Positions 1-27,906 of a stretch of 27,906 nucleotides of DNA are shown here, piece after piece (positions within the stretch are counted from its first letter, which is position 1; every line of letters begins with the position of its first letter). The stretch covers positions 1 through 27,906 of the forward strand of contig JAHLWH010000217.1 of assembly GCA_019058015.1 (NCBI GenBank), given 5' to 3'. The position numbers were made by a program, and so were the translations under genes. This DNA is from Promethearchaeota archaeon (GTDB lineage Archaea; Asgardarchaeota; Lokiarchaeia; Sigyniarchaeales; SOKP01). The notes under the pieces were generated by a model. That model was given only the letters and a program-made list of their open reading frames with translations, ran no database searches and had not been told where the DNA came from.

Positions 1-119
1 ACCTTATACTTAGGACGATAGTAATCGGTTCTAATAGCATAAATATTAGAAATAAAAGCAAGAAAAAAAAATTAATCAATGAAATATATTCAGATGAATA
101 CTTCTGGTGTTTTTTAAAA

Positions 120-605
120 TTGTCAGAAAAATTAGAATTTAAAGCTCTTGTAACAGGAGGAAAAGCGAGTGGTGGTCCTCCTATTGGGCCCATTGTTGGA
201 CCCACGGGAATTAATATTAAAGATGTAGTAGATATGATAAATGAAAAAACGACGGCATTTAAGGGACTCAATGTTCCGGTCAGAATTATTTTGAATCCTG
301 CTGATAAAAGTTTTGAGGTTATTGTTGAAACACCATCAACATCTAGCTTACTACTTAAAGAAGCCGGAGCGGAAAAAGGTTCAGACGCTGCAGGTACAGA
401 AAATATTGGAGATATCACTTTTGATCAAGTTATAAATGTGGTCAACATGAAAAAGGATAAATTACTTGCTAAATCCTTAAAAAGCATGACCAAATCAATT
501 TTAGGAACGTGCTTATCTGTTGGATTATTAGTAGATGGCCAAAATCCAAAAGAAATTCAAAATAAGATTGATAATGGAGAATATGATAATAAATTTAAGG
601 AGTAA
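120..605 (+). CDS. rpl11: 50S ribosomal protein uL11 (archaeal L11)
   Basis: GGKASGGPPIGP, VETPSTSSLL, ILGTCLSVG motifs; TTG start preceded by GGTGT (106-110); first gene of the L11-L1-L10-L12 cluster. Confidence 0.97.
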   Translation: MSEKLEFKALVTGGKASGGPPIGPIVGPTGINIKDVVDMINEKTTAFKGLNVPVRIILNPADKSFEVIVETPSTSSLLLKEAGAEKGSDAAGTENIGDITFDQVINVVNMKKDKLLAKSLKSMTKSILGTCLSVGLLVDGQNPKEIQNKIDNGEYDNKFKE

Positions 606-610
606 AGAAA

Positions 611-1315
611 ATGAAGGTTGACAATAACTTAATAAAATCCGCTGTAAGTCAAGTAATTAACTATTCTATAAAAAGAAAAGAAGGATTTAAAGATAAAGTG
701 AGAAAATTTGATGAATCAATTGATTTAATAATAAATTTAAAAGATTTAAATTTAAATGATCCAAAAAATAGGATTGACGAAGAATTTATACTTCCACACA
801 AAATATTTTATGAAGGTAAAGTTCCAGTATGTTTTATTGCAAGTGGAGAAATTCAATTAAACGCAAAAAAGTTAGGTTATGATGTTTTTGATGAGGAGGC
901 ACTCGAGCAACTTGATAAGACTGATAAAAAGGAAAAGAAAAAATTTGTAAAAAGATATACATTTTTCATAACAGAACAAAAGTTAATGAGGTTAGTTGCT
1001 AGATATTTAGCGAGATTCTTGGGACCTCTTGGAAAAATGCCCAAACCATCTCCTAAAGGATATGGGATAATAAGAGAACAAGATAATATAAATGATGTTC
1101 TAGAAAGACATAAAAGAATTGTTAGATTAAAGATGAGAAAGCAACCTTTCATTCAATTAAAAGTAGCGAAAAAGTCAATGGATGAAGATAAAATTATTGA
1201 AAACATATTATCTGTAATTAAACACATTGCAGATCAATTACCAAATAAATGGAATGGAGTTAAATCAATTTATATTAAAACGTCAATGGGAAAACCAGTA
1301 AAAGTAGGTGGATAA
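611..1315 (+). CDS. rpl1: 50S ribosomal protein uL1
   Basis: RKFDESIDLIINLKD, LGPLGKMPKP, SIYIKTSMGKPV; operon position. Confidence 0.97.
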   Translation: MKVDNNLIKSAVSQVINYSIKRKEGFKDKVRKFDESIDLIINLKDLNLNDPKNRIDEEFILPHKIFYEGKVPVCFIASGEIQLNAKKLGYDVFDEEALEQLDKTDKKEKKKFVKRYTFFITEQKLMRLVARYLARFLGPLGKMPKPSPKGYGIIREQDNINDVLERHKRIVRLKMRKQPFIQLKVAKKSMDEDKIIENILSVIKHIADQLPNKWNGVKSIYIKTSMGKPVKVGG

Positions 1316-1318
1316 AAA

Positions 1319-2212
1319 ATGATAGTGAAAAAAGAAATACATCAATGGAAAAAAGACGCAGTTGACGATTTAGCAAATCTTATACAAAAATATAAGGTTT
1401 TAGGATTAGTTGACTTATCAAATATGCCTGATAATTTAATTCAATTAATTCGAATGAAGCTTAGAGATAAAGCGCTAATAAAGATGTCTAAAAAATCTTT
1501 AATATTAAGGGCATTAGAAAAATATGAAAAAAAGTCAAAAAAGAAAAATCTTATTAAATTTGGAGAGAACATTTTGGGTCAATCTGGCCTTATCTTTACA
1601 AATGAAGATACTTTCGCATTAAAACGTTTGTTTGATGAAAACAGGATGAGAAGATTTGCCAAAGATGGTGATATTGCACAAGAAGATATAATCGTATATG
1701 AAGGAGATACGGGACTACCTACTGGACAGGCAATTACAGAACTCCATTTAGTTTTAAAATTGCCAACTAAGATCAAAAATGATACAATTTGGATTACTTC
1801 TGATAAAATAACCCATTACAAAGGTGATGCAATTTCATTAAAAGAAGCAATTGTTTTAAGAAAGTTAAATATTAAGCCTATTGAAGTAAATATTAAATTT
1901 TATTGTGCGTGGGATAATGGAGAAATCATTACTGACTCAATATTGAATTTAAACGTTGAAGATATTAAACGTCAATTCTCATTAGGCATCTTGCAAGCGT
2001 TAGATGTTGCATGCGAATTACCGTTTTTAATAGATGATGCAGTTGAATATTGTGCGAGAAAAGCAGCTTTAAATGCAAACATAGTCTTTTCACAAATTTT
2101 TGAGGAAAAAACATTTCAAATTGAAGAAGATAAAGTTGAAGAAGTGGAAGAAGAACCAGAATTGAAAGATGAAGACCAACCACCAGAAGGATTAGGTAGT
2201 TTATTTGGATAA
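1319..2212 (+). CDS. rpl10: 50S ribosomal protein uL10 (acidic P0)
   Basis: HQWKK N-terminus, GQSGLIFTNED, archaeal/eukaryotic domain II (GDTGLPTG), acidic hinge and GLGSLFG C-terminus. Confidence 0.96.
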   Translation: MIVKKEIHQWKKDAVDDLANLIQKYKVLGLVDLSNMPDNLIQLIRMKLRDKALIKMSKKSLILRALEKYEKKSKKKNLIKFGENILGQSGLIFTNEDTFALKRLFDENRMRRFAKDGDIAQEDIIVYEGDTGLPTGQAITELHLVLKLPTKIKNDTIWITSDKITHYKGDAISLKEAIVLRKLNIKPIEVNIKFYCAWDNGEIITDSILNLNVEDIKRQFSLGILQALDVACELPFLIDDAVEYCARKAALNANIVFSQIFEEKTFQIEEDKVEEVEEEPELKDEDQPPEGLGSLFG

Positions 2213-2227
2213 TTTTATAAAATTTAT

Positions 2228-2273
2228 TAAAAAAGAAAAATAAAAAAATAAAAAATAAAAAAATAAAAATAAA
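2228..2273 (+). repeat. A-rich low-complexity tandem (A4-7T)n upstream of the rpl12 SD
   Basis: aaaaataaaaaaataaaaaataaaaaaataaaaataaa visible in the P0-P1 spacer. Confidence 0.5.
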
Positions 2274-2286
2274 GGAGGAAATAACT

Positions 2287-2589
2287 ATGGAGTCGATATA
2301 TGCAGCCCTATTAATTTTCAAGGTAAAAGGAAATAAGGCAATAACTGAAGCGAATCTTGAGAAGGTTTTAAAAGCCGCAGGTGCAGATGTAGATCCAGAA
2401 CAAATTAAAAAGTTAATTATTGGACTAAAATCAACAGATTTGGATGAGATAATCAAGAACGCAAGTACGATGCCGGTAGGAGTCTCAACTGCACCAGTTG
2501 AAGACAAGAAAAAACCCTCGAAAAAAAAGAAAAGACCTGAGAAGGAAGAAGTTGAAGAAGAGCCCGCGGGAATTGGTAGTCTATTCTAA
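2287..2589 (+). CDS. rpl12: 50S ribosomal stalk protein P1 (aL12)
   Basis: MESIYAALL..ITEANLEKVLKAAGADVD, C-terminal EEEPAGIGSLF; GGAGG SD upstream. Confidence 0.96.
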   Translation: MESIYAALLIFKVKGNKAITEANLEKVLKAAGADVDPEQIKKLIIGLKSTDLDEIIKNASTMPVGVSTAPVEDKKKPSKKKKRPEKEEVEEEPAGIGSLF

Positions 2590-2726
2590 AAGTATTAAAA
2601 AAGTATAAAGATTATTTTTTATATTATCTTTATTTTAAATCGTTTTTGTCTTTAAAGTTTTAATTGGATTAATGAATAAGAATGATGAAATGAATTTAAA
2701 AAAATATTAATTAAAACGTCCTTTAA

Positions 2727-3269
2727 TTAAAAATCCATTTTTGCATGTTTTTTCTTACTTTCTTCAAGAAGGATTTGAGCCAAAACTTCGAATGCTTTTG
2801 CTACATTTTGACCTGTCTTTGAACTTAACTCAACAAATGATCTCATGTTGTATCTCTTTGCAGCATTTATACCATCCTCTCTTTTCACAGCTCGATATTC
2901 AGTCAAATCAGCTTTTGAACCAACCAACATTAAAGGAACATCTCCTGCATTTTCTCGTACAATATAACTCCAGTCCGGTAAATGTGATAGACTAGTAGGA
3001 TGTGTTATGTCATATAGAATAAATGCCCCACTAGCTCCTTTGGAGTACTGCGGGAGTAGAAATCTGAACCTTTCTTCACCTCCAAAATCCCAAAGTTGAA
3101 GTTTTATCCGTTCCCCGTTAAAAAGCACTGATTTAGAAAAGAAATCCACTCCAATAGTGAGCCTTAGATCCTCTACAAAAAATCCTGAGATATATCTTAA
3201 AGTTAGTGAAGTTTTTCCGACCGATGCATCCCCAAGCATAAGGACTTTAAATGTATAGTCTGATTCCAT
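2727..3269 (-). CDS. Rab-like small GTPase (Ras superfamily, Asgard eukaryotic-signature type)
   Basis: G1 GDASVGKTS, switch I TIGVDF, G3 WDFGGEERFR, G4 GSKAD, G5 SSK. Start placed at ATG 3269 (MESDYTFKV); the ORF track extends to 3350. No C-terminal Cys. Confidence 0.92.
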   Translation of the reverse strand: MESDYTFKVLMLGDASVGKTSLTLRYISGFFVEDLRLTIGVDFFSKSVLFNGERIKLQLWDFGGEERFRFLLPQYSKGASGAFILYDITHPTSLSHLPDWSYIVRENAGDVPLMLVGSKADLTEYRAVKREDGINAAKRYNMRSFVELSSKTGQNVAKAFEVLAQILLEESKKKHAKMDF

Positions 3270-3482
3270 TAATTTTTCCGTATTTTTTTTTAATATGGCA
3301 ATTACAATTAATATTAAAAGAAATATTTTGATAATATATTCTTTATACATTATTTATATTACTTATCGAGTTAATAAATTTTTTTTATTATTTGAATAAT
3401 GATATTGATGTTCTACATTTCTGACAAATTTCAATTCCCTTTTGCATTCAAAAGTTCTTGTTCATTCTTTCTTAGAGTTTAA

Positions 3483-4136
3483 TTAAAATAAAAATAGCAA
3501 AGTATTAAAAGTTGCATGTGTCACTACAACGGGAATAAGTGAATAATTAAAGTTTTTAAATAATAATACTAAAATCATACCAAAGATGAAATAATATCCA
3601 AAATATGTAAATATTGTTTGGAATGGGACTAGAAATGGAGGAACATGATATAGGGCAAAACAGAAAGATGATAGAAATATTGCTATAATTCTATGGTTTT
3701 TCTTATAGAATCTCTTAGCAATAAAACCCCGAAAAAACCCTTCCTCACAGGGAGCGATAATTACCATTTGAAGAATAAGAATAATTAACATTTCCAACAT
3801 ATTTGGGGAAACTGGAGTTGTATCTATTGCTCCTTCTTCTGCATTTTGTAAAAATTCAGAACCAAATAGATTTTCTGTTATTATGTATTTAAAAAATATT
3901 ATAAGATAATCTGCTATCAGCAAAAAAATAACTCCTATTGATAATCCAACCAAAATTTTGAAAGTTTGTTTTCTAATATTTTGTTGACTTTTTGTAAAAC
4001 CAATTTCCAATAATTCATCTTTGAAAGAACACTTATCTGGAAATTTTGCGATTAAAGCCGGTATAACAATGAAAAATATTTCAAATAATATTAAAAAAAT
4101 CAAAATAATTGGTTCTTGTCCTAAATTTAGCGACAT
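3483..4136 (-). CDS. CPBP family intramembrane glutamic endopeptidase (Abi/type II CAAX protease, Rce1-like)
   Basis: Multiple TM segments; motifs EEGFFRG, FALYH, THATFN. Confidence 0.9.
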   Translation of the reverse strand: MSLNLGQEPIILIFLILFEIFFIVIPALIAKFPDKCSFKDELLEIGFTKSQQNIRKQTFKILVGLSIGVIFLLIADYLIIFFKYIITENLFGSEFLQNAEEGAIDTTPVSPNMLEMLIILILQMVIIAPCEEGFFRGFIAKRFYKKNHRIIAIFLSSFCFALYHVPPFLVPFQTIFTYFGYYFIFGMILVLLFKNFNYSLIPVVVTHATFNTLLFLF

Positions 4137-4307
4137 TGGAATACAGCAGAATCTTGTTTTTACGAAGTATCCTAGAGTTTTTTAATTTGCTTACTCAAAC
4201 TGGTTAATTTAATGAAATAATTAATTGTAAATTAAAAATAGTAAGCGGTTAATATCATTAATTCGATTTAAGTTAAAATTAAAAAAGATTATTTCAATGG
4301 TGGTGAA

Positions 4308-4613
4308 ATGAATAAGCAAGAAAATTTTACAAAAAGAGTTTATGAAATTGTATCTGAGTTAAAACTTCCCTTAATAGATGATAGAGTTCAAGATAACGTT
4401 AAATTTAAATCAAATAACGCAACTGTTATCGTAAAATTCGTTTTTGAAGAAGATGAATCAATAATACGTGGTTTTCTCGGCTTAGCTGAGTATTTCCACA
4501 CTGTAATTATAAAAAAAAAGATAAATTTTACATACCTCATGACCATAAATTGTTTACTTTGGAAAGCGTTTAATAATCCTTTTGTCATTTCTCTAAATCT
4601 TTTCCGAGATTAA
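4308..4613 (+). CDS. Small hypothetical protein; C-terminus possibly frameshifted at A9 run 4511-4519 (alternative stop 4573)
   Basis: GGTGGTGA SD directly upstream; -1 frame after the A-run reads KKKDKFYIPHDHKLFTLESV*. Confidence 0.6.
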   Translation: MNKQENFTKRVYEIVSELKLPLIDDRVQDNVKFKSNNATVIVKFVFEEDESIIRGFLGLAEYFHTVIIKKKINFTYLMTINCLLWKAFNNPFVISLNLFRD

Positions 4614-4678
4614 ACAAAATCTAGAAATCAAAATTTCTAAAATTAGGTTATATTTGTTAAAAATATGTAAAGAAAATC

Positions 4679-4948
4679 ATGATTAAAATGCATAAATATT
4701 ATTGTAAAAAATGTAAAAAATATCATTATCGAGGCAAAATCTATAAAGAACATTCGGATTATAAAAAAGAAGAATTTAATAAAGACAACTATCCCGATGT
4801 TGAAAATATAAAGATAAATCTCGACACACTTAGACCAATTGCCAAACGACAGCTACGCACGTTGTTTAAAAAAATGGAATCATCTGGCAATCATGAGCTT
4901 TATAAAAATGAAATTAATAAATTAATAAGAAATGAAAAGAGGCAGTAA
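4679..4948 (+). CDS. Hypothetical protein with N-terminal CxxC...H putative Zn-binding motif
   Basis: YYCKKCKKYHYRGKIYKEH; ends 2 nt before tbp. Confidence 0.65.
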   Translation: MIKMHKYYCKKCKKYHYRGKIYKEHSDYKKEEFNKDNYPDVENIKINLDTLRPIAKRQLRTLFKKMESSGNHELYKNEINKLIRNEKRQ

Positions 4949-4950
4949 TA

Positions 4951-5574
4951 ATGGCAGATATAAATAATTCTCAAGAAGTAAATGAAATTATATTAGATTA
5001 TAAAATAAATAATGTTGTTGCAACAGCAAAAATAGATCTTATTGAAAAAATAGATCTTGTTAAAATAGCGCGAAAATTACATGATGCTGAATATCATCCA
5101 GAAAGATTTCCTGGAGTCATCTTTAGGCAAGATAATCCTCGAGCTACATTTTTAATTTTTTCAACTGGTAATATGGTGGTTACCGGACTTGAAATTGTAG
5201 CAGATGCAGAGAAAGCAGTTAGTAAATTATTAAAAAAGGTAAAAAAGATTGGAATTAAATCATCTAATCCCGAAATTGTTATTCAAAATATTGTTGCAAA
5301 TGGTGATTTACATACACTTATAAATTTAAATAAAGCAGTATTACTAATTGAATTTGTTATGTACGAACCTGAAGTCTTTCCAGGATTAATTTATTATATG
5401 AAAGATCCCCGTGCTGTATTTCTACTATTTTCTACTGGTAAATTTGTTTGTACAGGGATTAAAGAGAAGAAAATTTTAAAAAAAGCTATTTTAAAGTTAA
5501 AACGAGAGATTAATAATATGGATGTAACTAGTGAAAAAGTTATCGAAGATGAATTTGAGTTAACATTTCTATAA
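4951..5574 (+). CDS. tbp: TATA-box binding protein
   Basis: Two TBP repeats: YHPERFPGVIFR/LIFSTGNMVVTG and YEPEVFPGLIY/LLFSTGKFVCTG. Confidence 0.96.
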   Translation: MADINNSQEVNEIILDYKINNVVATAKIDLIEKIDLVKIARKLHDAEYHPERFPGVIFRQDNPRATFLIFSTGNMVVTGLEIVADAEKAVSKLLKKVKKIGIKSSNPEIVIQNIVANGDLHTLINLNKAVLLIEFVMYEPEVFPGLIYYMKDPRAVFLLFSTGKFVCTGIKEKKILKKAILKLKREINNMDVTSEKVIEDEFELTFL

Positions 5575-5614
5575 AAAAATCAGTATCTATAAAAAAAGTA
5601 AAAATTGATTAAAA

Positions 5615-5830
5615 ATGGTTGAATTCTGTAAAAAGTGTGGGGGAATGATGCTTCCATCTAAAGATAAGGATAAAAAAATTCTTGTATGTAATTCATGTGC
5701 TCAAACTAAACCTTTAGAAGAGGATTTTATTGATTCTTATATATTTAATAAAAAAATATATCATCCCACAGGAGAAGAATTCAAAAATTTAGAAAAAATG
5801 AAAGCCTGGAAAAATTCTAAAGAAAAGTAA
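5615..5830 (+). CDS. RpoM/TFS N-terminal zinc-ribbon-only protein
   Basis: MVEFCKKCGGMMLP...LVCNSC matches the TFS/Rpb9 N-terminal ribbon; no C-terminal QTRSADE ribbon in any downstream frame I read. Confidence 0.75.
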   Translation: MVEFCKKCGGMMLPSKDKDKKILVCNSCAQTKPLEEDFIDSYIFNKKIYHPTGEEFKNLEKMKAWKNSKEK

Positions 5831-5962
5831 ATTCCCAGAAAATATCCATTTTTTAATAAACAAATTTCAGGTTTTGTGATTATATTTGGAAATTGAAATC
5901 ATAAATAAGTCAACTATAATATTTTGGATGAAACTATTATTAAATAACAGGTTTTAAAATAT

Positions 5963-6472
5963 ATGAGATTAATATCTTGGAAAAAAGTAAAATCATGGAA
6001 ATGTATCACATGTGGAGAATGTTGTAACTGTTTTAATATCCCCTTGAAATCTATTGAATATGCTAGAATGATTAAAATCTTTGGGAATGAAATTTTTGAT
6101 TTTAACAAAAATCCAGTTAAGATTTTTCTTAAACGAAGAGAAAATGGAAGGTGTATTTTTCAATATTATTTATGTGGAAAATGGATTTGTGTAATACAAC
6201 AAATCAAACCTATAGTATGTAAAATTTTTCCATTTTCAATTTCTAAATCAAGTAATAAAAAAGCTCTCTATAAGTATAAAGGAAACCTATATAATATTTA
6301 TTTAGAAAGGAGCTGTAAAGGAATAAAATTAGGAAAACCTTCTAATGAGTTTATCTATAAAATAATACCTAAAGCAATTGAGTTGAGTCTAAATCCAGAA
6401 AAGTCACACCATATGTTAACGTCTCAGTTATTATTGGATCCTTTAAATCAATATTTTTTAAGAAGTTATTGA
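5963..6472 (+). CDS. YkgJ/UPF0153 cysteine-cluster protein (Zn or Fe-S chelating)
   Basis: CITCGECC, RCIF, ICVIQQIKPIVCKIFPF, SCKG. Confidence 0.85.
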   Translation: MRLISWKKVKSWKCITCGECCNCFNIPLKSIEYARMIKIFGNEIFDFNKNPVKIFLKRRENGRCIFQYYLCGKWICVIQQIKPIVCKIFPFSISKSSNKKALYKYKGNLYNIYLERSCKGIKLGKPSNEFIYKIIPKAIELSLNPEKSHHMLTSQLLLDPLNQYFLRSY

Positions 6473-6605
6473 TATAAAAAAGAACCTAACTTTTCGATAG
6501 ATTAGTATTTAAAAATATTTATAACTATACATTTTATTGCTAATTTATATTTATTATCCTAAATCTAATATATTATCGTTCATTATAATGATTGAGATTA
6601 ATAAT

Positions 6606-7027
6606 ATGTTGGATGCAATTGATCTTGTTATTTTAGAAGAATTGAAAGAAGATAGTAGAAAATCTTATAGTGAAATTGCTGAAGTTGTAGGAAAAACAGA
6701 GGCAACTATCAGGCGCTGAGTCAAAAAGATGATAAAGAATGAAATAATTGGCAAATTTACAATTGAATATGACATATAAAACCACCAGAAAATTCACGCA
6801 ACCATAAAAATTGAGCCAAGTTTTAAAGATATTAAGGAGATACTAAATAAATTAAAAGATATGAGGAAATAACACATATTTAGAGATTATCCGGCGACTG
6901 TGGTCTGTTAATAAAACTTGAGATTTCTTCAATTGAAGAATTTAACCCTCTAATTGAGGGAAAAATTTCTCAAATTGATGGTATTAAAATTATAGAAACA
7001 TGTTTTATAACAGATATTATAAAATAA
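6606..7027 (+). pseudogene. Lrp/AsnC family transcriptional regulator, disabled
   Basis: HTH LDAIDLVILEELKEDSRKSYSEIAEVVGKTEATIRR, then TGA 6717, TAA 6777, a 1-nt frameshift near 6862 and TAG 6881. RAM-domain remainder RLSGDCGLLIK...ISQIDGIKIIETCFITDIIK* ends at 7027. Confidence 0.9.
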
Positions 7028-7137
7028 ATCTGTTTAATAATTCATAATTAAATTTAAATAAAATATATAAATATATTTGTAATTTCTTTAAGTTAATTGT
7101 ATATAAAATCTTAGTTAATAATTTAAAATAAATTTTC

Positions 7138-9435
7138 ATGAGTGTAAAGAGAATATATCATCCAAATTTGCAAAATATTGCTTTTATTGGCAATTATATA
7201 CCACGCCAATGTGGTATTGCGACTTTCACAAACGATCTTTTACAAGCAGTTTCAAAGGAATTACCAAAAAGTAGTTGTTGTGCATTAGCAATGAATGATA
7301 AACCTGAGAGTTATCCTTATCCTAATCAAGTTCGCTTTGAATTAAATGCTAATCGATTGAAGGATTATTCACTAGCTGCAGAGTTTCTGAATGTTAATAA
7401 AGTTGATGTTGTTTGTCTGCAACATGAATTTGGCATTTATGGAGGAGATAATGGAAATTATATTTTAACATTACTTCGTAACTTACATATGCCGATTGTA
7501 TCAACACTACACACTCTTATACCGAATCCCCAACCCAAAATTAAAAAAATTATTAAAACAATAGGTAGACTATCAGATCGTTTAATAGTTATGAGCCATC
7601 AAGCTAAAACGCTTTTACAAGAAGACTATGGGATACCTGCTGAAAAAGCTAATGTAATTCATCATGGAATTCCAGATATTCCATTTATAGACCCAAATTT
7701 TTTTAAAGATCAATTTGGAGTTGAAGGGAAGGATGTCATTTTAACTTTTGGTTTAATTAACCCTGGCAAAGGGATAGAGACAATGATTGATGCCTTGCCT
7801 AAAATCGTTAAAAAACATCCAAATGTGACATATATTGTACTTGGTGCTACTCATCCAAATGTAAAGAAAGAACATGGCGAATCATATCGTTATTCTCTTC
7901 AAATCAGGGCTAGAGAGCTTGGTGTAGAAGATCATATAATTTTTTATAACAGGTTTGTAGAATTAGAGGAGTTATGTGAATTTTTAGGAGCTGCTGATAT
8001 TTATGTAACTCCATATATAAACAAAGAGCAAATTGTCTCTGGCACACTTGCTTATGCTCTTGGAACTGGTAAAGCTATCATTTCTACACCTTATTGGTAT
8101 GCTGAGGAAATCTTAGAGGATGGAAAAGGAATAATAGTACCCTTCAAGAATCCAGAAAGCATAGCTGATCATATTATTAACCTACTAGATAACGAAAATG
8201 AGAGACATATTATGCGAAAAAAAGCCTATATATTTTCTAGAGATATGGTTTGGAAAGAGGTTGCTCGAAATTATATAGAGATATTTGCAGAAGTTGTTGA
8301 AAAAAGATTATCAGAACCAAAAACCATTTTAAGGATAAAATCATTACGAACTTCACCATTCGATCTACCTCAGCCAAAATTTGATCATCTGGATAGGTTA
8401 ACAGATGATGTTGGTATTTTACAACATGCTAATTTTATAATACCCAATCGAAAGCATGGTTATAGCACAGATGATAATGCGAGGGCATTAATTGTAGTAC
8501 TTTTAGCTCAAAATTTATTAATTGAAGATGATTTATTAGAGAATCTTGATTGTCGCTATTTAAGTTTTTTATTGCACGCCTTCAACGAAAAAAATGGTCG
8601 ATTTCGCAATTTTTTAGGATATGATCGTAAATGGCTTGAAGATGAAGGATCTGAAGATAGTCATGGTCGGGCTGTCTGGAGTTTAGGAATTACAGTAGCC
8701 TTATCAAAAACAAAAGAGTTCGGGGATCAAGCTTTAAGAATTTTTGATAGAGCTGTGTCAGTTCTTTCAGAATTTAAATCTCCTAGAGCTTTAGCTTTTG
8801 GTTTGATAGGAATTCATGCTTATTTAGCTAGATTTGGAGGAGATAGCAAAATAAGAAGATTTCGAGAAAAAATAGCGAATCATTTATTTGAACTATATTG
8901 TTCAAATGCTAGTGATAAGTGGCCATGGATAGAGAACACTTTAACTTATGATAATGGAAAAGTTCCACAAGCTTTAATGATGTCTGGGCAATGGTTACAG
9001 CGAGGAGATATGGTTAAAGCTGGATTAAGGTCATTAGAGTGGTTAATTAAAGTTCAAAAGAATCCTAAAGGACACTTTACTCCAATCGGTAATTCTGGAT
9101 GGCATCTACGTAACGGAGAAAAAGCGAGATTTGATCAACAACCTCTTGAAGCTGAGAGTATACTTGAAGCATGTATTGAGGCATTTAAAATTACTCAAGA
9201 TAAAAAATGGATTAAAGAAGCACGTCATTGTCTAGAATGGTTTTTAGGTCGAAACGATTTGAATTCTTCACTTTATAATTATAAAACTGGAGGATGTTAT
9301 GATGCTTTAACATCTACAGGTCCCAATATAAATCAAGGGGCAGAATCAACATTAGCTTGGTTATTAACCCTTCTAAATATGTATTCGTTAGATAATTTAA
9401 CTGAGATTGATTTAACAGAACAAATAAGTGAGTAA
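7138..9435 (+). CDS. GT4 glycosyltransferase fused to a C-terminal putative (alpha/alpha)6 glycosidase-like domain
   Basis: N-half PRQCGIATFT, QHEFGIYGG, SGTLAYALGTGKAIISTPY; C-half HGYSTDDNARAL, EDSHGRA, FDQQPLE, NQGAESTLAW. Confidence 0.88.
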   Translation: MSVKRIYHPNLQNIAFIGNYIPRQCGIATFTNDLLQAVSKELPKSSCCALAMNDKPESYPYPNQVRFELNANRLKDYSLAAEFLNVNKVDVVCLQHEFGIYGGDNGNYILTLLRNLHMPIVSTLHTLIPNPQPKIKKIIKTIGRLSDRLIVMSHQAKTLLQEDYGIPAEKANVIHHGIPDIPFIDPNFFKDQFGVEGKDVILTFGLINPGKGIETMIDALPKIVKKHPNVTYIVLGATHPNVKKEHGESYRYSLQIRARELGVEDHIIFYNRFVELEELCEFLGAADIYVTPYINKEQIVSGTLAYALGTGKAIISTPYWYAEEILEDGKGIIVPFKNPESIADHIINLLDNENERHIMRKKAYIFSRDMVWKEVARNYIEIFAEVVEKRLSEPKTILRIKSLRTSPFDLPQPKFDHLDRLTDDVGILQHANFIIPNRKHGYSTDDNARALIVVLLAQNLLIEDDLLENLDCRYLSFLLHAFNEKNGRFRNFLGYDRKWLEDEGSEDSHGRAVWSLGITVALSKTKEFGDQALRIFDRAVSVLSEFKSPRALAFGLIGIHAYLARFGGDSKIRRFREKIANHLFELYCSNASDKWPWIENTLTYDNGKVPQALMMSGQWLQRGDMVKAGLRSLEWLIKVQKNPKGHFTPIGNSGWHLRNGEKARFDQQPLEAESILEACIEAFKITQDKKWIKEARHCLEWFLGRNDLNSSLYNYKTGGCYDALTSTGPNINQGAESTLAWLLTLLNMYSLDNLTEIDLTEQISE

Positions 9436-10669
9436 TAAAAAAATGTCTAACCAACCAATTGTTATAATAAGTTCTTATCCACCACGCCTTTGCGGAATTG
9501 CAACATTTGCTGAGGAAGCAAGAGAATTTATCAAAAAAGCTAATCCTGATAGAGATGTCTTAGTTATTAGCCATACAGATGGAGAGGGAGAAGGAGTTTT
9601 TCCCTTAATTGAGATAAACAGATATGATTGGTATGAATCTGTAGCAGACAAAATAAATAAGTTGAAACCGTATGCAATTCATTTAGAACATGAATATGGG
9701 CTTTATGAATATAGAGATAGGCGTGGTATAGGGGATAGAAATGAAGGTTTTCTTAATCTTCTTGAGGCCATTGATCATTATCCCATCATAGTTGAACCAC
9801 ACACTATTCATGGCCGAATTAACGATTTTGAAGCCAATTTCATTTACCAGCTTTGTCAGAGAAGTGATATTGTTTTATTTAAATGTCATTATCAGAAATG
9901 GAGATTAGATTGGTCTTTTAGAGCTAGAGGATGGGACACTCCTAAGAACATCATGGTGGTGCCACATGGCGCTCGTTCTGATAAAAGATGGGGATTTGAG
10001 GAAATTTCTGAATTAAAAACCGAATTAGGCTTAGATGATTTGAATATATCAGATCATTTTGTAGGAATGATTGGATGGATACAAACTAATAAACGATGGG
10101 ATATTCTACTTTCAATGTGGGATGATATTCATGATGAAATTAAAGAAAAATGTGGTCAAAAATGGGATTTATTCGCTGCGGGTACTATACGTGACCCAAA
10201 TCATCAACGCGATTATAAACTGTGGAAATCTGATGTTCTTGATCTTCAGAGTAGAGGGAAAGCTTATTATTACGAATTTATCCCAAGAGGAGATATCTAT
10301 TATAAGGTGATGGCTATCAGTGATTTCATCGTTTTACCGACTATCGATGAAACTCAATCAGGGACACTCGCAAGAATAATCGCTTTGAATAAGCCATATA
10401 TCACAACAGCTCCAATGGAAGGATTAACTGCGCAAACTTTAGAAAGTGGTGGTGGATTATTATTTACGACAAAACAAATGCTAAAAAACAATGTAGTTCG
10501 ATTAGCATGTGATGAGAATCTTCGAATGACGCTTGGTGAAAATTTAAAAAAGTATCTTGACGAGGTTGTCTCATGGGAAATCATTGCTGATAAATATAAT
10601 CAAGCCTATGATTTAGCACGAAATGCCAAAATCTCTGGAAAACCAGTAATAATAGAACCTGAATTCTAA
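9428..10669 (+). CDS. GT4-family glycosyltransferase (start may be ATG 9443)
   Basis: SYPPRLCGIATF, EHEYGLY, ETQSGTLAR; related to the N-half of the upstream gene. Confidence 0.85.
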   Translation: MSNKKMSNQPIVIISSYPPRLCGIATFAEEAREFIKKANPDRDVLVISHTDGEGEGVFPLIEINRYDWYESVADKINKLKPYAIHLEHEYGLYEYRDRRGIGDRNEGFLNLLEAIDHYPIIVEPHTIHGRINDFEANFIYQLCQRSDIVLFKCHYQKWRLDWSFRARGWDTPKNIMVVPHGARSDKRWGFEEISELKTELGLDDLNISDHFVGMIGWIQTNKRWDILLSMWDDIHDEIKEKCGQKWDLFAAGTIRDPNHQRDYKLWKSDVLDLQSRGKAYYYEFIPRGDIYYKVMAISDFIVLPTIDETQSGTLARIIALNKPYITTAPMEGLTAQTLESGGGLLFTTKQMLKNNVVRLACDENLRMTLGENLKKYLDEVVSWEIIADKYNQAYDLARNAKISGKPVIIEPEF

Positions 10670-10672
10670 AGG

Positions 10673-11635
10673 GTGTTAAAAATAAAAAATAATACAATAA
10701 AAGAGCTTTTTAACCGTCATCCGCATAATCCAATTATTTCGATTAATGATCTTCCTTATAAGGCAAATTCAGTATTTAATGCAGGAGCAGTAAAAGTTAA
10801 TGAAATAGTTTTCTTATTAATGCGGGTTGAAGATAGAAGGGGTATTTCCCATTTAACATTAGCTCAAAGTAAAAATGGAATAAAGGATTGGCAGATTAAC
10901 TCTCAACCAACCTTAATACCGAACCCAGATGATTACCCTGAAGAAGTTTGGGGAATTGAAGACCCGAGAATTATTTTTTTAGAGGAAAAAAAATTATGGG
11001 CTATTACATACACAGCATTTTCTAAGGGAGGACCTTTAGTTTCATTAATAACTACTAATGACTTTCAAAATTTTACTCGTTATGGCCCTGTGATGCCACC
11101 AGAAGATAAAGATGCTGCTTTATTTCCAATTCGCTTTGATGGGCGTTGGGCAATGATTCATAGACCTGTTTCATGCCTTCCAACACCAAAAGCTAATATT
11201 TGGATTTCTTTCTCTCCAGATCTTAAACATTGGGGGGATCATCAGGTACTTATCAAAGCCAGGAAAGGTAGCTGGTGGGATGCAAATAAAATTGGCTTAT
11301 CGCCTCCACCTTTAAGAACTAATGAGGGATGGTTAATTCTTTATCATGGAGTTAAAATTACTGCCAGTGGTATTATATATAGATTAGGGCTGGCACTTTT
11401 AGATATAGTAAATCCGCGTAATTTAATTGCTAGATCTGATGAATGGATTTTTTCTCCAAAGGAATCTTACGAGGCTTATGGTGATGTAGATAAAGTAGTT
11501 TTTCCATGTGGTTGGATTCAAGAAAATGATAAAATCCTACTTTATTACGGATGTGCTGATAGTTGTATTGGTTTAGCAACAGCCAATCTTTCAGAACTTC
11601 TTGAATGGCTTAAAAAACATAATTCTTTACAATGA
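10673..11635 (+). CDS. GH130-family glycosidase / mannoside phosphorylase-like (DUF377)
   Basis: NSVFNAGA, GIEDPRI, EDKDAALFP, MIHRP, WLILYHG, VVFPCG, YYGCAD. Confidence 0.9.
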   Translation: MLKIKNNTIKELFNRHPHNPIISINDLPYKANSVFNAGAVKVNEIVFLLMRVEDRRGISHLTLAQSKNGIKDWQINSQPTLIPNPDDYPEEVWGIEDPRIIFLEEKKLWAITYTAFSKGGPLVSLITTNDFQNFTRYGPVMPPEDKDAALFPIRFDGRWAMIHRPVSCLPTPKANIWISFSPDLKHWGDHQVLIKARKGSWWDANKIGLSPPPLRTNEGWLILYHGVKITASGIIYRLGLALLDIVNPRNLIARSDEWIFSPKESYEAYGDVDKVVFPCGWIQENDKILLYYGCADSCIGLATANLSELLEWLKKHNSLQ

Positions 11636-12663
11636 GGAAGATTATGCACGTAGCAATACTCTCACCAATTGCATGGCGTACTCCTCCTCGATCTTATGGT
11701 CCATGGGAATATGTAGCTTCTTTATTAACAGAAGGTCTTATCGAGAAAGGAATTAAAGTTACCTTATTTGCTACAAAAAATTCCATTACTAAGGCAAATC
11801 TTATAAGTGTTTGTCCTTGTGGTTATGAAGAAGATAGTGAATTATTACCCAAAGTTTGGGAATGCTTACATATCTCTGAGATGTTCGAGAGGGGAGATGA
11901 CTTTGACATTATTCATAACCATTTTGATTTTCTACCTTTAACTTACATAAAAATGACATCCACTCCAGTTGTCACCACAATCCATGGCTTCTCATCACCT
12001 AAAATTTTACCAGTCTATAAAAAATACAACAATAAATCATATTATGTTTCTATTAGTAATGCTGCTAGATCTCCAGATTTAGATTATATTGCTACAGTTT
12101 ATCATGGCATAGATTTGAACCAATTTACTTTTAACGCTGAACCAAAAGATTATTTATTGTTTTTTGGTCGTATACATAATGATAAAGGTACTAAAGAAGC
12201 CATTGAAATTGCTCGTAAAGTTGGAATGAAATTAATCTTAGCGGGAATTATTCAAGATAAAAATTATTTTAAAAAAAATGTTGAACCTTTTCTTGATAAT
12301 GAATTAATAAAGTACGCTGGTGTTGCTGGTCCGAAGAAGAGGAATGAATTATTAGGAGGAGCATATGCTTTATTGAATCCTATAAATATTCCTGAGCCAT
12401 TTGGTCTATCGGTTGTGGAAGCAATGGCATGTGGAACCCCTGTAATTGCATTTAATAAAGGGAGTATGTCTGAAGTAATTGTAAATGGAAAAACAGGATT
12501 TTTAGTTAATTCTATTCATGATGCAGTTAAGTCGTTGAAAAAAGTTAACAAAATTGAACGATCAGAATGTCGTAGATGGGTCGAAAAAAAGTTTACAGTC
12601 GAAAGGATGGTTAACGATTACATTAAGGTCTATAAATCGATTTTAATAAGAGAAAAAAATTAA
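11632..12663 (+). CDS. GT4-family glycosyltransferase
   Basis: RTPPRSYGPWE, FGRIHNDKG, EPFGLSVVEAMACGTPVI; ATGA overlap with GH130. Confidence 0.92.
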   Translation: MRKIMHVAILSPIAWRTPPRSYGPWEYVASLLTEGLIEKGIKVTLFATKNSITKANLISVCPCGYEEDSELLPKVWECLHISEMFERGDDFDIIHNHFDFLPLTYIKMTSTPVVTTIHGFSSPKILPVYKKYNNKSYYVSISNAARSPDLDYIATVYHGIDLNQFTFNAEPKDYLLFFGRIHNDKGTKEAIEIARKVGMKLILAGIIQDKNYFKKNVEPFLDNELIKYAGVAGPKKRNELLGGAYALLNPINIPEPFGLSVVEAMACGTPVIAFNKGSMSEVIVNGKTGFLVNSIHDAVKSLKKVNKIERSECRRWVEKKFTVERMVNDYIKVYKSILIREKN

Positions 12664-12953
12664 ATTACAACCTGAGAATTTAATACTGATTGATTATATA
12701 GATCAAAAAATTTCCAATATTAATCTCAGCACAGTTTAAAATATTATGTTAATAAATTATTGATTTTATAAAATATAGCTTATAAAACAAAAATCATTTA
12801 TATCCCAAAATATCTCCTAAAACGAAATTCTATGAATATTTCAACACCCATTTCTGAATTTAATAAATTATAAATGAAATTTTTAAAAACTTGAAAGTAT
12901 TAGAAAACTTGGATTAAAATTTATGCGAAATTTAAAATTATTAGTAGCAAAAT

Positions 12954-13547
12954 ATGAATGTATCTATAGAAGAACTTAAAAATAGCGAGTTATATTCAGA
13001 AGAATTAAATATAGAATTAAGAAAAAATACTGATGAAGAATTATTTAAGTGGTTTCTGGCAAGTATTTTGTTTGGGGCAAGGATTCAAGCTAAAATTGCT
13101 AAAAATACTTATAAAACCTTTGAAAAATACGATTTATTAAAACCCAAGAAAATTTTAGATGCTGGTCGGGATTATTTGGTTTCACCCATAATGAGAGAAG
13201 GTGGCTATGTTCGTTATGATGGAAAAACGTCAGATCAAATCTTAAAAAATTATAGAACTATTTTAGATAAATATAATGGGAGTTTGCTAAAAATACATAG
13301 TAAATCAAATAGTAATAAGGAACTCGAAAAAAATTTAAAAAAATTTCATGGTATTGGATCCGTTACAGTAAATATTTTCTTAAGAGAATTGAGACCTATA
13401 TGGGAAAAAGCAAATCCAGAACCATTAGACAGAGTTAAAAATATTGCAGAGGAGCTAGATATTGATTTAAGCGAGTTTAATCGAAAATCCTGGGATTTTG
13501 TTAGAGTTGAAGCTGGACTTATCCGATTAAGAGAAAAGATTTTATAA
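12954..13547 (+). CDS. HhH-GPD/endonuclease III-like helical protein of unknown activity
   Basis: LFKWFLASILFGARI, GGYVRYD, HhH-like FHGIGSVTVNIFLRELR; no Fe-S Cys motif. Confidence 0.65.
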   Translation: MNVSIEELKNSELYSEELNIELRKNTDEELFKWFLASILFGARIQAKIAKNTYKTFEKYDLLKPKKILDAGRDYLVSPIMREGGYVRYDGKTSDQILKNYRTILDKYNGSLLKIHSKSNSNKELEKNLKKFHGIGSVTVNIFLRELRPIWEKANPEPLDRVKNIAEELDIDLSEFNRKSWDFVRVEAGLIRLREKIL

Positions 13548-13707
13548 AAGGGATTATATAAGGGATTCAATCTTATGAATTTTTAATTAATACCGTATTT
13601 AAGACTTAATTTTTATTTTCTTATTCAATATTTAGTTTAATTTCTGTAATTAGAGAATTCAATAACGGAAAATATGTAAGATCTAATATATGAAATAAAT
13701 TTTCAAA

Positions 13708-14106
13708 TTAAGAAATAAATTGATGGGCTTTTTTCAATACTTTTTTTACATTTTTAAAATCAACTTGTTCTATAGCCTCATCAAATGATAACCATTTATA
13801 ATCATCGTGCTCATAACTTAATTTTATCTTTTTTTCATTAGATTTTATTAGAAGATAATCTACAAATTTATGTATTCTTTCCCCTTTAAAGGTGTAATAA
13901 TAATCTATAGCTTCATTAAATCCCTCTATGATTTCAGCATCTTTCATGCAAGTTTCTTCATATAATTCTCGCATGATTGTTTCCTCTTTTGATTCTCCTT
14001 TCTCAACATTTCCCTTAACCAAACCCCAATGCCCCATACCATATTTGAGAAGTAAGCATTTATTTCCCTTAAAAACAACAGCACCAACAGATTTTTCATA
14101 TTTCAT
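13708..14106 (-). CDS. NUDIX hydrolase, Ap4A hydrolase-like
   Basis: Nudix box GNVEKGESKEETIMRELYEETC; LSYEHDDYKW motif. Confidence 0.9.
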   Translation of the reverse strand: MKYEKSVGAVVFKGNKCLLLKYGMGHWGLVKGNVEKGESKEETIMRELYEETCMKDAEIIEGFNEAIDYYYTFKGERIHKFVDYLLIKSNEKKIKLSYEHDDYKWLSFDEAIEQVDFKNVKKVLKKAHQFIS

Positions 14107-14164
14107 TATCTTAACCTTTTTTTTTTAGAATTTATTTATGATTTCTAATAATAATTATCTATCT

Positions 14165-16206
14165 TTAATCTGGTAATTTTTTATTGTTAATCATATTTAA
14201 GAAATCCTTTTCTTCAAGAATTATCATATTATCTCTTTAGCTTTATCAAATTTTGACCCAGGATTCTTTCCAACAACTAAATAATCTGTTTCCCTACTCA
14301 CATTAGAAGTGACTCTCCCACCATATTTTTTTACTTCTTTGGAAGCTTCATCTCTAGTATATTTATCTAAAGCCCCTGTAAATACGAATTTTTTTCCCTC
14401 TAAGAAATTATTAAATTCTTCCTTCTCAGCAATCATATTAATCCCATGCTGTCTTAACTGTTGGATTAATTCACTGTTTTTTTCTTCATTAAAAAAATTT
14501 ACAACACTCTTTGCTATTTTTGGACCGATTCCATCAATTTTCTCTAATTCTTTGGGGAAAACATTCATTAATTCTTCAATATTGCTATAATGTTCGGTAA
14601 GAATTTGAGCTATATATTCACCAACGAAAGGAATACCCAATCCAAATATTAATCTCCAAAGGGCTCTCTCCTTGCTATTGTTAATCGCTTCTAAGAGATT
14701 TATGGATAATTTTTTTCCCATCCTTTCAATTTTTCTAAGTTCTTCTACTTTTAAGTCATAAATATCGGCTATATTTTTTACTACGCCCTTATCAACTAGT
14801 TTATTTAATAATTGTGGACCTAAACCCTCTATATTCATGACATTTCGGGAACCCCAATGCTCGATTCTTTGTTTTATTTGTGCAGGACATTGAGAATTCA
14901 TACATCTTCTAATTACTTTACTCCCAATCATTTTAGCAGCACTACCACAGATGGGGCATCTTTGTGGCATTTCAAATTTATTTTCACTATCATCTCGGTT
15001 CTTTTTAATTGCTTTAATAACTTGAGGGATAATTTCTCCTGCTTTTTCCACTAAAACTGTATCTCCTATACGTATATCTTTCTGTCTTATTTCTTCTTCA
15101 TTATGTAACGATACTCTGGAAACCTGTGTTCCTGAAAGTTTAATCGGTTCTAAGATAGCAACAGGAGTTAATTTACCGGTTCTACCCACCATAATTTCAA
15201 TATTCTTAATCTTGGTTGTTTTTCTTTTAGGTGGATATTTATATGCCATTGCCCATTTGGGATGATGTTTTGTTGTTCCTAAAATTTCATGTACTTTTAA
15301 ATTATTTACTTTTATTACAATTCCATCAATTTCATAATTCAAATCTTCAATTTGATTCCTAAATCTTTCAATATATTTCATAACTTCTTCAATTCCATCC
15401 TTTCTAATAACTTTATCATTAATCCTTAATCCTGCTTTTTTAATCTCATCAATTTTTTCCCAATGAGTCTTAAAATTATCATCCTCATAATAACTAATTG
15501 AGTAAATAAAAATATTAAGTGGACATTGAGCAACTTTTTTAGGATCTTTGTTTCGGACTGTTCCTGCAGCAGCATTTCTTGGATTAGCAAAAGGTTCTTT
15601 TACTTCTTTTATTCTCTTTTTATTCATTTCTCTAAAAGCATCTTTAGGCATATAAACTTCTCCTCTAAATTCAACATTATTTAAGAAGGTATCAACAGTT
15701 AATTTTAAAGGATTAGACTTTATAGTTTTTAAATTTGGAGTAATATCTTCTCCTTTAGAACCATCACCCCAAGTGGCCCCTCTTTTGAAAATCTTATTTT
15801 CAAAATAAAGTGCTACTCCCAATCCATCAATCTTCGGCTCCACTACATATTATATTTTTTTTTCTCCAATTTTTAGTCTGATTTTTTCATCAAAATCTCT
15901 TAAATCTTCATAATTATTGCTTTTATCTAAACTAAGCATCTTTCTTTTATGTTCCACAGTTTCAAACTCTTCTATTTTTTCAGCACCCACTCTTTGAGTT
16001 GGTGAATCTTCAGAGATATATTCAGGATAAGTTCTTTCAAGAGATTCTAATTCCTTATAAAGTTGATCATATTCATAATCGCTAATTACTGGATTAACTT
16101 CTATATAATATTTTCTATTATTATAGCGAATTTTTTTTTTTAATTCTTCTATTCTCTTTTTTGCATCTTCTTTATTTTTAGGAATTTCAAATTTGTGTTT
16201 TGACAT
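14165..16206 (-). pseudogene. ligA: NAD-dependent DNA ligase, disabled
   Basis: ISDYEYDQL, SPTQRVG, EPKIDG, ANPRNAAAG, EIDGIVIK, VGRTGKLTP, Zn finger CPICGS..C..C, HhH, BRCT. In-frame TAA at 15852-15850; frameshift near 14231 hides the BRCT end NMIILEEKDFLNMINNKKLPD* (stop 14165). Confidence 0.92.
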
Positions 16207-16426
16207 ATTTTTGATGGTTTTTTCAGTTGATTCTCTTTCGAATTTTGTTTAGATCTTTTTTAAATCATCTCAATAATAATTTAACAATAATAAAATAATT
16301 TAATGATTTAATTATAAATTGATAAAATTTTGAGTTTAAAATCCTTCAATATAGTTCCTCTTATAGTTTCAATAAAAACGATGGAGTAATTTTTTTATAA
16401 TTCTAACTATATTAACTTCAAAGTTA

Positions 16427-16756
16427 TTAACTTTCAATTAAGATATTTTCTTCAGGAAATCCCTCTTTTATAAGAAACTTCTTCAGTCTAAAGCGGTGTT
16501 CTCCTTGTAATTCAATATGATTATCTCCAAATGTCCCACCAGACGCGCATTTTGTCTTCGCTTTAGTGATGAGTTTATCTAAATCAATATTAAAATCACC
16601 ATTAAACTTAACAATGGTAACTATTTTCCCCCATCTCCGTTTTTCATTATAAATTTTTATTTGTTGTTCTTCAGCTTCTAATATTTCACATATACATAAC
16701 TCCTTAGGAAAACTACATACAGGACAAATATTCTTATCTTTAATTTTAATAATCAC
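16427..16756 (-). CDS. Translation initiation factor aIF1 (SUI1 homolog); true start may be ATT 16744
   Basis: ICPVCSFPKELCICE, KRRWGKIVT, CASGGT, IELQGEHR. Confidence 0.93.
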   Translation of the reverse strand: MIIKIKDKNICPVCSFPKELCICEILEAEEQQIKIYNEKRRWGKIVTIVKFNGDFNIDLDKLITKAKTKCASGGTFGDNHIELQGEHRFRLKKFLIKEGFPEENILIES

Positions 16757-16850
16757 CTCTTTTACAATTTTATATTTATAATTTTAAAAATATTTAATAG
16801 AAAGGAAATCTTTTTCTTTTTTTTTTTAACGAGAAAACTCTTTTTATTTT

Positions 16851-17102
16851 TTACCAAAAACTCTTAATTTTCTCTCTTAATCCTCTCTTTTCGAGAAGTT
16901 GCTCTAATTTCCACTTATATTCAAAAATAGGTATAAATTTTATATTGTCAGTTAATAATTCTTTTACTTTTTTTGGATCCTTTATATGAGTTATGATTAA
17001 TAAATCTGTTTTAAAGTCTTGCTTAGTTAATTTTCTGTTAATATTCAATATTCTGGGATGCCTAATGTTTGGACTAACTAAAAATAAGCCTTTAGAATTC
17101 AT
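16851..17102 (-). CDS. Small hypothetical protein (ORF track start GTG 17114)
   Basis: ORF tightly downstream of tfb on the same strand; no recognised motif. Confidence 0.55.
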   Translation of the reverse strand: MNSKGLFLVSPNIRHPRILNINRKLTKQDFKTDLLIITHIKDPKKVKELLTDNIKFIPIFEYKWKLEQLLEKRGLREKIKSFW

Positions 17103-17124
17103 AATCACAATCACAATCTTAATT

Positions 17125-18033
17125 TTAATTTAATACCTCTTTAATGTCCTTTAATCTAGTTCTTAAAGTCACTTCAGTAATTTTAGCGATATCTGAAACT
17201 TCAGTTTGGGTCTTTCGATGCTTAGTAGATCTTGCTACCATATATATCGCAGAAGCAGCAAATCCTTTTGGATCTTTTCCATTTGTAGAAAGCCCTTTTA
17301 TAGAGGATGTTTTGAGTAACTTCAATGCTTCTTTTTGTGTTTTGAAAGGAATTTTTAACTTATTTCCAAATCTAAATACCAATTGTTCTGATGTGATTGG
17401 TTTATATTTGAGATTAAGTTCTGGTAAAACTTCTTTAATTAATATTCCTAAAGAGCGAATAACTGTTCTTCGAGAAGTTACACATGCCTTGCATATTTCT
17501 TCCAATAGTCTAGGAATTTCATGAACTCGAATCGCAGCATATAAGGAAGCCGATACAAAACCATCTATTGATCTACCCATTGTTAATTTCTTTTTTGCAA
17601 CCGATATATAAATTCTCCAAGCTGTTTGATAAACATATTCAGGAATATTTAATTTAGAAACAAGTAGTTTCATTTTAGGTTTAGCGTCCCATAAATTTCT
17701 TTCTATTCCCGAAGTTAAAGATCTTTGTATTTTTGATAAACGTTTGAATAATAGTTTTCTTTTAGCATTAATATGATGACCATTAGAATCAACATTATTA
17801 TTTGGAAGTAGGGTTCTGGGACCAAAATTTCTCCATTTTACTTGCGTTCTTTTCCTTTTTCTTAATTCATCAGATGTGAAAGCTCTTCTCTCTTTTCTAA
17901 TTAATTGATTACCAAAAACCATACCACAATTTATGCATATAATTTGACCATTTCTTAAATCCACACATTGATTTTCACAACATTGTTCCTTTTTATTTAA
18001 TTTAGAAAAGCTTTTTTCTTTATAATTACTCAT
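17125..18033 (-). CDS. tfb: Transcription initiation factor IIB
   Basis: N-terminal Zn ribbon CC...ICINCG, ERRAF, cyclin repeats MGRSIDGFVSASLYAAIR and GKDPKGFAASAIY, TQTEVSDIAKITEVTLRTR. Confidence 0.94.
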   Translation of the reverse strand: MSNYKEKSFSKLNKKEQCCENQCVDLRNGQIICINCGMVFGNQLIRKERRAFTSDELRKRKRTQVKWRNFGPRTLLPNNNVDSNGHHINAKRKLLFKRLSKIQRSLTSGIERNLWDAKPKMKLLVSKLNIPEYVYQTAWRIYISVAKKKLTMGRSIDGFVSASLYAAIRVHEIPRLLEEICKACVTSRRTVIRSLGILIKEVLPELNLKYKPITSEQLVFRFGNKLKIPFKTQKEALKLLKTSSIKGLSTNGKDPKGFAASAIYMVARSTKHRKTQTEVSDIAKITEVTLRTRLKDIKEVLN

Positions 18034-18223
18034 TTTTAACTTTACTAATCTTTTAAATTTATTACTTTATGATAAAATCCTTTTTATTTATCCTATTTTA
18101 CAGTATTTTTATAAAATTACTCATTGGTAAAACATATTGCCTTTTAATAGCATTTTTTGAATAATATGACTTAAAATCTGAAAACACGAACATTTTTAAG
18201 ATTTTAAGTAATTTATTTTATTT

Positions 18224-19192
18224 ATGAATCTAACTCTCAAAAAATTTGATATACTTTATATAATTGGTTTAGTTGCAACTACTATTTTCATGATTCTTGA
18301 ATTGATCTTTGGATTTGTTGCGTTGAATATTACTTTCTTAATTTTTTTTTGGACAATGAAGCTTCTTGCCGGTTTTGGTTTGATATTAACTGTTGCAAAT
18401 GGTATTTTGTGGATTCTAAATCGTTTTACTGAAAAATTTAGTAAAAAACATGTTCAGGTTCTTATAATTATTCAAGTAATAGTTCCAGGAATTTTCGTAG
18501 GATATGCTATTTATAGCATAATTTCAAGCTTACCTCCCGCAATACCTCCAACAGGTATACAATATTGGTTTGATCTTCTAATATTTCTTTACGGTATTAT
18601 CTCTTTAATGTTATCATTATATATAATTCCCTTAATTAGAGAAGAATTTCAGGAAGCTGTAGACATGGGAATAATTAAGCGTATGAAGAGAGGAACAAAA
18701 AAAATAGGAAGAAAAATGAAGAAAAGATACTTTAGCTGGAGAGGAAAGTATGCGAAAGTTCAAATTCAAGATCAGATGACATTAGGAGAAGTCCTAGATA
18801 TCTGGAGAAATCAATTTGCAGTGTATTTGCTTATCCCGATTGCCATAGGTTCCCTTATCTTTACACCTATAGCATTTATTTGCATAGTCTTTTGGCTAAA
18901 AATAATTGTTTTTGATAAAGGCGAGCCTAAGTTTTATGAAAGAATAGTTTTACTTATCTCCACGATTTGGATCGCAACAATCGCATGTTTGTCTTACACC
19001 TTCAAACTTGTATTCTTTACATCTATCGAGCCATTTTTCTGGACTATTCAGGTGTTTTACCTAGTTGGAATTGTTATCTCCACCGGTATATTCATTCGTC
19101 AATTCATTAAACTTAAAGGAATAACAATAAAAAAAATTAAGGAAGAAATCCATGAAAGAAGAGCGGCAGAGGATATTGAGGAAACAGATTAG
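18224..19192 (+). CDS. Hypothetical polytopic membrane protein
   Basis: About 7 hydrophobic segments with a long basic loop (KRMKRGTKKIGRKMKKRYFSWRGK). Confidence 0.8.
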   Translation: MNLTLKKFDILYIIGLVATTIFMILELIFGFVALNITFLIFFWTMKLLAGFGLILTVANGILWILNRFTEKFSKKHVQVLIIIQVIVPGIFVGYAIYSIISSLPPAIPPTGIQYWFDLLIFLYGIISLMLSLYIIPLIREEFQEAVDMGIIKRMKRGTKKIGRKMKKRYFSWRGKYAKVQIQDQMTLGEVLDIWRNQFAVYLLIPIAIGSLIFTPIAFICIVFWLKIIVFDKGEPKFYERIVLLISTIWIATIACLSYTFKLVFFTSIEPFFWTIQVFYLVGIVISTGIFIRQFIKLKGITIKKIKEEIHERRAAEDIEETD

Positions 19193-19368
19193 GCTGAATA
19201 AATTTTTTAAAAATTTATTAATTCTATTTGTTTAAAATGTTCGATTTTTAAGAATTACTAAAGGGAAAATCTTCTCAATAAATTATATTTTTAATTTGGA
19301 AAGATATACTTCAAATTTCATAGAATAACTTACAAGTATATAAAGAAATCAAAGATCGGAATTGGTTT

Positions 19369-19860
19369 TTAAATTACATACTTTCTTACTTCTTCCCATC
19401 TATTTATCTTTCTTAGAAAATGGATACAAGCATTTTGCCATTCTGATTCGGATCTTGGTAATAGTTTTGGATAAAAATCTCTGAAGAATATGTATGCTCT
19501 TATTTTATGTTTATTTTGTGTTTCAATAAATATATAGAGATATACTAAGGTCTAAATAATAACCTCTCTCAAATTTAATAAAAATGCATAGTTTACTACT
19601 TAAAAGTAAAAAAGATTTCCAAGTTTGAAGAGTTAATTGGATTGGATGGGTTGTATCATCTTTTTAGAAAAAGATTTCATCAATTAAAAAGAGTTACAGG
19701 AAGGTGTGAGCGATTAAACCATGAATGGAAGATTTGAGCTAAGAGGATTTTTAAGTCCTGTCGTTGATTATTAATTGAAAAATTTGATTTCAATAAGAAG
19801 ACAATCTCATCACTAATTTTTTTAGAGACCACTTCCTATTTATATTCAGATAGAAAATTT
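19369..19860 (-). pseudogene. Probable degraded gene remnant, family unknown
   Basis: Minus-strand protein-like fragments EVVSKKISDEIVFLLKSNF...AQIFHSWFNRSHLP and YIFIETQNKHKIRAYIFFRDFYPKLLPRSESEWQNACIHFLRKINRWEEVRKYVI*, separated by stops and a frameshift. Confidence 0.35.
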
Positions 19861-20058
19861 TATGAGATTTAAGAATATAATATTATTGCCAAAAATTTCT
19901 AAAATTTTGATTATTTATTGTCAATAATTATTAAGTGCATTGCCAAGATTATTTAAAATACACATTAAGAATTTAATAAATTTTTTTTAATTTAAAATTT
20001 TTTAAATTAACGCTCTCTATTCTTTTAAATTTAAAATAGTTTTATGTTAAAATAATCA

Positions 20059-21324
20059 ATGATAGAACAAGGTATGATTAAAAAGAATCATTCAAAAGGC
20101 TACTCCAAACAAGAAAGATCAATTGGCACAACCAAAGAACGGTGCTTAACTGATGATTTAACCAAAATTGCTAAAGAATTTTCAAGTATTGAGAAGACTA
20201 AGCAATCTTTTGCGCAACTTATTCGAAATCAACTACCAAATCTTGATTTTTCTGAATACATAACATTTTACAGTTATCGTATTAAAGAGATGTCCTTGGT
20301 AAAACCAGTGAAACCCACAAGTATTAAGGGGTTAAGGATTGCAGCAGTTGATGGAAGTCTTGTTACAAAAAAATTCCAGGGGATTGATTTAATCTTCTTG
20401 AAATCTATCGTGGTAAAATATTTCTTTACAAGTCAACATTCTGCAGAAATAAAATATTATCCTGATGTTAGCGGCTATAATAATTATTCTATTCAAACTA
20501 ATTATTTCAATATTAATGAAAATGGCATTGATCTAACTGGGTCTTTAGAGCAAACTTTCATGGAAATAAATCAATTAAATTCTATCCTAAAAAATAATGA
20601 TGAATATATTGATTTAATAATTTTGGACGGTTCAATCCTTGTTACTCCTATCAATTTATTATTTTCGAAAAATTATGAAATTTCTAAAAGATATGACCGA
20701 GTTCTTAGAGAATATAGAAACCTCTATAAAAAATGTCAAGAGAGAGGTATCACATTAGTCGGCTCAATTAAAGATACTCGAACGGCAGCTTTAACTAATA
20801 CACTTACTCAAACTATCCAAATGTTAATTTCTGGAAAAAAAATACTTCATGAGTTCTTAAAAATTAATTATCGTGAAATAATGAATTATTTTTCAGATTA
20901 TGATCTCTTTTCGAGAGTATTAAATGTAGGAGAAAGAAGTTGTGCTTTTAGGTGTAATACTGATATTGATAAGATAAGACATACTAATATTAAGAAGAAT
21001 ATCCCAAATTACTTTCCTGTAGATTTTTTTGCATTTTACTTAAAAAATGTCCCTTATGATAACCCATTAAGAATAGAATTTTTTTTAGATGAGACCCATA
21101 ATATTAAAGATATTTCGAAAAAAGCAGATTTAATTGCATCCATAATATACCCGCTTTCAAATCTTAATAAAAATTATGGAATTCCGATCCCTCAAATAGA
21201 ATCTCACCAAAGGTCTGTCTTTAAATCTAATGAGATAAATTTAATCTTTAATTCATTAAAAACACTCTTACACAAATATGGTATCTCTTTTTTTGAAAAA
21301 AGAAGAAATCGACGACCATTTTAA
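20059..21324 (+). CDS. nurA: NurA-family 5'-3' nuclease
   Basis: IAAVDGS, IILDGSI, VGSIKD, LRIEF, YGIPIPQIESH motifs. Confidence 0.88.
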   Translation: MIEQGMIKKNHSKGYSKQERSIGTTKERCLTDDLTKIAKEFSSIEKTKQSFAQLIRNQLPNLDFSEYITFYSYRIKEMSLVKPVKPTSIKGLRIAAVDGSLVTKKFQGIDLIFLKSIVVKYFFTSQHSAEIKYYPDVSGYNNYSIQTNYFNINENGIDLTGSLEQTFMEINQLNSILKNNDEYIDLIILDGSILVTPINLLFSKNYEISKRYDRVLREYRNLYKKCQERGITLVGSIKDTRTAALTNTLTQTIQMLISGKKILHEFLKINYREIMNYFSDYDLFSRVLNVGERSCAFRCNTDIDKIRHTNIKKNIPNYFPVDFFAFYLKNVPYDNPLRIEFFLDETHNIKDISKKADLIASIIYPLSNLNKNYGIPIPQIESHQRSVFKSNEINLIFNSLKTLLHKYGISFFEKRRNRRPF

Positions 21325-21326
21325 AA

Positions 21327-22004
21327 TTAAACTCTTGTAATACGATGTAAAATAATATCTTCAAAAAAAAAATGAATTTTTATTAAAATTTTTAGTTCAA
21401 ACCCCAATTTTTCTATTTTTGCATAAAGTTCATCAAGAGGTGAATTACTTGAAAATAAGAAATATATATAAGGTTTTTCTATAGGAGATAAAAATTCTAT
21501 AGATTGAACTAAAAATTTCTCAAAAGTTTCTGTCCCACTTTTTCCCCCCATCCAGCTATAAAAAATTTTTTTTTTATTTGTTGTTTTAAAAATTAACTCG
21601 GAAGGTAAGTAAGGAGGGTTGAAAAAAATAATATTAAATTTATGTTTTAATGAAATAGGAAAATTATTAAAAAGATTAGAGTGGATAAAGACAATTTGTT
21701 TCTCTAAACCATTTTTTTTGGCATTTTTTTTCGATAGTTTAATTGCATCTAAGAGGATATCAGAGGCGTAAATCTTAATATTCAAACCTAAATTGGATTT
21801 AAAATATTTTGCAAAAAAAATGGCAATTATTCCTGTACCTGTGCCCATATCGAGTATATATGATATTTTATTTAATTTTATTCCATCAATATTATCTTTA
21901 TTAATAAATTGCTTGAAATATTTCAAAAATAAGTAAGTATCATCTAAAGGTTTATATACATTTTTATTAAAATCTAAGTTTAATTCCTTAGATATGTCAT
22001 CCAA
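21327..22004 (-). CDS. HemK2/PrmC (Mtq2-like) SAM-dependent glutamine methyltransferase
   Basis: VYKPLDDTYL, LDMGTGTG, FNPPYLP, FFFEDI; canonical position after ksgA. Confidence 0.9.
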   Translation of the reverse strand: MDDISKELNLDFNKNVYKPLDDTYLFLKYFKQFINKDNIDGIKLNKISYILDMGTGTGIIAIFFAKYFKSNLGLNIKIYASDILLDAIKLSKKNAKKNGLEKQIVFIHSNLFNNFPISLKHKFNIIFFNPPYLPSELIFKTTNKKKIFYSWMGGKSGTETFEKFLVQSIEFLSPIEKPYIYFLFSSNSPLDELYAKIEKLGFELKILIKIHFFFEDIILHRITRV

Positions 22005-22029
22005 AGAAATTGTATTGGAATTATCCTTT

Positions 22030-22923
22030 CTAATCCTTATCCCACAACTCTTTTAACTTAATTAATTTTGCAATTTTTAGGAGGTCATCTTTCGAAAATG
22101 CTCTAACTTTTTTCTCTTTCTGATTACCTTCTAATAGATTATATATTTCATTTCTTCCAACCTTAAAAATCCTAAGATATAAATATAAAGCTTTTGAAAT
22201 ATTTTTATTCTTATATGGAAAAATCCCTCTTAATAAATCTAAATATATTTTTCTATTATTCTTATCTTTTAAAAAAATATCAATCTTGTGATGAGGTATA
22301 AGTTTAATCATAGATAATTTTATTTTTGGAACAGGATAAAAACAATGTGGTGGAACTTCTTTAATTATTGTAGGTTTTACAAACGTATTCACGGATACAC
22401 TCAAACGGCTATAATTTTTATCATTTGGTTTCGCAACTATTCTCTTAGATAAACTTTCTTCAATAATCATATATGCTTCAGGAATTTCTTCCATCATAAG
22501 AATTTTTGAAATAATAGGTCCTGTCATTGTATATGGAATATTTGAAACAACTTTATTATAAAAAGGAATTTTAATTTTTAAAAAATCTCCATGAATTAAA
22601 TTTAAATTCTCCTTGTTTGAAACAAATTTCTTCAAGAAGTTATAAAGTTTGAAATCATATTCAACTGCATGTACTTTTTTTGCATTTTGAATTAAAATAA
22701 ATGTTAGTCCTCCTAGTCCAGCCCCTATTTCTAAAATCTCATCATGATTTTTTGATAATTTTGCCTCTAAAATTAATCGATTTGCAGTATTTTTATCTGT
22801 TAAAAAGTTTTGTCCTAATCTCTTTTTTGGAATAAGATTTAATCTCTTTAAAATCATTTCAGGTTTAAATGGATCCCAATTTGAATTTTCTTGATTTAAA
22901 TTCGACATTTTTTGTATTGCCAT
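22030..22923 (-). CDS. rsmA: 16S rRNA adenine dimethyltransferase KsgA/Dim1
   Basis: LGQNFL, LEIGAGLGGLT, VSNIPY, YSRLSV, FYPVPK. Confidence 0.95.
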   Translation of the reverse strand: MAIQKMSNLNQENSNWDPFKPEMILKRLNLIPKKRLGQNFLTDKNTANRLILEAKLSKNHDEILEIGAGLGGLTFILIQNAKKVHAVEYDFKLYNFLKKFVSNKENLNLIHGDFLKIKIPFYNKVVSNIPYTMTGPIISKILMMEEIPEAYMIIEESLSKRIVAKPNDKNYSRLSVSVNTFVKPTIIKEVPPHCFYPVPKIKLSMIKLIPHHKIDIFLKDKNNRKIYLDLLRGIFPYKNKNISKALYLYLRIFKVGRNEIYNLLEGNQKEKKVRAFSKDDLLKIAKLIKLKELWDKD

Positions 22924-23015
22924 TTCAGAGAAGCTTTTAGTAAAAACAGAATAATGATTATAAGTGAGAATTTTACAGATTATTTTTTTTTTATAATAAA
23001 ATGAAAATAAATTTT

Positions 23016-23744
23016 TTATTTCTGAAATTTTTCACGTCTTAATTGAGAACGACGTCTTTCATATCTTGGTGAGAATTGCCTTCTAGAATCAGTTCTAACT
23101 TGTTCATATCGTTGGGTTTTTGAGAATATATAATATTTTACATCTCGACTTAATTCTTTAATAATTAATTTTACCAAAAGATGAACTGGGTCTGAGATAC
23201 TTGTTCTTTGAGACATATCTTTGAAAGATTCAAATTTCTTTATATTTCTTAATTTAATTATCTCCCACATTAATTTATTCCCTATTCCTGGAATTAATTG
23301 AAGTTGGTGCAGTCTTGGTGTTATTGAAACCGAATTATTAAAAAAATATAAAAATTCTTCTGCTTTTTCTTTAATTCTTTCTTCTAGAACCGAATGCAAT
23401 AAAGCTTTAGATGTGGGAGTTAAATCATTATGATCAATTTTTTTTGTTACTTTTCCTAATTTATGAGATTCTCTGAAATCTCCGTAAATCCCTCTGTCTT
23501 GAACTTTTAAATCCGAATCTCTAATATATTCTACTTCATAAAGAACGAAATCTTCGAGACTTATTAATTGAACAATGGGTCTCTGTTTATGCATTGGCAC
23601 ATCATTTGAGAAGTGGCCATGCAAAAGAATATCAAGGATTTGAATAACTCTATCTTTCTTTATAAATTGACTTTTCCCTTTTTCTCTCCCTCTAGGAGAT
23701 TTATCTCTTCTATTTTTTGAATACCCTAAATCCCTATTACTCAA
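23016..23744 (-). CDS. DUF655 (COG1491) putative RNA-binding protein with Arg/Ser-rich terminal extensions
   Basis: ILDILLHG, FFNNSVSITPRLHQLQLIPGIG, KYYIF; canonical position between rpo4 and ksgA. Confidence 0.88.
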   Translation of the reverse strand: MSNRDLGYSKNRRDKSPRGREKGKSQFIKKDRVIQILDILLHGHFSNDVPMHKQRPIVQLISLEDFVLYEVEYIRDSDLKVQDRGIYGDFRESHKLGKVTKKIDHNDLTPTSKALLHSVLEERIKEKAEEFLYFFNNSVSITPRLHQLQLIPGIGNKLMWEIIKLRNIKKFESFKDMSQRTSISDPVHLLVKLIIKELSRDVKYYIFSKTQRYEQVRTDSRRQFSPRYERRRSQLRREKFQK

Positions 23745-23921
23745 TATAAATCAACTTAACGCTTAGAAAATTTCGCCTATATTAGTTTATCAGGAAATAT
23801 TTTTTAAAATTTCTTTAAGTTATGATTCATTCATTTTACAATAATTTTCTATAAACTATTTAAATATTTAAATCTTAATTTGGAAAGATTTGAAATAATA
23901 GAATTAGAATGCATTAAGACA

Positions 23922-24287
23922 TTATTTTGCTTTAATTTCATTTATTTTATATAAAATTTCTTGCAATTTATCTGAATCAAAATTTTTCCCTTCTGAACTT
24001 TTTTCGAAGATAGTTTTTAATTCCGGGACGGTCTGCGGATTTATATTTGCTACATTCACAGCAAAAACACGTTCAAGATTATAATCCTCCGAAAGCATTT
24101 TTATTATCTCTAAAGCTTGCTTCTCAGAAAATTTAGAAAATTTTGAAACATATTCTAATGTTATTTGCTGGAAATGAGAGATCTCTTCCGTTGTTCCTGA
24201 ATCAATAACTGTTTTTTTGAATTTTTCCATTAATTCTTTAACTTCCGGAATTGATAGAATTTTTTCATCTATTAATTTTCGACTAAT
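23922..24287 (-). CDS. rpo4: RNA polymerase subunit Rpo4 (RpoF/Rpb4); extended to putative ATT start
   Basis: SRKLIDEKILSIPEVKELM N-terminal motif, LEYVSKFSK, VANINPQTVPELKTIF; position after rpl21e. Confidence 0.9.
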   Translation of the reverse strand: MSRKLIDEKILSIPEVKELMEKFKKTVIDSGTTEEISHFQQITLEYVSKFSKFSEKQALEIIKMLSEDYNLERVFAVNVANINPQTVPELKTIFEKSSEGKNFDSDKLQEILYKINEIKAK

Positions 24288-24341
24288 TTTTAATACCCCT
24301 TTAAGATTACTAATTATGGATAAATTACGGTTTCACTCAAT

Positions 24342-24647
24342 TTAAGATAGAGCTCCGGTGCTAAGACGTAAATGTTCTTTGCCAACAATAATCATTTTTT
24401 TAGCATTTCCAATTTTTAGCTGAATCTCGTAACACCGACCACGTATCCCAATAACTGTTCCTGTTTTCCCATGAAATCGTCGATGTGGCATACCCCGTTT
24501 ATGGGCACCAGAATTTGTTATAATATCAACTTTATTTCCAATTTCAAAATCAATTAGATATTTTTCTATTGAGCCTAATCCCCGTTTTCTCACATTCTTT
24601 CTATGAAGCCTTCGAGTTTTATTTCTATATCCTTTATGTAATGTCAT
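24342..24647 (-). CDS. rpl21e: 50S ribosomal protein eL21
   Basis: KGYRNKTR, GMPHRRFHGKTGTVIG, EHLR. Confidence 0.97.
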   Translation of the reverse strand: MTLHKGYRNKTRRLHRKNVRKRGLGSIEKYLIDFEIGNKVDIITNSGAHKRGMPHRRFHGKTGTVIGIRGRCYEIQLKIGNAKKMIIVGKEHLRLSTGALS

Positions 24648-24783
24648 AATACGGCTTTTGATTAATATACAAATTCAAAATTCAAAAATCTAATTTGATA
24701 TTTTAATAAAATTAAGATTATTTATTTATTTTACTCATTCATTTTCTATAAATTTTAATTATTTTTATCTATTAGTTTAAAAT

Positions 24784-26040
24784 ATGCTATTAGATATTTT
24801 AGAAGAAGAAATAAAGGAAAAAATAACAATTGAAAATATTTTTAGGATCTTCAATAATTTTATTATTCCTCTCATTACAAAAGAAGAACAGGAATTTCTT
24901 GTAGAATTGGAAGACTTTTTGATAAGAGAAGTAGAGCCTAAGATAGATCTTAGCAAAGACGTCTATGAACTATTTCCAATTTTAGGAAAAGGAAATTATA
25001 TTCAAAGATTAAATCCATATGGGAATGATGACCACCAAAAATTTGGCATGCGATATGAAATGCTTCTAGCTATGGCAACTTCAATTGTTGATCCAGAACT
25101 GGACTTAGCGAGAGTAGTATCAGGTGTTATTTTTGCAAATCCATTATTCCAACATGGAAAGGGAGACCATAATTCTGAAATTATAGACCAAATTATGTCC
25201 GGAAAGAAGATTGGGGCTATATGTATAACTGAAAGGCTTCACGGGTCCGATGCGGTAAATATGGAAACTCAAGTAATAGAAGAAACGGATCATTTATTAA
25301 TTAACGGAGAAAAATTATATACTACAAATGGACCTGTAGCTGATTATTTTATTGTATATGGAGTTTCAGAACCCTCCGATCCCCGAGGCTCAATGTATCA
25401 GGTAATTGCAGAACGCGGATTTGAAGGTCTAGAAACCCACAGAATCGCCGTTCAATCGATTCCAAGGGTTCAAATCGGTCAAATACTTTTCAATTCAGTT
25501 AAAATACCTAAAAGAAATATAATTGGACCAAAAGGATATGGATATAAAAATTTATTCTCTGGATTAGTTGCAGAACGAGATGCAATCATCGGCTCAAGCC
25601 TGGGAATAAGTTGGTTAACTTCAATCACTGCACTTATTTATACAAATTTTCGGAAACAGTTTGGAAGACCCATATATGATTTTCAAGGAGTTAGTTTTCC
25701 AATTACCCAATCATTTACGGAATTAATGGCTGCCACTGAATTTGGAATTAGAAGCGCTACTGTATATAAAAAAATGTTAAAATATTTTGATGAACAAAAG
25801 TTTATTAAATATAGCGCTGCATTTAGTTCAGGAACAAAATTTCTTGCATCTAATTTAGCTCAAAAAATTTCTTATGAAGCCCAACAACTATGTGGTGGGA
25901 TTGCCTTTACGGATAATCTCAGAATAGATAAAGCTCTTGAAGTAAGTAAAGTACAAGAAATAATTGGAGGAGCAAGGAATATTCAACTACATTTGGTCAG
26001 CAGAGCAATCAGAGATATGGTCAAGAGGTTAGTATTTTAA
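24784..26040 (+). CDS. Acyl-CoA dehydrogenase
   Basis: CITERLHGSDA, NGEKLYTTNG, RKQFGRPI..FQGV, AQQLCGGIAF, IIGGARNIQ. Confidence 0.92.
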   Translation: MLLDILEEEIKEKITIENIFRIFNNFIIPLITKEEQEFLVELEDFLIREVEPKIDLSKDVYELFPILGKGNYIQRLNPYGNDDHQKFGMRYEMLLAMATSIVDPELDLARVVSGVIFANPLFQHGKGDHNSEIIDQIMSGKKIGAICITERLHGSDAVNMETQVIEETDHLLINGEKLYTTNGPVADYFIVYGVSEPSDPRGSMYQVIAERGFEGLETHRIAVQSIPRVQIGQILFNSVKIPKRNIIGPKGYGYKNLFSGLVAERDAIIGSSLGISWLTSITALIYTNFRKQFGRPIYDFQGVSFPITQSFTELMAATEFGIRSATVYKKMLKYFDEQKFIKYSAAFSSGTKFLASNLAQKISYEAQQLCGGIAFTDNLRIDKALEVSKVQEIIGGARNIQLHLVSRAIRDMVKRLVF

Positions 26041-26241
26041 AGATTTTTTTGCCTTTATTTATCTCTCAGAATAATTAAATTGTATTTCTTTCGATTTTTA
26101 ATTTAAAGTCATATGTTTCCGTTAAATGTGCTTTATTAAAAAAACTGCAATCCAGTAAAATGGAATCAAGCACAATTCGATAAATATAGATATAATAAAA
26201 GGAGCTGTTAGAGATATATCACCCTCTTGTTTATTGAAAAA

Positions 26242-26286
26242 TCTTATTGCAAAGACTTCTCTTTGAAATTCTTATTGCAAGACTTC
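26242..26286. repeat. Two-copy direct repeat TCTTATTGCAA(A)GACTTC, period 28
   Basis: Copies start at 26242 and 26270. Confidence 0.6.
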
Positions 26287-26340
26287 ACTCTATTGATACA
26301 GAATTAGTAGAACAAGATAAATCCATAAAGAAAGCAGAGA

Positions 26341-27801
26341 TTAAAACTTTATTTGATTATCATTATCATCTTCACCATCATCATCATTGTTCGATTCTTT
26401 ATTTCTTTCCTTATCTTCATTATAAATAAATCGATCAAGAGGCTTTTCGGCTTTTATATTCTTTATGTATTCACTGATGTCCCTCTTTATATATCCTTTT
26501 TCTTTAAGGTCCTTTATTAACTCATCTGTACCATTCAGAGTTTGATTGTCATTCTCAAGAATATCTTTAAGGGCGTCTAGGTCACCCTTTCTATTTAATT
26601 CGATTATTTCATCGAATCTCTCTTTATAAATTCCTTTTATTTTCATTAGCTCGGCGAAATATTTGTTGCTAATAATTATTATATTCTCTGGATACCTGAT
26701 TCTTTTATCATTTGGAAGTTCTTTAGTAAGCTCGTCCCAAAATCTATACCACTTTGTCCCGACAATAAAGGTAAGAATCTCGGGATGCTGATACTTTAAG
26801 ATTTTATCCAAAATATTCTTTTTTTCCAACAAATTTGTAAAATCGAATTGGACAAATTTTATCCGATCTAATTTTTTTAATAAATTCTCCAATTTGGGGA
26901 TTAATAAATTTCTATCTTTTAAATCTTTTAAAAGTCTTTGGAGGAATTTTGTATCATTATAAAATAACAAATCGGCACGTTTTTCACTTAGAGGCAGATA
27001 TATCCTCGGTTCCGAATAAATTTTTGGAACATCCGAAGAACTTTCTCTTCTCTTATCAAAATCTTCAGTAACTAAACTATAAATATTTTTATGAGTTTTA
27101 TTTCCTATTTCATATTTTCCATCTTGAAGAAACCTTTTTGCATATTCTTCTGGCGTTAAAATCTCTTTAGCTATCGTCCAAATCGTAGTAATGCCCACAG
27201 CATGTTTTTTTGAAATATCAATTTGTGATCCCGAATTTGGATCCTTAATATCGGCTTTTATCTTTTCTCTTACATCTTTTGGTATCTTCGGTGGAGGGGG
27301 AAACCTCTTTTCATATATTTCTGGCGTTAAAGCCTTTTTAGCTATTGCTGCAATCCCACCACTGGATACACCATGTTTTTTTGCGAGATCACCTTGCGAT
27401 CCCGAATTTGGATCCTTAATGTCAGCTATTATATTTTCTTTTATATCTTCTGGTATCTTCGGAGGAGGGGGAAACCTCTTTTCACGTTCTTCCAGCGTTA
27501 AAACCTTTTTAACTATCCTTCCAACTAAGGATTTGTTTACACCATGTTTTTTTGCGATTGCAGGTTGCGTTCCCGAATTTGGATTTTTGATGTCGGCTAT
27601 TATCTTCTTTCTTACCTTTTTTGGTATTTTCGGTGGTGGAGGAAACCTCTTTGCATAATCTTCTGGCGTTAAAGTCTTTTTAGCTATCGTCCAAATCGTA
27701 TTAATGCCCACAGCATGTTTTTTTGAAATATCACCTTGCGATCCTGAATTTGGGTCCTTGATGTCGGCTATTATCTTTTCTCTTTCATCTTTTGATATCA
27801 T
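26341..27801 (-). CDS. Tandem HTH-repeat protein with C-terminal putative PD-(D/E)xK-like nuclease domain and acidic tail
   Basis: Four 57-aa repeats, then EIGNKTH..SEPRIY..KRADLLF..VQFDFT..KILKYQ. The frame is open upstream to 27885 with a further half repeat. Confidence 0.8.
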   Translation of the reverse strand: MISKDEREKIIADIKDPNSGSQGDISKKHAVGINTIWTIAKKTLTPEDYAKRFPPPPKIPKKVRKKIIADIKNPNSGTQPAIAKKHGVNKSLVGRIVKKVLTLEEREKRFPPPPKIPEDIKENIIADIKDPNSGSQGDLAKKHGVSSGGIAAIAKKALTPEIYEKRFPPPPKIPKDVREKIKADIKDPNSGSQIDISKKHAVGITTIWTIAKEILTPEEYAKRFLQDGKYEIGNKTHKNIYSLVTEDFDKRRESSSDVPKIYSEPRIYLPLSEKRADLLFYNDTKFLQRLLKDLKDRNLLIPKLENLLKKLDRIKFVQFDFTNLLEKKNILDKILKYQHPEILTFIVGTKWYRFWDELTKELPNDKRIRYPENIIIISNKYFAELMKIKGIYKERFDEIIELNRKGDLDALKDILENDNQTLNGTDELIKDLKEKGYIKRDISEYIKNIKAEKPLDRFIYNEDKERNKESNNDDDGEDDNDNQIKF

Positions 27802-27885
27802 CGGTAGTGGAGGAAACCTCTTATTCTTTTCTTCAGGCCTTAAAACCTTTTTAGATATCCTAACAATAGTTTTATATGTATAAAC
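27130..27885 (-). repeat. Coding tandem repeat, 171-bp unit, 4 copies plus one partial copy
   Basis: Anchor AAACCT recurs at 27130, 27301, 27472, 27643 and 27814 (exact 171-nt spacing). Confidence 0.95.
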
Positions 27886-27906
27886 TTATATTATTTTGTT
27901 ATAAAT

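Follow-up and report, generated by a model that had tools for sequence, protein, structure and literature searches.

An aIF1 gene without AUG in an Asgard archaeon: a probable AUU start behind a strong Shine-Dalgarno sequence and its possible role in autoregulation

The archaeal initiation factor aIF1 is a SUI1-family protein that acts on the small ribosomal subunit and rejects start codons other than AUG. The window considered here (the whole stretch of DNA that was analysed, 27,906 nucleotides, which is a complete contig of a Promethearchaeota archaeon assembly) contains an aIF1 gene whose entire 109-codon frame is free of Met codons, and whose start appears suboptimal for the very step that its product polices, an ATT behind a perfect Shine-Dalgarno sequence (SD). 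The locus thus raises the question of where its translation starts, and whether a weak start in the gene of a fidelity factor has a regulatory meaning. The features needed for the discussion are the following.

16427..16744, minus strand: aIF1/SUI1 coding sequence from ATT, 105 codons plus a TAA stop (open reading frame and SUI1 match)
16742..16744, minus strand: proposed start codon ATT (AUU), from conservation of the homologous codon, codon periodicity and distance to the SD
16752..16759, minus strand: SD GAGGTGAT, complementary to the 16S rRNA 3' end
16754..16756, minus strand: in-frame GTG within the SD, the sole canonical start and the rival start site (sequence reading)
16784..16786, minus strand: upstream in-frame stop TAA that closes the aIF1 frame (sequence reading)
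16688..16726, minus strand: N-terminal zinc knuckle C-x2-C-x6-C-x-C, Cys 7, 10, 17 and 19 counted from ATT (translation)
16760..16810, minus strand: AT-rich region with TATA-like runs (ctattaaatatttttaaaattataaatataaaa), a putative promoter (sequence reading)

The start region of the gene reads aaaaGAGGTGAttattaaaATTaaagataagaatatttgt on the minus strand. GAGGTGA lies at 16759-16753 and is extended to GAGGTGAT by position 16752; the spacer to the ATT is ttattaaa (8 nt, 16752-16745), and the codons after the ATT are AAA GAT AAG AAT ATT TGT CCT GTA TGT, i.e., (M)KDKNICPVC. An earlier note on this DNA had described a strong SD with GTG 16756 inside it and an in-frame ATT at 16744 placed 8 nt further on, and the sequence is exactly so. 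Its statement that this GTG is the sole canonical start also holds: from the stop TAA at 16786-16784 to the first Cys codon there is no other ATG, GTG or TTG. The presence of an in-frame ATT near the SD is not beyond chance if the window is taken alone, considering the 29% G+C content of the genome; among the 12 codon types tallied over the first 15 codons of long frames, ATT is the second commonest after the control codon AAA (5243 occurrences in 5546 frames). The significance of the ATT start therefore comes from the comparative data and not from the window sequence by itself.

The identity of the product presents no difficulty, and on the sequence matches the window gene is aIF1/SUI1. Its frame matches Pfam SUI1 PF01253 at 1.5e-17 (64.3 bits against a cut-off of 25.5, residues 30-101) and NCBIfam PRK00939 with 116.2 bits against a cut-off of 98, and the M. 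jannaschii aIF1 chain 4mo0_A is matched at 1.9e-27 (query 5-103 to chain 3-101). The zinc knuckle reads ICPVCSFPKELCIC, its four Cys are invariant in a 15-sequence alignment of aIF1, and all 16 of the 16 invariant residues of that alignment are kept in the window copy. By homology, the protein would be expected to bind the 30S subunit and to reject near-cognate starts.

The SD is of unusual strength. The 16S rRNA of this genome ends in ...GGATCACCTCCT (contig C75), to which GAGGTGAT is an 8-base perfect match with a predicted duplex energy of -14.4 kcal/mol; the median for the first-ATG frames of the genome (n=2627) is -3.3 kcal/mol, and only 4.1% of them reach -10 or better. The spacing from GTGA to ATG in this genome (29.4% G+C) peaks at 5-8 nt with 43, 39, 36 and 28 cases, followed by 16 cases at 9 nt, so that the 8-nt distance of the ATT lies within the optimum.

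The comparative evidence was obtained from 164 aIF1 loci in 161 genomes of the phylum: 39 loci from the 41 nearest genomes (with a match in 37/41) and 125 from a phylum sample of 151 genomes (with a match in 142/151). Loci cut by contig ends (G055 and G154) and short or stop-containing fragments (G010:C390, G019:C91, G021:C70 and G084:C134) were left out. The automatic assignment of starts was unreliable outside the families f1 and f2 (in f16 an ATA was chosen over an ATG 3 nt after the SD, and in f3 an ATA over ATG-GTG-ATG), so the counts rest on a simpler rule, namely, whether the stretch from the upstream stop to the first Cys contains any in-frame ATG, GTG or TTG. By this rule 47 of the 164 loci have no canonical start, 42 have GTG or TTG only, and 75 have an ATG; the surveyed genomes include related ones that are not independent, and these counts overstate the number of evolutionary events. 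For the window's GTDB family (n=38) the corresponding figures are 29, 8 and 1. In the 47 start-less loci the longest frame from ATG, GTG or TTG has a median of 70 codons, as compared to 108 when the frame is read from the proposed start.

The homologous codon is ATT in 30 of the 38 family loci, ATA in 6, ATC in 2 and ATG in none. It follows GTGA or GTGT by 9 nt at 26 loci and by 8 nt at 9; the remaining 3 loci have another purine-rich motif or none. The conserved ATT 7-9 nt after the SD for which the earlier note had proposed to survey the orthologs is thus found as AUH at 38/38 family loci, 8-9 nt behind the motif in 35/38, and the use of ATG at this site, which it held would speak against an AUU start, occurs at 0/38. 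Alignment of the 29 unique family sequences on ATH points to the same codon. The nine nucleotides before ATH vary at all three codon positions (entropies 0.8-1.7 bits), and codon periodicity starts exactly at ATH, with entropies per codon of 0/0/0.57, 0/0.57/1.07, 0.22/0/1.47 and 0.48/0/1.81, the third position being free. In the family the start codon always begins with AT, and T, C and A all occur as its third base, with no case of G. The initiator tRNA decodes the start codon and inserts Met whichever AUN is present, so a change from AUH to AUG is silent for the protein. Its absence from the family despite this suggests selection on the strength of initiation and not on the amino acid, and the maintenance of the weak start by selection is well supported. 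We consider it very probable that AUU 16744 is the start of the window copy; its use in vivo is what the conservation leads us to expect.

The same alignment clarifies the status of the GTG. When the spacer is 9 nt, the usual GGTTGTGA supplies an in-frame stop by its TGA. The 8-nt spacer of the window gene brings the GTG into frame instead, and that this GTG is the sole canonical start is therefore a by-product of spacer length. Two further mechanisms were considered for the family and rejected. A TTG-TGA start-stop with reinitiation, or read-through of TGA, does not agree with the orthologs, several of which have TAG or TAA as the stop, while others lack the TTG; the in-frame TGA is itself a consequence of the 9-nt spacer. 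A frameshift from an out-of-frame ATG was dismissed for want of a conserved upstream ATG in the family.

The genome contains two aIF1 genes, the window copy and a main copy on contig C75, which are 59% identical; the earlier note was written in ignorance of the other gene. The main copy (C75, 9184-9489) shares its 23-kb contig with the 3' end of the 16S rRNA gene. The other four genomes of the window's genus have the C75-type gene only, and the window copy clusters with second copies from two other genera, G023 (79% identical) and G123, with support 100/95. Each of the three genomes in this clade (loci L001, L002 and L153) also has a main copy, and all three second copies have GAGGTGA, 8 nt and then ATT or ATA. 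The SDs of the main copies are bulged (-7.9 kcal/mol for GGTTGTGA and -6.3 for the C75 copy, versus -14.4 for the window copy); one may speculate that the stronger SD gives the two paralogs different gains.

The window contig also encodes L1, L10/P0, a Ras-family GTPase, TBP, TFB, KsgA, RpoF, L21e, NurA and LigA. A mis-binned contig is ruled out, as L1, L10, L21e, KsgA and RpoF have their only copies in the assembly here; the window gene is a genuine second aIF1 paralog on a core chromosomal contig. Two neighbouring frames may be mentioned separately. The NAD-dependent DNA ligase gene LigA (14224-16206, minus strand) is one frame with a single in-frame TAA at 15852-15850, directly after a nine-A run (feature 15844-15852, minus strand) and immediately ahead of the catalytic EPKIDG motif. 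The interruption may reflect an erroneous base, a nonsense mutation of recent origin or slippage on the A-run. Between the TFB gene and aIF1 there is an 87-codon frame (16851-17114, minus strand) that has no Pfam match and is covered by an RNA contig from a relative.

That RNA contig belongs to the single metatranscriptome with a partial match, whose contigs are about 94% alike (i.e., from a relative) and cover 16806-18100 of the region 15800-18100, which includes the TFB gene and the small frame and stops short of aIF1. Going down from 17072 it matches the window as far as 16806, beyond which its sequence is unrelated; the relative seems to lack a second aIF1 at this place. As for the leader, the TATA-like runs about 26 nt upstream of the ATT had suggested that in the window copy the AUU is read on a leaderless mRNA, and this possibility was considered. 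Against it, the main-copy orthologs (L004-L010, L150-L161 and others) have a far better conserved AAAGATTTTTATAAGATTT..TCTATTATTTTTTAG block 50-85 nt before the start, the BRE/TATA-like AAAGATTTTTATAAGATTT part being about 70-85 nt upstream across genera, which implies a leader for these genes; the window copy retains only a degenerate version and may differ. Judging by its sequence, the block is probably a BRE/TATA box with a transcription start, and if it is a BRE/TATA box with an initiator, the SD of the main-copy orthologs would lie within a leader of some 45 nt. A conserved RNA fold is not supported: for 20 orthologous leaders RNAalifold predicted just 5 pairs (-1.68 kcal/mol), every one of them in the coding part.

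The use of weak codons extends beyond the window's family. In the sister families of the order (f2-f4 among them) the homologous codon, placed before P-K-D, is TTG, GTG, ATA or ATG. A set of 80 aIF1 loci from named public genomes, which overlaps the survey genomes (the same species set) and is not independent of them, contained ten start-less loci, or 7/80 after removal of the anchor artefacts L281, L283 and L286, which have no zinc knuckle and a visible ATG. At loci labelled Odinarchaeota and Baldrarchaeum the codon is ATA, placed 9 nt after GGAGG, and a canonical start is missing; the aIF1 of Thorarchaeota has GTG or, with an in-frame stop upstream, CTG; and CTG follows GGAAGGTG in a Hodarchaeota locus and GGAGGTGA in one Hadarchaeota locus. 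Since AUA and CUG are two changes apart, near-cognate aIF1 starts probably had several separate origins. The codon is TTG in ten Methanomethylicia-type loci. In loci of the Methanomethylicia/Methanosuratincola type (L229-L231, L234, L235, L237, L240, L247 and L248) the conserved TTG stands about 9 nt after AGGTGA, the TGA of which is an in-frame stop, i.e., the geometry of the Loki family with a canonical weak codon. In the f16 loci L123, L124, L126 and L127 there is an ATG 3 nt after GAGGT and an in-frame ATA 9 nt after it; in L124 the ATG is replaced by ACA and the ATA is kept, and the real start of the f16 gene may be the ATA. The start is ATG in Woesearchaeota (6/6), Aenigmatarchaeota, Methanococci, Methanosarcinales and others. 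Since many aIF1 genes of Asgard archaea, and most of those from other archaea, start at ATG, a feedback of the AUU type would not be universal.

Two other initiation factors served as controls in the 41 nearest genomes. For aIF1A the start is ATG in 25 loci and TTG or GTG in 5, and for aIF2beta it is ATG in 28 and TTG in 2; no start-less locus occurs in either set (n=30 each). Within the window's genus, TTG stands at the conserved aIF1A start in 4/4 loci seen (L193 = C243:23563-23769), and the aIF2beta gene of the window genome itself (C81:16619-16951) likewise has TTG at the conserved start; most relatives have ATG in both genes. Weak starts thus occur in several of the initiation-factor genes of the genus.

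The frequency of near-cognate starts in the genome at large was approached by an SD scan judged against a control with off spacing, which was chosen because a decoy of reversed motifs is poor (reversed GGAGG is GGAGG itself, and TGGAG contains GGAG). The SD is enriched at the right versus the off spacing for ATG (7.4% vs 0.6%), TTG (5.6% vs 1.3%) and GTG (4.2% vs 1.4%), and no clear enrichment was seen genome-wide for ATT (87/73), ATA (65/66) or ATC (25/22). Considering the lack of a clear ATT enrichment, the base rate of near-cognate starts is poorly bounded. SD-led frames comprise 83 with TTG versus 218 with ATG. In 18 long frames (on contigs C43, C125, C193, C158, C156 and others) an SD match of at least 6 bases is followed by ATT, ATA or CTG, with no canonical start in the vicinity; two of them, on C43 and C125, are paralogs with a common N-terminus (M)SI[DN]W from the near-cognate codon. 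These frames are candidate members of a near-cognate-start gene set. Other genes that seem to start at AUU or AUA weaken the case for aIF1 as special, and in this genome it is less special than the earlier note assumed.

We presume that the weak start serves the control of aIF1 by its own product. Translation would start at AUU 16744, 8 nt behind the perfect SD, and not at the embedded GUG. With plentiful aIF1, pre-initiation complexes would turn down the AUU on the aIF1 mRNA, and less of the factor would be made; with scarce aIF1, the AUU would be accepted and more would be made. According to extracts of PMC4705826 and PMC8211752, in the presence of S. solfataricus aIF1 the 30S complex rejects an AUU mRNA that it binds without the factor; if the window aIF1 acts in the same way, its AUU-started mRNA would be translated less when aIF1 is abundant. 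Taken as a whole (an AUU start at 16744, kept by selection, most likely for negative feedback), this reading seems to us somewhat more probable than its negation, and self-limiting synthesis is, on our analysis, the best reading of the data and a plausible one.

Other explanations of the start region have to be weighed against it. The window paralog might start at GUG 16756 and make MIIKIKDKN..., e.g., from a transcript with a short leader or none, in which case GAGGTGA would not be used as an SD. It is tempting to propose this for the only canonical start available, which each of the three members of the paralog clade (L001, L002 and L153) has in frame, and the TATA-like runs 25-40 nt upstream could set the start of transcription near the GTG or the ATT. 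This frame, however, is due merely to the 8-nt spacer, and the 26 loci with a 9-nt spacer have the TGA stop there; the codons between GTG and ATH differ among the paralogs (IIK, KTK, KRF), and conservation begins at ATH; the GTG is inside the SD and has no SD of its own; and the N-terminus would be 6 residues longer than that of M. jannaschii aIF1, as compared to 2 residues from the ATT. We therefore regard a GUG start as very unlikely. Still less credible, indeed hardly to be entertained, is that the window gene is a duplicate in decay or without function, whose start context means nothing. It is a second copy, it has E for D in the IELQGDHR motif, and the RNA contig of the relative diverges at 16806, just upstream of the gene; yet the 105-codon frame is intact with 16/16 invariant positions kept, the clade is retained in three genera, each time with a perfect SD, 8 nt and ATH, and the contig is core chromosome by its single-copy L1, L10, L21e, KsgA and RpoF.

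A more serious objection concerns not the start but its purpose: the AUU may be one case of a lineage-wide habit of using AUU, AUA or CUG for a low fixed output, and any feedback may be of no consequence. The 18 strong near-cognate candidates of this genome, including the C43/C125 pair, and the frequency of TTG among SD-led frames (83 vs 218 for ATG) agree with such a habit. The conservation in aIF1, on the other hand, is far above such a base rate (38/38 family loci, and separate AUA and CUG classes), and the control factors aIF1A and aIF2beta are start-less at 0/60 loci. Besides, if aIF1 rejects AUU, as extracts of PMC4705826 indicate for the characterised factor, a negative dependence on itself follows almost automatically. 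We judge a fixed low output unlikely, though clearly less so than a GUG start. At the other extreme, the self-limiting aIF1 might act as a homeostat of stringency in Asgard archaea: aIF1 started from a near-cognate codon would set the acceptance of near-cognate codons in general, and would thereby govern a regulon of dozens of genes started at AUU, AUA or CUG, eukaryote-signature proteins included. The two paralogs with strong and weak SDs would then be two gain settings, and the near-cognate aIF1 starts of several lineages would probably have been acquired independently. We offer this extension tentatively and consider it doubtful. If it is true, the eIF1/eIF5 stringency circuit of eukaryotes would have a forerunner in archaea.

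To place the self-limiting reading in context, fidelity factors that limit themselves through a weak start of the encoding gene are established for bacteria (IF3/infC) and for eukaryotes (eIF1); if the same holds for Asgard archaea, the circuit would be a general solution found in all three domains. In the open full-text literature covered, we found no archaeal aIF1 gene described as non-AUG-started or autoregulated. Extracts of five papers on aIF1 and archaeal initiation (PMC6237735, PMC4705826, PMC8211752, PMC6412873 and PMC7531240) mention neither a non-AUG start nor autoregulation of aIF1, and in those of PMC6237735 the eIF1 loop appears only as a eukaryotic parallel. There are also practical consequences. 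Standard gene callers cannot start these genes, so that aIF1 is expected to be truncated or missing in many Asgard annotations, and the window leader is a concrete and easily tested substrate for in-vitro systems of archaeal initiation.

Among the known systems, E. coli pcnB has an AUU start that limits its expression. There, too, a near-cognate start behind an SD holds the output down; in contrast to the circuit proposed for aIF1, nothing links the pcnB product to start selection, so that it is a model for a low fixed output. The characterised aIF1 proteins of M. jannaschii, P. abyssi and S. solfataricus belong to the same family and share the zinc knuckle, whereas the locus labelled Methanococci starts at ATG (MPEICPRC). 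The bacterial infC gene, which encodes IF3, reportedly starts at AUU and is subject to translational autorepression. In both cases the gene of a fidelity factor starts at AUU behind an SD and the factor disfavours that class of codons; the differences are that IF3 is unrelated to aIF1, that the feedback is demonstrated for infC while for aIF1 we infer it, and that the aIF1 codon drifts among AUU, AUC and AUA and to CUG or GUG in other lineages. Eukaryotic eIF1 is said to start at an AUG in poor context and to be autoregulated. It is a SUI1-family homolog with the same role in fidelity, and weak initiation at its own gene likewise serves as the sensor; unlike the aIF1 gene described here, in which a strong SD is combined with a weak codon, eIF1 keeps AUG and relies on a weak Kozak context under scanning. 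The Asgard version, if true, would thus combine a homolog of eIF1 with the device known from bacteria, a near-cognate codon placed behind an SD.

Follow-up and report, generated by a model that had tools for sequence, protein, structure and literature searches.

A probable AUU start codon for rpo4 in a small clade of Asgard archaea

The rpl21e–rpo4 locus

We analysed 27,906 nucleotides of contig JAHLWH010000217.1 from a Promethearchaeota archaeon (the whole stretch is hereafter called the window), which has a G+C content of 28.8%. L21e, Rpb4 and DUF655 domains were found on consecutive minus-strand genes, and the same order recurred in the alignment with the related loci L001–L004. The order rpl21e–rpoF–DUF655 is typical of archaea. 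The features of this region are as follows (window coordinates).

24342..24647, minus strand: rpl21e (ribosomal protein L21e), upstream cistron of rpo4, with an ATG start and a TAA stop (24344–24342)
24288..24341, minus strand: rpl21e–rpo4 spacer of 54 nt, which holds an in-frame TGA (24335–24333)
24295..24300, minus strand: Shine-Dalgarno (SD)-like AGGGGT, likely ribosome-binding site, at −13 to −8 from the A of ATT
24285..24287, minus strand: ATT, proposed AUU initiation codon of rpo4, aligned with Met1 of relatives
24231..24284, minus strand: 18 extension codons (SRKLIDEKILSIPEVKEL), Rpo4 N-terminal arm and first half of helix 1
24228..24230, minus strand: internal ATG (Met20), the start used by gene callers
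23922..24287, minus strand: full rpo4/rpoF coding sequence as proposed, for the Rpb4 homologue of the RNA polymerase stalk, 121 codons and TAA (23924–23922)
23016..23744, minus strand: DUF655 gene with a TTG start, downstream of rpo4 (Pfam PF04919, E=3.9e-47)
22030–22923, minus strand: KsgA-type rRNA dimethylase gene (Pfam PF00398, E=2.7e-49)
21327–22004, minus strand: methyltransferase gene, last of the rpl21e–rpo4–DUF655–KsgA row

The upstream cistron was identified as rpl21e through Pfam PF01157 (E=4.2e-28) and NCBIfam NF003303 (105.8 bits; cut-off 97). Its TAA is followed by two sense codons, the in-frame TGA (24335–24333), 34 sense codons and ATG 24230. A codon-by-codon reading of the minus strand from this TGA to the ATG found no ATG, GTG or TTG among the 34 sense codons, as the sequence-only reading had claimed, and the first canonical start is codon index 34 of the rpo4 stop-to-stop open reading frame. 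The ATT at 24287–24285 and the 18 codons after it read ISRKLIDEKILSIPEVKEL. An Rfam scan of the whole window returned no match, and the window lacks 16S rRNA, initiator tRNA and rpo7 genes. The spacer that separates rpo4 from DUF655 holds, at about 23833–23881, a block of about 49 nt (aaattaagatttaaatatttaaatag...tgtaaaat) that is identical in the window, L001, L002 and L003, is partly kept in L004 and exceeds the flanking coding sequence in conservation. This block has no Rfam match and is probably the promoter (TATA/BRE-like) of a DUF655–ksgA unit.

The N-terminus of Rpo4 across relatives

Translated from the ATT, the product matched the Rpo4 family profile (Pfam PF03874) at 51.2 bits (cut-off 25.6) over profile positions 2–115 of 116; the 102-residue form that begins at ATG 24230 scored 47.8 bits and matched positions 31–115 only. 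All eight sub-models of PRK14981 (NCBIfam RpoF) matched the ATT form from model position 2, near the model start, with 30.9–50.5 bits, below the equivalog cut-offs of the eight models (133–183 bits); these models were presumably built on other archaeal lineages. Residue 2 of Thermococcus kodakarensis Rpo4 aligns with residue 1 of the query, and residues 3–103 of Pyrococcus furiosus Rpo4 align with query residues 2–101.

The predicted Rpo4 fold needs this N-terminus. The AF2 model, with an input alignment of 27 rows and a mean pLDDT of 89.8, is six-helical; helix 1 spans residues 13–29, so that in this model a start at Met20 would remove the N-terminal arm together with 7 of the 17 residues of helix 1. 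Residues 11–20 average a pLDDT of 92 and residues 1–10 a pLDDT of 62. Foldseek matched the model to P. furiosus Rpo4 (8orq_F) with E = 5.4e-6 and a TM score of 0.80 over 121 columns. Solved Rpo4 structures from Thermococcales and Methanocaldococcus (8orq_F, 4qiw_F, 1go3_F) match the fold at full length (TM 0.75–0.80, 118–121 columns) and resemble the window Rpo4 in that the N-termini agree within one residue and the lengths are about 107–122 aa, although sequence identity is only 23–24%. The N-terminal arm of Rpo4 binds Rpo7, a point that we do not use as evidence; the passages found on Rpo4–Rpo7 contacts do not describe the N-terminus among the residues touching Rpo7.

A word-indexed protein search yielded 14 matches from 30 candidates, and these fall into two groups. 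All seven relatives at 87–99% identity are calls of 102 aa with the internal Met as their start. The other seven, at 52–80% identity, are 119–123 aa long; six begin with MS(R/K/G)... and P0005 begins with MEISRK. The N-termini of P0003, P0004 and P0010 read MSRK(L/T)I(D/E)EKILS(I/V)PEVK, and the 19 residues encoded by the codons in question match P0004 at 17 of 19 positions, which bears out the claim that they form a typical Rpo4 N-terminus.

A scan of species-representative genomes gave 25 loci, one of which (L025, Nezhaarchaeales) was set aside as its match begins only at residue 35. At three of the remaining 24 Asgard loci, L001, L002 and L003 (protein identity 96, 94 and 88%), the aligned codon is ATT. 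These are GTDB species representatives from three isolates with independent assemblies. In the window and in all three (4/4 clade members), the stretch from the TGA to the Met20-type codon holds no canonical start, Met20 is present and rpo4 is intact over 121 codons; the clade is known from metagenome-assembled genomes (MAGs) only. The other 21 of the 24 Asgard loci have an ATG start and encode proteins of 120–121 aa beginning with MS(G)RK, MSKK or MLGRK. An alignment of N-termini and codons across Asgard relatives, the check that had been proposed for AUU initiation, placed the ATT in a column that is ATG in 20 of these 21 loci; the exception is L005, with its ATG one codon upstream. Nine loci have their ATG six codons upstream of the start of the tblastn match. 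It is this homology to Met1, rather than the open frame, that lifts the signal above chance.

The segment between the two candidate starts is conserved. SIPEVK is identical in 24 of 24 Asgard loci, and among the 21 ATG-start relatives the majority fraction is 0.87 at residues 2–19 and 0.79 at residues 20–121. The Met20 column is invariant in both alignments, including proteins that start 19 codons earlier, which marks it as a long-standing internal residue rather than a start that took over from a lost one. Farther afield, a profile search over 1.84 billion representatives retrieved 344 proteins at E ≤ 0.001. By hand count, 8 of the best 150 of these 344 begin (residue ≤ 5) at profile position ≥ 11, and four of the eight are short fragments. 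The start of P0217 falls at the PEVK position inside helix 1; that of P0241 comes shortly before helix 1 and leaves it whole.

In a maximum-likelihood tree with 27 rows, made up of the window, 19 loci and 7 database proteins (L025 was left out, as were L011, L012, L014, L016 and L022, judged close to kept rows), the four ATT rows formed one clade (support 99/96). The nearest rows were the ATG-start proteins P0003, P0004 and P0010, plus P0005. As the ATT rows are monophyletic, the simplest history is one change from ATG to ATT on the stem of the clade. P0005 (123 aa, MEISRK...), which groups with the ATG-start protein P0003 (support 97/89), has Ile at the old start position and Met two codons upstream; the start Met of rpo4 appears to have been lost here a second time, independently, with a new upstream ATG.

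Variable sites among the window and L001–L003 were distributed as follows.

54-nt extension: 2/54 (gat>gaa and cta>ctt, both third positions), no indels
rpl21e–rpo4 spacer: 6/54, plus a 1-nt deletion in L003
Remaining rpo4: 41/306
Third positions of the rpo4 core and rpl21e: 47/203
Spacer after rpo4: 36/257, with 51 gapped columns

At the third-position rate, the binomial probability of two or fewer variable sites in 54 is 1e-4, and at the spacer's own rate it is 0.02–0.05; a direct comparison of the extension with the neighbouring spacer (2/54 versus 7/54), which involves four close sequences only, gives a Fisher p of 0.08. The pattern fits a translated segment, the contrast with the adjacent spacer being weak. 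Indels occur in the non-coding stretches on both sides of rpo4; the extension is without them. With the L003 deletion, the rpo4 frame is interrupted upstream of about codon −12. This bears on a further feature of the locus, in that rpl21e and rpo4 share a reading frame in the window, L001 and L002 (with TAA, two codons, TGA and 15 codons between them). The common frame is probably a coincidence, given that it is broken in L003.

Likely ribosome-binding site and choice of start codon

The SD-like AGGGGT reported 7 nt before the ATT was confirmed at 24300–24295; in L002, the motif is AGGTGT. We scored SD pairing between positions −18 to −4 and an 11-nt canonical archaeal anti-SD, a general motif not taken from this genome, which is consistent with GGAG, AGGTGG, GGAGG and GGTG upstream of rpl1, rpl10, rpl12 and rpl11. 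The P. abyssi SD given in PMC6237735 (GGAGGUGAU) also agrees with it. The duplex at ATT 24287 reaches −6.4 kcal/mol, which places it in the top 4.8% of the 55,766 positions scored in the window; this is similar to rpl1 (−6.6) and weaker than rpl10 (−7.8) and rpl12 (−10.0 kcal/mol). The SD of rpl1 (GGAG at −12 to −9) is in the same register as the AGGGGT before ATT, and the likeness in spacing that had been noted for rpl10 and rpl12 holds as well (AGGTGG at −13 to −8 and GGAGG at −13 to −9, respectively). ATG 24230 is preceded by an SD-like GGAAGU (−4.1 kcal/mol, top 13.9%), and other in-frame ATA and ATT codons pair at −0.2 to −1.8 kcal/mol. A look-alike near 17140 (aaagaggtattaaa) was discarded as a second SD; it is C-terminal coding sequence of TFB (KEVLN*).

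About 6 of 26 window genes have SD pairing of −5.8 kcal/mol or better, which indicates that SD use is selective in the window and agrees with the remark in a review that SD motifs are not prevalent in Prometheoarchaeum (PMC7531240). Upstream of rpl21e there is no SD-like motif (duplex only −1.3 kcal/mol), which fits rpl21e as the first cistron and rpo4 as an SD-led internal cistron. When all 25 rpo4 starts are compared, pairing is strongest at the four ATT loci (−6.4 to −7.0 kcal/mol versus +0.2 to −5.8 at the 21 ATG loci). This is consistent with an SD that makes up for a weak start codon, as suggested for non-AUG starts by Belinky et al. (PMC5622118), with the four loci representing one evolutionary event, not four. 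RNA of the initiation region is less structured than shuffled sequences (z = +1.34; of 200 shuffles, 190 fold with equal or greater stability).

ATT is among the start codons of NCBI table 11, and two other codons that come earlier in the frame were considered. ATA 24317, the first start under the table-11 list, was rejected: it lies upstream of the SD, pairs at −0.7 kcal/mol, is out of frame in L003 and is beyond the N-terminus of all relatives. ATT 24314 is excluded as a conserved start by the frame-breaking indel in L003.

Non-ATG starts are common in the window, including in core translation genes. TTG starts were found for DUF655 (23742–23744; its first ATG is 52 codons in), rpl11 (120–122, with GGTG upstream and a 10-nt spacer) and the methyltransferase gene (22002–22004), and GTG starts at 9428, 10673 and 16756. 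The last of these belongs to the aIF1/SUI1 gene (16427–16783, minus strand), in which the stop-to-stop open reading frame has no ATG and the start is GTG 16756 inside gagGTGat. In the alignment, 109-aa aIF1 relatives have their M or V start at this GTG, on which ground a start at an ATT behind GAGGTGAT was rejected for the window. Among 120 listed aIF1 relatives, the N-terminal Cys (zinc) knuckle is partly or wholly missing from many calls, and these include calls on long contigs of 0.9–1.8 Mb (P0077, 1.8 Mb; P0096, 959 kb; also P0088 and P0091). Judged from sequence, non-canonical aIF1 starts could be being missed in other Asgard genomes.

Probable initiation at AUU, its alternatives and known AUU starts

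The ATT homologous to Met1, its presence in 4/4 clade members, the SD register and the intact extension support the proposal of AUU initiation, and we consider it probable that SD-guided initiation takes place at AUU 24287 on an rpl21e–rpo4 transcript, giving a full-length Rpo4 of 121 residues. An ancestral ATG would have been replaced by ATT a single time, in the common stem lineage of what are now at least four species-level genomes. On the mRNA, which probably carries rpl21e as well, the SD-like AGGGGU 7 nt upstream would position the small ribosomal subunit with AUU in the P site. Initiator Met-tRNA would pair with this codon, the third-position mismatch being accepted, and the protein should begin with Met. 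Discrimination by aIF1 leads us to expect an output from AUU that is low and aIF1-sensitive, and the strong SD may partly offset this discrimination. The internal AUG (Met20), with its moderate SD-like pairing, could also be used. Initiation at AUU predicts peptides such as (M)SRKLIDEK or LIDEKILSIPEVK, and initiation at Met20 predicts a protein that begins with MEKFKK and would lack the segment SRKLIDEKILSIPEVK.

The main alternative is that the start codon has been lost and that the clade makes only a 102-residue Rpo4 from AUG 24230, the conservation upstream reflecting recent divergence or another role of the RNA. This AUG is the first canonical start and has moderate SD-like pairing (−4.1 kcal/mol), aIF1 is reported to reject AUU, and the extension does not differ significantly from the adjacent spacer in conservation (p = 0.08). 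However, both substitutions in the extension are at third positions and it carries no indels, whereas the flanking non-coding stretches do. The residues given up would include the invariant SIPEVK in what is the best-conserved part of the Asgard proteins (0.87 versus 0.79), and Met20 itself lies midway along predicted helix 1, as an invariant internal residue of ancestral origin. Among distant Rpo4 representatives, a few do start nearby (P0217 and P0241), but P0241 retains the entire helix 1. Taken together, these points make a solely truncated subunit unlikely.

Full-length or nearly full-length Rpo4 might also be reached by other routes, namely from ATA 24272, ATT 24260 or ATT 24251, or by re-initiation after rpl21e with relaxed codon choice. 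Several in-frame ATA and ATT codons are available and rpl21e ends 54 nt upstream on the same strand, yet these near-cognates have no SD-like pairing (−1.6 to −1.8 kcal/mol), starts at them would delete residues conserved in all relatives, and only ATT 24287 matches both Met1 and the SD register; we regard such routes as very unlikely. Hardly credible is an artefact, be it a sequencing or assembly error (with G as the true base), a decaying pseudogene or an L21e–Rpo4 read-through fusion. An AT-rich genome (28.8% GC), probably assembled from a metagenome, speaks for such a reading, but ATT is also found in three other assemblies from different isolates, and the 121-codon gene is intact in all four genomes. 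The fusion draws on the single frame shared by rpl21e and rpo4 in the window; ribosomes would have to read through TAA as well as TGA, and the joint frame does not survive the indel in L003. We rejected it on these two stops and this break.

Initiation at AUU 24287, the preferred reading, has precedents outside rpo4. The best known is bacterial infC, which encodes IF3: as described in PMC4705826, a core gene-expression gene starts with AUU downstream of an SD, as proposed for rpo4, and IF3 discriminates against AUU, the archaeal counterpart being aIF1. The two cases differ in that the infC product is the discriminating factor itself, which provides autoregulation, whereas Rpo4 is not an initiation factor. 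Autoregulation of the infC type is not found for rpo4, the product of which is an RNA polymerase subunit, with aIF1 encoded by a separate gene at 16427–16756. Moreover, AUU is here confined to one small clade, with AUG in the other 21 Asgard loci, and the rpo4 AUU may be a tolerated, SD-compensated substitution rather than a conserved device.

Within Asgard archaea, a "rare ATT start codon" was inferred in 2026 for AtubA of a Kariarchaeaceae (Heimdall-group) MAG. According to that report (PMC13394414), an upstream ATT restores a conserved structural element at a plausible ribosome-binding-site distance, and the case was made from a short N-terminus, an alignment and the ribosome-binding-site distance, the same type of evidence as for rpo4. 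AtubA is a different gene from a different class and genome, and its ATT was inferred for a single operon in that text. Unlike that ATT, the one in rpo4 is conserved in four species-level genomes and placed on a tree; both are inferred starts. In ebpA of Enterococcus faecalis, an ATT upstream of the annotated ATG extends the protein, and the rare codon attenuates expression (PMC4447247). That gene differs in being an experimentally tested bacterial pilus gene in a regulatory or virulence setting; rpo4 encodes a core polymerase subunit.

The archaeal reviews consulted list AUG, GUG and UUG alone as starts (PMC7531240). Switches from AUG to AUU are very rare: Belinky et al. found one in 61,358 reconstructed AUG starts (PMC5622118). 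Near-cognate codons accounted for about 30% of the putative alternative start sites in Haloferax volcanii, and the authors left these near-cognate sites aside (PMC7261190). Within the limited library searched, neither a report on the start codon of rpo4 nor an archaeal AUU start with experimental proof was found; on archaeal AUU or ATT starts, it yielded only the AtubA case and the H. volcanii remark on near-cognate sites. On sequence grounds, the rpo4 ATT is a well-supported candidate for a clade-conserved AUU start in a core gene, of a kind already known from table 11, infC and AtubA.

The factor expected to oppose such a start is aIF1. As reported in PMC4705826, the Sulfolobus solfataricus 30S complex binds an AUU mRNA without aIF1 and only an AUG mRNA with aIF1; the discrimination against AUU is also mentioned in PMC6237735. 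AUU rejection in vitro, the GUG-started aIF1 of the window and the cut-off aIF1 calls in Asgard genomes together raise the idea that the rpo4 AUU ties synthesis of the stalk subunit to aIF1 stringency, in an Asgard circuit similar to those of IF3 and eIF1 with Rpo4 as an output. We regard this circuit as a long shot.

If AUU is the start, a codon kept in four species would be a natural substrate for probing the strictness of aIF1-dependent start selection in Asgard archaea, the archaea most closely related to eukaryotes, and it would be so in a core transcription gene. For annotation, the public calls (the seven relatives at 87–99% identity) would be missing the first 19 residues of Rpo4, comprising half of helix 1 and SIPEVK, and structural, phylogenetic or interaction work on the 102-aa entries would start from a truncated subunit. 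Gene finders limited to ATG, GTG and TTG would miss real N-termini in these genomes.

Several other genes in the window deserve mention. TBP, TFB and NurA genes are present (4951–5574, 17125–18033 and 20059–21324). The gene for an NAD-dependent DNA ligase (LigA; 14224–16206, minus strand) is interrupted by a single in-frame TAA at 15852–15850, just after an A9 run and five codons ahead of the KxDG adenylation motif. With the stop read as X, the gene encodes 660 residues, with one continuous adenylation-domain match covering profile positions 3–253 of 253 (E = 1e-86), followed by OB, Zn, HhH and BRCT domains; the interruption could reflect a pseudogene, an assembly error or a split gene. A gene for a Ras-family small GTPase (PF00071, E = 7.8e-44) adjoins one for an Rce1-like CAAX protease (PF02517) on the minus strand (2727–3350 and 3483–4136), a pairing of eukaryote-like functions that fits an Asgard genome.

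Follow-up and report, generated by a model that had tools for sequence, protein, structure and literature searches.

Type IIS restriction enzymes and nickases such as FokI and Nt.BspD6I combine an N-terminal recognition part made of several HTH or winged-helix domains with a separate C-terminal PD-(D/E)xK cleavage domain, and in FokI the recognition part consists of three subdomains. The PD-(D/E)xK superfamily, which includes McrC, Can1/Can2, NucC, the Bse634I/Cfr10I/NgoMIV group, Bax1 and the RLE domain of R2, is held together by its core fold, with an aspartate at the start of the second strand and an acidic residue in the third. Consecutive tri-helical units joined by short linkers are found in tandem HTH binders (Myb R1R2R3, the bipartite domains of Tc3 and Sleeping Beauty, the paired domain and DUX4), which carry two or three units and no PD-(D/E)xK fusion, except for R2, where the Myb and nuclease parts lie far apart. 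TALE and C2H2 arrays keep a constant scaffold, concentrate their variability at a few positions predicted to face the nucleic acid and differ in repeat number between paralogues. In FASTK-family and RAP proteins a helical repeat array is followed by a PD-(D/E)xK-like domain, as described in an excerpt of PMC12687428.

Here we describe a gene from a Promethearchaeota archaeon whose product, as sequenced or as predicted, shares some of the traits just listed with each of these systems and departs from it in others. Unlike the Type IIS enzymes, to which it shows no sequence similarity, its family uses homologous tandem repeats (1 to 9) instead of three distinct subdomains, has no methyltransferase gene nearby and is confined to one archaeal family. 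The repeat unit is longer than that of TALE and C2H2 arrays (57 residues, three helices plus a fourth) and has an unrelated fold; the TALE repeat has 33-35 residues, two helices and a repeat-variable diresidue, and no Pfam TALE match was obtained. The likeness is one of possible mode of action and not of membership. Up to nine units occur in the family, in contrast to the two or three of tandem HTH binders, and the FASTK/RAP arrays are helical-hairpin solenoids acting on organellar RNA, with no homology detected. The best explanation of the data, relying in part on predicted models, is that the family represents a tandem tri-helical HTH array fused to a divergent PD-(D/E)xK domain in one Promethearchaeota (Asgard) lineage.

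Gene anatomy and the contig boundary

The window, that is, the whole stretch of 27,906 nucleotides that was analysed, corresponds to an entire contig, and the gene lies at its far end. Its features are:

26341 to 27801, minus strand: open reading frame of 486 amino acids (stop codon at 26341-26343), made up of the four HTH units, then the nuclease-fold domain and finally a tail of acidic character
27631 to 27801, minus strand: HTH unit 1, residues 1-57, with AlphaFold2 helices at 4-15, 22-29, 33-43 and 46-52
27460 to 27630, minus strand: HTH unit 2, residues 58-114, AlphaFold2 model, net charge +12
27289 to 27459, minus strand: HTH unit 3, residues 115-171, AlphaFold2 model, VIA matches to a serine recombinase HTH, Tc3, GcrA and Myb
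27118 to 27288, minus strand: HTH unit 4, residues 172-228, AlphaFold2 model, helix 3 nearly identical to that of unit 1
26467 to 27132, minus strand: C-terminal domain, residues 224-445, predicted model of a divergent PD-(D/E)xK (restriction-endonuclease-like) fold
26794 to 27093, minus strand: polar set H237, E264, D277, D320, T322, K333 and K336, a putative active site drawn from conservation and the strands of the model
26344 to 26466, minus strand: C-terminal tail, residues 446-486, of low confidence in the AlphaFold2 model, with an acidic end (net charge -5, pI 4.4)
27802 to 27885, minus strand: in-frame partial unit upstream of the ATG (the half from helix 3 to the linker), bounded by a TAA at 27886-27888
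27872 to 27906, no strand assigned: contig end including the TAA, absent from other assemblies with which it was compared

Translation of positions 26341-27906 on the minus strand yields four complete 57-residue units (a 171-nucleotide period) and a partial fifth upstream, which confirms the repeat anatomy and the sequences quoted in the first-pass annotation. The full-length AlphaFold2 model of the 486-residue protein has a mean pLDDT of 89.6 and a pTM of 0.68.

An in-frame TAA, within the unit remnant, precedes the ATG at 27801 by 28 codons. The final 35 bases of the contig, this stop included, conflict with other assemblies of the same DNA, which run beyond 27871 as another unit: in record 7 of run X1 the repeat resumes at exactly one 171-nucleotide period, and record 14 of run X3 continues with 27 different letters. 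Judging from these sequences, positions 27872-27906 probably reflect either strain variation or an artefact of assembly and, because the terminal bases and their TAA contradict the other assemblies, the gene is probably 5'-incomplete at the contig end. Independently of what the family does, we consider it improbable that the copy in the window is a pseudogene, be it truncated or in decay. The upstream stop, the lack of the N-terminal module found in intact homologues and a same-genus genome whose sole copy is broken by a stop would fit such decay. Against it, the 486-residue frame is unbroken and every conserved residue of the C-terminal domain is kept, and the upstream TAA may itself be a contig-end artefact, since the other assemblies extend past 27871 as a further unit.

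The HTH repeat array

Tandem Repeats Finder reports a repeat at 27129-27859 with a period of 171, 4.3 copies, 76% matches and a score of 833, which is far beyond chance. Identity between units ranges from 54 to 77% in protein and from 70 to 86% in DNA. Units 1 to 4 carry GINTIWTIA, NKSLVGRIV, SSGGIAAIA and GITTIWTIA in helix 3, and GD, PA, GD and ID after the Q. RFPPPPKIP is present at three unit junctions; the idea that this proline stretch acts as a rigid spacer does not extend beyond this gene, as only F-P is conserved across the family. Repeat number, proposed earlier as a check across homologues, does vary, from 1 to 9 units.

In the AlphaFold2 model every unit forms a three-helix HTH followed by a short fourth helix, and helix 2, a tight turn and helix 3 succeed one another in all four (helices 4-15, 22-29 and 33-43). 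The VIA search matched the unit to the HTH of a serine recombinase (2r0q; Z 5.7, rmsd 1.4 over 42 residues), Tc3, GcrA, Myb and homeodomains, so that the assignment of the units as HTH domains is upheld by both predicted fold and structural neighbours. Single units superpose on tandem HTH binders with Z about 5 and rmsd of 2-3 over 42-50 residues, whereas two-unit superpositions are poor (rmsd 7.6-12.2). At the sequence level, a search of the PDB with the unit profile returned nothing beyond HTH entries of weak score (best E 0.021) and the Pfam HTH matches of the window protein fall under their cut-offs; the paralogue P0002 passes HTH_23 with 37.7 bits for a cut-off of 24.6. The array is basic (net charge +17, pI 9.8), and the array of the orthologue has a net charge of only +2. 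Membership in Bot1p (PF12298) was rejected despite a score of 33.4 bits for a cut-off of 23, because this score is a sum over three repeat stretches, which align to profile positions 10-55 of 172; we treat it as a generic HTH-like resemblance.

Variation within the window array is concentrated in the predicted recognition helix. In five of the six unit pairs, dN over the 10 codons of helix 3 is 0.67-1.10 compared to 0.14-0.26 elsewhere; in this gene helix 3 exceeds the remainder of the unit in dN by a factor of three to five. Within arrays generally, variability peaks at positions 1, 2, 5 and 6 of helix 3 and at the N-terminus of helix 2, the five most variable unit positions being 32, 36, 22, 33 and 37, and this focus is seen in 18 of 19 non-redundant arrays. 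Among 100,000 four-position sets drawn at random, only 1 has a mean as high as the one observed, a figure to be read bearing in mind that the positions were chosen post hoc and that related arrays are not independent. The earlier proposal of a variable recognition helix and a variable site after the Q thus stands within arrays but not across the family, where the alignment shows that most surface positions of the unit vary and not helix 3 alone. Even on a cautious reading, the HTH repeats show a zinc-finger-like diversification of contact residues.

The C-terminal domain

The model of the C-terminal domain (222 residues; pLDDT 95.1, pTM 0.91) contains a helix at 2-31, strands at 38-39, 55-58 and 93-99, a helix at 104-114 and a strand at 119-125, which reproduces the alpha-beta-beta-beta-alpha-beta core of the PD-(D/E)xK superfamily. 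An atypical feature, compared with the other members, is the insertion of two helices after strand 2 and before strand 3. The structural neighbours are almost all proteins of this fold, with Z of 4-5.7 (4.0-5.6 in the VIA-wide search), none of them reaching the value of 8 below which VIA warns that a match may reflect merely a common arrangement. McrC heads the VIA-wide list (6hz4_M; Z 5.6, rmsd 3.7 over 116 residues), and 22 of the 50 rows carry endonuclease or nuclease in their title; most of the remaining ones are nucleases of the same fold. The small subunit of R.BspD6I also appears among the rows of the Foldseek and VIA-wide searches with this domain, and chains of Nt.BspD6I among the weak Foldseek rows of the full-length model (E 0.19-0.62); neither the full-length nor the C-terminal model had a Foldseek match in the PDB at E <= 0.001. 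Pfam scans of six C-terminal domains gave no match over cut-off, the best PDB sequence found with the domain profile had an E of 0.78, and no sequence or profile match of the domain to Pfam, NCBIfam or the PDB was found, in contrast to the described members of the superfamily.

Across the HTH-linked members of the family (n = 43), the residues H237, E264, D277, D320, T322, K333 and K336 are each kept in 41-43 proteins (D277, D/E320 and K333 in 43, K336 in 42, E264 and T322 in 41). In the model D277 opens strand 2 and D320-x-T322 lies within strand 3, so that the position of the canonical (D/E)xK lysine is occupied by T322, while K333 and K336 lie on the following helix. A derived clade of 19 membrane proteins retains the domain, as the cytoplasmic tails of giant surface proteins, and lacks the polar set: H237, E264, D277, D320 and K333 are each kept in 0-4 of the 19 (D320 and K333 in 0, E264 in 2, D277 in 4). 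From sequence conservation, near-invariance in the HTH-linked members and loss in the membrane clade would be what one expects if these residues form a working active site. Even when the data are read cautiously, the domain was recruited to the tails of giant surface proteins after loss of the polar set, and its family constitutes a new, lineage-restricted branch of PD-(D/E)xK proteins that has no Pfam model. For the first-pass description of the domain as nuclease-like, the restriction-endonuclease-like fold and the set of acidic residues and lysines are in favour, and Z values under 6 and the threonine in place of the (D/E)xK lysine are against; we classify it as a predicted, model-based divergent PD-(D/E)xK nuclease domain.

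Family distribution and genomic context

The C-terminal domain family comprises 126 of 1.84 billion representative proteins, limited to one family of Promethearchaeota. In agreement with the earlier statement that no characterised family has this architecture, none was matched in searches of Pfam, NCBIfam, PDB sequences, PADLOC and PHROGs; with the window protein and the short family members as queries, NCBIfam, PADLOC and PHROGs had no significant match. A search of the main texts in an open-access article library turned up no description of this HTH-array/C-domain family. Homologues that are intact include proteins of 460 (L029), 927 (L033) and 1286 residues (P0002). Genomes of the same genus carry 1 to 8 family matches each, and the genome of the window has six close paralogues, all touching a contig end. 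Besides HTH units, the intact C-terminal domain is fused to an RNase_T exonuclease (P0084, P0047) and to TFIIB repeats (P0100). On the one flank visible before the contig ends, the window gene is accompanied by acyl-CoA dehydrogenase, Rpb4-like, L21e and DUF655 genes, and the intact copy of genome G004 is flanked by PALP, PyrI, NFACT and GDPD genes. Neither on this flank nor around the G004 copy was a methyltransferase gene, as expected beside a Type II or IIS enzyme, or a mobile-element gene found. The tRNA and Rfam scans of the window had no match.

Proposed function and alternative explanations

We give about even chances to the gene product being an array-guided DNA endonuclease. In such an enzyme, helix 3 of each unit would enter the major groove and read a short subsite, and the basic array would align several subsites into a long composite site and would tether the C-terminal domain. 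This domain would then cut the DNA by means of a metal held by D277 and D/E320, with K333 or K336 of the next helix standing in for the absent (D/E)xK lysine. The other partners of the intact domain (RNase_T and TFIIB repeats), which act on nucleic acids, speak for an endonuclease. It counts against it that an unregulated sequence-specific nuclease would endanger a host devoid of the methylase, none being seen nearby, and that the copy in the window may be a truncated, non-functional one. Candidate roles include defence against foreign DNA, a selfish nuclease and a genome-maintenance enzyme. We lean towards a conflict-driven role, because copy number varies within the genus and the contact positions diversify.

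A smaller but still appreciable probability is assigned to the protein being a DNA-binding regulator or chromatin protein, in which the fold domain would be a non-catalytic module for dimerisation, partner binding or ligand sensing. Non-catalytic uses of the fold occur elsewhere, the VIA matches of the domain include the TBP-interacting protein TIP26 (Z 5.2), and in the membrane clade the domain persists although the polar set is lost. Absence of the (D/E)xK lysine, the housekeeping neighbours with no methylase and the relative with TFIIB repeats also agree with a regulator. The two acidic residues, two lysines, histidine and glutamate that are near-invariant in the 43 HTH-class proteins and lost in the membrane clade speak against a non-catalytic module, and the RNase_T fusion suggests nucleic-acid cleavage. 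That the units do not read DNA at all, and form a protein- or RNA-binding scaffold comparable to the FASTK-family repeats and RAP domain of organelles, is quite unlikely. It has a precedent in the excerpted account of helical repeats joined to a PD-(D/E)xK-like domain for work on RNA (PMC12687428), the full-length pTM hints at some fixed packing between units, and the Pfam match over cut-off is to Bot1p, a family of mitochondrial ribosomal regulators. But that score is the sum noted above, and the units are built as three-helix HTH bundles rather than helical hairpins. Both the structural matches of the units and the weak sequence matches are HTHs that bind DNA, and the hypervariable residues occupy those sites of helix 3 that classically contact bases.

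The least probable of the readings weighed here makes the protein the nuclease of a mobile or selfish element, of homing or transposase-like type, for which the copies at contig ends would be a sign of mobility. The six paralogues of the window genome, the differing copy number among same-genus genomes and the resemblance of the units, in fold or weakly in sequence, to the transposase HTHs of Tc3, IstA and Sleeping Beauty are compatible with mobility. Nonetheless, the contig breaks of the paralogues fall inside their own repeats or near-identical acidic N-termini and not at element ends, for which reason the transposon reading of the contig-end positions was rejected. Furthermore, intact copies on contigs of 451 kb and 194 kb are surrounded by housekeeping or unrelated genes, the 3' flanks are unrelated, a pattern scan of viral contigs gave no relative, and no integrase, intron or intein context was seen.

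Returning to the array-guided endonuclease, a more far-reaching version of it, which we regard as rather unlikely, would place these proteins beside zinc fingers and TALEs as a third class of natural arrays for DNA recognition that are modular and evolvable. Units of 57 residues, with four or five hypervariable residues per subsite, would be shuffled and diversified in Asgard genomes into a germline-encoded immune nuclease against foreign or selfish DNA, reprogrammable by unit swaps, and the membrane clade may act by binding the soluble nucleases and keeping them under control. Should each unit of the array indeed read its share of the DNA, programmable recognition would gain a new natural scaffold with a nuclease already attached. 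The array is found in the archaeal lineage closest to eukaryotes.

The window gene and its repeat array

The source genome is 3.84 Mb in size, distributed over 283 contigs and 94% complete, and the window (G+C of about 28%) is one of these contigs in its entirety. The features considered here are:

26341-27801 (-): open frame of 486 aa, with helix-turn-helix (HTH) units, a C-terminal domain (C-domain, residues 224-445) and an acidic tail
27886-27888: TAA bounding what is left of a fifth unit, in frame and located upstream of the ATG
23016-24647 (-): adjoining archaeal information-processing genes, ribosomal protein L21e (recognised by eye in the translated sequence), DUF655 and an Rpb4-like subunit of RNA polymerase (PF03874)

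Translation to the contig end yields four complete 57-aa units besides the remnant, and contains all of the repeat strings quoted in the first-pass annotation. Tandem Repeats Finder (period 171, 4.3 copies, 76% matches, score 833) confirms that the array is real and far from chance. Neither tRNA genes nor Rfam families at gathering score were detected in the entire window (1-27906).

Judging from sequence comparisons, the window copy is probably incomplete at its 5' end. All six close paralogues in the same genome also run off their contigs at the 5' end, the breaks being located within the repeats or within near-identical acidic N-terminal regions. When Logan contigs from four public runs were compared with window 26000-27906, the repeat region appeared in fragments of 39-270 nt, and two records diverged from the window past 27871: in one the repeat resumes after 45 letters, exactly one 171-nt period further, and the other adds 27 letters whose hand translation is in frame and resembles helix 2 and the turn of a unit. 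Both mismatch the window at 8-11 positions and, given these mismatches, may come from variant strains. The homologue most similar to the window protein (62% identity over the C-domain) comes from a same-genus genome, where its gene, of 927 aa, is intact: a 125-aa N-terminal module and a module-terminal unit are followed by eight canonical units, then the C-domain and finally a long acidic tail. It is less likely that the window copy is truly truncated, or a pseudogene.

Fold of the repeat units

Using AlphaFold2 with a 98-sequence alignment, the window protein was modelled with a mean pLDDT of 89.6 and a pTM of 0.68, each unit showing three helices and a short fourth one. VIA-align comparison of single units with known HTH domains gave Z scores around 5, middling according to the tool's own warning, with a serine recombinase HTH at Z 5.7 (rmsd 1.4 over 42 residues) and further matches to Tc3 transposase, GcrA, Myb repeats and homeodomains. 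All Pfam-level HTH matches of the window protein are sub-threshold, a paralogue scores 37.7 bits for HTH_23 (cut-off 24.6), and a PDB search with a 21-unit profile returned weak HTH rows only. Pfam also reports Bot1p, a family of eukaryotic mitochondrial regulators or ribosomal proteins, on 26344-27801 (-) with 33.4 bits against a gathering cut-off of 23; since this cut-off is passed only as a sum over three repeats, the match probably reflects a general likeness to HTH domains. The array is basic (net charge +17, pI 9.8).

Variation among units

In the window gene, dN over the ten helix-3 codons is 0.67-1.10 versus 0.14-0.26 elsewhere in five of six unit pairs, although these are small numbers; helix 3 is nearly identical in units 1 and 4. 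A unit HMM detected units in 47 of 132 family proteins, with a maximum of seven per protein, and the intact 927-aa orthologue has nine. Family-wide, entropy over 106 full units peaks at positions 32 and 22 and has its minimum in the hydrophobic core; most positions on the surface vary too.

A sharper pattern emerged within arrays. Across 19 non-redundant arrays of at least three units, variability is greatest at five positions, namely 32, 36, 22, 33 and 37. Position 22 is the N-terminus of helix 2, and the other four are, by the model helix boundaries, positions 1, 2, 5 and 6 of helix 3, which we take to be the classical base-contact positions. These four are more variable than the rest of the unit in 18/19 arrays, and only 1 in 100,000 random four-position sets matched their mean, bearing in mind that the set was chosen after seeing the within-array variability and that related arrays are not independent. 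At the hypervariable positions the within/between ratio is 0.90-1.00, so that units of the same array differ as much as units of different proteins, while scaffold positions are more alike inside one array (0.4-0.7). Zinc-finger arrays show the same pattern. This lends computational support to the central idea of the earlier proposal, variable recognition helices on a constant scaffold, while its interpretation as a whole is supported in part. Its spacer did not generalize: the PPPP linker is peculiar to the window gene, and only F-P is conserved family-wide.

Fold and putative active site of the C-terminal domain

No sequence match to residues 224-445 was obtained in Pfam, NCBIfam, PADLOC, PHROGs or the PDB. 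A profile of the six paralogous C-domains, run against 1,835,955,588 representatives, retrieved only 126 proteins (E <= 0.001). Folded alone (107 sequences), the domain reached a pLDDT of 95.1 and a pTM of 0.91. Foldseek gave nothing at E <= 0.001, its weak rows being led by Bax1, R2 and MspJI. Against 48,161 chains, VIA-align found 13 that reach a Z of 5 and none that reaches 8, the best being McrC (Z 5.6, rmsd 3.7 over 116 residues). Among the 50 best rows listed, 22 are titled endonuclease or nuclease (e.g., Bse634I, BglII, PspGI, PfoI, Cfr10I, BsaWI, EcoRII, NgoMIV, BamHI and AgeI), and most others carry the same fold (McrC, Can2, NucC, Cdn1, Card1, Cap4, SgrAI, R2 and influenza PA). Because this list is uniform, rather than because of any single score, we assign the domain to the restriction-endonuclease-like fold.

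In the model, D277 lies just before the second strand, D320-F-T322 in the third, and K333 and K336 on the following helix. The 107 aligned domains were divided by architecture, and the two classes compared are given in the table.

Conservation of polar residues in the C-domain (window protein numbering)
Residue: HTH-linked (n=43); membrane class (n=19)
H237: 42/43; 0/19
E264: 41/43; 2/19
D277: 43/43; 4/19
D or E at 320: 43/43; 0/19
T322: 41/43; 14/19
K333: 43/43; 0/19
K336: 42/43; 9/19

Membrane-class proteins combine a signal peptide with Laminin_G_3, DUF2341 and Ig-like domains, a single transmembrane helix and, ahead of the C-domain, a helical linker. This topology would place the C-domain in the cytoplasm, where the soluble HTH-linked proteins might be its binding partners. 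Examples of these giant surface proteins, up to 3037 aa long, are P0034, P0080, P0040, P0063, P0086, P0092, P0050 and P0038. In a midpoint-rooted FastTree of 100 domains the membrane class forms a single clade nested among HTH-linked forms. The polar residues are therefore conserved in HTH-linked proteins and lost in a derived class, which argues for a working, putative catalytic site in the former. A threonine at the motif-lysine position and two helices inserted between strands 2 and 3 count against it.

Distribution and gene neighbours

The relatives are recorded publicly as Promethearchaeota/Promethearchaeia MAGs, one membrane-class protein being labelled Candidatus Lokiarchaeota. Among close relatives, the C-domain profile matched 12/24 other genomes of the same taxonomic family and 0/16 from the order's other families. 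Phylum-wide (301 genomes, E <= 1e-5), it matched 27/68 other genomes of the family and 1/232 outside, this single outside match being a fragment from a genome that is 7% contaminated. Same-genus genomes hold from one match (a stop-bearing copy) to eight. None of the HTH-class protein clusters looked up carries a name, and no description of the family was found in the open-access literature searched.

The window gene neighbours encode an acyl-CoA dehydrogenase, Rpb4-like, L21e and DUF655 proteins; those of the intact 1286-aa copy (451-kb contig) are PALP, PyrI, NFACT and GDPD, and the 460-aa copy, also intact and made up of the N-module, two units and the C-domain, has unrelated neighbours on a 194-kb contig.

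Proposed function

The window gene combines familiar components into a new variant that is confined to one lineage. We consider the chances evenly balanced that its product is an array-guided DNA endonuclease, in which a basic HTH string, with helix 3 diversified in each unit, would attach to a long composite site and keep a divergent PD-(D/E)xK domain tethered there. Such a protein would resemble Type IIS enzymes such as FokI in architecture, and zinc-finger or TALE arrays in evolutionary style, while being a member of neither group. The main rival, a DNA-binding regulator in which the nuclease fold has no catalytic role, accommodates the same array as well as the motif threonine, and sits less easily with the residue conservation of HTH-linked proteins; we hold it possible, if rather improbable.

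A selfish element is less likely. No methyltransferase, integrase or defence-island genes were seen on the 3' flank of the window gene or around the intact 1286-aa and 460-aa copies, nor did a pattern scan find relatives in viral contigs. Also less likely is an RNA- or protein-binding scaffold, against which the helix-3 pattern speaks. The signature of modular diversification is unusually clear and, with an array-guided endonuclease as the favoured reading, merits biochemical follow-up.

Other architectures

An intact C-domain precedes an RNase_T exonuclease in P0084 (43.2 bits) and P0047 (26.3 bits) and is joined to TFIIB (cyclin) repeats in P0100 (85.1 bits), all relatives of the window protein; a divergent member in the window's genome (contig C184, 12276-13979 (-)) has, by eye, a TFIIB-like tail. 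Two paralogues (C45, 7920-11465 (-); C111, 2-3016 (+)) bear very long acidic low-complexity N-terminal regions, with net charges of -71 and -73 in their initial 400 aa, and a module of about 125 aa ahead of the HTH array; in the window protein and its orthologue the acidic tails are C-terminal instead. These acidic segments could be DNA-mimicking and autoinhibitory. Next to the intact 460-aa homologue of genome G014 (L029, 3588-4688 (-)), a protein of 366 aa is encoded. It has a repeat of about 57 aa, present in three tandem copies that end in a CPxC-type motif, and after these a C-terminal part that recalls, by eye, Vsr/DUF559-type endonuclease-fold domains.
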